From a virus, in IMG/VR virus record IMGVR_UViG_3300025018_000121, positions 27,094 to 91,093 of that record: DNA of 64,000 nucleotides. One strand, written 5' to 3'. Position numbers and translations under genes: made by a program. The notes beneath the pieces were generated by a model that had not been told where the DNA came from, did not search any database, and saw nothing but the letters and a program-made list of their open reading frames with translations. This document shows positions 1 to 64,000 of the stretch, piece by piece (within the stretch, counting starts at the first letter, position 1; the number at the start of each line of letters is the position of its first letter).

Positions 1-2
1 CT

Positions 3-1031
3 ACGGACTTACAAAAATTAAATACTAAAACTGTAGAATTATCCGACATGTATCAGCACTTAGAAAAACTAGATTCAATTCTTGCTTCTTTAAGTGCAGG
101 CAAGTATGAGTATCAAGTAAAACAAACACTGACCACCACTGCATTAATGAAAGAAGCAAATGCGGTGAGAAAGAAAACGCAGAGTGCTATTGATGCTGCC
201 GAGAAATTTCTTTCAGGTGTAGCCAAAAAGAATGCCCCTGAGATTTTTACAGACACTGTAGAAAAATGCGTTAACATTGTTTTAGATAAGTATTCCGATC
301 ACTACACAGACTTTACTGAGAATCTTTATTTAACAACTGTGGAGAGCACACCTCCCGGTGCAAAAAAGAAAAAATACGATCTTAAATTTGTGCATTATTT
401 AAACGTAGAATTAGAGAATGATGAAATTGCCGCTGAAGATGTATTTCTGGTTTACACCGGCATTGTTGACATGGATAGACAGACTCTTACCATGTATGTT
501 ACTTTTTATAATTCCTTCGTACCGCCCGATAAAGTAGAATTCGGAAGAAATCTTTTTTCTAATGCTAATGAAGCCGCAGCTAAATCTTTGGCTTTACTTG
601 CAACAAATGCTTTTGAAGCCGAACTCGAAACTGTGCCTTTACCGCAAACAAATAAAAAGCTTATTGATGCTCTTAAAAAACATCCTTGGATAGGAATGGT
701 GTCAAATATTAAAGTTTCAAATGAAAATATTTACGTTAAATATAAATCTGATGTTAAGCGCGTGGAAATTCCGCCTTTAGAAAAACAGATTGTTAGAGAC
801 GTGGCTGTTCTTTTATACTCGCTAGTTCCTGATAAACAAAAGCCAAAAGTAAAAGTAAAAACTTATTCTAGTGGAAGTCGCGGACACGTGTCTAAAATAT
901 ACTTAGGAATTCCTACAGATAAAGAAGGGCGCGAAGGTAGAATTGATGCACTACTGTTGCAAAAACTTCGTGAGCTTTTCCCATTTACCGACGATCAAGT
1001 AAGACAGATTGTACGGATGGTAAACTATTAA
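3..1031 (+). CDS. Hypothetical protein, probably 5'-truncated by the window edge
   Basis: Frame is open from position 3 into the track ORF 48..1031; no recognisable motif. Confidence 0.6.
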   Translation, partial: TDLQKLNTKTVELSDMYQHLEKLDSILASLSAGKYEYQVKQTLTTTALMKEANAVRKKTQSAIDAAEKFLSGVAKKNAPEIFTDTVEKCVNIVLDKYSDHYTDFTENLYLTTVESTPPGAKKKKYDLKFVHYLNVELENDEIAAEDVFLVYTGIVDMDRQTLTMYVTFYNSFVPPDKVEFGRNLFSNANEAAAKSLALLATNAFEAELETVPLPQTNKKLIDALKKHPWIGMVSNIKVSNENIYVKYKSDVKRVEIPPLEKQIVRDVAVLLYSLVPDKQKPKVKVKTYSSGSRGHVSKIYLGIPTDKEGREGRIDALLLQKLRELFPFTDDQVRQIVRMVNY

Positions 1032-1043
1032 GAGGTATCCGTC

Positions 1044-2222
1044 ATGACTGCCTTTACTAACGGCCTGACAAAAGTGGTAGTGGGCAATTCTGCTACCACA
1101 ACAATTCAGTTTATTGTTCCTAGTGAGTTTTTAAATTTGGCTTCGGGTTACGTAACTTATTTTTTAATTGATAGTGTTGGCGCTGTTTATTCGACAGGTC
1201 TTGGTGCTAACTACACCGTAACCCCTATAAGTGTTGGAAGTCGTGTAACTGCTGATCTTTCTATTACGGTTCCTGCAAATATTCCCGTTAATGAAATTGG
1301 TACAAATTATCAAGTAAAAGTTTTATTAACGCTTCCTGATGAAGACAATAGTGAATTTGCAATTTTTGATACGCTAGTTGTTTTGCCCAGTGCTTCTGTT
1401 GCGTTAGGTGCTGAAGACTCTGTAGAGCTTTACGGTTCCAACGTGTCTTTAAAACTAGTGGTAGAAGAAAGTTTAGCAACAGCTCCAACTTGCGATGTTT
1501 ATTTTGGTAACGTACCTTTGATAAATAGTATAGTATCAACTGGCCCTGTTGCACTCGCTGATGGTTACGAATATGCCGTAGGTTTTCTTGCACAGAATAA
1601 TGGAATTATGCCATCTTTGATTCCTTACAACACTGTTTGGAATTACGAAATTTCTGGAATAAATCAGTCTGAAAGCAGCAACCTTTACGTTATTACCCCG
1701 TCTATCATGCAAGCAATGAAAGACATTTATGTAATAATAAATAAATCCAGAGCAAAGTTTGGCTATCAAAGTGTATTTAACGAAACAGAAATTCTTTCTT
1801 ATTTAAGACAAGGCGCTGATTTATTTAACGGCATGTTTAATCCTACTGTTTTCACAATGACAAATGCTATAGGCCCTGTCCGTCATTTTTGGCTACAGTG
1901 CAGTGCAATTATAGCGCTACGCTCACAGTATTTGATGGAAGGCGAGTCTGCATTTAATTTCTCAGGGCAGTCTGTTTCGCTAGACATAGACCGTTCGCAA
2001 TATTATGAATCATTAGCTTCAACACTAGAAAGCAGTATGCAAGAACCCGCTAGACAATTAAAAGCTAACTTAGCTAAACGTGGTCAGATTTCTGGTGACG
2101 GCAGTGTTAACCCGCTTAATCTTGCAGTTAATGCTATAGGAACAATTGGAATTTCTGCGTCGCAGGTTTCCAATATGCGTAACGTAGGCTTGAATGCTTT
2201 ATTGCAAGGTTTACGTTTTTAA
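1044..2222 (+). CDS. Probable virion structural protein (neck/head-completion-like C-terminal part)
   Basis: 392 aa, GAGG RBS, beta-rich N-half, C-terminal FNFSGQSVSLDIDRS segment resembling phage neck proteins; function inferred. Confidence 0.45.
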   Translation: MTAFTNGLTKVVVGNSATTTIQFIVPSEFLNLASGYVTYFLIDSVGAVYSTGLGANYTVTPISVGSRVTADLSITVPANIPVNEIGTNYQVKVLLTLPDEDNSEFAIFDTLVVLPSASVALGAEDSVELYGSNVSLKLVVEESLATAPTCDVYFGNVPLINSIVSTGPVALADGYEYAVGFLAQNNGIMPSLIPYNTVWNYEISGINQSESSNLYVITPSIMQAMKDIYVIINKSRAKFGYQSVFNETEILSYLRQGADLFNGMFNPTVFTMTNAIGPVRHFWLQCSAIIALRSQYLMEGESAFNFSGQSVSLDIDRSQYYESLASTLESSMQEPARQLKANLAKRGQISGDGSVNPLNLAVNAIGTIGISASQVSNMRNVGLNALLQGLRF

Positions 2223-2309
2223 TTAAAGCCGGTAACGGCATTTCGCTTACCCTAGAGGTAAACAAGTAAAGCGCCTGAAAAGGTAAACTTAAACCAGTGG
2301 AGAAACAAA

Positions 2310-3128
2310 ATGTCTAAAGGCTTCGATCTTTCCCGAGTTATTGCGAACTATCAAAATCGCACCCAAGGTAAGTTTGACGTAGTTGCTACTTTGCATGATA
2401 GTGCACCTATTACTGCAAACCTGCACAAAGTTTTAATTACTTTGAGTTCACCTTCTAACGACCGTGCAAAGAACTATCAAGCAATTGCCAATCTTTTTAA
2501 AAATGAGGCTGCTGCTGTTGTAGGTTCTTTCCGTGTAGTTCCGTCTAGCCGCGAACACGTTCTGGTAGGTTTTATTACCAAGAATGTTGAAACCCGCGAA
2601 GTTACTACAGCTTCTTTGGATAAATTCAAAGTAATGGCCGGTAATCTTTTGATGGACACTGAAGACAGTTCGCTTTGGGAGCTGAAAATTGTTGAAGGTA
2701 ATAAATACCTGTCGCGTAAAACTGAAGAAACTCTTTCTGATCTTGTTCAGTTTGCCAGTATTAAACACCACAATCATTTGGCTAACGTTGGTAAAATTCA
2801 GCACCTTGTAATGGCTTCTGTTCAAGAAGGCGAATACGCAGTTTTCGCTTCGCACAATACTAACGAAGTACACGCTGGATACGTTATTTCTAGCGAAGGT
2901 GACAAGCTGGAAATTCTGTGTTCGCATGATGACACTGTAGAAGAAATTAGTTCTGAGCAATTAATTGAATCTACTTTTATCACTAAGAAGTTTGATGAAA
3001 TTGCTATGCCTGAAAATTCGCAAGGCAATAAAGAAGCTATGAAGGAATACTACAAGAAACTCTATTCGTATAGCCCAGAATACTATGAGAAAATGGCTGC
3101 TATTATTGATGGTAACGCTGCAATTTGA
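2310..3128 (+). CDS. Hypothetical, probably highly expressed virion protein
   Basis: GGAG RBS, strongly biased codons (CGT/GCT/GTT), followed by a terminator. Confidence 0.6.
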   Translation: MSKGFDLSRVIANYQNRTQGKFDVVATLHDSAPITANLHKVLITLSSPSNDRAKNYQAIANLFKNEAAAVVGSFRVVPSSREHVLVGFITKNVETREVTTASLDKFKVMAGNLLMDTEDSSLWELKIVEGNKYLSRKTEETLSDLVQFASIKHHNHLANVGKIQHLVMASVQEGEYAVFASHNTNEVHAGYVISSEGDKLEILCSHDDTVEEISSEQLIESTFITKKFDEIAMPENSQGNKEAMKEYYKKLYSYSPEYYEKMAAIIDGNAAI

Positions 3129-3148
3129 TTTAAATAAATATGTAAAGT

Positions 3149-3172
3149 AGGGGAGGGAAACCTCCCCTTTTT
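3149..3172 (+). terminator. Rho-independent terminator
   Basis: AGGGGAGG-GAAA-CCTCCCCT followed by a T run. Confidence 0.8.
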
Positions 3173-3201
3173 ACTATGGTTTACTTACCCGTGAGGTAAA
3201 A

Positions 3202-3924
3202 ATGGCCAAGTTTAAAAAAAGCGGAATGTCTTTTAATTCAGCCGCCCATGAAGAAAAACCTAAAAAGAAAAGAAATCCTGTTGTACTAGAGGCTTCCCCT
3301 GTTGAAAAGAAGAAAAAGAAAAAGAAGAAACCTAAATCAGAATCTAGAGAACTTGCTTTGGTAAGTGAGAAACCTAAAAAGTACGAAGTTGTTAAAAGAA
3401 AAAGGGGCCGCCCCAAAAAGATTCAAACCAAAATACAAAATGCTTCCGAGTTAGCTAATACATTCGGAGGCGATGCTAGAAAGATTCAAAAGCTTCTGCG
3501 TCTAAAAGATGATGACTCTGCTATATTAAAAACACAACGTTCTTTGCTTAATATGCTTATTGAAATGATTCCTATAGCAGAAAATACTTATAGGACATAC
3601 GGTACGCAAAGCGCTGCTTACGCAATGAATGCTTTAGTATCCCAAGTAAGGGAACTAATGCAGGACATTGTTTCCTCTCAGGACAGACAACTCGCCGCAG
3701 ATAATATAATCGCGACTATTATTAATCCAAACATGTTATCGTTTGCTCAATTTATTCTGGATAACAACCACCAATTAATTAAAGAAGTGACAGAGCTAGT
3801 ACCAGTTGAAAGAGCAAAAGACGTTCAGAATATTGTTAACAAGTCTTCTAGAAATGTTGGTATTTATATTCAGACCATGTTGGAAGACTTTAGAAACAGA
3901 ATTCAAAAGGAGCTTTCCGATTGA
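3202..3924 (+). CDS. Basic, AT-hook-containing DNA-binding protein
   Basis: Poly-Lys N-terminus, KRGRPKK AT-hook, helical C-domain. Confidence 0.5.
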   Translation: MAKFKKSGMSFNSAAHEEKPKKKRNPVVLEASPVEKKKKKKKKPKSESRELALVSEKPKKYEVVKRKRGRPKKIQTKIQNASELANTFGGDARKIQKLLRLKDDDSAILKTQRSLLNMLIEMIPIAENTYRTYGTQSAAYAMNALVSQVRELMQDIVSSQDRQLAADNIIATIINPNMLSFAQFILDNNHQLIKEVTELVPVERAKDVQNIVNKSSRNVGIYIQTMLEDFRNRIQKELSD

Positions 3925-4238
3925 AAAAACGTACATTCAGACAAACGAATAAGTTTGGTGTCGTTAAAATTCGCAGAATGTCCTATACAAGTAAGTGGTC
4001 AACAACTTCTAAAGACGTTAAGAAAAGAGATGGTAATAGGTGCGCTATTTGCGGTTCTACTGATGGTCTGGAAACCCATCACATCATTCCGCGTTCTAAA
4101 GGCGGAACCGATAGAAAGACTAATTTAATTACACTATGCGAAAGACACCATAACAAAAGACATAGACATAAACAAAGTTCGCCAAAGAGGAAAAAGAATG
4201 AAAAGGTTAAATCAAAACGAACAATCAAAGCTAGATAA
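3921..4238 (+). CDS. HNH endonuclease
   Basis: RDGNRCAICG...HHIIPRSKGG...NLITLCERHH, the Zn-binding HNH signature. Confidence 0.9.
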   Translation: MKKRTFRQTNKFGVVKIRRMSYTSKWSTTSKDVKKRDGNRCAICGSTDGLETHHIIPRSKGGTDRKTNLITLCERHHNKRHRHKQSSPKRKKNEKVKSKRTIKAR

Positions 4239-4770
4239 AATTCTAGCTAAAATTGATTTTGGAACAGAAGAAATTAATTTAGAAGACGTTGCTGAAGTTG
4301 CTACTGTAGCACGAATAAAAATCTCACCTAATAAAGTCTTAAAGCAAGAAGCCTTAACATTTGATATTTCTGACGAAAGTAAAGCGGAACAGGACTTTGA
4401 AGCAACTGCTACAGAAGTAATGATTCGTACTCAGTTAAAATCAACTCACGACAAATTAGAAGAACTGCGCGAAATTGCCAGAGGCTTTTTCTACAGAACT
4501 GAAGCAGAGACTGAAGCAGAAATTGCAGACCATGTTAACATTATTGAAAACATGAAGTTTCCAAATTATTTTAGTGAGTATGTTAAAACAAAATACAGTT
4601 ATGCTTTTTGGCGACGTGACCCCGATATAGCATTTAAATACAGGCTCGCTAAAGAACTGTTAGAAGCCATTAGAAAACGTTCACCTTCTTTTTCTAATGC
4701 TGTTCTTGAAGGTATTGTAGAAATGTCGCCAGAGACTTCCTACATTATGTCATCTTGGATTGATAATTAA
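4198..4770 (+). CDS. Hypothetical protein with MKRLN leader
   Basis: GAGG RBS, 190-aa ORF, CTAATTTAAT motif upstream at 4120. Confidence 0.6.
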   Translation: MKRLNQNEQSKLDKILAKIDFGTEEINLEDVAEVATVARIKISPNKVLKQEALTFDISDESKAEQDFEATATEVMIRTQLKSTHDKLEELREIARGFFYRTEAETEAEIADHVNIIENMKFPNYFSEYVKTKYSYAFWRRDPDIAFKYRLAKELLEAIRKRSPSFSNAVLEGIVEMSPETSYIMSSWIDN

Positions 4771-4781
4771 CGGAGTTGAAA

Positions 4782-7700
4782 ATGGATAGAATTAATCCCC
4801 TCAACAAAGAAGTTACTGCTTCTGTTGAAAACGAAAAAGTAAACCTGAAAAAGTTTGCCGAAACTGCGCGTGTACGTCCTAATTTCTCTCCGCAAATTCA
4901 GCCTATGTATAAACAGCCCGCTATCAAAAACGGGGTTGTAGACACAGATGATTTCGGTAATGAAAAGTATTTGTTTATTAACGGTACTTATTTTGATTTG
5001 TTGCGTTTGCCTACAAACTCTGCACGTAACATTTCTAACACTGAAATGAATAAGATGCGTAATGCTATCCGTTCTATTTCAGTACGAAACACTAAAAAGG
5101 AACAAGGCACAGGCCCCGGTAAAGGCCGCAAGGCTTCTGTACCTATTTCAAAGTACAGCACTCTTGCTCATTTTTCTGACCTTGCTTACCGTTTATTGGA
5201 AGCAGGTTTCACGGCTGCTGTCCCTGAAGACATTCGTGTGCGTTCACTGGAAACAGACACTTTAGCAGAGCAGTTAAAAGAAAAAGAAAAAGAAGTAGAC
5301 AGAAAAAGAGCTTCTACCAAAAGCGAGAAAGAAAAAGAACAGCGTGAGCGTAAGCTTATGCTCGAAGGACAGCCCCGCGATTTCTTCAAATACTTTCACG
5401 ATACTTTTACCGACGATTGGAATAAAAAACAGATTCCAATGTTTAGTCAAAAGGTACGTGTAAAAGGCGGCGGTGGCGCTTTTAAAGTCGCACTTCCTAT
5501 CGCGAGCCGTGATCTTTCTAATCTGACTGGCGAATTATTTAATAAATCCGCTCTTGCACGTAGCGAGTATTCCGTTCCTGTATTAAAAATTATCGACGCC
5601 TTGAAAGATATATTTAAGCTGAACCTTCGTAATAAAGGTTCTAGCTCTGTTTCTCTTTCATATAATGAATTTATTAATGCTATACCACAAGCGTACAGAA
5701 CGTCTATTCCTAATTTGGATAAAGCTATTTCTAAATACGTAGATGGTATTCGTATTGAAATAGGCCCTGTTAAACAAGATAAAAACTTTGAGAAACATGT
5801 TCGTGATCTTCAAAAAGATATTGAAACTTTTGAGTTAACGGATGATCTGGTAGATGGCGAAAGACTTGCAGGTTCTTATTTCTATAAAGAAGCTTTGAAT
5901 GCACTAGCTACCTCTTTTATGAGCCGTAGCTTTACTTTCTATTTAGAAACGACTCTGCCGGCTACAGAAGCTCAATTTTTTACACAGACTCCGAAAGATA
6001 AAGTACGTGCAGTAGACGTGCTTGAATTTTTCCGTTCTGTTTACGGCACGTACTGGCTGCCTGTTGTTGAATACTATTATCCAGTAGAAGAAATTGCTCA
6101 GAAAAACGTTGGTTTCCAGCCTAACCCCAAATCAAACGGAGACGGCCTTTGTATTAACAGCAATAACGAATTATTTTATATTCCCAACGTAAACAATATC
6201 GACCGCTTTACTGCACTAAGAAACACAGAACTGTTTGATGAAGCAACCGGCGAATATGTTTTTGAGAAATCAGATGCTGGTATTCCTCTTAATTTGAGAA
6301 ACTATCTGGTTTACACGGATTGGGTTAATAATAAACTGGTTTATACAAACCGTGACGGAAAAATTACTGTTCTTGATATAGAAAACATGAACAGAATTAG
6401 ACCTCACGCTGTTGTTAGCTTATTAGATTCTAATCCTTCTATTCTTGCTAGTGTAAGTAACCCTAACCTGCCTTCCCCATTAGTTACTTTCGGTAATGCT
6501 TGTGACGCTGCTTATAGCCAAGGCTTTACGAATATGCTTTTGGACAAGGCTCAGGCACTTTTGGCAGAAACTCAAAACGCACCCATTAATAGAAAAGTTG
6601 CAGAAGAACTTTTAGGTTCTTTACGCGACCGCGCCCCTATCAATGAATTTATTCAGGTTGCTTATAAAGCCGAAGCTTTCCGTCTTTATTCTTTAGAGGG
6701 TATGAGTGCAGATGAAGCTTATGCTAATGCGTTTAAAAACTCCAATGCGGACGATGATGGTTTAGTTCCTTTCCAAAGAAAAATTGCTTCTGTTGGTATC
6801 CGTGAGTTCATGGGTTCTACTTACGGAAAAATGTTGGCAGAAACTTTAGATTTCTTTGTTGATAAAATTCTTTCAAACTTACAGAACTTTATTCAAGCCT
6901 CTGGCCTCAATTCCATTCGTTTCGCATTAAGCTATTTAGGCTTGATTATCGCACTTAAAAATTACAAAGGTCGATACACAGACTTCAAAATGCTCGATCA
7001 AAAAGAGCGTGAAATTTATTTGAAGTATGACGTAAAAGACGGCGACCCTACTTATGTTGCTAAACTGCCTAACGTAGCCACTGCGAAAGACGGCGAAGGT
7101 CGTATGTTGAAAAACTTCCAGTGGCGAGCATTGTCGCTTCTAGATAAATCGCCTGAGTATTCTATTCTTGCTGTTGATGCAGGTGGTGGTAAAACTATTA
7201 GTATTATCGCTAACATTCTTCAAGAATTACAGAAAAAGAAAGTCACACGTCCTCTGGTAATTTGTCCGTCGCACCTTGTTAAAGACTATGTTGGTGAAAT
7301 AAACTATTTATGCACAGGTAAAGTAAACGCGGTTGTTATCACTAATGATACTATTAAGTCTTATACGAAAAACGGAATGCTTTCGTTGATTGAGAAAGCT
7401 CCTATCAATACTGTATTCATAACCTCTTATGATGCTTTTACTGTAGGCGCTGACTTTAATCTCTATTGCAACGAAGTATTAGAAGACTACAGACACTTGG
7501 ATTTCTTTAGACAAGCTGCCTTCGATGGTGTTTGGTTAGACGAATCTCATTATCTGAAAAATAAATCTACTCGTTTTTATGCTGTAAGTTACGCTATCGC
7601 AGAAATTCCGCTGAAGCGTCTTGCTACTGGTACTTTGGCACCTAACAGACTTAAAGATATTGTTAATCAGTTTGCTTTATTTGACCCGACTGTTTTCGGT

Positions 7701-10700
7701 TCCGTTAGCCAGTTTGAAAAATTGGTGGATGCAAGTCCGGGTGAAATTCCGCAAGTGATTATGGAAAAACTGAAAGGGCACTGTACGTTTATTAATATCA
7801 AACGTCGTGAATGGGCGGCTGAGTTGCCTACACGTATTCAGTCTTTTGACCCTGTAGTAACTATCCAGTCTGAAAAACAAAAATTACTCTACCGTGCTTT
7901 ATTGAATGACGCCGCTAAAGAAGCTTTGAATGATGATCTGTTAAAAAACGAAATGGATAAAACTCATAGCGAAGCCAGTGAAAACGATGAAGATAGTGAC
8001 GAACGTCCTGACGATATGTCACAAGATGAAGTTCAACACTTAGTTACTAAGCAGTTGGATAAACATCTTGCACATATTGAATTGTTTTTATCTGCGCCTA
8101 TGGCACATCCTATTGCAAGACTTAAAGTTGACGGTAAACCTTACCTGTCAGAACACTTAGATCAAATGTCGCCAAAAGTTCCTGTAGTTGAATATCACTA
8201 CAGGGATCACATGGATTTCATTCGTACAGGTGTAATTTGGGAGCGTGACGAAAATGGTAACTACGCAGTTGAAACTTATAAAGACCCTGTTAGTGGGAAA
8301 TATATTCCTATAGATAATGGCCACGGCGGTAAAGTTGCTGCACAAGGTTTTAGAAAAGAAGACGGCTCACCTGATATTTTAGGAGAATCACCAGAGCGTA
8401 AAAATAAAGTTCTTGTTTTCACAAACTGGAAAGAATCCGTAGAAGAAATTTTTAGATTTTTAGCACCTGACATTAAAGCACGTACTATGAAGTATTATGC
8501 TTCAGATAAAGTGCGTAAGTTTAATGAGTTTCGAGACAACGATCATTTTATGATGATGATTGGTATTGGTAAGTCTATGAACACAGGTCTTAACTTACAA
8601 TTCTGTTCACGTCTTATTCTTTTAGAAGCTGTATGGGCACCGGGCGACTTGGAACAATCTTTAGCACGTGTATTCCGTCCAGTTAAACTTGAAATTGACG
8701 CCAACGGAAATAGAAAACCTGATCCGCGTAAACGTGTATTTATTAATCATGTTATTGTGGATGAAACAATTGATATTTTCAAAACTGGTAATCTTATTTC
8801 CAAGTGGGTTCAAATTACTAAGACAATGAACGCAGATAATCCTTTGTATGATAAAATTCCAGAAGTTCCTGAAATTCGTTTGAGTCTTAAAAATCTTTTC
8901 GGTGGTACTGAAGGTGTTTTCGTTGAAGAATTGGAAAATCATAAAAACGCTTTCTTAACACTGCTTGCTGTAGAGCACGAAGACTTCAGAACATTTAAAT
9001 TAAATAATCCTGACAAACTTGAAGTTAAACCAATTGAAAATGCTCCTAACTTAGAAGGCTCTGCAATTCTTGATAAAGTTCCCTACGTTCCGGGCATGTC
9101 TATCTACAACGATTCAGATGACTTGGATTTAATTCCGTATAATGAGTGGAAACGTCAGTATATGTTAGAAAATGACGGCCACTTTAATCTTGAAGAAATT
9201 GTAGCTGCTGAACCTGTTTATATTCACTGTGAACTTGGCGACGGTTTTGCTATTAAAGAAGGTAGCCGCAAGACTAAAAAAGCTAAGAAAGCGGATTCTG
9301 ATTTGTTAGTTGAAGAGGATGAAGCAGAGGATGAAGCTTTTGATTCAGACTTTGATATAAATGTAACTGAAGACCAAATCCGTTCAGGCAATTTAGATTG
9401 GGAAAAGATTAAAGACAACGTTAGCAACATTGTTGACGACGACGATACTGAAGAAGACGTAAAAGACGATAAGAAGAAAAATGTAAGAGTACGCTTTTAC
9501 ATTGATGATAGTACACTGACTAAAGAAGAACTTAATATACTGAGAGATAGTGGAGAAGACGTTGATATCAAAGATATTACGTTCTCTATTTCAATGAATC
9601 CTGATAAACTGTTTGTTATTGCTAAAAATGTGTCGTCTAAACGTGTTCGTGACATTGTTATTGAACAGATTGAAGGCATTGATGACGTAACTAAAACTGG
9701 ACTTGCTTATCAACCCTACAAGAAAGCAACTGATCCTGCTTATCAAGAAACCAAATTAAAAGCTGCTATTGAAAAACTTAAAAAGAGAGTTAACCGTCAT
9801 ACTAAGAGACTGGAAGAAGAAGAAGCTGAACGCAAAAATAACTTGAAAGAAGCAACTCGGGAAGCTGACCAAGAAAAACGTGGTCGTGGCCGTCCGAGAA
9901 AAACACCAGTTGATGAAATTAAACCGGAAGACATTATGCCGGAGTCTACTGAGCGTGAGCATCTGACAGTTAACGTTTCTCAGGCTTTCGGATTCCTTGC
10001 ACTTACTGTGTCTGCTGAACACGACGCAAGTATGAAAAAACTTAATTCTTTAATTACACACTCTGAGTTTTTTGACATTGGCCCTTATTACGCTGTTCCT
10101 GTTTCTGCTTCAAAGTTCGATAAATTAGCTATAATGATAGACAATATCTCTCCATTGTTTAATAACGGTGTACCAATTCTTAAAGACTCTCCTATTATCA
10201 AAAACCCAGTTCATTACATTAAGAAAGGAAAATTTTACGTAAATAAACTTACTGGTAATAAAATTGACGCAGAAGCTTTTGAAGCTGGAGAATATGTAAA
10301 CAAGGCAGAAAAAAGACCTAAGTTTAATCTTGAAGATAATGTTTACGGTATGCTTGCCAATGTTGAAGAATCCTTTGACCTTTGGGTTAAGAGAAAGCAG
10401 TTAAAGTTTGCCCGTGGTAAGGTAAACGATGAAATTCAAATTCGTAGAAACTATAAAAAGAAATCCAAACCTGATGAATTGAGAATGTTCACTTTGTTTA
10501 AACGTGCCACTGCAAATAAATACGGTCTGTTCCTTTGTGTTCCGACTAAGACTAATGCGGGAGGCGCAGTATCATGGTTTAAACAGAAGGCAAAAGCAGA
10601 GGGTGCATCTCTTCCTGTAATTAAAGAGTCTGGTATGTACGTTGCTCTTTATCCTATGGGTAAAAAAGCGGACCTGACTGCCGATCTTAATTCACTGAAA

Positions 10701-10781
10701 GAAAACTTTAAAATCGACAACAAAGACGAAATTAAAGAAGACTTAGCTAGACTTAAAGTACCGGGTAGAAAACCCTCTTAA
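4782..10781 (+). CDS. Large SNF2-family (SF2) helicase/ATPase, possibly virion-associated
   Basis: Walker A VDAGGGKT, LVICPS, DESH, ATGT, TGLNLQ, QSLARVFR; C-terminal RGRPRK AT-hook; GGAG RBS favours ATG 4782. Confidence 0.85.
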   Translation: MDRINPLNKEVTASVENEKVNLKKFAETARVRPNFSPQIQPMYKQPAIKNGVVDTDDFGNEKYLFINGTYFDLLRLPTNSARNISNTEMNKMRNAIRSISVRNTKKEQGTGPGKGRKASVPISKYSTLAHFSDLAYRLLEAGFTAAVPEDIRVRSLETDTLAEQLKEKEKEVDRKRASTKSEKEKEQRERKLMLEGQPRDFFKYFHDTFTDDWNKKQIPMFSQKVRVKGGGGAFKVALPIASRDLSNLTGELFNKSALARSEYSVPVLKIIDALKDIFKLNLRNKGSSSVSLSYNEFINAIPQAYRTSIPNLDKAISKYVDGIRIEIGPVKQDKNFEKHVRDLQKDIETFELTDDLVDGERLAGSYFYKEALNALATSFMSRSFTFYLETTLPATEAQFFTQTPKDKVRAVDVLEFFRSVYGTYWLPVVEYYYPVEEIAQKNVGFQPNPKSNGDGLCINSNNELFYIPNVNNIDRFTALRNTELFDEATGEYVFEKSDAGIPLNLRNYLVYTDWVNNKLVYTNRDGKITVLDIENMNRIRPHAVVSLLDSNPSILASVSNPNLPSPLVTFGNACDAAYSQGFTNMLLDKAQALLAETQNAPINRKVAEELLGSLRDRAPINEFIQVAYKAEAFRLYSLEGMSADEAYANAFKNSNADDDGLVPFQRKIASVGIREFMGSTYGKMLAETLDFFVDKILSNLQNFIQASGLNSIRFALSYLGLIIALKNYKGRYTDFKMLDQKEREIYLKYDVKDGDPTYVAKLPNVATAKDGEGRMLKNFQWRALSLLDKSPEYSILAVDAGGGKTISIIANILQELQKKKVTRPLVICPSHLVKDYVGEINYLCTGKVNAVVITNDTIKSYTKNGMLSLIEKAPINTVFITSYDAFTVGADFNLYCNEVLEDYRHLDFFRQAAFDGVWLDESHYLKNKSTRFYAVSYAIAEIPLKRLATGTLAPNRLKDIVNQFALFDPTVFGSVSQFEKLVDASPGEIPQVIMEKLKGHCTFINIKRREWAAELPTRIQSFDPVVTIQSEKQKLLYRALLNDAAKEALNDDLLKNEMDKTHSEASENDEDSDERPDDMSQDEVQHLVTKQLDKHLAHIELFLSAPMAHPIARLKVDGKPYLSEHLDQMSPKVPVVEYHYRDHMDFIRTGVIWERDENGNYAVETYKDPVSGKYIPIDNGHGGKVAAQGFRKEDGSPDILGESPERKNKVLVFTNWKESVEEIFRFLAPDIKARTMKYYASDKVRKFNEFRDNDHFMMMIGIGKSMNTGLNLQFCSRLILLEAVWAPGDLEQSLARVFRPVKLEIDANGNRKPDPRKRVFINHVIVDETIDIFKTGNLISKWVQITKTMNADNPLYDKIPEVPEIRLSLKNLFGGTEGVFVEELENHKNAFLTLLAVEHEDFRTFKLNNPDKLEVKPIENAPNLEGSAILDKVPYVPGMSIYNDSDDLDLIPYNEWKRQYMLENDGHFNLEEIVAAEPVYIHCELGDGFAIKEGSRKTKKAKKADSDLLVEEDEAEDEAFDSDFDINVTEDQIRSGNLDWEKIKDNVSNIVDDDDTEEDVKDDKKKNVRVRFYIDDSTLTKEELNILRDSGEDVDIKDITFSISMNPDKLFVIAKNVSSKRVRDIVIEQIEGIDDVTKTGLAYQPYKKATDPAYQETKLKAAIEKLKKRVNRHTKRLEEEEAERKNNLKEATREADQEKRGRGRPRKTPVDEIKPEDIMPESTEREHLTVNVSQAFGFLALTVSAEHDASMKKLNSLITHSEFFDIGPYYAVPVSASKFDKLAIMIDNISPLFNNGVPILKDSPIIKNPVHYIKKGKFYVNKLTGNKIDAEAFEAGEYVNKAEKRPKFNLEDNVYGMLANVEESFDLWVKRKQLKFARGKVNDEIQIRRNYKKKSKPDELRMFTLFKRATANKYGLFLCVPTKTNAGGAVSWFKQKAKAEGASLPVIKESGMYVALYPMGKKADLTADLNSLKENFKIDNKDEIKEDLARLKVPGRKPS

Positions 10782-10835
10782 TCCACGAAAACCGGGCGGT
10801 TGAAATATACCGCCCAAACTAATTAGGAGATACAA

Positions 10836-11471
10836 ATGAACAAGCTAGTAAAACGTATTCAAATATTTTTAAAGCAGCACGGCTTATACAACGGCGTAGC
10901 TGACGGTCAAGATGATTCAGAAACACGTCACGGTTACGATCTTTGGTGCCGATCCGTAGGAAAAAATTCTCCAACACAAAGAGCCTTTCCTGAGCATGAC
11001 TCTTTTATTCCAGAAGAAATTACTAAGTTTTTTGAATCAAGAAAGAAAGCAAAAGAAAATAAAATCCCTGTAGTTACTCCACAAGACAAAAATGATTCAA
11101 CAGAAAAACCCCTAACACTAGAAACCTTAGTTGACAGACTCAAAGAAGGCAATTTTGTTTTTAACGGCGATGATTTAAAAGCTCTGTTTACCCTTCCATT
11201 CTTGCCCTATGTAGACCACATCACTAAGGTAGAGGACTTGGAAAACGGTCAAGTAGGTACGTGTTTCGGCAAATCTATTTATACAGAGAACGTAGACTTG
11301 CTAAAAGAACTTCACGCCAGTTTTGAAGCTGACATTACAAAAAGTCTAAAAGAGATTGAAGACAGTAAGCAAAAAACTGAAAAGCCTAAGAGTAGCACAG
11401 AAACTAAGAAGCCTTCAGTACAAATTAAAAAAGGCGGTATCCCAAAAAACAAATCATCAAAGAAAAAATAA
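10836..11471 (+). CDS. Hypothetical protein with N-terminal peptidoglycan-binding-like motif
   Basis: VKRIQIFLKQHGLYNGVADG..ET resembles the PG_binding_1 consensus. Confidence 0.45.
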   Translation: MNKLVKRIQIFLKQHGLYNGVADGQDDSETRHGYDLWCRSVGKNSPTQRAFPEHDSFIPEEITKFFESRKKAKENKIPVVTPQDKNDSTEKPLTLETLVDRLKEGNFVFNGDDLKALFTLPFLPYVDHITKVEDLENGQVGTCFGKSIYTENVDLLKELHASFEADITKSLKEIEDSKQKTEKPKSSTETKKPSVQIKKGGIPKNKSSKKK

Positions 11472-11501
11472 AGTAGTCTCCTTGCGTGTGCGTGTGTACA
11501 C

Positions 11502-11530
11502 AGGCCGGCAAATAAGTCGGCCTTCTTTTT
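11502..11530 (+). terminator. Rho-independent terminator
   Basis: AGGCCGGC-AAATAA-GTCGGCCT followed by TCTTTTT. Confidence 0.65.
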
Positions 11531-11531
11531 C

Positions 11532-11540
11532 TGTAAAGTA
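11532..11540 (+). promoter_or_regulatory. TGTAAAGTA phage promoter-like motif (one of at least 10 copies)
   Basis: Same 9-mer in gene-sense orientation at 3141, 11532, 15567, 16494, 17420, 20921, 33013 (+) and 48056, 55153, 59580 (-). Confidence 0.65.
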
Positions 11541-11577
11541 AGACAGTAAGATAACCCACTGTGGTAGAGAAAAACTT

Positions 11578-14500
11578 ATGTACCCAAAAAGAGAGAAGCC
11601 CGCAGTTAACTGTGTATATAACACAGGAAACGAAATATTCAATGAGAAAGAAATGAGCTACTATTCTTTTCTTTCTGAAACTCCTCGCTCGGTACTTTCT
11701 GTATCGAAAGAATGCAAACCGTTTGATATGCGAGTACCCATTTCTAAGAAATGGAAGAAAAGCAAAAATCGAATGTTGTTTGTATGTCAGCACGTTCATA
11801 CCGAAGACTTGAAAACTAAAACCCTTTTAAGTGCACAATCAGGTACATTACTTAAAAACCTTTTGAATTACTCTAAGAAACTTGCTGTTGCTACTAGCAA
11901 TATTCCACAGGACTTTGCTTATGCAGCGGTTAACTTCAATTTCTTCAAGTCGTATCATTTATCCCCAGCACAGCAAAAAGAATTAAACATAAACTCAATT
12001 AATGCAAAGAGGGTGCGTCGTTTTATTCAAAAGACGCGCCCTACACACGTTTTCTTTTCAGGCTGTGAGGCGGCCTATGCTATTCTAGGGGACTCAGTTC
12101 CTAACATAGAACACAAAATGGGTTGGGTAATTGATGCAAAGATAGATGGATTAAAAGTAAAGGTATGCTCTTCTTTTGATTTTGTTGACGCTATCTCTGA
12201 TAAAAGAAAAAGAAAAGAGTGGGAAGATGATGAAGACGATGACAGTGGTGACGACGCCGGTCTAGAAGGTGCTTTTTCACTAGGGTATTTCGCACGCTGT
12301 CTTCGCAACGCACTAATTGATAAGATACCGCATGAAATTAATTTAGTACCTAAAGGGGAATATGTAGACACAATAGAAAAATTTGATGCAATGATGAAAG
12401 TGCTCAATAAAGCACAGTACATTGCTGTAGATACAGAAGCTCAGAATCTTAACAAAATTAAAAATAAAACATATACCCTTCAATTTGCAGTAAAGAAAAG
12501 CAAAGGGTATGTGTTGCCTTATTTACACGGTATGACACCTTTCAGCTCTGATGAACTTGCGTACATAAGGAAAAAGCTAAGAGCATTCTTTTCACAGAAA
12601 ATTGAGTTAAGCGGGGATATTAAAAAGGCGAGATTCCTTTTAATGTTCAACGGTAAATTTGACTTGTCTCTTTTGAGAAACGAGTTCGGTATTCGTGTCT
12701 ATCACTGGCCTCTTTGGGATATTCAAGCGGGTGAATACTTGCTTGACGAAAACTTAAAATTTATAGGCAAAGTTGCTAAAGTAGGTTCAAAGAAATTACA
12801 CCACGGTAACTTGGCACAATTACTTGCAAACTATGGTTGTGATTTTTATTACACGTCTGCATTCAGTAAAGCAGATCGTGGCGACATGGACAATACAGAT
12901 ATCACTAGCCAAGCCTTTATTAATTATGCGGCTATGGACGCTCAGTGTCTTATTGCTATGTTTGAACAACAGCTAAAAAGAGCAAAGCAAGAAACTCACA
13001 TGGTAAATGGCCAAAGGGTTTCTTATTTAAAAGACTATTGCAGAATGAATCTATGTCAAATGTCTAACATTATCCATGACTTTTCTGTTATGGAATACAG
13101 AGGAACTAATGTAGACAGAAGACACCTATTGTATTTAAAAACAAAACAGAGTCCTATTAGTCAGTCCATCTATAAAGCAAGAAACGATTTGTACGCTTTA
13201 AAATCTGTTAAGGAAGCAAACAAGTTTTTATTGAAAGAGAAAAATGTTCAAAGCAACTCACTTTTTGGTGAAGCATGGGCCTTTAATATCGACAAGCCTT
13301 ATCATAAACAGGTCTTGTATATTAAAGTTCTTGGACTAGAGCCTATCACTTACGGAAAGAGCGGAGAGCCTTCGTTAGGAAAAATATTTAAGAAGACTTA
13401 TAAAGACACTGAAGAAGTAAAAATTCTAGAAGCACTAGAAAAAGTTAAGAAACTTAAAACTTCCTACGTTAATGCTTTCATAAAGTTTTTGAGTGAGGGC
13501 GACGGCGCAGCAGATGGTAGAATCAGACCTAAGTTTGATTTCTTTCCTGTTGTTACAGGCCGAAGCAACTCTAGTAAACCTTCTTTGCAGCAGATTCCCC
13601 AGCGCGGTGATAATGCCAAACATCTAAAAAGAGTATTCGCAGCAGGAAAAGGAAAGATAAAAATCAAACAAGATTACTCAGCTCACGAAATTCGTTGCTG
13701 GTCTATTATTTCACTAGATAAGGTCTTGGGTTCTGTATTTATGATCGGTAGAAAACTCCGGTCAAAGTTTTTTAAGACAGGTAAAGAAAAATACAAGAAA
13801 GAAATTGCGTTAAAAGGTGACGTTCACAAACTAAACCAGAACTTCTTCTTTGGTACTCCTATTAAAGAAATTACACCCGAACAACGTGACGGTATCAAAG
13901 CTGTAGGCTTTGGTGCTATTTACGGCAAGTCTGTTTCTACACTTGCTAAAGACTTAAAGAAAGCTATTGAAATTGTTCAAGAACTTGTTGATAAATACTT
14001 TGGTCGTTACAAGAAAGCGAGTAATTGGTTAAAGTGGGCAAAATCTTTCAGTGAAAAATATCTTTTTGTTAACTCTCCTATTGGTCGCAGACGTTATCTG
14101 TTCGGCTATTTAACACAAGATAATCGTATCGTTGCTGCTATGCAACGTCGTGCTATGAACTCTCCTATTCAGGGTATGGCAGCAGACTTTGGCCACACTG
14201 CATCTAGACTATTTTCTATTGAGTTTGAAAAAGTTTTAACTAAGCTAAAACGTATTACCGAAGAAACAGAAAAGATGCCTTCCGACATTGAGGTTATGGT
14301 ACACGACTCAATGCAGACTGAAGTAGATTTTCAAAACGTACTTATCGCAGTTCATTTGTTACAGTGGTGTGCTACACAGGGCGTTGTTGACTATTACGGA
14401 AAACATTTTGGCTTGAAGTTTTCTGTTATTCCTGAAGTAGATATGGAATTTGGAATGTCTGAAGACAAAATGTATAACTGGAATTGGTCACTAACAGGTA

Positions 14501-14799
14501 AAGTAATACAGAAAGTAACGGAGGGAGACAAAGAAAAATTTTATGTTGTTGAATACGTGGATGGAAAAGAAGTAAAAAAGAGAATTAAAGGTAATGATGA
14601 ACTCGAAGCTGACGAGTCTTTTCCTTTAGACTACTGTATTCATAAAACGGCAGAAGACTACATTAAGATGTATCCAGAACACGACATAACAGCTAAAAAG
14701 ATCGTAAAAACTATTTATTCTGACTGGGAAAATTCCAAGATCAAAGCGTATCTTGATAAGAAGTATCCCATACTTGCGGAGTGGGAGTGTGAAATATGA
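11578..14799 (+). CDS. polA: Family A DNA polymerase with 3'-5' exonuclease and an N-terminal uracil-DNA-glycosylase-like domain
   Basis: Exo motifs DTE, FNGKFD, YAAMD; pol motifs TGRSNSSKPSLQQIP, DYSAHEIR, KAVGFGAIYG, VHDS; start may be 11653. Confidence 0.92.
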   Translation: MYPKREKPAVNCVYNTGNEIFNEKEMSYYSFLSETPRSVLSVSKECKPFDMRVPISKKWKKSKNRMLFVCQHVHTEDLKTKTLLSAQSGTLLKNLLNYSKKLAVATSNIPQDFAYAAVNFNFFKSYHLSPAQQKELNINSINAKRVRRFIQKTRPTHVFFSGCEAAYAILGDSVPNIEHKMGWVIDAKIDGLKVKVCSSFDFVDAISDKRKRKEWEDDEDDDSGDDAGLEGAFSLGYFARCLRNALIDKIPHEINLVPKGEYVDTIEKFDAMMKVLNKAQYIAVDTEAQNLNKIKNKTYTLQFAVKKSKGYVLPYLHGMTPFSSDELAYIRKKLRAFFSQKIELSGDIKKARFLLMFNGKFDLSLLRNEFGIRVYHWPLWDIQAGEYLLDENLKFIGKVAKVGSKKLHHGNLAQLLANYGCDFYYTSAFSKADRGDMDNTDITSQAFINYAAMDAQCLIAMFEQQLKRAKQETHMVNGQRVSYLKDYCRMNLCQMSNIIHDFSVMEYRGTNVDRRHLLYLKTKQSPISQSIYKARNDLYALKSVKEANKFLLKEKNVQSNSLFGEAWAFNIDKPYHKQVLYIKVLGLEPITYGKSGEPSLGKIFKKTYKDTEEVKILEALEKVKKLKTSYVNAFIKFLSEGDGAADGRIRPKFDFFPVVTGRSNSSKPSLQQIPQRGDNAKHLKRVFAAGKGKIKIKQDYSAHEIRCWSIISLDKVLGSVFMIGRKLRSKFFKTGKEKYKKEIALKGDVHKLNQNFFFGTPIKEITPEQRDGIKAVGFGAIYGKSVSTLAKDLKKAIEIVQELVDKYFGRYKKASNWLKWAKSFSEKYLFVNSPIGRRRYLFGYLTQDNRIVAAMQRRAMNSPIQGMAADFGHTASRLFSIEFEKVLTKLKRITEETEKMPSDIEVMVHDSMQTEVDFQNVLIAVHLLQWCATQGVVDYYGKHFGLKFSVIPEVDMEFGMSEDKMYNWNWSLTGKVIQKVTEGDKEKFYVVEYVDGKEVKKRIKGNDELEADESFPLDYCIHKTAEDYIKMYPEHDITAKKIVKTIYSDWENSKIKAYLDKKYPILAEWECEI

Positions 14800-15563
14800 G
14801 AGGGTGCCTAGTAATAAGTTCGTCAAGAAATGACGATTCTAATCTAAAAGATTTTTACCAAACTGTTTTTGAAGACTCCATGGTATTTCACGGAAACTCT
14901 TTCACTGATAAGTTTAGTATCAGCACAAATACTAGCATTAATACTGAGGCTGGTTCTTTTGCAGTGTCTGACGATGAAATCTATGAAATGCCTGTACCTA
15001 CTAGAGGCTCTATAATTTTAAATACATTTGAAGGTGTTATACCACAAGTCAATCAGGACATTATTAATGACTTTACTGAGATTGATGATGAACGCTATAA
15101 AGATAAAGCATACTGTGCAAGTAAACTTTTAACGCACCTAAACTCTAACAAGCACAAAGACTGTTTTCAAGAAAAAGAGATTGAACGTAACTACAACGAC
15201 CTTATTAAAGCGCGTATTGTCGATAGAATAGACGGCAGTTGGGCTTTTTCAATGGCCTACATAGCAATGTCAGGAAAAGGGCGAATCGTAATTGCACGAA
15301 AACTTAGGGATGTTTATTTCCACTTTGTAAGTACCAATACATTTAACGCAATCGTTTGGACTACTGACCTTCATTTATTCCATAGTCTAGATAAAAGATT
15401 TTTTGTGTATAGCATGACGCCACTCGCACATAAAGACTCTCTGGTATTGCATCCATTATTCTTGATAGATAAATGGAAGCGCTGGAACAGCAAGAAGACT
15501 AAAACAAATAGTTTCTCTGCAATTTCTATTTTAGAACAATACCTTACTAGAAGTGCGCGTTAA
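14796..15563 (+). CDS. Divergent class II glutamine-amidotransferase/Ntn-fold-like protein
   Basis: MRGCLV N-terminus, IDGSWAF and IVIARK..VYF resemble GATase-II motifs; the N-terminal nucleophile Cys is not at position 2. Confidence 0.4.
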   Translation: MRGCLVISSSRNDDSNLKDFYQTVFEDSMVFHGNSFTDKFSISTNTSINTEAGSFAVSDDEIYEMPVPTRGSIILNTFEGVIPQVNQDIINDFTEIDDERYKDKAYCASKLLTHLNSNKHKDCFQEKEIERNYNDLIKARIVDRIDGSWAFSMAYIAMSGKGRIVIARKLRDVYFHFVSTNTFNAIVWTTDLHLFHSLDKRFFVYSMTPLAHKDSLVLHPLFLIDKWKRWNSKKTKTNSFSAISILEQYLTRSAR

Positions 15564-15596
15564 ACATGTAAAGTATACGAACCCATGGAGGTAATA

Positions 15597-16661
15597 ATGC
15601 AGTTGTTATTTGATAGTGATGCGTTAACAGGTGTTATATCACGTTTAACCAAAGTTATTTCCAACCCTTCTGAAGTACATCTTGTAGTAAAAGACGGCAA
15701 GTGCTTTGTTTCCGCTTCTAGTGAAGGCTTTTTAGTTAGCTTATCTCTGAAAGCTGATTGTAAGAAAGACGGTTTTTGCTCTGTGGAATTTAACAGTTTC
15801 AAAACCGTATTTAAGAATAGAAAAACAGTAGAGCTTAAACTAGAAGGCACTAAACTGTTTTTCAAAGCGACTAACTCGAAAAGCTTTGCAGGAAATCTTG
15901 TAACACAGGACTACACAAAGCACAGACTGCCGTCCATAAAAGACTCTAAGACCGTACCTACGGAACAAGTCGATTTTATATCAGACGTTTTAAAAAATAT
16001 GTCTATTGAGGATTTTTACTTTAAGAAGCCCTTATCTTTTACCTGTTTTTCAAAAGATAAATTGGCCTACTGCTATGTAACTTCTACACATCACATGGCT
16101 ATAGCAAAGAAGTCCTGCAAAAAAGACTTCGTTGAGTTCACACTTCCTTTAAAATGCCTTTCTTCTATTATTGCAGTAATGGACGGGAAGTTTTCTTTCA
16201 GCATCGAAGAATCTAGAATCATCGTAACGAATAAAGCAGGTGACATTGTAGTTAATCCACTAGAGTCTGTAGAAGATGCTCCGAAGAAAGAAAAAGTTCT
16301 TGGAATGTATGACGAACTGCAATCGAGTAAGCGCATTGTGGCAAAAGCAATTTCTATTGATTCTGTTAAAGATAGCATGGCGGCCTTTTCTTCATTGAAA
16401 TCAGAAAAGTCTACACTTCAAATAGAGTCAACAAAGACAGGGCTTGAGCTAAGTATGTCGAGCACTAAAGGAACTCTAAACCAAACGATTAAATGTAAAG
16501 TAAAAAACAAAGGAAAAATTCTAGTTAATCCTGATATGCTTTCTAACTTTATAAGAATTGCCAGTAAGGACTCGTTTACTTTGAGCGCTACAGACCGTGC
16601 CTTTTCATTATTCACAGAGCAAAGTGAAAATGCTCTGTGTTATCTAGGAGCGCAGGTTTAA
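15597..16661 (+). CDS. Probable DNA sliding clamp (DnaN beta-clamp-like)
   Basis: About 355 aa, threefold alpha/beta pattern, near polymerase; GGAGG RBS before ATG 15597. Confidence 0.55.
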   Translation: MQLLFDSDALTGVISRLTKVISNPSEVHLVVKDGKCFVSASSEGFLVSLSLKADCKKDGFCSVEFNSFKTVFKNRKTVELKLEGTKLFFKATNSKSFAGNLVTQDYTKHRLPSIKDSKTVPTEQVDFISDVLKNMSIEDFYFKKPLSFTCFSKDKLAYCYVTSTHHMAIAKKSCKKDFVEFTLPLKCLSSIIAVMDGKFSFSIEESRIIVTNKAGDIVVNPLESVEDAPKKEKVLGMYDELQSSKRIVAKAISIDSVKDSMAAFSSLKSEKSTLQIESTKTGLELSMSSTKGTLNQTIKCKVKNKGKILVNPDMLSNFIRIASKDSFTLSATDRAFSLFTEQSENALCYLGAQV

Positions 16662-17101
16662 TGAAAAGACACCATAAAAAACAGATCATGTTTAAACTAA
16701 ATGTTCCCACTGGAAGAATCTATAAGTGCGCTCATTTAAACTTTTCTATGTTCTATAACTTTAAAGTACAGCCTAAAATATTCAAGAGTGTATTCCTTTC
16801 TAGACTTGAAACTATAAATCTTCCTAACCTTGACGTGTATGAAGTCAGAGCTAATGCACTAGAAGGTGCATTAATTGGATATGGTTTTGATTGTTACGGT
16901 AAAGTCACCGTGTTCCGAAGTAATTACGTAGGTTCATCTAACGTGTATTTTTCAACTTCAAAACTGAAAGAGTTAAACAAAGACAACCTAGACCTGAAGT
17001 TTTCTTTAAACAACATGTTGTTTTTTGAATACGAAGGTATGGCAACTCTTGTTACGCTAGGACTTGGTGACAAGATAAAAAATGCAATGGAAATAAACTA
17101 A
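16661..17101 (+). CDS. Hypothetical protein
   Basis: ATG overlaps previous stop. Confidence 0.6.
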   Translation: MKRHHKKQIMFKLNVPTGRIYKCAHLNFSMFYNFKVQPKIFKSVFLSRLETINLPNLDVYEVRANALEGALIGYGFDCYGKVTVFRSNYVGSSNVYFSTSKLKELNKDNLDLKFSLNNMLFFEYEGMATLVTLGLGDKIKNAMEIN

Positions 17102-17117
17102 CCCAAGTGGTAATAAC

Positions 17118-17660
17118 ATGACAAACAAATCTTTAAAGCGATTACTAAGAGCAGACAACCGTTTCGTTAAATATAAAAATATTTTAAGCCATGCAGAATC
17201 TATGGCAGAATTTGAAAACTATTTGACTGAATTAGAGAATATGCACAAAGCCAGAAAAGCAAGAACCCTTGTGCATAAAAGTATAAGTACGCAGCGCCTT
17301 ATGAAAGCCATTCTGCAAGACGCTTCTTATAGGTCACGTTGCGTAGAAATCATGGTACAGGTTAGTAAAGCACAGCGTTTACTGAACGCAGCAACAGACG
17401 AAATCTATAATCATATTTTTGTAAAGTACAAGGCATACCTTTCTCAGTACAGGACTAAAGCGGAGAAAGACTCATTCGTACAAGCGATTCTATCCGACTC
17501 TTATTCAAAGCAAGCAGACTTTGAAAGAATTGCAGACGTTGCTAAAAGTATCATTGAAGATATTGATAAGTTCAGTTGGTCTACGAAAAATATCATTGAA
17601 GCGATGAAGCTAATTTTCCAGAAAGAAAATGTTATCGGTCTGAAAACGCATACAATGTAA
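17118..17660 (+). CDS. Hypothetical helical protein (possible recombination mediator)
   Basis: 180-aa all-helical ORF in the replication block. Confidence 0.5.
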   Translation: MTNKSLKRLLRADNRFVKYKNILSHAESMAEFENYLTELENMHKARKARTLVHKSISTQRLMKAILQDASYRSRCVEIMVQVSKAQRLLNAATDEIYNHIFVKYKAYLSQYRTKAEKDSFVQAILSDSYSKQADFERIADVAKSIIEDIDKFSWSTKNIIEAMKLIFQKENVIGLKTHTM

Positions 17661-17670
17661 GGAGCTTAAT

Positions 17671-17868
17671 ATGGCTGAAGTAACTACACTAAACGGAATA
17701 ACCTTTATTAAGAATGACGACGGTACACTTGACGTGTCGGACGGAAAAAGAGTATTTAAAAACTGCTATATTAAAAGTATGAATGACGCGGATTTTTTTG
17801 ACTCTCCTGCTGATCCGCTTGTATTAAGTATGACTATTGAATACAAGATATCAGAGGACAACAAATGA
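17671..17868 (+). CDS. Small hypothetical protein
   Basis: AGGAG RBS, operon packing. Confidence 0.6.
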   Translation: MAEVTTLNGITFIKNDDGTLDVSDGKRVFKNCYIKSMNDADFFDSPADPLVLSMTIEYKISEDNK

Positions 17869-18098
17869 GTTACGAAGTAATAAAGTTTGTAAAGAGAGTG
17901 GGAAATGTAATTCCACTTATACCAAAAGATGTGCAGTCCGAACTTGCTTTTCTTGGACTTGAAAAAGATTATATACACAGAGTAGAACTTAAAAACGACA
18001 AGTATGTAGTGAGTATGGTATTAGTCGCACCCCCTGCGCCTTGTGAGCACATTACAGTGAACTTTAAGATAGGAGACATAGATGGAAATTCAAATTGA
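17865..18098 (+). CDS. Small hypothetical protein
   Basis: GAGG RBS, ATGA overlap. Confidence 0.6.
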   Translation: MSYEVIKFVKRVGNVIPLIPKDVQSELAFLGLEKDYIHRVELKNDKYVVSMVLVAPPAPCEHITVNFKIGDIDGNSN

Positions 18099-18279
18099 AA
18101 TTGAAACGTCAGTGTACGCAATTATGATAGTAACCAGTGTAATTTTTATTTTGTCTGTGTGGTGGTTTTCCTTTTCTCATAGAAAAAACGAACAGTTTAG
18201 AAACGAAAATCGAAGAAAATTACTTTCAAGGTTTTATTCTGAGGAAGACGTTGATTATTTAATGGGAGAGAAGGAATGA
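18082..18279 (+). CDS. Small single-TM membrane protein
   Basis: AGGAG RBS, hydrophobic helix then basic tail. Confidence 0.6.
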   Translation: MEIQIEIETSVYAIMIVTSVIFILSVWWFSFSHRKNEQFRNENRRKLLSRFYSEEDVDYLMGEKE

Positions 18280-18476
18280 CATCGTTAGGTATGGTAATAG
18301 TATGTTCAATTTCTATAGCGCTTGTACTACTCGCATTTTTCATTGTTAATCGAAGAGAGAAACAACGCAAGCAATATTACAAAGTATGGATTGACCACAT
18401 GCGCAAATCAGGTACACATGAAGCAGAAATAATGAGGCTTACTGGTTTGTATTATCTCTCAGTAGAGGAAGACTAA
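18276..18476 (+). CDS. Small single-TM membrane protein
   Basis: N-terminal hydrophobic helix then basic tail. Confidence 0.6.
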   Translation: MTSLGMVIVCSISIALVLLAFFIVNRREKQRKQYYKVWIDHMRKSGTHEAEIMRLTGLYYLSVEED

Positions 18477-20014
18477 TGTCTACATCTAACCGGATATTTT
18501 TCAAGGAAAGGATTTATATTCCTGAAAAAATAGTGGACATGGATGAAATAGAAAAACGGTTTCACAGAACTGTATACAACGAAGAAAAATGTTTGAGCTG
18601 CGAGTTCTATGAAGACAGACACTGTGACGTGTGTGATGAATGTCCGGGCTTCATCGGTACGTTTAAAATGTACAAGGAAAAAGTTTCCGGTGGTAAAAAT
18701 TATATTGGAATTCCTTATGGTGCCAGAGATCAAATCAAGAAAGTAATTACACGGTCTGCAAAAGGAAAAGATTTGCGGGCCTGTCCGCCGTTTAAAACAA
18801 AGGGAATTAAATTTATTGCTAAGGAAAAGCCCTATCAAAGAAAAGCAAGAAAGAAAATGATCGAACGTGGATATGGTATTTTAAAAGCACCTCCACGTTC
18901 AGGCAAAACTGTAATGGCTACTTCAATTGTATGCAAATTACAAAGCAAGACAATTATTCTAGCTTCTCAGCGTGAGTGGCTTGTAGGTTTTTACGAAACC
19001 TTCTGTGGAAACAAATCCAAAAAAATTAAACCTTTCACAACAATACCTGATTTAGAATCATCAAATAAAAAGATTATTGGCTTTCCAAAAACTCTAAAAG
19101 AATATGAAAAATATGATATATGCCTAGTTACCTACCAATCTCTTAATTCCAGAGGCGGCAAGAGACTGCTTAAAAAAATCAAGGATATGTTTGGCGTACT
19201 TGTTCTTGATGAATGTCATGACGCAGGCGCACCTGTGCTTGCGCGTGTAGTGAACTCTTTTAATTGCAAATACCGTTTTGGTTTATCTGGTACTCCAGAA
19301 AGAAAGGACAAGAAAGACTTTGTTTTTGAATCTGTGTTTGGGGGTATAACGTACAACGCAAAAGTAAAAACACTTAAACCAAAAGTAACTTTCATTGAGA
19401 CACACACCAAATCAGATAAGCAATATTCTTTACCTATTCATGCAGTTAAGTTTCTAGAGCGTGATAAAAGACGTACCAAATTAATCGTTAAGCACATTGT
19501 TAGTGATGTTAAAAGAGGCCACCACGTAGTTGTTCCTGTTGCTCACGTTGCTTATATGAAGATGTTAGTGGAGGAAATAAATAAAAAAGCAGGAAAAGAA
19601 ATTGCTGTTGGTTTCTTTGGTGGACTATCTAAACCAAAGAAAGACCAGATTATTGCAGATGCTCAGAGTGGAAAAATAAAAGTTATTGTAGGCATTAGGA
19701 GAATGGTTCAGGTTGGTGTGAATATTCCACTATGGTCAGCTCTATATGAAATAAATCCGATATCAAATCCTCCAAAGATGAAACAAGAAACAGCACGAAT
19801 TCTAACTGACATACCCGGAAAACTAAGTCCAGTTATTAGACACTTCTTAGACGACGTAGGCTTTTCTAGAGGGTGTCTTAGAACATGTCTATTCAAAACA
19901 TATTTCCCAGAACGTTTTATTATTTCAGAAAAAGATAGGGGTTTGGCGCTTAAATATACATCAAAAGCTACCCTGAGCCATGATATAAGCTCTGCGGGCA
20001 TCAAGAAGTTTTAA
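18476..20014 (+). CDS. SF2 DExH helicase (UvsW/XPB-like)
   Basis: APPRSGKT, VTYQS, DECH, GLSGTPERKD, GVNIP, QETARI; N-terminal Cys cluster. Confidence 0.9.
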   Translation: MSTSNRIFFKERIYIPEKIVDMDEIEKRFHRTVYNEEKCLSCEFYEDRHCDVCDECPGFIGTFKMYKEKVSGGKNYIGIPYGARDQIKKVITRSAKGKDLRACPPFKTKGIKFIAKEKPYQRKARKKMIERGYGILKAPPRSGKTVMATSIVCKLQSKTIILASQREWLVGFYETFCGNKSKKIKPFTTIPDLESSNKKIIGFPKTLKEYEKYDICLVTYQSLNSRGGKRLLKKIKDMFGVLVLDECHDAGAPVLARVVNSFNCKYRFGLSGTPERKDKKDFVFESVFGGITYNAKVKTLKPKVTFIETHTKSDKQYSLPIHAVKFLERDKRRTKLIVKHIVSDVKRGHHVVVPVAHVAYMKMLVEEINKKAGKEIAVGFFGGLSKPKKDQIIADAQSGKIKVIVGIRRMVQVGVNIPLWSALYEINPISNPPKMKQETARILTDIPGKLSPVIRHFLDDVGFSRGCLRTCLFKTYFPERFIISEKDRGLALKYTSKATLSHDISSAGIKKF

Positions 20015-20837
20015 ACTTTTTTATTTTATCAAGTAGTTTTGATTTATTAATACTAGAATTCTTACTCTTTTTATTATTCTCATTTTGTGTTATCAGTCTT
20101 AGATTGCAAGGGTGCGCTACTATTTCTACAGGTACTGGATTTTTGTACTTAAAGAACCCGTCGTACTTTGAAAGTGCGTGGTCTATATGAAAATCTCTCG
20201 ATCTTTTATTGTCTTTGTCTATTATATTTTTATATTTTTTATAATTCCTCATAGTTTCGGCGTGTACTTGCTTACAGTACAATTTAAATTCGCTATACTG
20301 CCTTTCTTGAATACCCTTACTCTTTCTTTTAATTACACTGGCCCTTAATTTACTCTCACTAATACTTCTTATTCTCCAATTCTCCTTTATAGCCCAATTA
20401 CGCATGGCAGTTGAACTTATTCCGTGTAGTATAGCAATTTGAGTTATAGGCCACCCTTTTACCTCATAAAGTCTTTTATAATCGTTCAACTCACTTCGTA
20501 AAATCCATTTCTTTTTAGCTCTCAGTTTCCACTTATCTCTTTTGGCTGTATACAAAATATTTTCTACGGTAACTCCAAGTTCTTTAGCTATGTCTGACAT
20601 CTCTCTTTTACTTTTTTCATATTCTTTTTTCGCATACTTCATTTGCTCTATTGAAATTTTATAGTTCCCAGCCGGCCCGTATTTCCATTTATTTTTTATA
20701 CATAATTGTCTTATTGTTTCGCCTGAACATCCGTAGGCTTCCCCAATAGAATAAAGACGCTCTCCTTTTTCGGCCCTTTCTTTTATATCTTTCATCTTCT
20801 TAACTGTTAATATTTTTGAAAACTCCCGAGGCTTCAT
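20001..20837 (-). CDS. Free-standing HNH homing endonuclease with tandem HTH repeats, inverted relative to neighbours
   Basis: Three HTH-like repeats; C-terminal FHIDH...AHPCNLRLITQNENNKK; GGAG RBS. Confidence 0.8.
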   Translation of the reverse strand: MKPREFSKILTVKKMKDIKERAEKGERLYSIGEAYGCSGETIRQLCIKNKWKYGPAGNYKISIEQMKYAKKEYEKSKREMSDIAKELGVTVENILYTAKRDKWKLRAKKKWILRSELNDYKRLYEVKGWPITQIAILHGISSTAMRNWAIKENWRIRSISESKLRASVIKRKSKGIQERQYSEFKLYCKQVHAETMRNYKKYKNIIDKDNKRSRDFHIDHALSKYDGFFKYKNPVPVEIVAHPCNLRLITQNENNKKSKNSSINKSKLLDKIKKFKTS

Positions 20838-20860
20838 TTTTTATCTCCAAAGCGGTTTTA

Positions 20861-20870
20861 ATAAAATTAG
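20861..20870 (-). promoter_or_regulatory. CTAATTTwA late-promoter-like motif upstream of the HNH gene
   Basis: Related motif at 4120, 23585, 27256 and 35746 (+), upstream of packaging/virion genes. Confidence 0.5.
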
Positions 20871-20891
20871 ACAACTACCGAAGTTTGAACA

Positions 20892-20987
20892 AGACTCTCC
20901 CGTGAAGAAATGGCGAAGGCTGTAAAGTATACCAGTAAGAGAACAATTAACCATGACAAAAGTGGCAGTGGCATTCGACAGTTCTAA
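20892..20987 (+). pseudogene. Stranded second copy of the helicase 3' end (31 codons plus stop)
   Basis: RLSREEMAKAVKYTSKRTINHDKSGSGIRQF* aligns without gaps to the helicase end IISEKDRGLALKYTSKATLSHDISSAGIKKF* (14/31 identical). Confidence 0.85.
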
Positions 20988-20996
20988 GGAACAGTT

Positions 20997-21689
20997 ATGA
21001 ACAACACTTATAAAAGAAAAGATTTTAAAAAATCTGCACCAACAAAAAAGGGAGACTTTAACGTAAGTCTCCCAGATTCATCTTACGAACACAAATTACT
21101 AACCTCACACGGAGTAGCACGGCAGGTAATGACGTTCCCTTCTTTTTCGTTAGAGAATCATGTAGCAAACTTTGTATCTGAAGTGGACGGTTTAAAACCA
21201 AAAAGTGTTCCGAAACAAAAACAACTAGACGCAGTAAAGAAAGTATATGAGAACCCATTTAAAGCACCTTACGTTTTTTGTATTTCTGGTAATCCTAATG
21301 ACATGCGAGCTAAAATGCTGGCCGTTATGATTCTCAGTAGAGCAATACATTTATTCAGGTCACAAAAAGATTTAGACGAAAAAACGGTTAGGAAACTAAA
21401 GCACAAGTCTAGTCCTGTATTTCATAATGTAATGGGATGGTCAAAAAATCCGTTACTGGAAAGCAGTAATTCTCCTAGTCTTCTAGTTTTGTCTAATGTT
21501 CCAAAAGGCATGACTCAATACAAGCAAGAAAAACTAAGAGATATATTAGAGAAATACTCAGATGTTCCTAGAATTGTTGTGACTACTGGACATGACCCTG
21601 TTACTTTTTTTAACGGGTCTTTGTATATGTCTGTTAACTATGTCTGTTACCTGACAGATAAGATCGTGAAAAAATCACACGAAATTTAA
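20997..21689 (+). CDS. Hypothetical protein, possible degenerate helicase loader
   Basis: Directly upstream of DnaB; strand-helix pattern like a P-loop fold but no intact Walker A. Confidence 0.45.
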   Translation: MNNTYKRKDFKKSAPTKKGDFNVSLPDSSYEHKLLTSHGVARQVMTFPSFSLENHVANFVSEVDGLKPKSVPKQKQLDAVKKVYENPFKAPYVFCISGNPNDMRAKMLAVMILSRAIHLFRSQKDLDEKTVRKLKHKSSPVFHNVMGWSKNPLLESSNSPSLLVLSNVPKGMTQYKQEKLRDILEKYSDVPRIVVTTGHDPVTFFNGSLYMSVNYVCYLTDKIVKKSHEI

Positions 21690-21699
21690 GAGAGGGAAT

Positions 21700-23013
21700 A
21701 TGAAACTGTTTTCTAACCGTTTGGAAATGCAAGCCATCTACAATATCTGCGAAGGTAAAACTAAATACAGTAGTGTCATGCTTGCTTCGTTGAGCGAAGA
21801 CCATTTTCATTCTGAATACTCTAAAGAGATTATAGGCAGAATTAAACGTGTAACTCAGATTAATGGAGAGATACCTAACATAAAGGAAATCAGCGTAGAC
21901 CCTGTAATTTCAGAAGACTCCCGCAAAGCTATTTCCAAGTTTGAAGGGGACATAGTTGACTCCCGTCGAAAGTCTTTGAAAATAGTTAATAATCTTCACA
22001 AATACTATCAGATGCGAAAGCTTTATTTCCTGTCTGAAAAAATCAACGAAGCCCTTTTAAGAGATAAAGTAGATGTAGAAAAACTGGTAAACCAAACCGC
22101 ACAAGAAATATCTAAGGTATCTATAAAAATTGATTCGCAACAGCAGATGTTTAACCTTGGGGGTAACGGTACTTTTTCTAAGGTACTAAAGAAACTTACC
22201 AATGATGAAAAACCCGAAATGATTCCTACAGGGTTTTCAGATTTTGACAGAACTAACGGTGGTTTGTTTTATGGTTCTATGGTTTTGATTGGTGGTACAA
22301 CAGGTGGCGGCAAATCCAGTCTTGCTATTCAACTTTTGAAAAACATGGCGGAAAATGCGGAGAGTTGCGTATACGTTCCTCTGGAAATGACAGAGGTAGA
22401 AAGCGGCGCTCGATTAATGTCCAACCTATCAGGAATTAGTCTACTAAAGATACTTCAAAAGAAACTTACCCGTGCGGAGAAAAAGAAAGTAATTAGTGAA
22501 GGAAAAAAGTTTCATGCCAAGTTGAAGAAACAAGGCAACATGTATTCTATTATGTCACCTGAAGAAGACATGACAGCGGAGGAGATTTTGTTAATGCTTC
22601 AGCCTTACGGATTCCGCGTAATTCTGATCGACTATATTTCTCTGTTAAAAGGCGTAGATGGCGAAGAATCTTGGAAGCAACTTTCAAATGTTGCGCGTAT
22701 GTGTAAGATTTACGCGAAGACTCACAACATTATTGTTATTCTTTTGGTACAGATTAATGATGAAGGCTATATTCGTTATTCAAAAGGCGTAGAAGAACAC
22801 GCAAACAATGCTTGGTATTTTGTAGCGAATAAAGAAACCCGTGAAGCTGGCGTTTTAAATATTACTCAGAAGAAAGCACGTAACCAAGCCATGTTTGATT
22901 TTCAACTGGCTTTTGAAGCTGACGTTATGCGGATATACGATATGGATAAAAGCACGGCAAGCAGTAATGAAAGCGGAGACACTGAAGAACTAAGTGATAT
23001 GAGTGGTGACTAA
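21700..23013 (+). CDS. dnaB: Replicative DnaB-like helicase
   Basis: IPTGFSDFD, GGTTGGGKS, LEM, ILIDYISLL, LLVQIN, KARN. Confidence 0.9.
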   Translation: MKLFSNRLEMQAIYNICEGKTKYSSVMLASLSEDHFHSEYSKEIIGRIKRVTQINGEIPNIKEISVDPVISEDSRKAISKFEGDIVDSRRKSLKIVNNLHKYYQMRKLYFLSEKINEALLRDKVDVEKLVNQTAQEISKVSIKIDSQQQMFNLGGNGTFSKVLKKLTNDEKPEMIPTGFSDFDRTNGGLFYGSMVLIGGTTGGGKSSLAIQLLKNMAENAESCVYVPLEMTEVESGARLMSNLSGISLLKILQKKLTRAEKKKVISEGKKFHAKLKKQGNMYSIMSPEEDMTAEEILLMLQPYGFRVILIDYISLLKGVDGEESWKQLSNVARMCKIYAKTHNIIVILLVQINDEGYIRYSKGVEEHANNAWYFVANKETREAGVLNITQKKARNQAMFDFQLAFEADVMRIYDMDKSTASSNESGDTEELSDMSGD

Positions 23014-23658
23014 ATGAAAGTTTTAAACGGCCCCGGTAATCCGATAACAGGCTCTACTTTAGCTTCGGACTTAGAAGATGAACAACTTCCGTTTGAAATT
23101 CTAGAAAGAATGAAAGAGATCGACGAAAACTTTGAGACACAAATCTTTGTTAAGAAAAGAAAGAAAGAGACAAAACAAATAAAAAAGAGTAATAAATTTC
23201 TGAATATTAAAGGAGAGTTGCCTTTCTGTATTCACTTACCAGAAAAAACTATTTCCATGTCTGGTAGCAAAAAAGAATGGGAGCAGCATAAAAAACAAGT
23301 ATCTAAGGAAATTGACGCAAAAACAACTGACATTATATCCGTAAATAAAAAATCTAAACATGCCTTTATCAATAAACTAGATCAGCACCAGAGAGACTTT
23401 GAAACTTTCTTTCTACATGAATTATCGCCCTTAGAGTCGGCGTTTGAACCTTCCTTAGATAACGTAAAACAAATACTAGAACTAATTACTAAATCAGAAG
23501 TAGACACTGGGGATTTGGGTACATTTAGAGCAATGCTGCGCGACGTTTTATATATTAAAGCTCTTGAATTCTTTGCAGATAAAGCTAATTTAAGTGAAAG
23601 TCAGCAGGCCATATTAAACGAGAAATACTTCAGGCCAAAGGAATTCAAAAAAGAGTAA
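23014..23658 (+). CDS. Hypothetical protein with MKVLN leader
   Basis: 214-aa ORF immediately upstream of terminase. Confidence 0.6.
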   Translation: MKVLNGPGNPITGSTLASDLEDEQLPFEILERMKEIDENFETQIFVKKRKKETKQIKKSNKFLNIKGELPFCIHLPEKTISMSGSKKEWEQHKKQVSKEIDAKTTDIISVNKKSKHAFINKLDQHQRDFETFFLHELSPLESAFEPSLDNVKQILELITKSEVDTGDLGTFRAMLRDVLYIKALEFFADKANLSESQQAILNEKYFRPKEFKKE

Positions 23659-23664
23659 AAGCGT

Positions 23665-26600
23665 ATGAAAACCTCAGATGTTAAATTTAGTAAAAGAAAA
23701 GCATTAGCAAAAGGAAAGAACTGTTTAAATTGTGCTTCCTTTTCCAAGTGCAGTAAAAGTAAAAAGTCAGGGTCTTATGTTTGCGAATCCTACAAGAAAA
23801 TAAAAGTAAAGGGAGAAAATGCTTTTTCTCTAGAGGATATGTTTGCTGATACTAATTTCCACGTAGCAGATGACTACTCAGACTTCGTTCCCATTGAAGA
23901 CGAACACGACTTTAAAAATATGGAAATTAATGTCGTTAAAATGATGGACGAAATCTTCGAGAGCGAAAATCCCTACCCCCGTGACTTAAAAATTGATGAT
24001 CGTGACTTACCGGAATTTAAAAATATTTATGAATACTTCTTTGACCCTGTTTATGGTCTAGCAAAAAATATGCAGCCTTTTTCTAGGCAGCTATGGGCTG
24101 GAGTAAAACTCTTTGGTGATTACTGCCCTATATGCTCAGACCACAAATTTATGGAGGACATTGAAAATTGCCCTATTTCTATGAGAGCAATTGATTTTCC
24201 AGAACATGTAGTATTTATGGAAAATGGAAAATGCCCTAAATGCAAAGGACATAAGTTAGACTTTGTTAAAAAAGGTTACATGAATTTTTATAGAGACTTT
24301 GCAGCTTGCTTAGGACAACGTTCCGGTAAGTCTGTGACTTTTTCTATGTTTAGTGGATATCATCACCACAAGTTTTTAAAAATGGGAAAGCCTGCTGAAT
24401 TATTAACAGGTCTGCCTAACGTAACTCTAACCGCAACATATACGGCAACAGATTTTAAAACTGCTATGGAAACCTTGTGGCAGCCTTTTGTAGATATTAT
24501 TGACGAATCGCCGTGGTTTAAAGCTTATCACTCTATGCTAGACCACTATGGTAAAAAATACGGCGAAGAAATTTATCGTTTTAAAGAAAGTTTCCTACAT
24601 TATAAACACACTAAAATGTTTACGTCGGCTGCTTCACCTAACAAAAGAACAATGCGTGGTCGTTGTTTAACAGGTGATACTCTTGTTAACACGTCACAAG
24701 GCACTATGCACTTTTCTGAATTTATTAAAGAAATGGACTACAATAAAACCGATCTACAGATTATGTCGCACCTTGGTGGGCGTACTGTAAGCCATACCTA
24801 CAAGTCAGAAGAAACAGAAACCTATAAATTAAGAACCCGAAATGGTTTTTCTGTAGAAGGTACTCCAGAGCATCCAATGCTTGTTTTAAATGAAGACCTT
24901 TCTATGGATTGGGTTACTTTAGATAAATTAAAAGTAGGGCAATGGATAGTATCAAAAACAAATAAAGAGAAAACCCTGTACGGAAATGCGAAGCTGTCTA
25001 AAACAGATGCTGAATTACTCGGATACTTTGTAGCTAACGGTTATAGGAATGAAGTTTCGACAAACGATCAAGACGTAGCCAACCGCTTAATTTATCTAGG
25101 TAAAAAGATAACTGGAGTAATTCCAACCCATACTAAAAATAATTCTTCTATTCGCGCAGACTCTTACAGGTTTATCTACAAAAACGGGGAGTCTAATTTC
25201 GTAAGAGACTACTTAAATCCTTTAGGGTATGACTTTAAAAATTCAAAAGATAAAATGATTCCTGCTATTGTCAGGATGGCCCCTAGAGAAGTTATGCACG
25301 AATTTTTGGAAGCTTATTTTAAATGTGATAGTGGTATTAATGGAGGCTCAAAAAATTCCCCTTCAGAAATAGAGGTGGGTTCCGCTAGTAAAAAACTGGC
25401 TAAACAACTACACGTTATTTTATTTAAAAACTACGGTATACTTGGAAGACTGACCAAGCACACTTTCTATGATAAACTGAACAAAACTACCGGAAACTTT
25501 AATGCAAAAAGAAACCATTGGACTATTACGATAACTGGTTACGACGCGAACCTATTTTTGCAGACTTTCAAGAAAGCAAAAGTTCAAAAATACAAAGATA
25601 GAATAAAAGACGTACCTAAAGGCTTTATGTCCGACAGAAGAAGTGTTCCTTATGTAAGAAAATTTCTTTGGGACTTATACGAAAACTCCCGACTGGTAGA
25701 TACATTAGGTAAAAGACTCAGAAGACTTATTGCAGAAAATGGCAGTGTAGTCTTAAACAATATCAAGCCCAAGTGTTTTGATAGGTTACGTTCTAGTAGA
25801 GATATTTACGAAGAAACGCCAGAATACTTAATTTACGGAGACGATTGGGATATTTTAATACCAAGAATTAAAGACCTTAATTTAAGCAAGGGTACTGCAC
25901 TTAAAGACTTTTTATCTTTTGAGGGGCACTTTGAACAAGTAGTTGAGATTAAAAAATCTTCTAAAAAGAAAACTGTATACGACGTTACCGTACCGGATGG
26001 CCATGCTTTTATTGCAAATTGTCTGGTTTCTCACAATACCCGTTTTGAATATGCAATCGACGAATTAGGCTGGTTTGATGCTTCAAGTGAATCAAAAGAT
26101 AAAGTACGTATTTCCGCAGATGAAATTTACGGCGCACTAGACCGTTCAATGAAAACAGTTATGTCTGCATCTAAAAGATTATTTCTACAAGGTTATAGTG
26201 GTACAACACCGGGAATGTCTTTTAATATTTCTTCGCCTTCTGCCTACGACGATAAAATTATGTCTATGTGCAGAATCCATAAAGACTCTAGAGTAGTTTT
26301 AGCGCTTCACTTACCCACTTGGAAATACAATCCTAAAGAGCCTAAAGAAAACTTCAGAAAAGAATACATGGAAGACCCTATAAAAGCTGAACGTGACTTT
26401 GGTGCTAATCCTCCTATGGCAGCCTCGCCATTCTTTGAAAACATTAACGCCATAGTTCCAAACTTCACAGACAAAGCAAATTTCGCAACTTACGAATATT
26501 CATTAAAGAAAGTAAATAACACACTTTATAAATCTGCTAAATTGAAGTTGAGTGTACGCGGCGATATTTACCCCTCAGTCCTCGCACTAGATGCTGGTTT

Positions 26601-27252
26601 TTCTAATAACTCTTTTGCTCTTGCTGTCGGCCACCGTAGAGAAAAAGAAACTATATTTACTACCCTTATTGAAATCATGCCAGATAAGGGTAAAAATGTT
26701 TTGAACTACAATTCTATCTTTGAAGAAGTAGTAGTCCCTTTAGTAGACTCATTAAATGTTCAATTTATTTGTGCTGACCGTTGGAACTCTTTATTCCTTT
26801 TACATAAATTAGAAGAAGATAAAAAAATAAAGCAAATGCAGTATAGCGTTAAATACGCAGACTTCAATTTATTTAAATCATACTCTGAGGGTAATAGAAT
26901 TCTATTTCCCAAAATGGAAATGCGAGCAGAAAAAGCATTAACTATTCCTAGCACAGAATACATAGAGAAGTTTACGTACAAACCCTGTGCCCATTTATTC
27001 TCTCAGATATTTACTGTTGAAGACAAAGGCCGCACTGTTGATAAAGGTAAAAACAGAACTGACGATTTATTTAGAGCTGTGGTATTAGCCTCTAGGTTCT
27101 TACTTGATGATTCATGGGTAGCTGAGAATCTTAATTTAACCAAAAGAAAAAACAGCAATATGGGAATCGTTGCACTGGCTAATGGTGCAAGCCCTACAGG
27201 CACTTTAGCTACGGCAACAGGTAAAGGAATTATTTCGTCAGGAGGTCATTAA
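23665..27252 (+). CDS. terL: Terminase large subunit containing an intein
   Basis: Walker A GQRSGKS, Walker B AIDE after the intein, ISSP, nuclease LALDAG, ADRWNS, TDDL; upstream of portal. Confidence 0.88.
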   Translation: MKTSDVKFSKRKALAKGKNCLNCASFSKCSKSKKSGSYVCESYKKIKVKGENAFSLEDMFADTNFHVADDYSDFVPIEDEHDFKNMEINVVKMMDEIFESENPYPRDLKIDDRDLPEFKNIYEYFFDPVYGLAKNMQPFSRQLWAGVKLFGDYCPICSDHKFMEDIENCPISMRAIDFPEHVVFMENGKCPKCKGHKLDFVKKGYMNFYRDFAACLGQRSGKSVTFSMFSGYHHHKFLKMGKPAELLTGLPNVTLTATYTATDFKTAMETLWQPFVDIIDESPWFKAYHSMLDHYGKKYGEEIYRFKESFLHYKHTKMFTSAASPNKRTMRGRCLTGDTLVNTSQGTMHFSEFIKEMDYNKTDLQIMSHLGGRTVSHTYKSEETETYKLRTRNGFSVEGTPEHPMLVLNEDLSMDWVTLDKLKVGQWIVSKTNKEKTLYGNAKLSKTDAELLGYFVANGYRNEVSTNDQDVANRLIYLGKKITGVIPTHTKNNSSIRADSYRFIYKNGESNFVRDYLNPLGYDFKNSKDKMIPAIVRMAPREVMHEFLEAYFKCDSGINGGSKNSPSEIEVGSASKKLAKQLHVILFKNYGILGRLTKHTFYDKLNKTTGNFNAKRNHWTITITGYDANLFLQTFKKAKVQKYKDRIKDVPKGFMSDRRSVPYVRKFLWDLYENSRLVDTLGKRLRRLIAENGSVVLNNIKPKCFDRLRSSRDIYEETPEYLIYGDDWDILIPRIKDLNLSKGTALKDFLSFEGHFEQVVEIKKSSKKKTVYDVTVPDGHAFIANCLVSHNTRFEYAIDELGWFDASSESKDKVRISADEIYGALDRSMKTVMSASKRLFLQGYSGTTPGMSFNISSPSAYDDKIMSMCRIHKDSRVVLALHLPTWKYNPKEPKENFRKEYMEDPIKAERDFGANPPMAASPFFENINAIVPNFTDKANFATYEYSLKKVNNTLYKSAKLKLSVRGDIYPSVLALDAGFSNNSFALAVGHRREKETIFTTLIEIMPDKGKNVLNYNSIFEEVVVPLVDSLNVQFICADRWNSLFLLHKLEEDKKIKQMQYSVKYADFNLFKSYSEGNRILFPKMEMRAEKALTIPSTEYIEKFTYKPCAHLFSQIFTVEDKGRTVDKGKNRTDDLFRAVVLASRFLLDDSWVAENLNLTKRKNSNMGIVALANGASPTGTLATATGKGIISSGGH
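24664..26037 (+). mobile_element. Intein (458 aa) with LAGLIDADG-type endonuclease domain
   Basis: MRGR|CLTGDT, GTPEHP block B, LLGYFVANG and FLEAYFKCDS, VYDVTV...SHN|T. Confidence 0.95.
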
Positions 27253-27287
27253 TAACTAATTTAATCCTATACAACAGGAGAGTTTTT

Positions 27288-27482
27288 ATGGAACGTATCA
27301 ACCCATTAAATGCAGAAGTTGCGTCAGAAAAAACTTCTGAAACAGCTAATCACAATTCAATTGATGACGTATCTATTTGTCCTGCTGACGGTTGTGGAAA
27401 GCCTATGCGAATTATGCGGGCTAATGGTCATAATTGTTTTGTTTGTTTGACTCACAGAATTGCACTGCCTTGCCCCGATTAA
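27288..27482 (+). CDS. Small Zn-ribbon protein with MERINPLN leader
   Basis: CPADGC...CLTHRIALP; AGGAG RBS; between terminase and portal. Confidence 0.7.
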   Translation: MERINPLNAEVASEKTSETANHNSIDDVSICPADGCGKPMRIMRANGHNCFVCLTHRIALPCPD

Positions 27483-27500
27483 TACCAAAAGGTAAATAAT

Positions 27501-29264
27501 ATGAAGCCGCTTAATAAAGTAGTGATTAAAGATAATCGAGTTGTATCTACTAAACTTGGTGGTAAAGGTACGAAAGTAGGCGCGTCCACAGAAGCAGGTA
27601 AAGAACAATTAGCATTTACCGGAACAGGTGGCGTACAAGGCGGAAGAAATTCTGTAAGCGTCTCGACAATTGGTACAGGCTCAGTAAAATATTTAGACAC
27701 TCTGTTGTCTGGTTTTATTGACGAAAGAAATGAAACGCAATTAAGAAATATATATCGTGACATTTATTATTATGACTCTGTATGTGGTGGGGCTGCTGAT
27801 ATGATAAGCACCCTGCCATTTTCTGATTTTTCCCTTAACGGTTTGGACGATAAAAAACTTGAAGTGTATCAACACGCAGTAGACCGTCTTAACTTAAAAA
27901 CACAGTTCCCTTCTTTTGCTTTAGGTTATTTAGTCGATGCAGAATATGCAGGTACTCTAGTTATGCAGGATAAATCCTTTACGGATATTCTGCCACACGA
28001 CATTCAAGACTGTAATATTGAGGACATGCCTTTCGTTTCACAAGACCCGTTAATTACAGTTTCTAAATCAGAAAAGCTTAAAAACTTTTTGGAGAGTGAA
28101 GCAGAAGTAATTAAGCGTCAGCGTAGAAACTATCCTGCAAAAATGCTGAAGGCACTAGAAGAAAATGAATTTGAACTTGACCCTTTGACAACAATTTATT
28201 TAGCACGTAAAGGAATTAATGGAAAACCAACTTCTTTCTTCAGGCGCGTACTTCCGTGGTACTTAATTGAGAAAACTCTTTTGCGGGGTACTATTGTAGA
28301 AGCTTCTAAACGTCAGCGCTCTGCATTGCATGTTGCTGCTGGCGGTGATATGTGGGAGCCAACACCTGAAGAATTATCTGCTATCGTTGCGCTTTTTCAA
28401 CAAGCAGACTTTGATCCTTTAGGCCCAACTATCGCCACAAGAAATGATATTCAGATAAATGAAATTCGCCAAGGCGGAGACTTCTGGAAAATTACAGATG
28501 TTATTGATACTACTAACCAATTAAAAATGAGAGCACTAGGAATTAGTGAAGCCTTTTTAAGTGGTGACGTTACTTACAACACTTCAGAAGCTGCATTGTC
28601 TGTATTCATTGAGAATATCCGTACTTTCCGTGACTACATGACACAACAAACTTTCTATCGTAAAATGTTCCCGCTTATTGCACATTTAAATGGATTCACA
28701 AAAAAGAAATCAGAAACTGCACAAACTCTTTCTTTTAGAATTAATGACACTACATCGTATGATATTCCACAAGTACGTTGGCATAAATCTCTGCACCCGC
28801 ACTCTGATAGAGACACTATGGAAATTCTTAATCAAATGGCAGACAAAGGAATTCCCGTTACTTTAAGAATGTGGGCGGCTGCCGGCGGTATTGATTTAGA
28901 TAGTGTTATTAATGAATTAGATCAGGACAAAAAAATTCGTGCCAGAATAAAAGAAAAGACTGCTGACATGGACAATGACGGCATGAATGATAATGCTGAA
29001 ATTGGCGAAGACAATTTTTCTTTTGCTAAACTCGCTCCTATTAGACGTATTGGTATGTTTGGTAGAGACTACGGCGAAGCTGCTGAAATTACAGGCACTA
29101 CTGTTACAGGTAAAAAGAAATACATATACAATCAAAAAGCTGCTAACGAAAAAGCTAACTGGCATATTGTTCAAGCCTTGTCTGCATTAAACGACCCTAG
29201 TCATTACATAGACACCAAAAAGAAAATTCAGAGTCGCTTAGGTAGAAGCAGGCGCGTGAGGTAA
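27501..29264 (+). CDS. Portal protein (probable)
   Basis: 587 aa after terminase; ALGISEAFLSG..YN..S motif typical of large-myovirus portals. Confidence 0.7.
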   Translation: MKPLNKVVIKDNRVVSTKLGGKGTKVGASTEAGKEQLAFTGTGGVQGGRNSVSVSTIGTGSVKYLDTLLSGFIDERNETQLRNIYRDIYYYDSVCGGAADMISTLPFSDFSLNGLDDKKLEVYQHAVDRLNLKTQFPSFALGYLVDAEYAGTLVMQDKSFTDILPHDIQDCNIEDMPFVSQDPLITVSKSEKLKNFLESEAEVIKRQRRNYPAKMLKALEENEFELDPLTTIYLARKGINGKPTSFFRRVLPWYLIEKTLLRGTIVEASKRQRSALHVAAGGDMWEPTPEELSAIVALFQQADFDPLGPTIATRNDIQINEIRQGGDFWKITDVIDTTNQLKMRALGISEAFLSGDVTYNTSEAALSVFIENIRTFRDYMTQQTFYRKMFPLIAHLNGFTKKKSETAQTLSFRINDTTSYDIPQVRWHKSLHPHSDRDTMEILNQMADKGIPVTLRMWAAAGGIDLDSVINELDQDKKIRARIKEKTADMDNDGMNDNAEIGEDNFSFAKLAPIRRIGMFGRDYGEAAEITGTTVTGKKKYIYNQKAANEKANWHIVQALSALNDPSHYIDTKKKIQSRLGRSRRVR

Positions 29265-29266
29265 TT

Positions 29267-30277
29267 ATGAATTATAAAGCTGATTTGAAATACGAAGTAG
29301 ACTATGAGGAATTTGAATTCTATTTAGAAAAAGCCAATGACGTTTATGTTATTGGTATTATATCTGAAACGCCCGTCCAACCTAACGAGTCTTTTATTCG
29401 TAAAAGACTCGGTACTCTTTTAATAAGAATAGAAGCAAACCTTAGACTAAAAGGTATTACTAAAATAGCCGCTGTAGTCCCAGAAGAAGACATTCATTTT
29501 TATTCCACTTTCTTTAACATGGCAGGTATTACTACATTTTTAATGTGCCGCTTTCCTCCCGACAATGAGTTCACAGATCATTATTTTATTTCAGACTCTG
29601 CCGAAAAAGACTTGAAGATTTATGAGAAATGCAGTGTAGTATTCAATATCTATAATCCGGATACTGAAGACGATATTGAAGCTACCGCAGATAATTTAGA
29701 AAATGAAAACATTGTTTATATTGAAGTAAAAGATATTGAGGACACTCAAATAGAAGGTGGCGACCCATTAAGTTTGGTGCGCGTATTAAAAGGCGAAAAC
29801 TTTAAGCGTAGAAAAAATGACCCTTATTCTACTTTCCCTGATGGCTCTGATCGTTTTACCAGAGAGCCTGAAACTTTTATGAGTAGAATGTTAGAAGCTA
29901 GGCCAAAAGATGACGCTCAAGAAATACGCCGCGTTGTTACTTCTAGTGTAGAGAATGTCCCACCACAAACTGTTAGAACCGAAGCACAAAAAGGTTTGGA
30001 TTACAGAGACAAATATAATAGAGGCGGAACTGCAATTGGTATTGCGCAGGCGCGTGACCTTTCTAACGGAAAAAATGTTTCAGAAAAAACAATCAGACGC
30101 ATGGTGGCTTTTTTTACTCGCCATGAAAAGAACAGAGTTCCCCCTAGTAAAAAGAAAAAGCCAGATGGAGGCCCTACTAATGGCTGGATTGCTTGGCTTC
30201 TTTGGGGTGGTGACTCTGGTTATGATTGGGCGCTTTCTCAGTTAAAGAAAATAGAGAAAGAAAAAGAATCTAAGTGA
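29267..30277 (+). CDS. Head-associated protein with conserved GGT..G...RM..FF.RH...WIAWLLWGGD domain
   Basis: C-terminal domain of a kind recurrent beside phage portal/protease genes; function unknown. Confidence 0.55.
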   Translation: MNYKADLKYEVDYEEFEFYLEKANDVYVIGIISETPVQPNESFIRKRLGTLLIRIEANLRLKGITKIAAVVPEEDIHFYSTFFNMAGITTFLMCRFPPDNEFTDHYFISDSAEKDLKIYEKCSVVFNIYNPDTEDDIEATADNLENENIVYIEVKDIEDTQIEGGDPLSLVRVLKGENFKRRKNDPYSTFPDGSDRFTREPETFMSRMLEARPKDDAQEIRRVVTSSVENVPPQTVRTEAQKGLDYRDKYNRGGTAIGIAQARDLSNGKNVSEKTIRRMVAFFTRHEKNRVPPSKKKKPDGGPTNGWIAWLLWGGDSGYDWALSQLKKIEKEKESK

Positions 30278-30287
30278 GGATTTATTT

Positions 30288-31064
30288 ATGCGTCAGGATT
30301 TTCAAGACTTGAGTTTAAGAGAGGCTGTCTACGCTGACGCCTTTATGGAAGGTAAAGCAATTGATATTCACAAAGAGGTACGTTCTAAGAATATTCAAAT
30401 TGCTACTAATGATATGGTTTTAAATAAAAGTTCCAACGTTCTTACAACAGAAGCAGAGCAGAAATTGGATATTACTAACTGGCTCCCTTTTGCTTCTAAA
30501 AAATATTTAATCAGCCCTGATATTAACGATTATATTTTTGTTCCTGTTTTGACTATCCCGTCTGACTTACCTAACAGAAATGGCGTAGCGTTTCCGTTGA
30601 AAACTCTATTGGAATTTAATGTTGATGCAGGCTGCCAAGGCTATAAAACTTTTAGAGGCAAGCCTGTACATTACGAACATCAAAATAAAGACCCGACGAA
30701 AGCAAAAGGTGTTATCGTTGATTCTTTTTTACGCCGTATTAATGGTTTTGGTGGTGGTAACGTCTGGAAGGTAATGTTGTTGCTTGCTATTGATAGAACA
30801 AAAGACGTTTCTCTTTCTAGTCAGATTATTAGTGGTGAAATGAACTCTTATTCAATGGGAGCTTACGTAGATAAATATACTTGTTCTTATTGTGGCTCCG
30901 ATGTTGGAAAATGCACTCACATTAAAGCAAATAGCCCTGTTAATTTTTACGAACTTAATGGCGACCTTGTATTTAAAAATATGCACGGCATGATGGGTTT
31001 TGAGTGTTCGTCTGTAGGCACGCCCGCTTGGAGTCCTGCTGCGAGTAATACTGTTTATATGTGA
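30288..31064 (+). CDS. Prohead maturation protease (probable)
   Basis: NRNGVAF, HYEH, SMG, CSYC..CTH, FECSSVGTPA. Confidence 0.75.
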   Translation: MRQDFQDLSLREAVYADAFMEGKAIDIHKEVRSKNIQIATNDMVLNKSSNVLTTEAEQKLDITNWLPFASKKYLISPDINDYIFVPVLTIPSDLPNRNGVAFPLKTLLEFNVDAGCQGYKTFRGKPVHYEHQNKDPTKAKGVIVDSFLRRINGFGGGNVWKVMLLLAIDRTKDVSLSSQIISGEMNSYSMGAYVDKYTCSYCGSDVGKCTHIKANSPVNFYELNGDLVFKNMHGMMGFECSSVGTPAWSPAASNTVYM

Positions 31065-31071
31065 GGCATTT

Positions 31072-32385
31072 ATGAAAGTTTTAAATGCAGAGCTTGCAGG
31101 TCTGTCTGATATTATTTTTCACGGTACAGACATAGATAAAGCATTTGCTATATTAAAACAGAACAAATTTATTCTAGCCTTTTCAAAAACAGGTTCTGCT
31201 GAAGACAGTCTTAATCCAAACCCTAAATTTCACTTTTATCTTTCTACTGCACGTTCAAAATTAAGTCACTACATTAGAACAAATAGCCCTGAAGCTATTT
31301 TTGTACTAGACGGTAGAAAGCTAGGTCAAAAATATAAAGGTGGGCCAATTAACTACTGGAAAGGTTTTTCTGAAAAAGAGCAAAAAGAAAAAGAGAAAGA
31401 AGATAGGGTTTACACAAAAGACTCTTATATCCCTAATGCCTACACCTATATAAAAGAATTGCAGGTTTCAGTAGACAGGCTAAACGATTACCGTAAAAAA
31501 TATTTACTTGGCCTATTAAAACTTGCTAAAAAGCACAACGTAAAAGTAGTTGGGTTTAAAACTTTCAAAGGTATGTTGATAAATAGTAGAACGGAAAGGC
31601 TAACAGAAGACGAATTGTTTGCTGCTGTTTCAGACGTTAAAGGAAAGCCCGATAGCCCTTATAGCTACACAAAGCCAGAAGATATAAGCATTTTTGTTTA
31701 CGCTTACGAACGGATGGAAGAAGCTATTAAAAAGAATCAAGATTTCTATAAGCTACTGGCTTCAAAGAATTATGCTAGATCAAAGTACGCTAAGAAATAT
31801 AAAGTTTACGACTTGCTACAACATGTTTTTCCACACAATCATCATGATTTTATTAGCACCCTAAGTATGTACATTGGAAACTCTAGACGAAACATGTCGC
31901 CAGAATTAAACGATGCCGTACAGTCTTTAAGTCGTTTAATGCGTAGACTAAAAGTAAATGACTTGGCTAATCTCTTTATAAAGTTTCGAGACTTATATTC
32001 AGAGTATAACACTCAGTCTTCTGTAAGATCAAAGCAACGATCCTTATTGTCTGCTAAAAAAGTAGCGCGTACTAAAGGATTATTGTATTCCGAAGTGACT
32101 CTAAAAGATGATGACCTTATTATAGTTCACGGAGCTAGAATAAAAAATAGGATAACTAAGAAAGACCTGTTAGACGTTGCTATGCACTTAACAAACAGTT
32201 TGCTTAATATTTTTTGGGGAATGAAAAGAATTGAAATAAAACTAAGCAAGCCTATAACGAAAAGCCAATTGTCTGTACTAGAAGAACTTGGATTTTCAGG
32301 CGATGGCCGAGAATATCTTTATATCAGTTACTACTCGTACAACAGAATTGATTTGGAATCTGTAAATTCAACAGAACTCGCGTAA
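31072..32385 (+). CDS. ADP-ribosyltransferase-fold protein with MKVLN leader
   Basis: FHGT, YLSTARS, LDG.KL...YK..PINYW, EKEDR. Confidence 0.55.
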   Translation: MKVLNAELAGLSDIIFHGTDIDKAFAILKQNKFILAFSKTGSAEDSLNPNPKFHFYLSTARSKLSHYIRTNSPEAIFVLDGRKLGQKYKGGPINYWKGFSEKEQKEKEKEDRVYTKDSYIPNAYTYIKELQVSVDRLNDYRKKYLLGLLKLAKKHNVKVVGFKTFKGMLINSRTERLTEDELFAAVSDVKGKPDSPYSYTKPEDISIFVYAYERMEEAIKKNQDFYKLLASKNYARSKYAKKYKVYDLLQHVFPHNHHDFISTLSMYIGNSRRNMSPELNDAVQSLSRLMRRLKVNDLANLFIKFRDLYSEYNTQSSVRSKQRSLLSAKKVARTKGLLYSEVTLKDDDLIIVHGARIKNRITKKDLLDVAMHLTNSLLNIFWGMKRIEIKLSKPITKSQLSVLEELGFSGDGREYLYISYYSYNRIDLESVNSTELA

Positions 32386-32396
32386 GAGGGTGAGCT

Positions 32397-33017
32397 ATGA
32401 CAGGTACGTACATAGAAGCTAAATTTAAACCAGTTTGTGTAGAAAAAATCTACGCCGTTGCTAATCGAGCAGCGGCTTTATTGCAGTGTACTCCTATTGA
32501 AAAAGAACAAATTCACTGCACCGTTTTATATTCAGAAATACCTAAAGAACCAAGGAAAGGCGAGTTTAAAGTAAATTGGAAAGTATCTACTAAAAAATAT
32601 GATTTATTCGGCCCCGAAAAAGATTGTCTTGTTATTCTTTTAAATTGCCCTGAATTAGTTAGGTTAAACTCAATGTGTATGTCAGCAGGTGCAACCTCTA
32701 CATACGCTCAATACTGTCCGCATATTACTTTGGCTTATGGCACGGACGCTGAGTTATTTAATTACCACAGCAAGCAGTTAAACAAAATGTTAGAATCATT
32801 ATCTTGTTTAACTATAGACTCTATACACGTAAAGCCCTTAGTAAGAGACTGGAAAATAACGGTTGAATCAAAATACATGGACAAAGACCTCTGTTGGAAA
32901 AACTACACAATGGTCGGACTAAAGAAAGACAAGAAAGGAAACTTAGTTCCTAATTGTGTACCAAAAGAGGATGTAAAAGAAAAAATCGAAAGCAGACTGT
33001 TGAGAGTAAGTCTGTAA
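32397..33017 (+). CDS. 2H phosphoesterase, Acb1/T4 gp57B-like, with C-terminal CWxxY..NCVP peptide
   Basis: GTYIEAKF, IHCTVLYS, PHITLAY (two HxT motifs). Confidence 0.75.
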   Translation: MTGTYIEAKFKPVCVEKIYAVANRAAALLQCTPIEKEQIHCTVLYSEIPKEPRKGEFKVNWKVSTKKYDLFGPEKDCLVILLNCPELVRLNSMCMSAGATSTYAQYCPHITLAYGTDAELFNYHSKQLNKMLESLSCLTIDSIHVKPLVRDWKITVESKYMDKDLCWKNYTMVGLKKDKKGNLVPNCVPKEDVKEKIESRLLRVSL

Positions 33018-33065
33018 AGTAAGCGACCTACAAAGGTGTACATAATATCGTTCAAGGAACTTAAA

Positions 33066-33515
33066 ATGCTTCTGTACAATTCTCCCCAGATGCGCAATTT
33101 TGTTAAAAAGAAAGGAGCCATTGGAACTATCCAAATGCCAATAAAAACCTTTCTGAAATTAACTTCCAATACAAGACTTCCTAGAATTAAAAAAGAGGCT
33201 ATGTCAGTAGGTGAATATAATGCACTGGCACTGCAAGGAAAGATAAATACTATGCCTTTTATTCGCATTTTACCTAACGGGAAAGTAAAAGGTCACGAAG
33301 GCAGACACCGTTCATGGTCTTTGTATCGTGAAGGTGAGCGCTACATTGAAGTGGCAATTATTGTTACTAAGCCAGATACAGAAAAAGGAAAAGGAAAGAA
33401 TAAAACTTACGAAACACTACCTAAATTTAAATCGAGAGACTTGCCTACTATTTGGGAAGGCCAGTTTTCAGAAGTTAAGTTACCTGTAAAACTTCAAACA
33501 TTTAAAAGGATGTGA
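33066..33515 (+). CDS. ParB/sulfiredoxin-like domain protein
   Basis: MPFI...VKGHEGRHR; paralogue of 37887..38462; AAGGA RBS before ATG 33066. Confidence 0.55.
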   Translation: MLLYNSPQMRNFVKKKGAIGTIQMPIKTFLKLTSNTRLPRIKKEAMSVGEYNALALQGKINTMPFIRILPNGKVKGHEGRHRSWSLYREGERYIEVAIIVTKPDTEKGKGKNKTYETLPKFKSRDLPTIWEGQFSEVKLPVKLQTFKRM

Positions 33516-33775
33516 ACATGGAAAAAATATTGATGGGCCGTGACAATCCAGACGGACATAAGTTAGAAGAACTACTAAAAAGATTGCAGGAAGAAATTGA
33601 GTCAAAGTCTCGTTTACTGACTGAGAACTCTGATTTAACTAAAATGATTATTGAGTCTAACGATAAAATAGTAAAGCTCCTTTATGAAGCTGAACAAATT
33701 CAAATAAATACTATGAAAGAAATAGAAAAACAGAGAGGCCCTAACAGAGGGCCGTCGAATCCGCGAGTTAGCTGA
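33512..33775 (+). CDS. Small coiled-coil hypothetical protein
   Basis: LMGRDNPDGHKLEELL followed by a heptad pattern. Confidence 0.6.
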   Translation: MNMEKILMGRDNPDGHKLEELLKRLQEEIESKSRLLTENSDLTKMIIESNDKIVKLLYEAEQIQINTMKEIEKQRGPNRGPSNPRVS

Positions 33776-33782
33776 GGGCGGT

Positions 33783-35660
33783 ATGAAAGTGCTTAATGAA
33801 GAAAAAGCAAGCTCACAGCAGATTAAAGCACTCGAAGCTAAAATTAAACGAGCTTCGGACATTTATTATAATACTGGCAAAATAATCATGCCAGATAAAG
33901 AATTCGACAAACTTGTTGAAGAATTAAAAGTACTAAGCCCAAAATCAAAAGTCTTGCAGCAGATAGGCGCACCTGTTAAAAGACAAAAAGTTAAGCTGAT
34001 GTATTTCATGGGAAGCCTTGACAAAATTAAGGCGGAAAATGCAGATACATGGTTGCAGAATAAAAGACCTAAGAATGGATATTGCGTCTCAGATAAAATT
34101 GATGGTGTTTCTATTTTAATTGTTTACACACCTAAAGAAATAAAAGCATTTACACGCGGGGATGGCACTTACGGACAAGACATTTCCTTTTTAGTACCTC
34201 ACTTGGGTATCCCAACATTAAAAACTAATCTGGTATTGCGAGCCGAAATCGTAATGCCTGTTTCGCGTTTTGAAACGTGGAAAAAAGATTTTGAGAATCC
34301 AAGAAATCTAGTATCAGGTATTGTTAATCGTAAATCTATCCACAGGGCTACCAGAGACTTAGACGTAATTGTTTACGAACAAATATCTCCAAGAATTGCA
34401 CAAAGCCAAGCACTAGAAAAATTAAAAGGTGTTGGCTTTAAAGTTGTACCCTTCAAAATATTTAAAGACCTTAATTCAAGTCTGTTATCTGAACTATTGA
34501 AATCAAGAAAACAGAAATCTAAATACGAAATTGATGGTCTTGTTGTTACTGTTAATGATAGCAACCCCGTTAATACAATGGGAAATCCAAGCTGGGCGAA
34601 AGCCTTTAAAGAAGTTGGCGAAGGTGCTGTACAGGAAGCCGAAGTTGTTGACGTTCATTGGGAAATATCCAAGCGTGGTTTATTGAAGCCTAGAGTAGAA
34701 ATTAAACCACTACGTTTAAGCGGTGTAACCGTTAAGTTTGCTACAGGCTTTAATGCAAAGTTTATCGAAGACAATAAAATTGGCCCCGGTGCGAAAATAA
34801 AAATCGTTAGGTCAGGTGACGTAATTCCGCACATAATGGAGGTTGTAAAGCCGGCTAAAACTGCACGTCTCCCTACTGATAAAGAATTCCGGTATATGTG
34901 GAATAAAACCGGGGTAGACATTGTTGCTATTGACAAGAAAAGCCATAAGTCTTATCAAGTAAAACGCTTGAATCATTTCTTCAAAACATTAGGCGTAGAA
35001 AATTTCAGTATTGGTTTAATCGAACGCTTTTTGTTAGACGGTCTTGATTCAATCGGAAAGATTACCAAAGCATCTAAGAAAAGACTGCTACAAGTAAATG
35101 GTATTCAAGAAAAATCAGCAGAAAAGATTTATTCCAATATTCAGACGGCAATTAAAAACGTACCTTTGGATAAACTAATGGATGCTTCTGGTTTGTTTGA
35201 AAATATGGCCCAGAAGAAAATCAAAAAAGTGTTGGATAAATATCCTAAAATTTTAGACTCTTTTTCCAAAGTGCCTACTCAGACTTTAGTAGATAAATTA
35301 AAACAAGTAGAGGGTTTTAGCGATGTGTCAGCAAAGGAGTTCGCTAAAGGTCTTCCGAAGTTTGTTGCCTTCGTAAATAAATATCCTAATATCACTTACG
35401 TTGTACCCAAAGAAAAGAAAACGCAAATAAAAGGAAAACTCGCTGGAAAAAGTTTTGTGTTTACAGGTTTTAGAGATAGACACTTGGAGTCTACACTTGA
35501 ATCCAAAGGCGGTAAAATAGGAGCGGGTGTAACTAAAACCACAACAATTCTTATCGTTAAAGATAAGTCAGCAGGTTCTACTAAGATACAAAAAGCAGAA
35601 GCTCTAGGCGTGAAAGTAATGGACGCTAATGAATTTCGACGTTGGCTTGATAAACAATAG
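33783..35660 (+). CDS. ligA: NAD-dependent DNA ligase with MKVLN leader
   Basis: YYN, MGSLDK, KIDG, TRGDG, NPRN, EIDGLV, RSGDVIP, HhH repeats, C-terminal BRCT; no Cys4 Zn finger. Confidence 0.95.
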   Translation: MKVLNEEKASSQQIKALEAKIKRASDIYYNTGKIIMPDKEFDKLVEELKVLSPKSKVLQQIGAPVKRQKVKLMYFMGSLDKIKAENADTWLQNKRPKNGYCVSDKIDGVSILIVYTPKEIKAFTRGDGTYGQDISFLVPHLGIPTLKTNLVLRAEIVMPVSRFETWKKDFENPRNLVSGIVNRKSIHRATRDLDVIVYEQISPRIAQSQALEKLKGVGFKVVPFKIFKDLNSSLLSELLKSRKQKSKYEIDGLVVTVNDSNPVNTMGNPSWAKAFKEVGEGAVQEAEVVDVHWEISKRGLLKPRVEIKPLRLSGVTVKFATGFNAKFIEDNKIGPGAKIKIVRSGDVIPHIMEVVKPAKTARLPTDKEFRYMWNKTGVDIVAIDKKSHKSYQVKRLNHFFKTLGVENFSIGLIERFLLDGLDSIGKITKASKKRLLQVNGIQEKSAEKIYSNIQTAIKNVPLDKLMDASGLFENMAQKKIKKVLDKYPKILDSFSKVPTQTLVDKLKQVEGFSDVSAKEFAKGLPKFVAFVNKYPNITYVVPKEKKTQIKGKLAGKSFVFTGFRDRHLESTLESKGGKIGAGVTKTTTILIVKDKSAGSTKIQKAEALGVKVMDANEFRRWLDKQ

Positions 35661-35695
35661 GAGTCTGCAATGAACAGTACTGAAACTATCTAACC

Positions 35696-35727
35696 AAAAG
35701 CGGGGGCCTTTAAAGCTCCCGTTTTTT
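35696..35727 (+). terminator. Rho-independent terminator
   Basis: GCGGGGGC-CTTTAAA-GCTCCCGT followed by a T run. Confidence 0.75.
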
Positions 35728-35782
35728 ATTTGCGTCCTAAAAAGGCTAATTTTATTGTATCAACCTAATAGAGATTTGGGAC

Positions 35783-37876
35783 ATGAATTCGTACTCTATT
35801 AATTCAATTTTGGCGAAAATGGCTACACACCTTTGGGGTGAAAATTGCCGTTATCCAGTATATACAGAACAAGGTTTATTTAAATGGCAGAATCCAGATA
35901 ATGCTTTTCGTTTTGTCGCTGACAACATTGAAAAGTGTTCGGACTCTGCCCAAATTATTTTATTTGGCTCTGGTTTTGTTGAACAGCAGAGTGCAAACGA
36001 ATGTGTATTGCATTCTTTTATTTTAGATAACCAAAAGATTATTGATTTATACGAAGACAAAATTGCCGTTTATTGTAACGATGGCTACAAACTTGCTAAC
36101 GTTCCTATTGGACAAGAAATATTTCGAGTATCTGTTAGTGAATTTAAAGACCTGTTTAAATCAAATGCCGAACATACAGAAGTAGAAGTTGCTTTTTCAG
36201 ATCAGAACTACGAAGCAGAAGCACTGGCATTTATTTACTGCGCTTATGTTATTTTTAAATACGTTATGACTCAGAACCCAAAAGAAATTACTAAGGAATC
36301 CATCGTAGGTTTATCTGAGAACGCACCAATTGCCCAAAAGTTTTTAACTAAGTACAAAGTAGGGTATCGTTTATTTAGCAAATTACTCTCTTTAATAGTT
36401 GCCAAAAAAGAATACAACGATCAGGTAGAAAATCTTGTATTGCGTTTTGGCAAAGACTTAAAAGGTGCAGTTCCTTTGTGGACTAAAAATAATAAGATTG
36501 GAAAAGACGCTCTAACTGCAATGAAAGCCTTTGGTACTTACTTGAGAAAACGCGATAGCAATAATGCAAAGAATTGGTTATTGGCTAACGTAAACAAGAT
36601 GCAGAGCAGAACTCTTGTACAGTTATTCTCTGACGCTAAATATCTTGGATTAAAGAATGACAAGGTTGGTGTTGACGTAAAAGGCAGTCAACAAGAATTA
36701 TTAAAGAAGATTAAAGCAGTGACTAAAAAATTAATTGGTAGTCCTGTTGAAGGTCTATCAATTGAACAAGCTAAGAAGGCAAGAGATAAAGACCCAGAGA
36801 CTTACAAAATATATTTAGAGTTACGACGCGCATTAGTACAATCATCCTCAGCTTTTCTTAGACTAAAAGTACGTCAGTCCGGAAAGCAACTTGTGCCTTA
36901 TGACAAAACAATCGAAGAAATGAATGCTGAAGGAATTAAGCACAATTACCCTGAAGGGTTTAAAGGTTACTTAGACGAAGATGGTTTTCTTTACACCACT
37001 GCAAAAAAGAAAATATCGAACAAGCCCGCAAGCCGCGTTAGCATGAATCCTAATTATGACGCAAATAAAGATGACACTTATGTATTTACAATAGTGTCTC
37101 CTACAGATAAAACAAAAGTCCTTTATTTTAGAACAGATGATTTTGCAAAGAAGCGTACAGCATTAAAATCTGAAAAAGTCTCTGAGCTAGGTGCGAGGCT
37201 GAAAACAATTCGTAATAAGTGGACGGGAAAAATTGGATACAAGAAAAGAGAAAACCTTGTTGCTTCTATTCTGGAATTAATTTATTTATTTGCTGCGCGT
37301 GTAGGTAAGACAGGTAACATGACAGGTGGTGAGCCTACTTTTGGTATGTCTACAATTCTGGTTAAGCACGTTAAGAAGCAAGGCAAGAATTATATATTTG
37401 CGTATCCCGGTAAAAAAGGAACAATTCAAAACTACACACTCACTCCCAAGCATCCTACCTATGCAAAACTTGCTGAAGTATTAGATCACCAAATGCAGGG
37501 AAAGAAGCCTACTGATTCTATCTGGACTTACAAGGGTGTATTTATTCCAAAGTCTGCAATTGATTCTTTCTGGAAAAGTTTAGACTCTGCTACAGCCAAT
37601 GTCGGCGTACACAAAATCCGAAATGCTGAAGCAACTAAAATGGCAAAAGATATTTTATCTAAACATCCCTTTAAGAGCGGTGTTACTAGTCAGGCACAAG
37701 TAGAAAAATGGTACAAAGACGAAATGAAAAAAGTAGGTCAAGCACTGCAACACCAAACCGGCGGAAATGTAACTAGCACTACTGCTATTAAAAGTTACAT
37801 TGACGCAGAGCTGCAAAAAGAATTCTTTTTAAGTTTAGGTTTGCGTGTGCCGTCTTTTGTACCACAGTCGAATTGA
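35783..37876 (+). CDS. Type IB DNA topoisomerase with long N-terminal extension
   Basis: Catalytic set RVG, GKKG, HKIR, LQH, AIKSYID. Confidence 0.8.
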   Translation: MNSYSINSILAKMATHLWGENCRYPVYTEQGLFKWQNPDNAFRFVADNIEKCSDSAQIILFGSGFVEQQSANECVLHSFILDNQKIIDLYEDKIAVYCNDGYKLANVPIGQEIFRVSVSEFKDLFKSNAEHTEVEVAFSDQNYEAEALAFIYCAYVIFKYVMTQNPKEITKESIVGLSENAPIAQKFLTKYKVGYRLFSKLLSLIVAKKEYNDQVENLVLRFGKDLKGAVPLWTKNNKIGKDALTAMKAFGTYLRKRDSNNAKNWLLANVNKMQSRTLVQLFSDAKYLGLKNDKVGVDVKGSQQELLKKIKAVTKKLIGSPVEGLSIEQAKKARDKDPETYKIYLELRRALVQSSSAFLRLKVRQSGKQLVPYDKTIEEMNAEGIKHNYPEGFKGYLDEDGFLYTTAKKKISNKPASRVSMNPNYDANKDDTYVFTIVSPTDKTKVLYFRTDDFAKKRTALKSEKVSELGARLKTIRNKWTGKIGYKKRENLVASILELIYLFAARVGKTGNMTGGEPTFGMSTILVKHVKKQGKNYIFAYPGKKGTIQNYTLTPKHPTYAKLAEVLDHQMQGKKPTDSIWTYKGVFIPKSAIDSFWKSLDSATANVGVHKIRNAEATKMAKDILSKHPFKSGVTSQAQVEKWYKDEMKKVGQALQHQTGGNVTSTTAIKSYIDAELQKEFFLSLGLRVPSFVPQSN

Positions 37877-37886
37877 TAGGTGAACT

Positions 37887-38462
37887 ATGAAACTTATTCA
37901 GACAGCTAGACACTATGACCTTCCAATTTCAAACGTACAAAAAAGAAATGCTATAGGAAATAAGTGCATTGGTTATATCACAATGCACCCTATGGATTTC
38001 TTGGAATTAACTACTACAAATAAAGAAGGCGTAGAGAGAATAATGAATGATTCTCAGCCTTTAGAAGTTTATTTGAAAAGTATTCGTAATCGTTCAAACC
38101 TTGTTATGCCTTTTCTCGGAATCGAAGTTGCGAAAGGAAAACTAGGTAAGGCTAAACGTGGTGAAGTCGTAGGTCACGAAGGTAGGCACAGAGCGGCAGC
38201 GCTTTTAAAGTCTGGAAAAACAAGACTACCTGTAGCCGTGCGCGTGCGCGAGGAAGGTAGAGAATGGAAATACTACGCCGAGCGTTATGTACCTAACGAA
38301 GGCCGTGAAAAAGTTTTTATGAACGCCTCTATTATTCCTGAAGTCTGGACAGGACAATTTAATTCTTCAATATCAAAAAACATGTCAAATGCTTTAAAAA
38401 CATTTGAATCTTTTTATTCAAGTTCCGCAACTAAAGATATTCAAGACGTGAGGGACTGGTAA
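37887..38462 (+). CDS. ParB/sulfiredoxin-like domain protein
   Basis: MPFL...VVGHEGRHRAAAL. Confidence 0.55.
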   Translation: MKLIQTARHYDLPISNVQKRNAIGNKCIGYITMHPMDFLELTTTNKEGVERIMNDSQPLEVYLKSIRNRSNLVMPFLGIEVAKGKLGKAKRGEVVGHEGRHRAAALLKSGKTRLPVAVRVREEGREWKYYAERYVPNEGREKVFMNASIIPEVWTGQFNSSISKNMSNALKTFESFYSSSATKDIQDVRDW

Positions 38463-39214
38463 TGAAAATCTTATCTAGCTTCGACCCTGAGCAATTAAAA
38501 ATAGGAACAGATGTAGAACTAGAACATACTAGTGACAGAAAAATTGCAGAGAAAATTGCTAAAGATCATTTGAAAGAATGTCCTAACTATTACACCCGTC
38601 TTTTGAAAATGGAAAAAGAATGTGATTCTGAGAAAGCCAGCGTACCAGATAATGACTACGTTTTCTTCGATACAGAGTTTTATGAGAACGGCGAAGTAAT
38701 TATTCCTATTTCAATTGGTATGGTAAAAGGTCTTGAAGGTAACGAACACTTGTATTTAGTCAACGCAGACTTTGACTATGATTGGATGGTAGCCGACGCG
38801 AAAAGCAGAGGCTCTGAAGAAACAATAGAATTCCTAGACAAAAATGTATTCAATAATATTTGCGCCACGTCTGAAAATACTTTTAGCATGTCGATCATCA
38901 AAGACATTATGACGCAGTTTTTACCGAAGGTTCCTTGTCTCTGGGCTTCTACTGCTTCTTACGACTGGATTCTTTTATGTCAAATGTTTGGTCGCATGGT
39001 AGATAAGCCAAAAGAGTATCCTTATTTTCCTATGGACACTGCACAACTTAAAAAGATGTTTCCACAAGTCACTGTTGATTATTCTTGTATGCCTGACAAT
39101 TCTATAACATTAGGTTGCGAACACAACGCATTGTTTGATGCTTACGAAACACGTTGTAAATACCTGAGTTATAGAAAATTCGTTACTGAAAATAAGTTAC
39201 CGATTAGTCTGTGA
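38462..39214 (+). CDS. DEDD 3'-5' exoribonuclease (Rv2179c-like) fused to a small N-terminal DUF5661-like domain
   Basis: FFDTEF, ISIGMV, SYDWILLCQMFG, HNALFDA; N-domain QLKIG..VELEHT...IAKDHLKE.PNYYT.L. Confidence 0.75.
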   Translation: MKILSSFDPEQLKIGTDVELEHTSDRKIAEKIAKDHLKECPNYYTRLLKMEKECDSEKASVPDNDYVFFDTEFYENGEVIIPISIGMVKGLEGNEHLYLVNADFDYDWMVADAKSRGSEETIEFLDKNVFNNICATSENTFSMSIIKDIMTQFLPKVPCLWASTASYDWILLCQMFGRMVDKPKEYPYFPMDTAQLKKMFPQVTVDYSCMPDNSITLGCEHNALFDAYETRCKYLSYRKFVTENKLPISL

Positions 39215-39221
39215 GGCTAGT

Positions 39222-39731
39222 ATGAAAGTTTTAGAGTTCTCTTCTACTTATTTATTTCATAGTACAAACAAAGAATATTCCCCCGGAGATTTGTTACAGT
39301 GGAAGGGAGCAAAAACAAAAGGTACTTTTGGGGATTATGAAAAGCTAATAGAGAAAAATCGACCTGCCTCTGCTCACAGTAGGCTGTCTTCGTTTTATAC
39401 AGCTAAAACAAAAAGAGAGTCTGAAATATTTGATGTTGGTATGTACACTTATAAGGTATTACCTGTAGGAAAAATTACGCCTTGCGCTCTTGGCTGGTTC
39501 AGTTTACTAATGGTTTATGTTAAACCGGAAGGCTATAGAAAAAACTACGGATATATAGTAAACGTAAACAAAGCAATGAAAGACCCTAAAGTTACGGAGC
39601 TGTGCAAAAATTATTGGAAAGGTATTGTTCCTACCAAAAAACAATTTGACGAATTTGATCGTGACATGGACGTGGAATCAAAAGTAATTGAAGTATTGTG
39701 CTCAAAAATAAAAATCGTAAAAGAGGTCTAA
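39222..39731 (+). CDS. ADP-ribosyltransferase-like protein (Arr-like) with MKVLE leader
   Basis: LFHST....PGD, RP....SRL, YKVLP.G, YWKG, terminal EVL. Confidence 0.5.
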   Translation: MKVLEFSSTYLFHSTNKEYSPGDLLQWKGAKTKGTFGDYEKLIEKNRPASAHSRLSSFYTAKTKRESEIFDVGMYTYKVLPVGKITPCALGWFSLLMVYVKPEGYRKNYGYIVNVNKAMKDPKVTELCKNYWKGIVPTKKQFDEFDRDMDVESKVIEVLCSKIKIVKEV

Positions 39732-39732
39732 G

Positions 39733-41541
39733 ATGCCTACTCCAGTTTTAGATGCAATGGCTAAAAAATATAACGTACCTTTGAAAAAAGTTGAATACTA
39801 TTGGGACTCTGGGAAAAAGCAGGCAGAAGAACAAGGTCTTCAAGGAGACGCCGTTTACAAGTATGCAATGGCAATTGTGAAACGCAGACTCGGCGTTAAA
39901 GAAGAAAAAGCAAACGATATTGTTCACGAAAAAGTTAAAGAGGTGCTGAACGATTTTATTAAGATCAAAGACCGTATCCTAAGCGACAACTCTGCTAAAC
40001 AAGCAATCACCATTAATTTAGCAGAAGAAATCGCTCAGTGGATTTCTATACTATCTCCTAAAGCAATACTAGATGAACTAGATAATCTGAAGCCTAACTT
40101 ACAAAAAGACGACCTGAAAGTGTTTGCTTTTTTTCAAGAATGTGTCAGTACGAAGTTTTCAAAAAAATACAAAGATAATTCTTTCTATCTAGTCTTCAAG
40201 TATAACTATTTACCTGACGTAATAGAGTCTGAACTCCGTTCAAAAGAAGACGCTCCGGGTTTATTCGTTAGGTATTTGTTAATCAATAACAAGGCTGCCT
40301 TCTTAATAAAGGACACGAAAATTAAAATACCTGAATACATTTTCGATACATTTGCTACCTACGTACTCCAATTTACAGAGTCGGCTGTTGATCTTTTGAT
40401 TTCTAAAAGACTCCCGGCTACTGAAAATATAGTTAATCGTGTTCTTACTAATTACCTTTCTAATAGGTTTAACTATCCACCAGAGTCTATATATACTATT
40501 TTCGATTTTTACAAACGCTTTAATGTAAAACCCAATAAAGAATTTTTTAATACCCTGACTTCTCTTTTAAGTAAAGAGAGATCTCCTGTTGATATACCTG
40601 ACAGCTTTCAAATACATGTGTTGTCTTTAAACCCCAGTTTGGCTAGAAAGATTTCTAATCTATCAGACGCATCACGAAAGTTTGTTGAAACCAAAATTGA
40701 GTGGAAAGAAAAGAAATATCTACCGAAGCACCTAGATGCAGACCAGCTCGCGGTTATTCGTTATATGGACTTAATGAAGATAGACGAAGTTTCTGTAAAA
40801 GATTTAAAGTCTAAGTTTTCTTTTACTCCTACTATAAAAGACCTTATCAATCTTAAAAGCGGAAAAAATTTATCAAGACAAGACGTAATGGACTTCATTC
40901 CGGCTGGAGAAAAAATTACGTTAACGGAACTATTAAAAAATTCGGTAATGCAAAAGTCCGCAAGATGGACTGGAATGCAGCAAATATTCAATTCCTCTGG
41001 CAATAAACAAAATCTAGTCGTAGTTATGGCTTGCAATATAGACGATCTATTAAAAGTGCTGGATATAAATAGTAATTTCCAAAAAGAATCTGTATTAGAA
41101 GGTATAAATCGTTACATGACATTATCGAATCACCCCAGATCGCCCACTAGACTTCTAGTTTTAGGTTGGGTGCGTTATACAGTTTTTGGAAAAATAGTTT
41201 GGATTGATGAAGTTCAAAGCGACTTGTACAAAGTGCTTGGTGATCTATCTAAGGACTTAAAAGGGCTTACAGAATATATAGCAAAAGAATTCATTCGTAC
41301 AATGCGTAGTAAAGGATTTGGTAAATTCGACTACCCTACTATGCAAATAAAAACTTCTCTATACGGAGCTAATCCACCTGCATCTATGTATGAAGACTTA
41401 CCGCGAAAACTAAGATTTAAAAAGAAGGAAGGTAGCACTTTGCCAGACTCTATTACAGAGAAAGAAGACAGATTAACTAAATATCAAGTTTGGGAACTAG
41501 CGGGCATTAAAGTTTTGGAGAAAGACAATGGCGATGAATAA
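39733..41541 (+). CDS. Large multidomain hypothetical protein, probably virion-associated
   Basis: Small N-terminal helical module; C-terminal H...LGWVR...WIDEVQSD motif. Confidence 0.55.
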   Translation: MPTPVLDAMAKKYNVPLKKVEYYWDSGKKQAEEQGLQGDAVYKYAMAIVKRRLGVKEEKANDIVHEKVKEVLNDFIKIKDRILSDNSAKQAITINLAEEIAQWISILSPKAILDELDNLKPNLQKDDLKVFAFFQECVSTKFSKKYKDNSFYLVFKYNYLPDVIESELRSKEDAPGLFVRYLLINNKAAFLIKDTKIKIPEYIFDTFATYVLQFTESAVDLLISKRLPATENIVNRVLTNYLSNRFNYPPESIYTIFDFYKRFNVKPNKEFFNTLTSLLSKERSPVDIPDSFQIHVLSLNPSLARKISNLSDASRKFVETKIEWKEKKYLPKHLDADQLAVIRYMDLMKIDEVSVKDLKSKFSFTPTIKDLINLKSGKNLSRQDVMDFIPAGEKITLTELLKNSVMQKSARWTGMQQIFNSSGNKQNLVVVMACNIDDLLKVLDINSNFQKESVLEGINRYMTLSNHPRSPTRLLVLGWVRYTVFGKIVWIDEVQSDLYKVLGDLSKDLKGLTEYIAKEFIRTMRSKGFGKFDYPTMQIKTSLYGANPPASMYEDLPRKLRFKKKEGSTLPDSITEKEDRLTKYQVWELAGIKVLEKDNGDE

Positions 41542-42658
41542 AGTACGCTATCACGAATTTGAGTTTGAAGTAGGCCAACGGATCGCAGCACAAGTTGGTA
41601 ATAAGAATCTGTGGTTTTTTGGTTTTATCGAAAGCTTAACTTCCAATTCTGCAAAGATTCGTTTTGACTTGGGATATCCTGCGCACAAAGTAAAAACAGT
41701 CGAACTGAAAGCGGTTGTTCCCGTTATCAACTGGAAGCTAACTACCAAAGGCGTAGACTTTCCTGATTTAGAAATAACGAAGAAAGCTATGCCTTGGACT
41801 GTTAACAAAGATTTGATGGAAATAACTCCGCACTTTTTTGACGCCATGTGGAGTTATGCTAACAACGTAGGATTTGGTGGAAAGCTAAAGCCCTGCAAAC
41901 TTGTAATTGATAATAACCAAACTTTTGGAACGTGCGCTAATACTCGCCCAAAGACTACTATTACAATAAGCCGAAAAAATAAATCTGTACATAATTACTG
42001 GAATACAGTTGTTCATGAAATGGTACACCAACAAAATTTTGAAATAGACATTTTTAAAAGCAAAGCTATTCTGGATTCTATTCTCAGAGACGGGCACGGC
42101 CCTGAGTTTATGAAGTACGCGCCCCACATGCAGTCAAAATTAAATACGAAAATTGAAGCTCTTGCTGATATGAATGATATTCAATTTAATATGGAGTTAC
42201 GCGAAGAAGACCTATCTAAATCTAAAACAAGAGAGACTTACTTTTTCGTTGTACACTTTCCTATTGATGAAAACCAGTATCCTATTTACGTTGGTGCAGC
42301 CTTTAATAACAAGGATACTGCTGAGAGTTTTTATATTCTGGCTCAGAGAACTACATACAGACAGAAAATCATAAACCATATTTTCAAGAATCTTACCAAA
42401 AGAAACACAAGTTCTTTCTTCTATCAGATTTATGAAAAAATGTACGATAGTGATATGAGCGCGTATGACACTTCTTTGTACCTTTACAAGTCTAACACGG
42501 CAGCAATTAAAAAAGTAATGCAGACAATTAGTAAACCTGAAGACCCTAACGATGTATTAAGAAAAACAAGCGCAGTTTCATCAAAGAATATTGATTTGAT
42601 TCGCCCAGAACTCGTTGCTGAAATGAGTTACAACGCAATTCAAAAAACGTGGAGATAA
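41528..42658 (+). CDS. SprT-like zinc metalloprotease with N-terminal SH3-like domain
   Basis: TVVHEMVH...GHGPEF. Confidence 0.75.
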   Translation: MAMNKVRYHEFEFEVGQRIAAQVGNKNLWFFGFIESLTSNSAKIRFDLGYPAHKVKTVELKAVVPVINWKLTTKGVDFPDLEITKKAMPWTVNKDLMEITPHFFDAMWSYANNVGFGGKLKPCKLVIDNNQTFGTCANTRPKTTITISRKNKSVHNYWNTVVHEMVHQQNFEIDIFKSKAILDSILRDGHGPEFMKYAPHMQSKLNTKIEALADMNDIQFNMELREEDLSKSKTRETYFFVVHFPIDENQYPIYVGAAFNNKDTAESFYILAQRTTYRQKIINHIFKNLTKRNTSSFFYQIYEKMYDSDMSAYDTSLYLYKSNTAAIKKVMQTISKPEDPNDVLRKTSAVSSKNIDLIRPELVAEMSYNAIQKTWR

Positions 42659-42663
42659 CGGGG

Positions 42664-43296
42664 ATGGGAAGAATACAAAAAACCGCTGTAGTTTTTGTTC
42701 ACGGTCTTATGACGGAAAAGAACAAGAGTATTTTGCAGGACTTAGAACATTTCTTTCCAAAAACCGAATTTAATTGTTTTTATTTTAACTACGGGTTTTT
42801 ATTTATTCTTGGAGCCATTAGGGACAATCAAAAAATTGCCAACAAGCTCTCTGAACAGGTTAACTCATTGTACCAAGAGTATGAAAGAGTCGTGTTAGTA
42901 GGACACTCAAACGGATGTGCTTTAATAAACATAGCCTCTAGGGATTTTCATTGGGTAGACCTTGCTGTGTTTCTTCACGGAGCGTCGCCAAGAGAAACTT
43001 TTCCTAAGAACGTGAAAACTCTACATGTATATTATTCACCAAAAGATTGGATAATACGTATTATACATAGAAATGTTTTATATCCGTTTAAGTGGCTACG
43101 CAAAAAGACAGGCTGGGGCGACATTGGCCTAAAAGGTTACAAAGGCATACTAAGAGAAAGCGCCGAGAACTTTAAAGTAGATACTTCAGGCTTAACTGGA
43201 TTTCAATCACACTATGCAGTTTTTAGAAAATTAAATGTCTACGGGCCTTTAATAGTTTCTAAAATAAATGAACAAATAGGAAGGGTATTAAAATGA
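42664..43296 (+). CDS. Alpha/beta hydrolase
   Basis: VFVHGL, LVGHSNG nucleophile elbow, Asp, SH. Confidence 0.8.
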   Translation: MGRIQKTAVVFVHGLMTEKNKSILQDLEHFFPKTEFNCFYFNYGFLFILGAIRDNQKIANKLSEQVNSLYQEYERVVLVGHSNGCALINIASRDFHWVDLAVFLHGASPRETFPKNVKTLHVYYSPKDWIIRIIHRNVLYPFKWLRKKTGWGDIGLKGYKGILRESAENFKVDTSGLTGFQSHYAVFRKLNVYGPLIVSKINEQIGRVLK

Positions 43297-45236
43297 TTTC
43301 AAGGTCAGTAACAGGACTCTCCGGTTTAGTAAGTTTGTTAGAAGCAGACAACAATATTAATAAAATGTTTGAAAATAATATTTCTGGAAGCAAAGGGTTA
43401 ATTAACTTATTTAACACCGCAGAGTCTTGGTCGCCATTAGACTTAGGTATAAAACTCCTGTCATGGGCAAGCAACACAAACTCATTTCAAGAATCTACAG
43501 GGGTAACTCCGATTACTAGTGCTGGACAGTCTGTGGGTCTTGTGCTAGACAAGTCACTAGAACTTGCAGAAACCTCCCTTGGCATAGGTACAGACTATAC
43601 GAATATTGGATTTGAAAACTTTAGTACCTCTGGTAGTTCTTTTATTGCTGAAAAAACGATTGCTGGCGGTAATGACTACGCTATATCTTCGTCAGCATTT
43701 TCTGTGGTTAGTGGAAAGCCCTATAAAGTTAAGCTTGACGTGGCGCAGTGCTCTAATAATTTTAATATTTTGTTTTCGGTTAGTACCAATAGCAGGTCTA
43801 CTCCTTTTACAATTAGTGCCCCCGGACTGTACGAATTTTATTTATACCCAAATGCCACTGGTATTTTTTCAATTACATTGCAGAACGCTCAGTTGCAATT
43901 AATAGAAACTGTTTCGATAGAAGTTATCGAGGTTGCCGGAAACCATTGGTCACAGAAAACTTCGCCAGCAAGACCTATCTATTCTGTTATTCCAGTTACA
44001 GGCAGAAAAAATTTAGCTGACTATACTGACGATTTATCGGGATGGGGAGTTAGAAGCGTTACACGCACACTTGGGCAACCCGATCCTTTTGGTGGCAGTA
44101 CTGCAAGTCAAGTACTATGTAATATAAATAGTGATATTCATATAGTAACGCGCCCTCTATCCGGGTTTATTCCGGGCGAAACCTATACTGTAAGTTATAA
44201 TTTTAAAGGTGTAGGAATTGGAAAAATTTCTGTTGGTTCTACAAGCGCAGGTTTAGGTTTAAATGGTACTATTCGACTAGATTTAATCGCTGGAACAATA
44301 AATTCCGTGTATTCAGGTTTCTCGAACGCTACGCTAATTCCAATTGGCGACGGGTGGTATAATTTTAAATACAATTTTATTGCTGTTCAGAGTACTTTGA
44401 CTGCCATAGTATACATAACAGACGACACTTTCCAGACAGTGTACGCAGGCGATGGAGTTTCAGGCTTTCTAATTAATCGTGTCCAGTTTGAGAAAAGCGA
44501 GGTGCCTACTTCTTATCAACGTGTTGGTGAATACTATGATATTACAGAGGAAGGTGTTGAAAGTATTTATTACTACCACTACGACTCAATAGACGACGCT
44601 ATTTCTGTAGTTCTCCCTGAAATTATTGACGGGCAAATTGTTATTAATTCTATTGTTGGAACTTGGATTGCACCCTTAACATTTGCTGGTGGTACATTTA
44701 CGTTTGGGCCAGATACTTATACAGGGGGGCCTACTGGATTAATTGAAATTCTTGGTAATGCAGAAACTGATATTTTTATTTTGAAAGAAGTGATGACTAG
44801 CGAAGAGCAGTCAAAACTTATTAATTATCTAATAGAGCAAGGTTCGCCGGGTCTTATAACACTTGGCGACAATCTGTTCGTCAATGGGACTTTTGACACT
44901 GACCTTAGTGGTATTACTTCAAGTTCGGGGGCGTACTGGGAGGATGGGAAACTACGTTGTTCTGACGGCAACTTCTTTATTTCTGCGGTAGCTGAAGGCG
45001 CTAAAAAATTACTCGTTTCTTGGGAGCAGTCTATTAATAGTGGTACTCGTTCCCGTGTAAGACTAAGGAACCAAACAAACTCCGCTGACGTAGGGCCTTT
45101 TAGTTATTACACAGGCACGGCTCTAATCACTCTCCTTATTGATACGCCTGCCGGTCTTAGTCTGACCTTCACATGCGAAACTGGAAATGACATATCTTTC
45201 GACAATATAAAAGTTAGAGAGGTAATTTTTCCATGA
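43293..45236 (+). CDS. Beta-rich fibre/decoration protein with carbohydrate-binding-like modules
   Basis: Gly/Ser/Thr-rich and Lys-poor; GQSVGLVLDKS..GNH..Q....RP.Y; NLFVNGTFD. Confidence 0.55.
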   Translation: MISRSVTGLSGLVSLLEADNNINKMFENNISGSKGLINLFNTAESWSPLDLGIKLLSWASNTNSFQESTGVTPITSAGQSVGLVLDKSLELAETSLGIGTDYTNIGFENFSTSGSSFIAEKTIAGGNDYAISSSAFSVVSGKPYKVKLDVAQCSNNFNILFSVSTNSRSTPFTISAPGLYEFYLYPNATGIFSITLQNAQLQLIETVSIEVIEVAGNHWSQKTSPARPIYSVIPVTGRKNLADYTDDLSGWGVRSVTRTLGQPDPFGGSTASQVLCNINSDIHIVTRPLSGFIPGETYTVSYNFKGVGIGKISVGSTSAGLGLNGTIRLDLIAGTINSVYSGFSNATLIPIGDGWYNFKYNFIAVQSTLTAIVYITDDTFQTVYAGDGVSGFLINRVQFEKSEVPTSYQRVGEYYDITEEGVESIYYYHYDSIDDAISVVLPEIIDGQIVINSIVGTWIAPLTFAGGTFTFGPDTYTGGPTGLIEILGNAETDIFILKEVMTSEEQSKLINYLIEQGSPGLITLGDNLFVNGTFDTDLSGITSSSGAYWEDGKLRCSDGNFFISAVAEGAKKLLVSWEQSINSGTRSRVRLRNQTNSADVGPFSYYTGTALITLLIDTPAGLSLTFTCETGNDISFDNIKVREVIFP

Positions 45237-45553
45237 AGGATTCTTTCCGTACCTTAATAGTCCCAGCAGAAATTTCTGAAAAATGTAGAACTTTAGCGGC
45301 GCGTTGGCCGGGTGGAATTGGAATGTTTACCGTTCCACTCTATACTGGAAAAAACATTACGCACTACATTAGTACAGGCTACATTAAAACTGAAGTTGCT
45401 GAAATTCTTGATAATCCAGAAGCATTCGCGGAGGCCACTGGAATACCACAAGAAGAAGCAGAATTATTGCGTTCACAGATTCACATTAGTACACGCCAAT
45501 ATGTTCACACAGAGTTGTCTGAATTAGGTTTGTCACTGAAGCCAACAGAATGA
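45233..45553 (+). CDS. Hypothetical protein, partner of the preceding fibre gene
   Basis: ATGA overlap, GAGG RBS. Confidence 0.6.
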   Translation: MKDSFRTLIVPAEISEKCRTLAARWPGGIGMFTVPLYTGKNITHYISTGYIKTEVAEILDNPEAFAEATGIPQEEAELLRSQIHISTRQYVHTELSELGLSLKPTE

Positions 45554-45599
45554 CTTTTTTAAAGTCACTTAAAAATTAACGTAAAGATGGAGAAATGAA

Positions 45600-46016
45600 A
45601 TGCCTATCAATATCGCAGCAAGTAAAACAAATTTTATTAAGAAAGACGAAACTGCTGGTAAAATATATTTTGCAGTAGGCGGAACGTCCCAATCAATCAT
45701 TTTATTGTTTGATTCACCTAATGCGCCGGGAGCTGCTGTAACAGTAGCCTTTACTGCAATCATAAAAGGAATGGGAAGGCGGGAATATCAAATTTTGAGT
45801 GCAACGAATCCAGTAGCTACTTATTCTTTGGGTTATGATGCAGCAGGCGCTTTCATATTACCTGTACCTTTGCCTCTACAAGTTGAAGAAGTAGTAGCAA
45901 CACTAACAGGATTTAATAACGCAGTTGATATTTTAAATGTAGACTTTGTTGCAGAGAGAAGTTTAATGGCACCTACAGGCCGTTGGGCAAATAATGCTTC
46001 TGGCCCCGGTAAATAA
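45600..46016 (+). CDS. Hypothetical beta-rich virion protein
   Basis: GGAG RBS; last + strand gene before the terminator. Confidence 0.6.
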   Translation: MPINIAASKTNFIKKDETAGKIYFAVGGTSQSIILLFDSPNAPGAAVTVAFTAIIKGMGRREYQILSATNPVATYSLGYDAAGAFILPVPLPLQVEEVVATLTGFNNAVDILNVDFVAERSLMAPTGRWANNASGPGK

Positions 46017-46081
46017 ATAATAGAAGAATTTAAATACGAACAACTAAAATTGAATAATATTTTAGCTAGAGAGAGTTAATT

Positions 46082-46109
46082 AAAAGCCGCATTTATTTGC
46101 GGCTTTTTT
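46082..46109 (+). terminator. Rho-independent terminator, possibly bidirectional
   Basis: AAAAGCCGCA-TTTATT-TGCGGCTTTTTT. Confidence 0.85.
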
Positions 46110-46119
46110 ATTGTCTGAA

Positions 46120-46400
46120 ACTCAGGGCGTCCGAGCCTCTGCCCTGCCCTGCCGAGGCCAGAATTGGTCAAAAAATGACCAATTCTGGAAGGCCCTGTAA
46201 GCCTCTGGGAGGTGGTTTAGGGTATGGGGAGCTAGTAGGGTACAGGGTAGGCACCAATCAGGCCCATTCTGGGCCGTCTGGTGTCTTGGCGGGGTGTCTG
46301 GGGAAGGGGTTTCTAGGGTGCTGGTTATCTTGAGGGACGGGGGCTGACTGGCCGGGTAGCGCGTTAGCCTGACTGCGGGGGGCTGCGAGGGACTAGATAC
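46120..46400. other. GC-rich, G-skewed non-coding island with perfect inverted repeat and G-quadruplex motif
   Basis: Composition sharply unlike the flanks; many GGG tracts on +; overlapping ORFs look spurious. Confidence 0.7.
46158..46188. repeat. Perfect 13-bp inverted repeat
   Basis: CCAGAATTGGTCA-AAAAA-TGACCAATTCTGG. Confidence 0.95.
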
Positions 46401-46433
46401 CAACAGCAATTTTAAATGTGAATTTCAGGCAAT

Positions 46434-46466
46434 AAAAAAGGGAGACAAATAAATTGTCTCCCTTTT
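46434..46466 (-). terminator. Rho-independent terminator, possibly bidirectional
   Basis: AAAAAAGGGAGACAA-ATAAA-TTGTCTCCCTTTT. Confidence 0.85.
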
Positions 46467-46473
46467 GTTTTAT

Positions 46474-46851
46474 TTACTCAGTAGTATCGTCGTTTGAAAC
46501 ACTGGAATTATTTGCACGGCGGCTTGGAGGTACACCACAAATCTGTTCCCAGTTCTTAGAATTAAAATCTACTACGTACCAGTCTCGTGACATCATATCT
46601 TCAATTGTCGGAGTCCAGATAGAAATTTTATCTCCACGATTTTTTCTGCACGGGTGATTTAACATTGTTAGTTCTTTAACTTTAAAGAATCCAGACTCTT
46701 CCATTACTTGAGGCAGCGAAGTTGTATATGCTTTTTCTAACATAACAAAAGATACACTGTTAACGTCACCGTCGTTAATATCTTTATTCCAACGGTGACG
46801 TGCAACCATCGCACCATTTTCAAAGTTCGCCATAGCTTGAGAAAAACGCAT
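46474..46851 (-). CDS. DUF2829/Tad2-like protein (cyclic-signal sponge family)
   Basis: MRFSQAM...G..VAR..WN and WTPT.EDM...DW.VV match the family pattern. Confidence 0.65.
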   Translation of the reverse strand: MRFSQAMANFENGAMVARHRWNKDINDGDVNSVSFVMLEKAYTTSLPQVMEESGFFKVKELTMLNHPCRKNRGDKISIWTPTIEDMMSRDWYVVDFNSKNWEQICGVPPSRRANNSSVSNDDTTE

Positions 46852-46970
46852 TTTTTATCTCTCCAAAATTTGATTGAGTTATTTGTTTACGGTTTGTAGA
46901 AAAGGGAACTGCTTTATTTGTGTTGTATTAACCCCTCCATACTAATGTCGTTTCTCGCTACCACTATGGG

Positions 46971-47249
46971 TTATTGAGTTGCTAACTGAATCGAAGTTGT
47001 TGCTTGAATGTAGTTCGACTCGATTTCTTTTTTAACTTTTACGGGCAGCGTTAAAATGCTAGTAGACGGAAACTCAATTACGTCTTCGTCTGAAAAGAAC
47101 AAAGCACTAACTGGAACAATTTGGACAGAGCCTCGTTCAGAAGGAACCAACATTCTAGGTTTTTTAACAACTAAGTTGCTATCAACCTTAGTAAAAACGT
47201 CGCCCACCACAACACTACCGTTAATTAATTCAAATACACAAATATTCAT
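46971..47249 (-). CDS. Small Sm-like-fold hypothetical protein
   Basis: FELINGSVVVG...VVKKP pattern. Confidence 0.5.
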   Translation of the reverse strand: MNICVFELINGSVVVGDVFTKVDSNLVVKKPRMLVPSERGSVQIVPVSALFFSDEDVIEFPSTSILTLPVKVKKEIESNYIQATTSIQLATQ

Positions 47250-47254
47250 TTAGC

Positions 47255-47710
47255 TCACCAAGAGACTTTAATTGAGTAGTACACACTATTGTTTGTATCA
47301 ACAAGGTCTTCTAGTTTAACCAAACCTTCCGGCGAAACACTCTCTTGAAATACTTCTACAACAAACCCCATTTCAGAGAAGCGTTTACTTAAAGCCTTTA
47401 TAACAACAACGTTTTCATGGTTTATATAAACAGACTTACCAAAGTCTTTCGCAGACTGCTCAATTTCTTTACACACACGTTTAAACGCTTTGTCTACGTC
47501 ATTAGACAGCTTGCGAATTTTATCTAGGTATTTGAATGGATTTTCTTTCTTTGCCTTCTTGGCAATTTTCTTTGCAGTTTTCTTTTGCGCTTTCTTTGCA
47601 GCCGTTTGTACTTTGCCAGATTTCACTGTCGTTGAGCCTTCTGTGGTCACAACAACACTGTCCTTTTTAACTTCAACTTTTGCTTTCTTTGCTTTTTGGT
47701 TCTTAGCCAT
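47255..47710 (-). CDS. Lys/Ala-rich hypothetical protein
   Basis: AGGAG RBS, histone-like N-terminus. Confidence 0.6.
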   Translation of the reverse strand: MAKNQKAKKAKVEVKKDSVVVTTEGSTTVKSGKVQTAAKKAQKKTAKKIAKKAKKENPFKYLDKIRKLSNDVDKAFKRVCKEIEQSAKDFGKSVYINHENVVVIKALSKRFSEMGFVVEVFQESVSPEGLVKLEDLVDTNNSVYYSIKVSW

Positions 47711-47721
47711 GATGTTTCTCC

Positions 47722-48024
47722 TTAGATTCCAATAGTGAGTGTTTTGAGTTTGATATTAAAAGTTCTGTCTTGTTGTTCGTAAGACTTAATAGCTTTTTTG
47801 TTGATTACGTAAATACGAAATTCCCAACGGTTCGGTTTGTAATTTTGGGTATTTTCTCTATCAATAATCCGACGACGCTTCTCGGCGTGATAAAGAACAA
47901 CAAGTTCGCTGTCTTTTACTTCATCGTTTATTTCTTTTTTGATACTTTCAACTACTTGCATACCTTCGTTTTTCGTAGCTACAGTAGTTTCAAGATAAGG
48001 CCGAACAATTACAGTAGTGTACAT
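47722..48024 (-). CDS. Hypothetical protein
   Basis: AAGGA RBS; TGTAAAGTA motif upstream. Confidence 0.6.
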   Translation of the reverse strand: MYTTVIVRPYLETTVATKNEGMQVVESIKKEINDEVKDSELVVLYHAEKRRRIIDRENTQNYKPNRWEFRIYVINKKAIKSYEQQDRTFNIKLKTLTIGI

Positions 48025-48069
48025 TTTAGTTTTCCTTTAGTGTGTTGTTGCTCTCTACTTTACAGATTG

Positions 48070-48960
48070 TTACTGAGCCATTTCTACTTTAACGTCTAGC
48101 TCTGGATTCTTTGCTTTAGGAAGGTCAATGACTTCAATATCTGAATACTCAAGTGCTAGAATATCGTCCAAGCTACTAAGCTCTTTGTTAATATTAATTT
48201 TCGGTTCAGGCAAACTCAGACCTTTCCACAAATTATTAAACTGTGTAGTTGTTTTTTCTACAAGTTCAAATTGGTTAGAGTAAACATGTACGTCAGTTCC
48301 TACATACATTATTTCACCCGGAGTCATTTTCAACGCTTTACTAAAAAAAGATAACCACATTGCAGCGAACGCCATGTTGTAAGGCAAACCAAAAACAACG
48401 TCAGAAGATCGTAGAGTAAATCTCAAATTCAAAATGTTTCCGACAGGAACAAACTGATAATCATAATGACAGGGAGGCAACGCCATTTCTGGAAGTTCAG
48501 GAACATTCCAGAAATTGATAATGTGACGACGATCATTAGGGTTATTTTTCAATCCATCAAAAAGTTTTTGTAGTTGATCTACACCGCCAAAACTACGCAT
48601 TTGATATCCGTAACCTTTTCCAATGAATCCAGTAGGTACATCGTGCAAACCGTTCTTATCAAGAAACTCTCGGGTAGTGTTGCCATCCCAAATTCTAATT
48701 CCTTTATCTTGTAGAATTTTGGCGTCTGTTTGCCCACGCAACATCCACATTAATTCTTCAAAAGCAATTCGTGGATTAAAGGCTCGACAGAACATGAAAG
48801 GCATTCTGTTTTCTTTTCCTACTTCGTACTTGTAGGTTACTCCAAATACTTTTTTATTGCTTCCTACTGACGTTCTATCGAGAGCACTATGTCCATTTTT
48901 AATAATGTTAGCCGCCAGACCAAGATAAAACATATCAAAATTATCTACTAGACTACTCAT
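48070..48960 (-). CDS. thyA: Thymidylate synthase
   Basis: EELMWMLRG, YGYQMR, MALPPCH, RSSD..FGLPYN, HVYSNQ. Confidence 0.95.
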   Translation of the reverse strand: MSSLVDNFDMFYLGLAANIIKNGHSALDRTSVGSNKKVFGVTYKYEVGKENRMPFMFCRAFNPRIAFEELMWMLRGQTDAKILQDKGIRIWDGNTTREFLDKNGLHDVPTGFIGKGYGYQMRSFGGVDQLQKLFDGLKNNPNDRRHIINFWNVPELPEMALPPCHYDYQFVPVGNILNLRFTLRSSDVVFGLPYNMAFAAMWLSFFSKALKMTPGEIMYVGTDVHVYSNQFELVEKTTTQFNNLWKGLSLPEPKININKELSSLDDILALEYSDIEVIDLPKAKNPELDVKVEMAQ

Positions 48961-48975
48961 TTTTATCTCCTCAAT

Positions 48976-49548
48976 TTACTCTGCTGTGTTTGGATATGCA
49001 TCATCCTCGAAGAAAGGAACAGCAACATCTTCAATCATTTCGTTGATTTTAACAATAGAATTTTTACAATTAATTATATTTTCTTGTAAGTTAGAGAAAA
49101 GTTTTCTTTGTTCAGTTAACAACATCTTGATTGTAGAAATAACATCCGGCAGTAATCTAGCTTCCGCTCCAGTTTCTTCTTGTTCTTTCTCTCCAGAAAG
49201 TTGACAAGCCAGACTCTTAGAATTAGCACATAGATTTTCTAATTCTTCGTTCATGTATGAAAGATACTCTCTTAGGTCTACTAAAGAGTTTGGTACAGAA
49301 GTAAAATCGAATACGTCTTCCGGTTCGCTTTCACCATCAGATACGCTCCCTAAAAACCTTATAACTTCTTTTTCAAAGTTTCTACAGTCTCTTGTGAAAG
49401 TATGAAAGGTTAATTCTTCTTTTTCTTTTTCTTTTTCGGCAGGGTGGCATCTGAGCGCCTTACATTCCTGTAGTGTTTCTAGTATAGCAATCATATTTCT
49501 CTGTACAGAACTTTTTACCTTTTCATTAATTACGTCAATGTAGCTCAC
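48976..49548 (-). CDS. Acidic coiled-coil hypothetical protein
   Basis: ORF track, GGAG RBS. Confidence 0.6.
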   Translation of the reverse strand: MSYIDVINEKVKSSVQRNMIAILETLQECKALRCHPAEKEKEKEELTFHTFTRDCRNFEKEVIRFLGSVSDGESEPEDVFDFTSVPNSLVDLREYLSYMNEELENLCANSKSLACQLSGEKEQEETGAEARLLPDVISTIKMLLTEQRKLFSNLQENIINCKNSIVKINEMIEDVAVPFFEDDAYPNTAE

Positions 49549-50177
49549 TGTTCTCTCCTGTTTGCTTTTTGGTTTAGACTTGCTAATGAAGGAATGACTG
49601 CTGGCTTAGGTTCCTCTTCGTAAAAAACTTCTAAATTATCAAAAGTTGCTAAAGTATCTTTCAAAAGGTTTTGTAGTTTTACTAATTTTTCCTCAAGCTT
49701 ATAACAAGTTATATTAAATGCTTTAAATTTTGACTCTATACTATGAATCAAAGTGGTTTCAGCGTCCATTGATTTCCCTTTTTCTTCTTCGTAGTCGTCT
49801 TTTTCTACCCCTCCGTATTCCAAAGTAGATATTAGGTCTTGTGTTCTTTCAATTACCTTTTTTAGAATTTTATTAACAGTGTCAAAGTATTCGAGTGTAT
49901 ATAACAAAGACTCTTTTTCTACAGGCAAGTTCTCAATATCAGATAAGTCAGCCCTTTTGTAGTCACTGTTAGGATTTATAAAATTGAGTACGTACTCTTC
50001 CATGTTATTAAATGTAGAAACGAATTTTGGTAAAGAACTCGTTTCTACATTTTTGTCATCTTCTCCTTCACTGTCCCCACCTATTGAAAATATAATTGAT
50101 ACTTGAGTCTCCAATCTCAAAAACGTAAGATGTAGAAACTTTTCAACTCTTTCTGATACTTTCGTTTTCAAAGTCAT
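49545..50177 (-). CDS. Acidic coiled-coil hypothetical protein
   Basis: ORF track, GGAG RBS. Confidence 0.6.
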   Translation of the reverse strand: MTLKTKVSERVEKFLHLTFLRLETQVSIIFSIGGDSEGEDDKNVETSSLPKFVSTFNNMEEYVLNFINPNSDYKRADLSDIENLPVEKESLLYTLEYFDTVNKILKKVIERTQDLISTLEYGGVEKDDYEEEKGKSMDAETTLIHSIESKFKAFNITCYKLEEKLVKLQNLLKDTLATFDNLEVFYEEEPKPAVIPSLASLNQKANRREQ

Positions 50178-50410
50178 GCTTGTACTCCGTTAAGTTTAGG
50201 TGCTTTAGGTTTTAATGTTCGTGGCCATTTTAAATAATTTTTATACAGATAGAATCCTTTATATTCTTGAACAGGAAGCTGATTGTCTTCTGGTAAAGGT
50301 TTTTGGTTAAACCAATAACCTCTCCCTTCACAGCACTTTGGATACGCACCATCTTCCCTCTGTTTCATTTCGTGTCCACACTCAGCACAATACATTTTTT
50401 CATCCTTCAT
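50174..50410 (-). CDS. Small Cys-containing hypothetical protein
   Basis: CAEC...CC. Confidence 0.55.
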   Translation of the reverse strand: MKDEKMYCAECGHEMKQREDGAYPKCCEGRGYWFNQKPLPEDNQLPVQEYKGFYLYKNYLKWPRTLKPKAPKLNGVQA

Positions 50411-50895
50411 CGCATTACTCTTTGTATTGTGGTTTTAGTATCTACAAACTTTTCTAAGTCTAAAAAAGTTCTACTAAATAGAAGGTTTCTTGTGTCGAGT
50501 TCTTTTCCTTTATAAAGAGTATAGTTCTTTCTATAGTATTTGAAAGGACTCTCGCTTTGTTTAAACGCACCTCTGTACTTTTCCAGAAACTGTTTTTTAA
50601 CATCTTCTGAGCACATTGTTTTTAACAATATAATATTTTCTTTGTCTGAACACGGCATAAATAAATATTCAGCATCTTCTTGATTGTAGTAGTCTCTGCC
50701 TGTACAACCCGACGGATATACATAGTGCATACCAGAAACAAGATAAATAGAACTGATAGGGTGCTTTTTGCCGCAAGTGCATTTAATTAGTTTTCTACCT
50801 CTTAGTGTGTCTAGCATTTGCTTTAATAGAACCTGTTCCTCCTTTTTCTGCTCTATCAATTTTTCACATTTCTTTATAGTTCTGTCTAAGCTCAT
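50407..50895 (-). CDS. Hypothetical protein
   Basis: ORF track, GGAG RBS. Confidence 0.6.
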   Translation of the reverse strand: MSLDRTIKKCEKLIEQKKEEQVLLKQMLDTLRGRKLIKCTCGKKHPISSIYLVSGMHYVYPSGCTGRDYYNQEDAEYLFMPCSDKENIILLKTMCSEDVKKQFLEKYRGAFKQSESPFKYYRKNYTLYKGKELDTRNLLFSRTFLDLEKFVDTKTTIQRVMR

Positions 50896-50896
50896 A

Positions 50897-52114
50897 TCAA
50901 GTCTCCAACAGGTTTCTGATAGTTTCTTTTACATCAGGAGTTTTCAGCATTATAGTTTGTACAGTAGCTGGGATGAAAAGTTTCTCACTCTCAAAGTCAA
51001 CTTCACATTCGTAGAAGAACTCCAGAGCTTTTTTAACCACTGTGCTATCTACGTAACCAATTTCTTTGTTGAAGTCTACACGTCCGTCTCTTATTAAAGC
51101 ATCGTCTAATTTTTCAGGATGATTAGTTGTCATAATAACAACCAATCCATCAGGTGTAAAAGGCCCGTCTAAACAATTCAATAAAGTAGACAAGCTCATT
51201 TCTTGTTTTTCTTTTGGTTGTGCAACTTCGTTCTTACCATCTGTTTCTAAAGTCAAAGACTTCTCTTCCCTTTTACTTACAACGTTGAAAGAATCTACGT
51301 CTTCTATCAAAAGGATGCCTGTGTTTGTGTGCATGTAACTGAAAGCTTTAAGTAAGCTACTGTCATTTTGGATTGACGAAAGGCTCGCGGCATACAATTT
51401 TCTATCGAGCATTGAGGCTAAGTATAAAGCCAAGGAACTCTTTCCTGTACCCGGCGGGCCTTTGAATAAATAAACTCTTTTGTAAGGAATTCCTTTTTGT
51501 CTGTACCAGTCTTTCCTTTCTACAAAGTTTTTCAAATCTGCTTCTATTTCTTCTAGCTCCCCTGCATTAAAGAATAAACTCTCTCTCGCTCTACGTTCTT
51601 TTTCAGAATACTTACTCCACCACCCGTCCCAAATAAAAACAGGTGTTGTATCAGTATTTTTTGTTTTAATTGCTTCTTTAATAATACCCCGCATTAAGGC
51701 TGTTGAACGCCCTAAAGTTCTTAACTTAATTGTTTCTTCTGATTTTTTGCCTGCTGTTTCATTAAGGCTTCGAGAGACTAGAATAGGTTTTTTGTTGTGC
51801 CAAACAATATATGTTCCATAACCTATTCCATATTTAGGTTCTCCGTCTTCAACTGTATCACAAACCTTTACGTCTCGAATTTGATCCCTGATATTTTTAT
51901 TCATCCATTCTTCAAGATAGTAAAAAACGTCTGAAGTGTCTCTTACAGTCATGGAATAAGAAAACACTCTTTCTAATTTTCCATAAACAGTTCTAGGAAT
52001 ACCTTTAGCCAAGTACAAAGCAGACGCAAATATACTTGCACCCACTAAGCCTGAAAACATTTCGTTTGTTTGAAACTGAGTAAGAATCCAAGAATATATA
52101 ATATCAAACATCAC
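50897..52114 (-). CDS. BCS1-like AAA+ ATPase with N-terminal membrane anchor
   Basis: GIPYKR, GPPGTGKS, IEDVD, LSTLLNCLDG, TTNHPEKLDDALIRDGRVD. Confidence 0.9.
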   Translation of the reverse strand: MMFDIIYSWILTQFQTNEMFSGLVGASIFASALYLAKGIPRTVYGKLERVFSYSMTVRDTSDVFYYLEEWMNKNIRDQIRDVKVCDTVEDGEPKYGIGYGTYIVWHNKKPILVSRSLNETAGKKSEETIKLRTLGRSTALMRGIIKEAIKTKNTDTTPVFIWDGWWSKYSEKERRARESLFFNAGELEEIEADLKNFVERKDWYRQKGIPYKRVYLFKGPPGTGKSSLALYLASMLDRKLYAASLSSIQNDSSLLKAFSYMHTNTGILLIEDVDSFNVVSKREEKSLTLETDGKNEVAQPKEKQEMSLSTLLNCLDGPFTPDGLVVIMTTNHPEKLDDALIRDGRVDFNKEIGYVDSTVVKKALEFFYECEVDFESEKLFIPATVQTIMLKTPDVKETIRNLLET

Positions 52115-52124
52115 TCTCTTCCCT

Positions 52125-52301
52125 TCATTCGTAGCCTACAAAAATTCTTTTGTTGCACTTCGTACAACATTCGTAAATACGAACTGCGTGAAAGGTTTCA
52201 GTAGTTCCGTCTAGTTTATGTATAGTTACAGGCCCGTATCCTTCTTGTTTTTCAAATTCATGATTACAAAAGTGTTTTTTAAACTTTTCTACAATCCACA
52301 T
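52125..52301 (-). CDS. Small Zn-binding protein, 58 aa (not in the ORF track)
   Basis: MWIVEKFKKHFCNHEF...CTKCNK; fills the intergenic gap. Confidence 0.6.
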   Translation of the reverse strand: MWIVEKFKKHFCNHEFEKQEGYGPVTIHKLDGTTETFHAVRIYECCTKCNKRIFVGYE

Positions 52302-52311
52302 AAAAGTTACC

Positions 52312-52740
52312 TTAAAGTTTTTTAAGAATAGCTCTTGTAATGTCTCTTTCCTTATCTACTGTGGTTAGTCTCTCTCTTACTAAATTAGATTGTACGAATC
52401 CAATCCAACGTTGGCACTTAGCATTATCCATGTTGCCAAACCGAATTTGGTTACACATCCAGTAGGTGTGTTCCAAAGAATTTGGCTTCTCAGGTGTCCT
52501 TTCAGGAACAACGTTTATTTTATCTAACATACTTTCATAACGAGCACACAGAAACATTAACAGCGACTCGCTCTGTTTATATTCTGAAATCTTTCTAGTT
52601 GGAATATTTCCATTCTCAAGAGTATGTTTTAAGGTTTTTATCATTTCGGTTTTAGCACTAGGCAGATATTGAGTTTCATCTTCAAGTAATTCTACAATAA
52701 GTTGTACGTGTGCCCTATGCAACATAAATTCATTTAACAT
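52312..52740 (-). CDS. Hypothetical protein
   Basis: C-terminal H..WM...K.QRWIGFVQ motif. Confidence 0.6.
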   Translation of the reverse strand: MLNEFMLHRAHVQLIVELLEDETQYLPSAKTEMIKTLKHTLENGNIPTRKISEYKQSESLLMFLCARYESMLDKINVVPERTPEKPNSLEHTYWMCNQIRFGNMDNAKCQRWIGFVQSNLVRERLTTVDKERDITRAILKKL

Positions 52741-52741
52741 G

Positions 52742-53389
52742 TTATACCCTCACGTATTTACGAATCTCAAAGTTTTTAGGTTCGTTTTCTTGGGCCAGCT
52801 CTAAGCAATGATCTAAAGTAAACCCAGAAGGTTGAGTGTACAGAGCTACCTCATAATAATTGTAGTGATGTATTCTCTTAACAAGAGGCGAGAAAAAAGA
52901 AACTTTTTCTTTAACTTCGAGTACATTTTCAACAGGTGCTAAGAACACTTTAAGACTATCAAACTTCATTACAGTTACCCAAACTTCCGAGCACAAATCA
53001 ATGTAGTCTTTGTAAATTGATTCTCCACCAATAAACCAAACTGTATCAAGACTTTCAATGTCGCCTTTACTAGTTAAAAGTGCGATACCAATTAGAAGTC
53101 CCAAGTCCGCTTTAACTTTATCAGAATTTTTAAATCCGTTAGTGAATACAAGATTTTTATGTTCGTTGTCTACATTGTATTTTTCAGGTTGACGGGTTAT
53201 GACTATATTGAATCTATTAGGTAGTGGCTTGCTACCCATAGACTCAAATGTTTTTCTACCCATTACTACGATACAACCCGAAGTTTTTTCTTTAAAGTGT
53301 TTCATATCAGTAGAACACTTCCACGGAATCTGGTTATCTATTCCAATAACGCCTTGTAAGTCACAAGCTACGATCATTTTAAAATTCAT
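52742..53389 (-). CDS. folA: Dihydrofolate reductase
   Basis: IVA...VIG..NQIPW...DMKHFK..T, VMGRKTFES, PLPNR, IGG..IY. Confidence 0.95.
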   Translation of the reverse strand: MNFKMIVACDLQGVIGIDNQIPWKCSTDMKHFKEKTSGCIVVMGRKTFESMGSKPLPNRFNIVITRQPEKYNVDNEHKNLVFTNGFKNSDKVKADLGLLIGIALLTSKGDIESLDTVWFIGGESIYKDYIDLCSEVWVTVMKFDSLKVFLAPVENVLEVKEKVSFFSPLVKRIHHYNYYEVALYTQPSGFTLDHCLELAQENEPKNFEIRKYVRV

Positions 53390-53631
53390 TTCTGTTTCTC
53401 CAATAACCTTCTTGCAAATCCCGGCCTGTTTGCCGTTTCATAAAGGTGACGTGCGATTACAATACCAAAAACTTTATGGCCAATATTAGAAATGTACTTT
53501 CTTTTATTCTTAGACATTCTTGGTCTTCTTGAACTTACTTGAAGACTTGTTACGTACTCATACTCGGCAACCACTATCTTTTCTTTATCGTTTAGTTTCA
53601 GCTCTGGATAATAATCTTTAAGAATTTCCAT
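53386..53631 (-). CDS. Hypothetical protein
   Basis: ORF track, operon packing. Confidence 0.55.
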   Translation of the reverse strand: MEILKDYYPELKLNDKEKIVVAEYEYVTSLQVSSRRPRMSKNKRKYISNIGHKVFGIVIARHLYETANRPGFARRLLEKQK

Positions 53632-53639
53632 GTCTATTT

Positions 53640-54134
53640 TTATCTCCGTCTACGTGACTTAATTCTGTCCTGTGATTGTTTACGTTCTTCTAGTATTCTA
53701 AAACAATATTCTTCATCACTCTCAGTTACTTTTTCAGTAGTCTTTTCGGTATGCTCATAAGTCATACGCAAGAAAGTTTTATTAGTGCTCTGGTCGTAGA
53801 CAATGCTTGTTTTAAATTTATCAGGCAACTTTTCAAAATCCTTTTTGGTATTATCCTTACATATTTCAATTTCCTTTGTTTCCCTTACAACTTTAATTTT
53901 TTCTACACTATTTAATCTAGGCCAGTTTTTAAACTCAACTATGAAATTGTTATCTTTGGGGCCAAGAAGCTTTTCTTTATTAAGTTCGAGTTTCAATTCT
54001 CTAAAAGATTGTGCTTGCATAAAAGTTTCGTGGTTAACAACCCGTTTGTCAAAACTGTAACGCCTTTCTATTTCTTTCAAAATGTTAGTAACCGTTCTAC
54101 TCGCATAAATTACTTTAGTGTCTGAGTTAATCAT
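53640..54134 (-). CDS. Hypothetical protein
   Basis: ORF track, operon packing. Confidence 0.6.
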   Translation of the reverse strand: MINSDTKVIYASRTVTNILKEIERRYSFDKRVVNHETFMQAQSFRELKLELNKEKLLGPKDNNFIVEFKNWPRLNSVEKIKVVRETKEIEICKDNTKKDFEKLPDKFKTSIVYDQSTNKTFLRMTYEHTEKTTEKVTESDEEYCFRILEERKQSQDRIKSRRRR

Positions 54135-54535
54135 TTGCTATTATCCTTTATTTCTTTCCATTGACCTTCAAAAACTAAAGAGCCTTCATTTGTGTACAGA
54201 CTATCAACTTGAAGTATCTTAATGGGAACTGTAGTGTTCCGGTATTGAAAAACTTCCTCAATAAGTTGATCCTCACTAGTAGCAAAGGCCAATGAGTTTC
54301 CGTACCTAATTACATTGAAAAGAAACCTCATTAAACTTTCTAATTTTTCAGCGTTATAGTTTTTGAAGTTATTCTGTACATACTCTTTAACAGCGTTTCG
54401 GTGGCCTTCCGTTAAATTAAACATGCCTAGACTTTCTATAAAATGGATTAGGGAATTCAAGTCACTCCAGTAAGTTTTAGCCATACAAAAACAACTGCGA
54501 GTATTAAGATCACAAAGATAAGAATTACTAGACAT
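54131..54535 (-). CDS. Hypothetical protein
   Basis: GAGG RBS. Confidence 0.6.
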   Translation of the reverse strand: MSSNSYLCDLNTRSCFCMAKTYWSDLNSLIHFIESLGMFNLTEGHRNAVKEYVQNNFKNYNAEKLESLMRFLFNVIRYGNSLAFATSEDQLIEEVFQYRNTTVPIKILQVDSLYTNEGSLVFEGQWKEIKDNSK

Positions 54536-54551
54536 TTTTCTTTCCTCAATT

Positions 54552-54592
54552 TGGCGCGCCCAGCAGGACTCGAACCTGCAACCTACGGCTTA
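54552..54592 (-). pseudogene. 3' half of a split canonical tRNA-Arg gene
   Basis: TAA-GCCGT-AGGTT-GCAGG-TTCGAGT-CCTGC-TGGGCGC-G-CCA; acceptor strand pairs perfectly with 55139-55145. Confidence 0.9.
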
Positions 54593-55015
54593 TCTATTTA
54601 GTTGTATCTTCCTACTGGCAATACCATTACACCTTCTACTACACTTAGGTACTGTCCCTTTCTTTATTTGATTAACATACTTTATAAATTTTTTATTACA
54701 CACAGGACAAATTAACTTGGCCTGTTTTCTCTTAGGTCTTTCTAAAAGCGTCTTGGCTAAATGTTCTTTCTTAGAAAGAACTTGCAAGTTCTTTGACCTG
54801 TCATTGGTTTTGTCTCCGTCTATATGGTCAATCTCATATTTTGACGGTATTATCTTTCCTGTTTTTACTGAGAGTTTGTACCTAGCGTATGATATAGTTG
54901 TTCTATCTTTATTAGAATTGAATAAATCAACTCTTTTTCTTCCATCTTTTTTGCTTTCTCTTAGATACCCAGATTTCCATTTCTCTTTAAATGGACTTTT
55001 TAGTTTTATTTTCAC
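54590..55015 (-). CDS. HNH homing endonuclease with C-terminal Zn finger, inserted in the tRNA-Arg gene
   Basis: EIDHIDGDKTND...NLQVLS..EH; CPVC...CSRRC; GAGG RBS before GTG 55015. Confidence 0.88.
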   Translation of the reverse strand: MKIKLKSPFKEKWKSGYLRESKKDGRKRVDLFNSNKDRTTISYARYKLSVKTGKIIPSKYEIDHIDGDKTNDRSKNLQVLSKKEHLAKTLLERPKRKQAKLICPVCNKKFIKYVNQIKKGTVPKCSRRCNGIASRKIQLNR

Positions 55016-55030
55016 AGGCACCTCTATAAA

Positions 55031-55109
55031 TGGCGGGAGTGGTGGGACTCGAACCCACATTGATCCTATTACGGGACTACAGCTTAGAAGGCTGTTCCGA
55101 TACACCCCC
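55031..55109 (-). tRNA. Non-canonical D-armless tRNA-Arg(UCU)-like gene with long variable arm
   Basis: GGGGGTG/CACTCCC acceptor, TA, TCGGA in place of the D arm, ACAGC-CTTCTAA-GCTGT, 20-nt variable region, GTGGG-TTCGAGT-CCCAC, G-CCA. Confidence 0.8.
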
Positions 55110-55115
55110 TTTTAA

Positions 55116-55145
55116 CGTTGCTCTATCCAATTGAGCTATGGGCGC
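55116..55145 (-). pseudogene. 5' half of the split canonical tRNA-Arg gene
   Basis: GCGCCCA-TA-GCTC-AATTGGATA-GAGC-A-ACG; TGTAAAGTA motif 7 nt upstream. Confidence 0.9.
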
Positions 55146-55168
55146 TTTGATTTACTTTACAGAACTGC

Positions 55169-55543
55169 TTAAAAAGGTATTTCGTCGTCATAAAGTCCGT
55201 TTTCTTCTAAAATCTTTTTTAATTTCTCATTCTTTGATTCCAGTTCGTAAATTCTTAGGTGCAGCTCGTCCCTGTAGTTTTTATTCCCTGTAGGGTCTAG
55301 TATCTTTATCCACATTTCTGTTCTTTCTGAAAACATTTCTTGCATTTCTTTGTCTTGTATAAAAGCTACAACGTGTCTTAGGTCGTAAGCACAACGTAAA
55401 GCATTTTTTGAAAGCAAACGGTATCTTTCAGCCAGTACACTAAAAGGTGTATTGCACAGTTGCCATACGGTTACAAAACGTCTAATGGACATGGAAACCT
55501 CTAGGTCTTTCCATTTTTGAAATGCAGACATGATCCATAGCAA
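55169..55543 (-). CDS. Hypothetical protein ending in DDEIPF
   Basis: ORF track; true start may be further downstream. Confidence 0.55.
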   Translation of the reverse strand: MLWIMSAFQKWKDLEVSMSIRRFVTVWQLCNTPFSVLAERYRLLSKNALRCAYDLRHVVAFIQDKEMQEMFSERTEMWIKILDPTGNKNYRDELHLRIYELESKNEKLKKILEENGLYDDEIPF

Positions 55544-55841
55544 ATATGTGCGCGTAATCGGTTACTTGATAAATCTTGTTCACCGCTGTTACTTTATAAC
55601 CTTCCTTAGTTTTTGTTATTTTTGTAATAGTTAATTTTTCTCCATAGTCCTTATGCTGCCACACGCTACCAACACCAGCATCTAAAACAAGTTTTTCATA
55701 ACTACATTTAATGCACGTAAGACCTTTTACGTTACGTTCGCCAAAGCCACCTGAAACTATTTTATGACATGTGTTACACACAAAGCTATTGTTGAGTTGC
55801 GCATACCATTCTTTAAAAAATTTAGTAAATGAATTTTTCAT
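55482..55841 (-). CDS. Hypothetical Zn-finger protein
   Basis: CNTC...CIKC. Confidence 0.55.
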   Translation of the reverse strand: MKNSFTKFFKEWYAQLNNSFVCNTCHKIVSGGFGERNVKGLTCIKCSYEKLVLDAGVGSVWQHKDYGEKLTITKITKTKEGYKVTAVNKIYQVTDYAHIFAMDHVCISKMERPRGFHVH

Positions 55842-55963
55842 ATTCTTTAATCCTTCTGTTTGAGATTCTACGTCTATGTGCGCTTGAAAAAATAAGCAGA
55901 GCTAAAGCACACCACACAAAGTTTATCGCGTATAAATAACCAACTAAGATGAAACAAAATAAA

Positions 55964-56242
55964 TTAAAGATGTTCATCTATCTGACCTTCCTTGCTGACG
56001 TGACTAAATTTCATTACTTGGCAATTGTTGCAAACTTTATACCAGCTTTGAGTTCCTTCTACACCCTTGCCGTCTTCTTTCATCATCATTCCCTTTTTAC
56101 CACTGACGTATCTAAAATTGTGTCTACCGAAAGTACACTTCAAACCTTTAGTATCAAGATCTTTCATTAGGCTTGCAATCAAAGGAGACATTAGAAGAAA
56201 CATTATTACTGCGTATGCGTAAATGTCATTTAGGTTTTCCAT
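55964..56242 (-). CDS. Small membrane-anchored Zn-binding protein
   Basis: TM helix, C..GRH...CNNC; GGAGG RBS. Confidence 0.55.
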   Translation of the reverse strand: MENLNDIYAYAVIMFLLMSPLIASLMKDLDTKGLKCTFGRHNFRYVSGKKGMMMKEDGKGVEGTQSWYKVCNNCQVMKFSHVSKEGQIDEHL

Positions 56243-56539
56243 TCAGTCCTCCAAAGACTTTAAGTCAGTATCACTAGCTAAATCTCTAATAATGTCGTTT
56301 CTATTGTAAGTAAGGTAACTCACAATCTGTTTTTGATTAACTTCTAGAAAACTAATTATCTTTCTTGCTTTGTCGTGCCAGCAATCGCAGTAGTCTACGT
56401 AGTCTTTATTTTCGATTCTTACGTATCCGTAGTCATACAAATCATTTTCTTCAAAAACCTTGCCACAACTACACACAGCATCAGGCCCAAAAATTCCAAG
56501 GTGAAAAGCTCGATTGAAATTATTTAGTTTGCTATCCAT
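56243..56539 (-). CDS. Hypothetical protein
   Basis: CSC...CDC. Confidence 0.55.
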   Translation of the reverse strand: MDSKLNNFNRAFHLGIFGPDAVCSCGKVFEENDLYDYGYVRIENKDYVDYCDCWHDKARKIISFLEVNQKQIVSYLTYNRNDIIRDLASDTDLKSLED

Positions 56540-56933
56540 TTTTAGGCTTTCCTTTCTGAAAATCCCACTTCATAACTTTTAGCTTCATAGACTCTGCTGT
56601 ATCTTTATCTACATGCAATGTCGTAAGGTCAGCATACTTAGGAGTCAATTGGTTCTGCTGCTTATCCTTTTCCTTTGTCTTCTTATATTTTACTGCGTAG
56701 TAAACCCAAGTTGAATTGACTACTGCCAAGAATACTGCCGCAAGCATACTGAAAGTTTGTTCAAGACTTCCGTAGTAAAGAATATTCCAAAACCCCCAAA
56801 CCGAAAAGAAAATAAAAGGCGCTATATGAACGCCTTTGACTTGCTTGTGTTTACGAATTTCCATTACGTTTAACAAATTGATAAATGCACCCGCCAGTTC
56901 AAATGAAGCATTTACAAGATCAAACATAACCAT
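56532..56933 (-). CDS. PQ-loop/SemiSWEET-like three-helix membrane protein
   Basis: Three hydrophobic helices, K.VKGV, WGFWN..YY. Confidence 0.55.
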   Translation of the reverse strand: MVMFDLVNASFELAGAFINLLNVMEIRKHKQVKGVHIAPFIFFSVWGFWNILYYGSLEQTFSMLAAVFLAVVNSTWVYYAVKYKKTKEKDKQQNQLTPKYADLTTLHVDKDTAESMKLKVMKWDFQKGKPKNG

Positions 56934-56936
56934 AAG

Positions 56937-57695
56937 TTACCCCTTTCTTTTCTTTTGTATAAGACATGCAGTAATAAAGGAATCCGAATTTTTTCCTTTA
57001 TTTCTAGGAAGCTTGCCCCTTTTATATTTGTTCATGTTTGCTTCGTAATATGACACCAACGAAACTTTTCTTCTCGGGAACATACTAAAGACAATATTAT
57101 TTTGGGTAGTCCTTACGAACTCTTTAAACTTTTCCTCTCTGTCCATCTGTTCCTGAGTAATTCGAGGTATGCTATTCTTGTCAGCGAAGAATTCTAGGGG
57201 TACACCTAAAGCCTGCGCTATGTAGTTCCCATACTCAAATAGAAATACCTCATATTCAGATAGGTTAGTTCCTTGTTTAGTAAAAGGAAGAATGTTCACA
57301 CAACACCCCCCAAAGTTTCTATATACAAACAACGGCTTCAATGTAAAAATTCTATGGTGCAGCCTGTCATGTATAGGCGTTGTGTACCTATCTTTTCTTT
57401 CTGAATAAAGTTTTTCAATTTCTTTAGTAAGCTCAACAGGGTTTACACTGTACACCCATTTTTTATAATACTTACTATACCTTCTAGTTACCAAAGTTTC
57501 TTTCTTTAAAGCTTTTTCGATCAAGCTTTTATTGCTGAAATTTGCTTTATGTTCATGTAATGAATAGTAGATCATGTCCATGTTTATAGGTATAGAAAAA
57601 GTTTCATTTCTTTTAACGCAAAGATCGGAGTAGTGTCCAAGCCTAACACAACTGTATGTATCAAGTAAGGCGCTCAACAAAAGAAACCTATCCAT
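56937..57695 (-). CDS. Hypothetical protein
   Basis: GAGGT RBS, 252 aa. Confidence 0.6.
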   Translation of the reverse strand: MDRFLLLSALLDTYSCVRLGHYSDLCVKRNETFSIPINMDMIYYSLHEHKANFSNKSLIEKALKKETLVTRRYSKYYKKWVYSVNPVELTKEIEKLYSERKDRYTTPIHDRLHHRIFTLKPLFVYRNFGGCCVNILPFTKQGTNLSEYEVFLFEYGNYIAQALGVPLEFFADKNSIPRITQEQMDREEKFKEFVRTTQNNIVFSMFPRRKVSLVSYYEANMNKYKRGKLPRNKGKNSDSFITACLIQKKRKG

Positions 57696-57703
57696 AAATC
57701 ACC

Positions 57704-58027
57704 TCAGTATACATCGTAGTTTTTAATGTCTTTGAGCAGCAATCTCTTTGAAATTATCAAAACACGTATCTTTTCTATGTCTTCACTATCAGGTGACTTA
57801 TATGAGTAAGACACGCTGAAATGTAGCTTTGGAAAAGTTTTGTTTAGAAACTCTGTTATTATTTTTTCTTTAGCCTTAATAGGAGCGAAATAGCTATGAA
57901 ATATTTCTATCTGCTTAAAGCTACTTTTGTTTCTGTGTGGTGAAACTATGTTGTAAATCCTCTCATAAAAACACCCTAACAGAAACTCGTCTGAGTATAT
58001 TAAACTGTGGATAGTTGTCTTAGACAC
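57704..58027 (-). CDS. Hypothetical protein
   Basis: ORF track, operon packing. Confidence 0.5.
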   Translation of the reverse strand: MSKTTIHSLIYSDEFLLGCFYERIYNIVSPHRNKSSFKQIEIFHSYFAPIKAKEKIITEFLNKTFPKLHFSVSYSYKSPDSEDIEKIRVLIISKRLLLKDIKNYDVY

Positions 58028-58349
58028 TTATTGTTCCTATAGCAGCAGTCTCGTATTCGATAGGGTCGTGTACCGTAGTTACTTTGTCAATCTTGCTGAC
58101 ATTTTTTAAGCTAGAGTAATCAAAGTTCTTCAGGTCTAAATTAACTTGGTAAATTAACAGTAGTCTTGCATCACACAGCCCCGCAGCTTCTAGCCTCAAA
58201 GCTAAATTAGTAGTTATTCGTATCTTCCCAGAGCTAACGTCTCTCAGAGTCTTTTTGTCAATTCCTAGTTTTTTACAAAAAGCTTTTTTAGACAGACCGC
58301 TTTCGATAAGCAGTTTTTCAAGAAACCTTCCGCAATGACGCTTTTCCAT
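58020..58349 (-). CDS. HigA-like XRE-family HTH protein
   Basis: HCGRFL...GLS...F...LGI.....RITTNLALRLE....LLIYQ..LDL. Confidence 0.75.
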   Translation of the reverse strand: MEKRHCGRFLEKLLIESGLSKKAFCKKLGIDKKTLRDVSSGKIRITTNLALRLEAAGLCDARLLLIYQVNLDLKNFDYSSLKNVSKIDKVTTVHDPIEYETAAIGTISV

Positions 58350-58365
58350 TCTAGTCTCCTTGTAA

Positions 58366-58402
58366 AATAAAAATGCCTACTCACACTAAGCAAGCAGGCA
58401 TT
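58366..58402 (-). terminator. Rho-independent terminator
   Basis: ATGCCTGCTTGC-TTAGT-GTGAGTAGGCAT followed by TTTTATTTT on -. Confidence 0.65.
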
Positions 58403-58404
58403 CA

Positions 58405-58626
58405 TCACTTAGTCTTCAGTTTATTTTTTGCAGCTTTCAATTGTTTCTCTAGGTACAAAATCCTTTTCTCTAGATTTTTCTTTGATATCTCATAACACTT
58501 GAAAGTAGAATCTACTTCCTTACCGTTGCCTTGGTCGCTTTGGTATCCCCAAGACTGCGCTGAGTCATCAAAATCCGTAAACAATTCTCTACTAAGTCTA
58601 GACAACTTAATTTCTTTAGTTTTCAT
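58405..58626 (-). CDS. Hypothetical protein
   Basis: AAGGA RBS before ATG 58626 (MKTKEIK). Confidence 0.6.
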   Translation of the reverse strand: MKTKEIKLSRLSRELFTDFDDSAQSWGYQSDQGNGKEVDSTFKCYEISKKNLEKRILYLEKQLKAAKNKLKTK

Positions 58627-58649
58627 TTTTGTTTTCCTTAAACTGTTTA

Positions 58650-58885
58650 GTACCGGAAACTGTCGGTAACTAGGTGCAGGTCTTATCACCTAAGCCTGAC
58701 TTTTAATACCTTCCGACAGCCTCCTAAGTTTTTTAAATACTTCTGCATATAAGAACCTATAACTCATATTCAGAAGCATGACTTGCCACATCTATAGAAG
58801 TTAGCAAATCTTCTATACCTTGCACGATAGTGGCCGACATGATTTTACGTTACTGATTCCCTCACAAGTTTCTTTCAGCAACGGG
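58650..58885 (-). ncRNA. Candidate structured non-coding RNA (four stem-loop domains)
   Basis: Long intergenic gap almost wholly occupied by paired stems with G-U wobbles on the - strand. Confidence 0.55.
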
Positions 58886-58890
58886 TGAAT

Positions 58891-59235
58891 TCAACAAGTT
58901 CTTTCAAAGTCTTCTTCGTCAAGCAATTTTTTCAAAGCAGGAATAGCCTTTACTTTGTAGATAGGTTTAATTTCATCTTTGAAAGTTTTTCTTGCTTTCC
59001 CTAAGTTGTAGTTATTCTGTAGACCTAACCAAATATTAGCACTACTTAGACCAAAAGCTTCGAGTTCCAGCTTCAATGCTAACTCTACGCTAACAGCAGC
59101 TTTTTCGTTAATTACTTTAGACAGAGCTGACCTTCCAATTTTCAAAAGGCTTGCAGCTTCTGTTACTGACATTTCTCTAATTTCAAGTTCTTGTTTAATA
59201 AAATGTCCGGGGTGACTTGGAGTATGTTCACTCAT
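58891..59235 (-). CDS. HigA-family antitoxin-like HTH protein
   Basis: PSHPG.FIK.EL...MSVTEAA..L.IGRSALS..IN.KAAVS.ELALKLE.....WL.LQ..Y.L. Confidence 0.85.
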   Translation of the reverse strand: MSEHTPSHPGHFIKQELEIREMSVTEAASLLKIGRSALSKVINEKAAVSVELALKLELEAFGLSSANIWLGLQNNYNLGKARKTFKDEIKPIYKVKAIPALKKLLDEEDFERTC

Positions 59236-59468
59236 AATTTATTTTCCTTTTGAAAAGTATCAAGATCAATTTCTTGTACAGGCTCATTATTTTCATCAAC
59301 AAGAAAAACTTTGAATACTACGTCTTTTCGTTTACTCATTATTTCTTCTATATTCGTTTTGAGAACAGGTTTTCTATTTTGTCTTAGTATACGCACAAGT
59401 TCTTCCAAGTGATGCAATTCTATATAGCTAAGTTCATCAGTTTCTATACAAATAATATTCTTAGTCAT
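59232..59468 (-). CDS. Hypothetical protein
   Basis: AGGA RBS before ATG 59468; the longer track start overlaps tRNA-Leu. Confidence 0.6.
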   Translation of the reverse strand: MTKNIICIETDELSYIELHHLEELVRILRQNRKPVLKTNIEEIMSKRKDVVFKVFLVDENNEPVQEIDLDTFQKENKL

Positions 59469-59482
59469 AACGTTTCCTAAAA

Positions 59483-59569
59483 TGGTGCCCGGTGCCGGAC
59501 TCGAACCGGCACGGAGTTTCCTCCGAGGGATTTTAAGTCCCATGCGTCTACCAATTTCGCCAACCGGGC
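59483..59569 (-). tRNA. tRNA-Leu(UAA)
   Basis: GCCCGGT acceptor, D arm, GGGA-CTTAAAA-TCCC, long variable arm GGAG-GAAA-CTCC, GCCGG-TTCGAGT-CCGGC, A-CCA. Confidence 0.95.
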
Positions 59570-59596
59570 GTTGACCTTTTACTTTACAGATTTGAA

Positions 59597-59782
59597 TTAG
59601 TCTGTTCTGACAGGTGGGTTAATCAGACCAATTGTTATTACAAGCCCAATAGACAATACAGCTAAAATACCAAAAGTCTTAGGTACACTTTCTGCATTAT
59701 GAATAATAAGAATGCAGAAAATCATCCATATCAATGTCGCAATAAATGTAAGGGTCTTTTTTAAATGGGACTCCATAAACAC
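59597..59782 (-). CDS. Small two-TM membrane protein
   Basis: Two hydrophobic helices. Confidence 0.6.
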   Translation of the reverse strand: MFMESHLKKTLTFIATLIWMIFCILIIHNAESVPKTFGILAVLSIGLVITIGLINPPVRTD

Positions 59783-59798
59783 CTCTTGTGTAATTTCT

Positions 59799-60215
59799 CT
59801 ATAGGATTAAAGGTTCTATTTTACTAATATTGAATTTAGATGTTACTCGGTTGATTGTAGTTAGAGCTAATACTAATGTACGCCTGTTAAATTCACAGGT
59901 GTCTTCAAAACACTTTGCCTTTAAATTTTCTTTCTTTATTACTGCCCCAATTAAAGTACGTCCCTTTATTTGAAAGTCTCCATTTACCCGTACCACATTA
60001 AGTCTTAGAAAACCTTTTTTATATAACGGGTATCCATCGTGAATTCCTTCAGGGAAACCATAAGATTCATTTAAGTGTTTACAAATTAAGCTCACGTAAT
60101 CAGGTGGCAAGGTGCTGTCTACAGCAAATGTTAATACTACGTCATGGTCACTAGCTAAGGTATTTAATATGCGAGGGTCTAATGATTTCCAAACGTAATC
60201 TTTAAACGCTTCCAT
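59799..60215 (-). CDS. Hypothetical protein
   Basis: AGGT RBS before ATG 60215 (MEAFKDY). Confidence 0.55.
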   Translation of the reverse strand: MEAFKDYVWKSLDPRILNTLASDHDVVLTFAVDSTLPPDYVSLICKHLNESYGFPEGIHDGYPLYKKGFLRLNVVRVNGDFQIKGRTLIGAVIKKENLKAKCFEDTCEFNRRTLVLALTTINRVTSKFNISKIEPLIL

Positions 60216-60612
60216 AACTAGGCACCTTTTCTGCGTCTTTCCATTGAAGGGGGTGTGATACTTCACGCGGCATGAATAGTTCTTGTTTAATTTGTTCAGA
60301 ATACTTTCCACGAACAGCACTAAACACGTCAACTTTAAATTTTTCGTGGCGAAGTTTACGCCAGCTTCTGTTTTTGCAATCAAAAATCGCGTGGGCTTTG
60401 TACAAAGGAGTTTGTTGCGTGGCGGGCCTTCGCGGAGTATCGCTGCTATAAACACTTAAAATTTCAGGAACCCAATACACTTTGTCATGTATCAAAAACA
60501 AATAGCCATCGTTCGGCAGGTCTAAGCCCGTACTTGCAAAAGAAATACTAGGAATTTTTGCTACAGCTAAACACGACGTTGCTATTAAGAACTTTCTTCG
60601 CGTAAGTTTCAT
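60202..60612 (-). CDS. Hypothetical protein with twin-arginine-like signal peptide
   Basis: MKLTRRKFLIATSCLAVA...SFA; AGGAG RBS. Confidence 0.6.
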   Translation of the reverse strand: MKLTRRKFLIATSCLAVAKIPSISFASTGLDLPNDGYLFLIHDKVYWVPEILSVYSSDTPRRPATQQTPLYKAHAIFDCKNRSWRKLRHEKFKVDVFSAVRGKYSEQIKQELFMPREVSHPLQWKDAEKVPSYGSV

Positions 60613-60613
60613 T

Positions 60614-60937
60614 TCAGTCTCCTGCGTTATATACTCTACTAGAGGCTAGTTGTTTAATTAATTTTCCTTCGTACTCTACTTCAATTTCCGCTTCACCTAA
60701 ATGGCATTCGTTTGTTTGTATAGCGTAGTGAATCTGGCAGCCTGCAACAATCATGTTTCCGATTACTACATACCAATTTGTAGCGTTTCTATTTGTTCGT
60801 ATTCCTAGAGTTTCTTCACTGTTCTGAACTGCGCTAACCTTTCCAAATACGACTCTGTGCTGCGCTCCATTAGGTGCGTAAAACCAATTGTCTGTTGTTA
60901 TTAAATAACGCTTACCAACTTCTATTTTCATACTCAC
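60614..60937 (-). CDS. Hypothetical protein
   Basis: YLITTDNWFYAPNG...IVAGCQIHYA; AAGGAG RBS. Confidence 0.65.
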   Translation of the reverse strand: MSMKIEVGKRYLITTDNWFYAPNGAQHRVVFGKVSAVQNSEETLGIRTNRNATNWYVVIGNMIVAGCQIHYAIQTNECHLGEAEIEVEYEGKLIKQLASSRVYNAGD

Positions 60938-61458
60938 TCCTTAATTAAGTTAGTATGTACAAGTCTAAGAGCTACTTCTAACTTTGTACAAAAGCCTTCG
61001 ATCGCAGCCTCTAGGTCATCTATATGAACAGAGTAGAGGCAATAAGAATTCCTTCCACAACATAAATTAATGATAAACATCCTATGCTTAGGCCCACCTA
61101 GATTCCTTAATTTTTCTTTAAAAGAAAGCAAACCTTCTTCATTTTGAAGTTGGCTTAAAAAGGGCGTTGTAATTTCCAGTGTTGAAAGATTGTCTTTCAC
61201 TAACCACAACTTTACATGCGGCAATATAGGTTGGCAAATATCGTCTTCTTCAGGTCTGTTAATATGAAGAGTATCACTAACTTTTTCGTAATATTCTCTA
61301 AGCTTTTCCACCAGTTCTGGGGACATTTGTTCAAGCGGACTTATTACGTCTACGTCAAGGTCAATTAAAAGACCAAGTAATTTGTAGTATGCGTCTCTAT
61401 GTTTTTGTATAAGTCTTTCATTTTCTTTTTTCAAAACTTCAATCACGACGTTTTCCAT
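60934..61458 (-). CDS. Hypothetical protein
   Basis: GGAG RBS. Confidence 0.6.
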   Translation of the reverse strand: MENVVIEVLKKENERLIQKHRDAYYKLLGLLIDLDVDVISPLEQMSPELVEKLREYYEKVSDTLHINRPEEDDICQPILPHVKLWLVKDNLSTLEITTPFLSQLQNEEGLLSFKEKLRNLGGPKHRMFIINLCCGRNSYCLYSVHIDDLEAAIEGFCTKLEVALRLVHTNLIKE

Positions 61459-61522
61459 TCTTTACTCCCCAAGACTTGGTTTTGTTTCAGCATAAAACTT
61501 TCTATAAGTTCATCCCCCATTA

Positions 61523-61957
61523 CTACAATATGTTACTGAGAGTGACTTTGTGAGCTTGTTCTAGTATGTCTATTCCTAAGCTTGACCTTTCTTTTAATCT
61601 AGTACCATTAAAGCAACACATAATTGCTTCTGCATGTTCTATGGCTCTCAAAGAAATTTTTGGATAGTTGTCTTTGTGTCCCGCATTAAGCCTACCCGGA
61701 ACCCAAAACACTTTACCTCGCAGTCTTTCGTCTTTATTCAGATCAGAGAAATAAAATAAGAAACCACTTTTGTACTTCGACTGGTCTAGAGGATGGGTTT
61801 CTAGCTTTAGTTCGTCGTATTTATTTAGCCCAAATGCCCATGCTGCATTTTTATCGTGCATTCTGTGTGATAAGTCTTTTGGTAGAAACATCATTAACGG
61901 ATGTACTATAACATTATGCACAAACTCTTTAAGCCACTTTTTCATGTTTTTCTCCAA
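61523..61957 (-). CDS. Hypothetical two-module protein
   Basis: N-module FVHNVIVHPLM; C-module resembles 60202..60612. Confidence 0.6.
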   Translation of the reverse strand: MEKNMKKWLKEFVHNVIVHPLMMFLPKDLSHRMHDKNAAWAFGLNKYDELKLETHPLDQSKYKSGFLFYFSDLNKDERLRGKVFWVPGRLNAGHKDNYPKISLRAIEHAEAIMCCFNGTRLKERSSLGIDILEQAHKVTLSNIL

Positions 61958-62385
61958 GTCATCTTTCCTTGTTTAAGTTCAGCACCAAGATCAACACTCA
62001 AGTTTAACCTTTCTGCCAAGTCGCCCACATGCTTAATGCAAAACTCAATCGCTTTTTTAGAATCATACATTTCCAAAAAGTCTTTCAACTCCTTTTGAGT
62101 ACACTGGTGCTTGTTTAGTTTTGAATATTCTGTTTTTACTTTCTTCAGAATATCTTCTAGGGAAAGATACTCTTGTACTAACACTGAAATAATAACGTCG
62201 TTTCTTGCCAACATATCACTTACAAGAATATCTTTTACCCGTGCGCGAACTTCCGTGTTAAGATGAAAAATGTTTCTGTAGTCTTCCCTTACCTTCAGTT
62301 CTTGTTTATCTGGTACTGTTGCAATGTTGGGAATGAAAACATAAACATTACTCAATAACAAGTTTAAGTACTCTAAGGGTTTCAT
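61942..62385 (-). CDS. Hypothetical protein
   Basis: AGGAG RBS. Confidence 0.6.
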   Translation of the reverse strand: MKPLEYLNLLLSNVYVFIPNIATVPDKQELKVREDYRNIFHLNTEVRARVKDILVSDMLARNDVIISVLVQEYLSLEDILKKVKTEYSKLNKHQCTQKELKDFLEMYDSKKAIEFCIKHVGDLAERLNLSVDLGAELKQGKMTWRKT

Positions 62386-62422
62386 TAATATCTCCTAATT
62401 GGACTTCCTTGTCCTTTTTAAA

Positions 62423-63217
62423 TTAAAGAATATCTACAAAAATAGCTTCACGGTAGCCAACAGACTTTAGGAACTTTCCTTGCGGTGCATCAGGTTGATC
62501 TTTAGCAGACTTAACAACTTTCTTTGGAAACTCACTTTCAACGTAAACTTCAGTAATGCCTTTGCTGTGCCAGTGTTTAATAGTAGCTTGCAGTTCTTCT
62601 TCGTCTCGGCAGAAACGTGTCATAACACCATCAATTACTGATTGCATATCTTGCAGTGGGTCAACACCCAAACGCAACTGTTGCAAGTGTGCAATATCAA
62701 TAATTTCAGCAAGATTTTGACAGAATATTTTTACCAACCCGTCACCGTTCATAATTACTTTTTCTACTGAGCAAGTTTCTTGTTTTAGTTCTTCGATTTT
62801 TTTCATTAGATGGAAAAAAAGATTACTAAGTGCGTCTAAAGTATCCTGCATATCAGATTTGCAAATCAGATAAACCGAGGAATAACGACCTTGATGAAGT
62901 TCATCAGGGAACTCTACGATAATAGTGCCGTTAAACCCCATAAGATGAAAAGCACCGTAAGCAAATACTTTAATGTCACATAAAGCATCACGAATATGTT
63001 TAAACAATTCTTTCAAGGTTTCGTGGTCAGGTTCTTTACCGTCTTCATAAGCATTGTATAGCTCACTTACTGCTTTTTTAAGTTCGTTGGTTTCGTCTTT
63101 AATATTCTTGCATTGCTTTTCAATTTTAGTCCAATCAATTTTTGAAAGATTTCCAAAAGGATTACCAAAAGCTGTATTCATTTCGGATACTAAGGTGTAT
63201 TCATTCACTTCAGACAT
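62423..63217 (-). CDS. MazG-like/all-alpha NTP pyrophosphatase
   Basis: V.EMN.AFGN, IKDETNEL, IRDALCDI.VFAYG, GKFLKSVGY. Confidence 0.7.
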   Translation of the reverse strand: MSEVNEYTLVSEMNTAFGNPFGNLSKIDWTKIEKQCKNIKDETNELKKAVSELYNAYEDGKEPDHETLKELFKHIRDALCDIKVFAYGAFHLMGFNGTIIVEFPDELHQGRYSSVYLICKSDMQDTLDALSNLFFHLMKKIEELKQETCSVEKVIMNGDGLVKIFCQNLAEIIDIAHLQQLRLGVDPLQDMQSVIDGVMTRFCRDEEELQATIKHWHSKGITEVYVESEFPKKVVKSAKDQPDAPQGKFLKSVGYREAIFVDIL

Positions 63218-63488
63218 TTTGCATTTCCTTTTGTTGGCGGTAGTTGTTAATTGCTCTTTCTGCTGAACAGTTTCCGTTGTACTTGTTATGTAGCGAAGTA
63301 CAGACCATGCTCAGATTTCTTAATTCAACATGTATATTCTTTCCATCAATCTGCATAAAGTAAAAACCGTCTTTTTTTGTTTCTCTTTCCTTCACAAGAC
63401 TTTCAAAGTAAGGCATTATTTTTTTATCACCCTTTGCGTTGTAAATAGCAAAAAGCACTTCTTCTTTTTTCAAATCACTGCAATCCAT
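63210..63488 (-). CDS. Hypothetical protein
   Basis: AGGAG RBS before ATG 63488. Confidence 0.55.
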   Translation of the reverse strand: MDCSDLKKEEVLFAIYNAKGDKKIMPYFESLVKERETKKDGFYFMQIDGKNIHVELRNLSMVCTSLHNKYNGNCSAERAINNYRQQKEMQNV

Positions 63489-63489
63489 A

Positions 63490-63834
63490 CTACACTCCTG
63501 TTTTTGAAACCCAAATATACCGTTGTTCTTTATAGTCCCGGAAAGCTTCAACCATCAGAGTCCTTTGCATGGTAGTCATTTCAGTTAACAGATATAACCA
63601 CGGGAGTCTTAACCTTTCTAACTGAACTATAGGGTAAACTCTGTAATTACGGTATTCTTTGTAAGACTCGTAGCCATCCTTACATACAAAAGTTTTACAG
63701 ATAACTCCTAAAGTCTCTCCTAACCCTTCTATATTTTCTAGTCGCGCCTCCCATAATATTTCTGAAAAGTTTTCATCGTTGTTTTTTATATGATTAACTA
63801 CGTCTAATAAATGGTCATCATTTCCTAAGTTCAT
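63490..63834 (-). CDS. Hypothetical protein
   Basis: GGAG RBS before ATG 63834. Confidence 0.5.
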   Translation of the reverse strand: MNLGNDDHLLDVVNHIKNNDENFSEILWEARLENIEGLGETLGVICKTFVCKDGYESYKEYRNYRVYPIVQLERLRLPWLYLLTEMTTMQRTLMVEAFRDYKEQRYIWVSKTGV

Positions 63835-64000
63835 TTGAAATGCTCTCCACATAAGATGAATCAATACCTCTACTTCCATCTACAGGAATAAACTTTCTAC
63901 CAAAGTAGGTTGTAAAGTTCCAACAGTGTCCACAATCGTCTAACACTACAAAATTTCTTATCTTGTGTTTATTTACGAACTTTAAAATTGATCTTGCTCG
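63818..64000 (-). CDS. C-terminal end of a HAD-family protein (Swiss-Army-knife RNA-repair type), partial
   Basis: RARSILKFV....NFVVLDD...VDG..GI; runs off the window edge. Confidence 0.55.
   Translation of the reverse strand, partial: RARSILKFVNKHKIRNFVVLDDCGHCWNFTTYFGRKFIPVDGSRGIDSSYVESISNELRK

What the first reader, a model, noticed from the sequence alone, without database searches (positions are those of the whole stretch)
55031..55109. D-armless, long-variable-arm tRNA-Arg(UCU)-like RNA
Seen: intact 7-bp acceptor stem, U8-A9, perfect 5-bp anticodon stem with a 7-nt loop, canonical T arm, G discriminator and encoded CCA. The D arm is reduced to UCGGA and the variable region is 20 nt (GUCC/GGAU stem). 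Established: D-armless tRNAs are best known from animal mitochondria, bacterial tRNA-Arg has a short variable loop, and A20 is an ArgRS identity element. Inference: the retained GGA may mimic G18-G19-A20. Intact stems argue for selection, and AGA codons are frequent in this genome. The odd fold might also evade host tRNA-targeting nucleases or act as a decoy. Standard tRNA finders may miss it.
Basis: partly seen in the sequence, partly recalled or inferred. Interest (0 to 1): 0.8.

Follow-up and report, generated by a model that had tools for sequence, protein, structure and literature searches.

The report
Phage arginine tRNA with rewired D-arm
This is a real, strongly conserved phage gene for an arginine tRNA whose D-arm is wired differently from the textbook cloverleaf; here it travels with a homing endonuclease that has split the phage's ordinary tRNA-Arg gene, so it is probably a natural non-cloverleaf tRNA used in bacterial translation.

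Summary
The element is real and lies on the minus strand (55109→55031). It is neither D-armless nor long-variable-armed.

Across 42 distinct homologues from phage contigs, the CGG of "UCGGA" pairs with a CCG 3' of the anticodon arm. This 3-bp helix covaries through six pair types. A D-loop-like tract with invariant GGA follows it. RNAalifold finds this fold unaided.

Every anticodon in the family is Arg (UCU, CCU, ACG). In large phage tRNA arrays the rearranged copies fill Arg slots that canonical genes leave empty. ARAGORN misses every copy, and most cultured-phage records leave it unannotated.

In the window, the tRNA plus an HNH gene sits inside a split canonical tRNA-Arg gene. In Pseudomonas phage PAK_P2 the same kind of cassette exactly replaces the canonical tRNA-Arg(UCU) found in about 100 close relatives.

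Best reading: a functional tRNA-Arg allele linked to a homing endonuclease and probably immune to its cutting. Charging and cleavage specificity are untested. I found no published description. This scan has already reported the family on other genomes.

The parts
55031..55109 (-). Rearranged tRNA-Arg(UCU) gene, 79 nt, with encoded CCA (55033-55031) and discriminator G (55034)
   Evidence: Rfam tRNA 42.1 bits; family model R1 95.9 bits against <=34.9 bits for canonical tRNAs; 78/79 identical to the L066 copy while the adjacent HNH is 70.5% identical
55103..55109 (-). Acceptor stem 5' strand, pairing with 55035-55041
   Evidence: All 7 pairs show compensatory changes across 42 members, 99% of cells paired
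55097..55099 (-). CGG, 5' strand of the long-range 3-bp helix (takes the place of canonical D-stem 23-25; that mapping is inference)
   Evidence: Pairs with 55072-55074; 98.4% paired; pair types CGG/CCG, CAC/GUG, CUC/GAG, ACC/GGU, CGU/GCG in PAK_P2, CCC/GGG in PA11; predicted unaided by RNAalifold
55079..55095 (-). Anticodon arm; anticodon UCU at 55088-55086, loop CUUCUAA
   Evidence: All 5 stem pairs show compensatory changes; U33, C35 and A37 are invariant; family anticodons are UCU 39, ACG 2, CCU 1
55072..55078 (-). Linker AGUC (55078-55075) and CCG (55074-55072), the 3' strand of the long-range helix
   Evidence: Linker is AG(Y/A)N with an invariant G; helix covariation as above
55059..55071 (-). 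D-loop-like tract UAAUAGGAUCAAU, with GGA at 55066-55064 (proposed A14, A15, G18, G19, A20, A21, U48 equivalents; inference)
   Evidence: UAA, GGA and the final AU are invariant or nearly so in 42 members; same GUAAUGGAU motif as the D loop of the canonical JG004 tRNA-Arg(UCU)
55042..55058 (-). T arm, 5 bp plus loop UUCGAGU
   Evidence: 100% of cells paired, 4 of 5 pairs with compensatory changes
55116..55145 (-). 5' part (nt 1 to ~29) of a disrupted canonical tRNA-Arg gene: acceptor strand GCGCCCA and an intact D arm with GGAU
   Evidence: Sequence; A20-type D loop, and anticodon stem start identical to JG004 tRNA-Arg(UCU); not called by ARAGORN or Rfam
55110..55115 (-). TTAAAA junction between the canonical 5' part and the rearranged tRNA
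   Evidence: Sequence; absent from the related cassette in L066
55016..55030 (-). Spacer containing GAGGUG, a ribosome-binding-site-like motif, before the HNH start codon GTG
   Evidence: Sequence; conserved start VKIKLKSP in L066
54590..55015 (-). HNH homing-endonuclease gene, 141 aa (P0001)
   Evidence: Pfam HNH_3 E 1.4e-10; 52% identical to the Pseudomonas phage PA11 HNH, which is also joined to a family member; W/L066 differences by codon position are 33/22/60
54552..54592 (-). 3' part (nt 36-76) of the disrupted canonical tRNA-Arg gene: UAA, GCCGU, AGGUU, T arm, UGGGCGC, G, CCA. The HNH stop codon is its UAA (nt 36-38)
   Evidence: Sequence; acceptor strand complementary to 55145-55139; 31/32 identical to L066

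Best explanation
The element is a gene for an arginine tRNA (anticodon UCU, reading AGA) with a rewired core. After U8-A9 the chain enters a 3-bp helix (CGG) that continues directly into the anticodon arm. After the anticodon arm, a 4-nt linker leads to the other strand of that helix (CCG). Then comes a D-loop-like tract (UAA..GGA..AU) that runs into a normal T arm and acceptor stem. In canonical numbering the segment order is 1-9, then 22-47, then 10-21, then 48-76. All the pieces that build the L-shaped core are kept: U8, A14, A15/U48, G18, G19, A20 and A21. Only the connectivity differs. Shown here: the fold, its conservation, and its restriction to Arg anticodons and to phages. Inferred: that it is processed by RNase P, charged by the host ArgRS through A20, C35, U36 and G73, and used on the ribosome to read the phage's abundant AGA codons. 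In this phage the tRNA and an HNH homing endonuclease form one compact cassette inserted into the anticodon stem-loop of a canonical tRNA-Arg gene. That gene is left as two dead halves lacking nt 30-35. The likely logic is intronless homing: the endonuclease cuts canonical tRNA-Arg genes in naive phage genomes, repair copies in the cassette, and the linked rearranged allele restores tRNA-Arg(UCU) function. The allele would itself be uncuttable because its DNA is in a different order. This last step is inference.
For: Fold: 42 distinct members, 98.9% of cells paired, 18 of 20 pairs with double-sided changes, 0 of 500 shuffles as good, and slid controls at 40-50% paired. RNAalifold gives the same structure unaided. 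A pattern search with no constraint on the long-range helix still gives 42 of 42 paired 3 of 3, and two further pair types occur in PAK_P2 and PA11. Arg identity: anticodons are UCU, CCU and ACG only. C35 is invariant, GGA is present in 42 of 42, position 73 is A or G in 36 of 42, and CCA is encoded in 35 of 42. These match the bacterial Arg identity set A20, C35, U/G36 and A/G73 (PMC9976931). Use as a tRNA: in the 7 arrays with at least 10 canonical tRNAs, none has a canonical gene with the anticodon carried by the rearranged copy. L043 has 22 canonical tRNAs, no canonical Arg, and rearranged UCU and ACG copies. Only 3 of 46 loci duplicate an anticodon. Purifying selection: the W and L066 tRNAs are 78/79 identical, against 70.5% for the adjacent HNH. 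Replacement: PAK_P2 carries the rearranged tRNA-Arg(UCU) plus HNH exactly where JG004 and about 100 other Pakpunavirus records carry the canonical tRNA-Arg(UCU). Promoter and flanks are the same. Cassette: W and L066 both lie inside a split Arg-like canonical gene. PA11 has an Arg-like 5' half, then the HNH, then a rearranged tRNA. HNH genes directly adjoin members in W, L021/L051, SOVA965, Slicko01, L029, PAK_P2, DC31 and L025. AGA makes up 42% of Arg codons in the window.
Against: There is no expression, processing, modification or aminoacylation data for any member. The L-shape mapping is reasoning from known tertiary contacts, not a model or a structure. The key helix is only 3 bp, and 36 of 42 members share one pair type. 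Six of 42 members have U73 and 7 of 42 lack CCA. Three loci carry both a canonical and a rearranged UCU gene. About three quarters of members have no adjacent HNH gene. The adjacent HNH genes belong to at least two or three families and lie on either side, so the linkage may partly reflect the general density of homing endonucleases in phage tRNA islands; I did not measure a background rate. The cleavage specificity of the HNH is unknown. No empty-site relative of W's own phage was found.
Confidence: 0.72

Rival explanations
1. It is a tRNA-shaped RNA that is not used for decoding. It could be a decoy or sponge for a host tRNA-targeting nuclease or another tRNA-binding defence protein, or a processing signal for the HNH mRNA.
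For: The architecture is odd and phage-restricted: 51 viral loci against 5 MAG contigs among 185,579 species genomes. Phage tRNAs are known to counter tRNA-cleaving defences (titles and abstracts of PMC10264068 and PMC11555353). In W it precedes the HNH ORF by 15 nt, so RNase P and 3' processing would free that mRNA.
Against: A decoy would not need three different Arg anticodons, complementarity with the canonical Arg genes in large arrays, an encoded CCA, A/G73 and A20. Nor would it be expected to replace the canonical gene exactly, as in PAK_P2. Most members are not next to an ORF.
Confidence: 0.12
2. It is a D-armless tRNA with a long variable arm: a UCGGA connector and a GUCC/GGAU variable hairpin, resembling mitochondrial D-armless tRNAs.
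For: This is the minimum-free-energy fold of the W sequence alone. The Rfam alignment also treats the region as a D-arm deletion plus a variable-region insertion.
Against: Across the family the hairpin pairs in 54% of cells with no compensatory change. The competing CGG/CCG helix covaries. The tract holding GGAU is conserved in sequence like a D loop, not as a helix.
Confidence: 0.04
3. It is a decaying pseudogene or a recombination scar, left by endonuclease-driven rearrangement in the tRNA island and without function.
For: It sits among tRNA fragments and a homing endonuclease gene. Broken members exist: L006 has lost its 5' part to an ORF, and L037 is cut after the T loop.
Against: There are 42 distinct intact members with compensatory changes in every helix. 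W and L066 are 98.7% identical in the tRNA beside a 70.5% identical gene. Members occur in viable cultured phages of several genera.
Confidence: 0.02
4. The whole unit is an intron-like insertion, and the flanking canonical halves are still used, either as a split tRNA or rejoined after the inner tRNA is excised by RNase P and 3' processing.
For: Between W and L066 the halves keep complementarity through compensatory changes (7-66 A-U against G-C; D-stem 11-24). The 3' half is 31/32 identical, far better conserved than the HNH gene.
Against: Nucleotides 30-35, including the anticodon, are missing from the halves. The junctions differ between W and L066. In PAK_P2 the canonical gene is simply gone. 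The differences between halves can be explained by separate homing events into different canonical alleles.
Confidence: 0.03

Closest known systems
Canonical phage and bacterial tRNA-Arg(UCU), for example the annotated gene of Pseudomonas phage JG004 (NC_019450, 23036-23107; L064 1483-1554)
   Same: Same anticodon loop CUUCUAA, same T arm and 7-bp acceptor stem, same GUAAUGGAU D-loop motif with A20, A/G73 and CCA. It occupies the same genomic slot in Pakpunaviruses.
   Different: In the canonical gene the D arm is a hairpin between nt 9 and 26. Here the two D-stem strands flank the anticodon arm and the D-loop tract lies between the second strand and the T arm. ARAGORN does not detect it, and the family model R1 separates the two classes by more than 14 bits.
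D-armless mitochondrial tRNAs (mammalian mt-tRNA-Ser(AGY), Ascaris mt-tRNA-Ser(UCU); PMC7609411)
   Same: There is no D hairpin between the acceptor stem and the anticodon arm, and a short connector follows nt 8-9. Some of these also carry a UCU anticodon.
   Different: Those tRNAs truly lack D-stem and D-loop elements and have flexible, reduced cores, often with short T arms. This family keeps a covarying D-stem equivalent, a conserved D-loop-like tract with GGA, and a fully canonical T arm. It occurs in phages of bacteria.
Class II tRNAs with a long variable arm (Leu, Ser, bacterial Tyr)
   Same: About 20 nt lie between the anticodon arm and the T arm. One member is annotated tRNA-Ser in Alishewanella phage Slicko01.
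   Different: There is no variable-arm hairpin, there is no canonical D arm, and all anticodons are Arg.
Circularly permuted tRNA genes of the red alga Cyanidioschyzon merolae (recalled from my own knowledge; not checked here)
   Same: The order of tRNA segments in the gene departs from the canonical order.
   Different: As I recall, in that case the whole gene is permuted at its termini and the mature tRNA becomes a normal cloverleaf after processing through a circular intermediate. Here the termini are normal and the rearrangement is internal, so it would persist in the mature RNA.
Free-standing homing endonucleases in phage tRNA regions, and intronless homing (T4 SegB, PMC2330249; T6 SegB, PMC13096335)
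   Same: A small endonuclease gene sits in a tRNA cluster, is present or absent among close relatives, and is transferred together with flanking tRNA sequence (abstracts; PAK_P2 against JG004).
   Different: SegB is a GIY-YIG enzyme lying between intact tRNA genes. Here HNH enzymes are joined to a structurally rearranged replacement allele of the gene that is destroyed or displaced.

Membership tests
tRNA (Rfam RF00005) | Score at or above the family's gathering threshold | tested here: met
   42.1 bits against 29, full model span 1-71
tRNA (canonical cloverleaf) | 7-bp acceptor stem, 5-bp anticodon stem with a 7-nt loop and U33, 5-bp T stem with a UUCRANU loop | tested here: met
   All present in W and maintained by compensatory changes in 42 members
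tRNA (canonical cloverleaf) | D-arm hairpin between nt 9 and nt 26 | tested here: not met
   Only 5 nt separate A9 from the anticodon stem. The D-stem equivalent is formed with a triplet 3' of the anticodon arm. ARAGORN fails on every member tested.
Bacterial tRNA-Arg (ArgRS substrate) | Identity set A20, C35, U/G36 and A/G73 (PMC9976931) | tested here: inconclusive
   At sequence level W has C35, U36, G73 and an invariant GGA that could present A20. Whether A20 sits where ArgRS can read it depends on the 3D fold.
Bacterial tRNA-Arg (ArgRS substrate) | Aminoacylation with arginine and decoding of AGA | not testable with these tools
   Indirect support only: Arg-only anticodons, complementarity in tRNA arrays, and replacement of the canonical gene in PAK_P2
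Mitochondrial-type D-armless tRNA | An unpaired D-replacement connector with no D-stem or D-loop equivalents | tested here: not met
   The connector triplet is paired and covaries, and a D-loop-like tract is conserved
Class II (long variable arm) tRNA | A base-paired variable arm | tested here: not met
   The proposed stem is 54% paired with 0 compensatory changes
Homing-endonuclease cassette (intronless homing) | Endonuclease gene with an HNH catalytic domain | tested here: met
   Pfam HNH_3 E 1.4e-10 for P0001; HNH_3 also in the neighbours of four other lineages
Homing-endonuclease cassette (intronless homing) | Presence/absence polymorphism at one site among close relatives, with precise boundaries | tested here: met
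   Shown for PAK_P2 against JG004 and about 100 Pakpunavirus records. Not shown for W's own lineage, for which no empty-site relative is held. L066 carries the same insertion.
Homing-endonuclease cassette (intronless homing) | The enzyme cuts the cassette-free allele and spares the linked allele | not testable with these tools
   Needs a cleavage assay or mixed infections

The most novel reading that the evidence does not exclude
Bacterial ribosomes and ArgRS routinely use a natural tRNA that is not a cloverleaf. Its topology was selected because reordering the gene's segments makes the DNA unrecognisable to homing endonucleases (or other sequence-specific nucleases) that target canonical tRNA-Arg genes. 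The RNA, meanwhile, still folds into the same L shape. On this reading a selfish-gene conflict at the DNA level created a new tRNA architecture, and the endonuclease plus its immune allele acts as a natural cut-and-replace gene drive among phages.
Probability: 0.4. Interest if true: 0.92.

Novelty: new variant of a known kind. Interest (0 to 1): 0.82.

Why it matters
All tRNAs known to work in bacterial translation are cloverleaves, and the catalogued exceptions are mitochondrial or Sec/Pyl-type variants (PMC7609411). A widespread phage family that keeps every core tertiary element but connects them in a different order would matter in several ways:

- **tRNA folding.** It would show that the L shape tolerates a change of chain topology. 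It would also give structural biologists and tRNA engineers a natural scaffold that is probably still read by ArgRS through A20.
- **Annotation.** ARAGORN missed every copy tested here. Most cultured-phage records checked leave it unannotated, including the therapeutic-candidate phage PAK_P2, and one names it tRNA-Ser. Phage tRNA inventories and codon-compensation analyses are therefore systematically short of tRNA-Arg.
- **Selfish-element biology.** The cassette would be a third way for a homing endonuclease to avoid harming its host, besides self-splicing introns and inteins: it carries a replacement copy of the gene it destroys.

Tried and rejected
Tested on the family alignment and rejected.
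- **Group I intron in the tRNA.** Rejected. The insert holds only 79 nt of RNA plus a 141-aa ORF, Rfam finds nothing but tRNA, and nt 30-35 of the host tRNA are missing.
- **Prophage attachment-site remnant.** Rejected. There is no integrase, the record is a lytic-type phage contig, and the inner element is a complete tRNA rather than a duplicated 3' end.
- **The split canonical gene being tRNA-Met or tRNA-Ile(CAU).** This was suggested by BLAST hits to T4-like phages. Rejected because the D loop has A20 and the anticodon stem equals that of JG004 tRNA-Arg, unlike PG7's CAU tRNA.
- **Empty-site relatives of W's phage.** Searches with both flanking proteins found nothing.
- **Bias check on the long-range helix.** My first family pattern required the pairing. 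Repeating it without that requirement gave the same 42 members.
- **Promoter and terminator scan around the cassette.** No minus-strand signal above chance, so it is probably co-transcribed with its operon.
- **Literature.** Seven full-text searches and two reviews gave no description of this architecture. Subscription-only papers are not covered.
- **Not attempted.** No 3D modelling of the RNA (no tool is available), no background rate of HNH genes next to canonical tRNAs, and no wide search for homologues of the HNH protein.

Full report
**1. The observation**

The element lies on the minus strand, 55109→55031. The Rfam tRNA model matches at 42.1 bits (gathering 29) by deleting the D arm and inserting 17 nt before the T arm. 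ARAGORN finds only a tRNA-Leu(UAA) in the window. The window comes from a 91-kb IMG/VR phage record, about 37% complete, whose only two tRNA-model hits are these two genes. AGA makes up 42% of Arg codons in a 36.5% GC window.

**2. The surroundings**

Read on the minus strand, the order is:
- nt 1 to ~29 of an ordinary tRNA gene (55145-55116: acceptor strand GCGCCCA and an intact D arm with GGAU);
- TTAAAA;
- the 79-nt element;
- a 15-nt spacer containing GAGGUG;
- a 141-aa ORF starting at GTG 55015;
- nt 36-76 of the ordinary tRNA (54592-54552), whose acceptor strand UGGGCGC is complementary to the 5' part.

The ORF's stop codon is the UAA of the old anticodon loop. The ORF is an HNH_3 endonuclease (E 1.4e-10). 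The split gene is Arg-like: it has an A20-type D loop, and its anticodon stem ACG(GC)/GCCGU is identical to that of the annotated tRNA-Arg(UCU) of phage JG004. It is unlike the CAU tRNA of phage PG7, which shares only the T arm. Nucleotides 30-35, including the anticodon, are gone, so this gene is dead. A separate first-reader note on this window describes the same cassette.

**3. A family**

BLAST found related unannotated or mis-annotated elements in Stenotrophomonas phage SOVA965, Agrobacterium phage Atu_ph04 and Alishewanella phages, where the element is annotated tRNA-Ser. Two motif scans of IMG/VR gave 13 and 51 loci. A structural pattern recovered 42 distinct sequences. A covariance model built from them scores members at 49.5 bits or more and canonical tRNAs at 34.9 bits or less.

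Cultured phages carrying unannotated copies include Pseudomonas phages PAK_P2, JG003, phiPsa397 and five P. putida phages, plus Limnohabitans phage DC31 and Pseudomonas phage PA11. Among 185,579 prokaryotic species genomes the family signature occurs 5 times. All five are MAG contigs, and four of them carry tRNA islands of 6 to 20 canonical tRNAs in the stretch held.

**4. The fold**

The triplet inside the "D remnant" changes together with a triplet 3' of the anticodon arm. The pair types are CGG/CCG (36 members), CAC/GUG (3), CUC/GAG (2) and ACC/GGU (1), plus CGU/GCG in PAK_P2 and CCC/GGG in PA11.

On the 42-sequence alignment, the structure with four helices (acceptor, long-range, anticodon, T) pairs 98.9% of cells:
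- 18 of 20 pairs carry double-sided changes.
- No shuffle out of 500 reaches this.
- Slid controls pair 40-50% of cells.

A pattern search with no constraint on the long-range helix gives the same 42 members, all paired 3 of 3. RNAalifold predicts exactly this structure unaided.

The tract after the second strand is conserved in sequence: UAA, 1-2 nt, GGA, 2-4 nt, AU. It matches the D-loop motif GUAAUGGAU of canonical phage tRNA-Arg.

**5. Reading the fold (inference from textbook tRNA tertiary contacts)**

The segments appear in the order 1-9 | 22-26, anticodon arm, 44-47 | 10-21 | 48-76. On this mapping:
- the invariant U8, the UAA (13, A14, A15) and the GGA (G18, G19, A20) are retained;
- so are the final A-U (A21, U48, the latter a Levitt partner of A15) and the invariant linker G (G45);
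- the three new joins (9→22, 47→10, 21→48) connect residues that are neighbours in the L-shaped fold.

The RNA is therefore better described as having a re-threaded D arm than as armless.

**6. Function**

All anticodons in the family are arginine (UCU, CCU, ACG). L036 carries all three in tandem, and L068 carries UCU plus CCU. C35 is invariant, position 36 is U or G, position 73 is A or G in 36 of 42, and CCA is encoded in 35 of 42. This is the bacterial Arg identity set, of which A20 is the strongest determinant for E. coli ArgRS (PMC9976931).

In the seven loci with at least 10 canonical tRNAs, none has a canonical gene with the anticodon supplied by the rearranged copy. L043 has 22 canonical tRNAs and no canonical Arg at all. 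Only 3 of 46 loci duplicate an anticodon. The W and L066 copies are 78/79 identical, while the adjoining HNH gene is 70.5% identical with differences concentrated at third codon positions. I conclude, with about 0.75 probability, that these are working tRNA-Arg genes. No expression or charging data exist.

**7. Link to homing endonucleases**

PAK_P2 and JG004 have identical flanks and the same TTGACA/TATAGT promoter. Between the promoter and tRNA-Lys, JG004 and about 100 other Pakpunavirus records have a canonical tRNA-Arg(UCU). PAK_P2 has the rearranged tRNA-Arg(UCU), then 14 nt, then an HNH gene whose last codons overlap the intact tRNA-Lys.

L066, a 184-kb MAG contig, has W's cassette in a split Arg-like gene, but with different junctions and an unrelated upstream flank. 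PA11, which encodes the closest relative of W's HNH (52% identity), has an Arg-like 5' half, then the HNH, then a rearranged tRNA. There the ORF stops at the UAA of the rearranged tRNA's anticodon loop. HNH genes also abut members in L021/L051, SOVA965, Slicko01, L029, DC31 and L025. L037 shows the reverse outcome: a broken rearranged copy beside an intact canonical tRNA-Arg(UCU).

The most economical model is intronless homing with a linked, functionally equivalent allele that is presumably resistant to cleavage. Caveats:
- most members have no adjacent HNH gene;
- several HNH families are involved;
- I did not measure how often canonical tRNAs in these islands adjoin HNH genes;
- cleavage specificity is unknown.

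**8. Novelty**

Seven full-text searches, the 2020 review of non-canonical tRNAs and the 2023 tRNA identity review gave no description of this architecture. The library does not cover most subscription journals.

Earlier follow-up reports of this scan, on at least eight other genomes, describe the same "rewired" or "swapped D-arm" phage tRNA-Arg family and its HNH cassettes. I saw those notes only after reaching the same reading. They are AI notes, not independent evidence.

I class this as a new variant of a known kind: a tRNA with a new chain topology.

Noticed in passing
window 54552-54592 and 55116-55145; L066 3120-3860: The dead canonical halves are better conserved between W and L066 than expected for relics. 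The 3' half is 31/32 identical, against 70.5% for the HNH gene. The differences in stems are compensatory (7-66 A-U against G-C; D-stem 11-24). Possible reasons are separate homing events into different canonical alleles, selection on the flanks as homology arms, or a role of the 3' minihelix at the end of the HNH mRNA.
   Followed up: partly
window 54590-54592; L017 about 1953-1955; L062 about 1950: In three cassettes the HNH ORF ends inside a tRNA. In W it ends at the UAA (nt 36-38) of the split canonical gene. In PA11 it ends at the UAA of the rearranged tRNA's anticodon loop. In PAK_P2 it ends within the 5' end of tRNA-Lys. The packing is very tight, so tRNA processing would cut these mRNAs.
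   Followed up: no
L004 12287-12362; L005 1998-2073; L014 1986-2061: ARAGORN calls a 'tRNA-Pyl' with anticodon CUA, an amber-suppressor-type tRNA, in the phage lineage that also carries a rearranged tRNA-Arg. This may point to stop-codon recoding in those phages.
   Followed up: no
L014 about 670-1420, compared with L005 about 1440: An insertion of about 790 bp lies between the rearranged tRNA and tRNA-Leu in L014 and L004 but is absent from L005. It encodes a different endonuclease-like protein that appears to be interrupted by a stop codon. This is another mobile element in the same tRNA island.
   Followed up: no
L061 5311-5641: ARAGORN reports a tmRNA gene (tag AQQQKALIT*) inside a phage tRNA array of 19 canonical tRNAs.
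   Followed up: no
L006 4632-4710; L037 3201-3276; L025 3449-3540; L069 2948-3039: These are variant or damaged family members. L006 has its 5' part replaced by the end of an HNH-like ORF. L037 is cut after the T loop and is followed by a canonical tRNA-Arg(UCU). L025 and L069 have 10-13-nt insertions in the linker or the D-loop-like tract.
   Followed up: partly
L001 1510-1588 (Alishewanella phage Slicko01, OQ508956): This family member is annotated tRNA-Ser in GenBank. Its anticodon stem has only 3 clean pairs and its acceptor stem has a U.U at 6-67. The same U.U recurs in L009 and L011, so it may be a subfamily trait.
   Followed up: no
window 58650-58885: A first-reader note flags a possible structured RNA in an ORF-free gap near the tRNA-Leu gene. 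I did not examine it.
   Followed up: no
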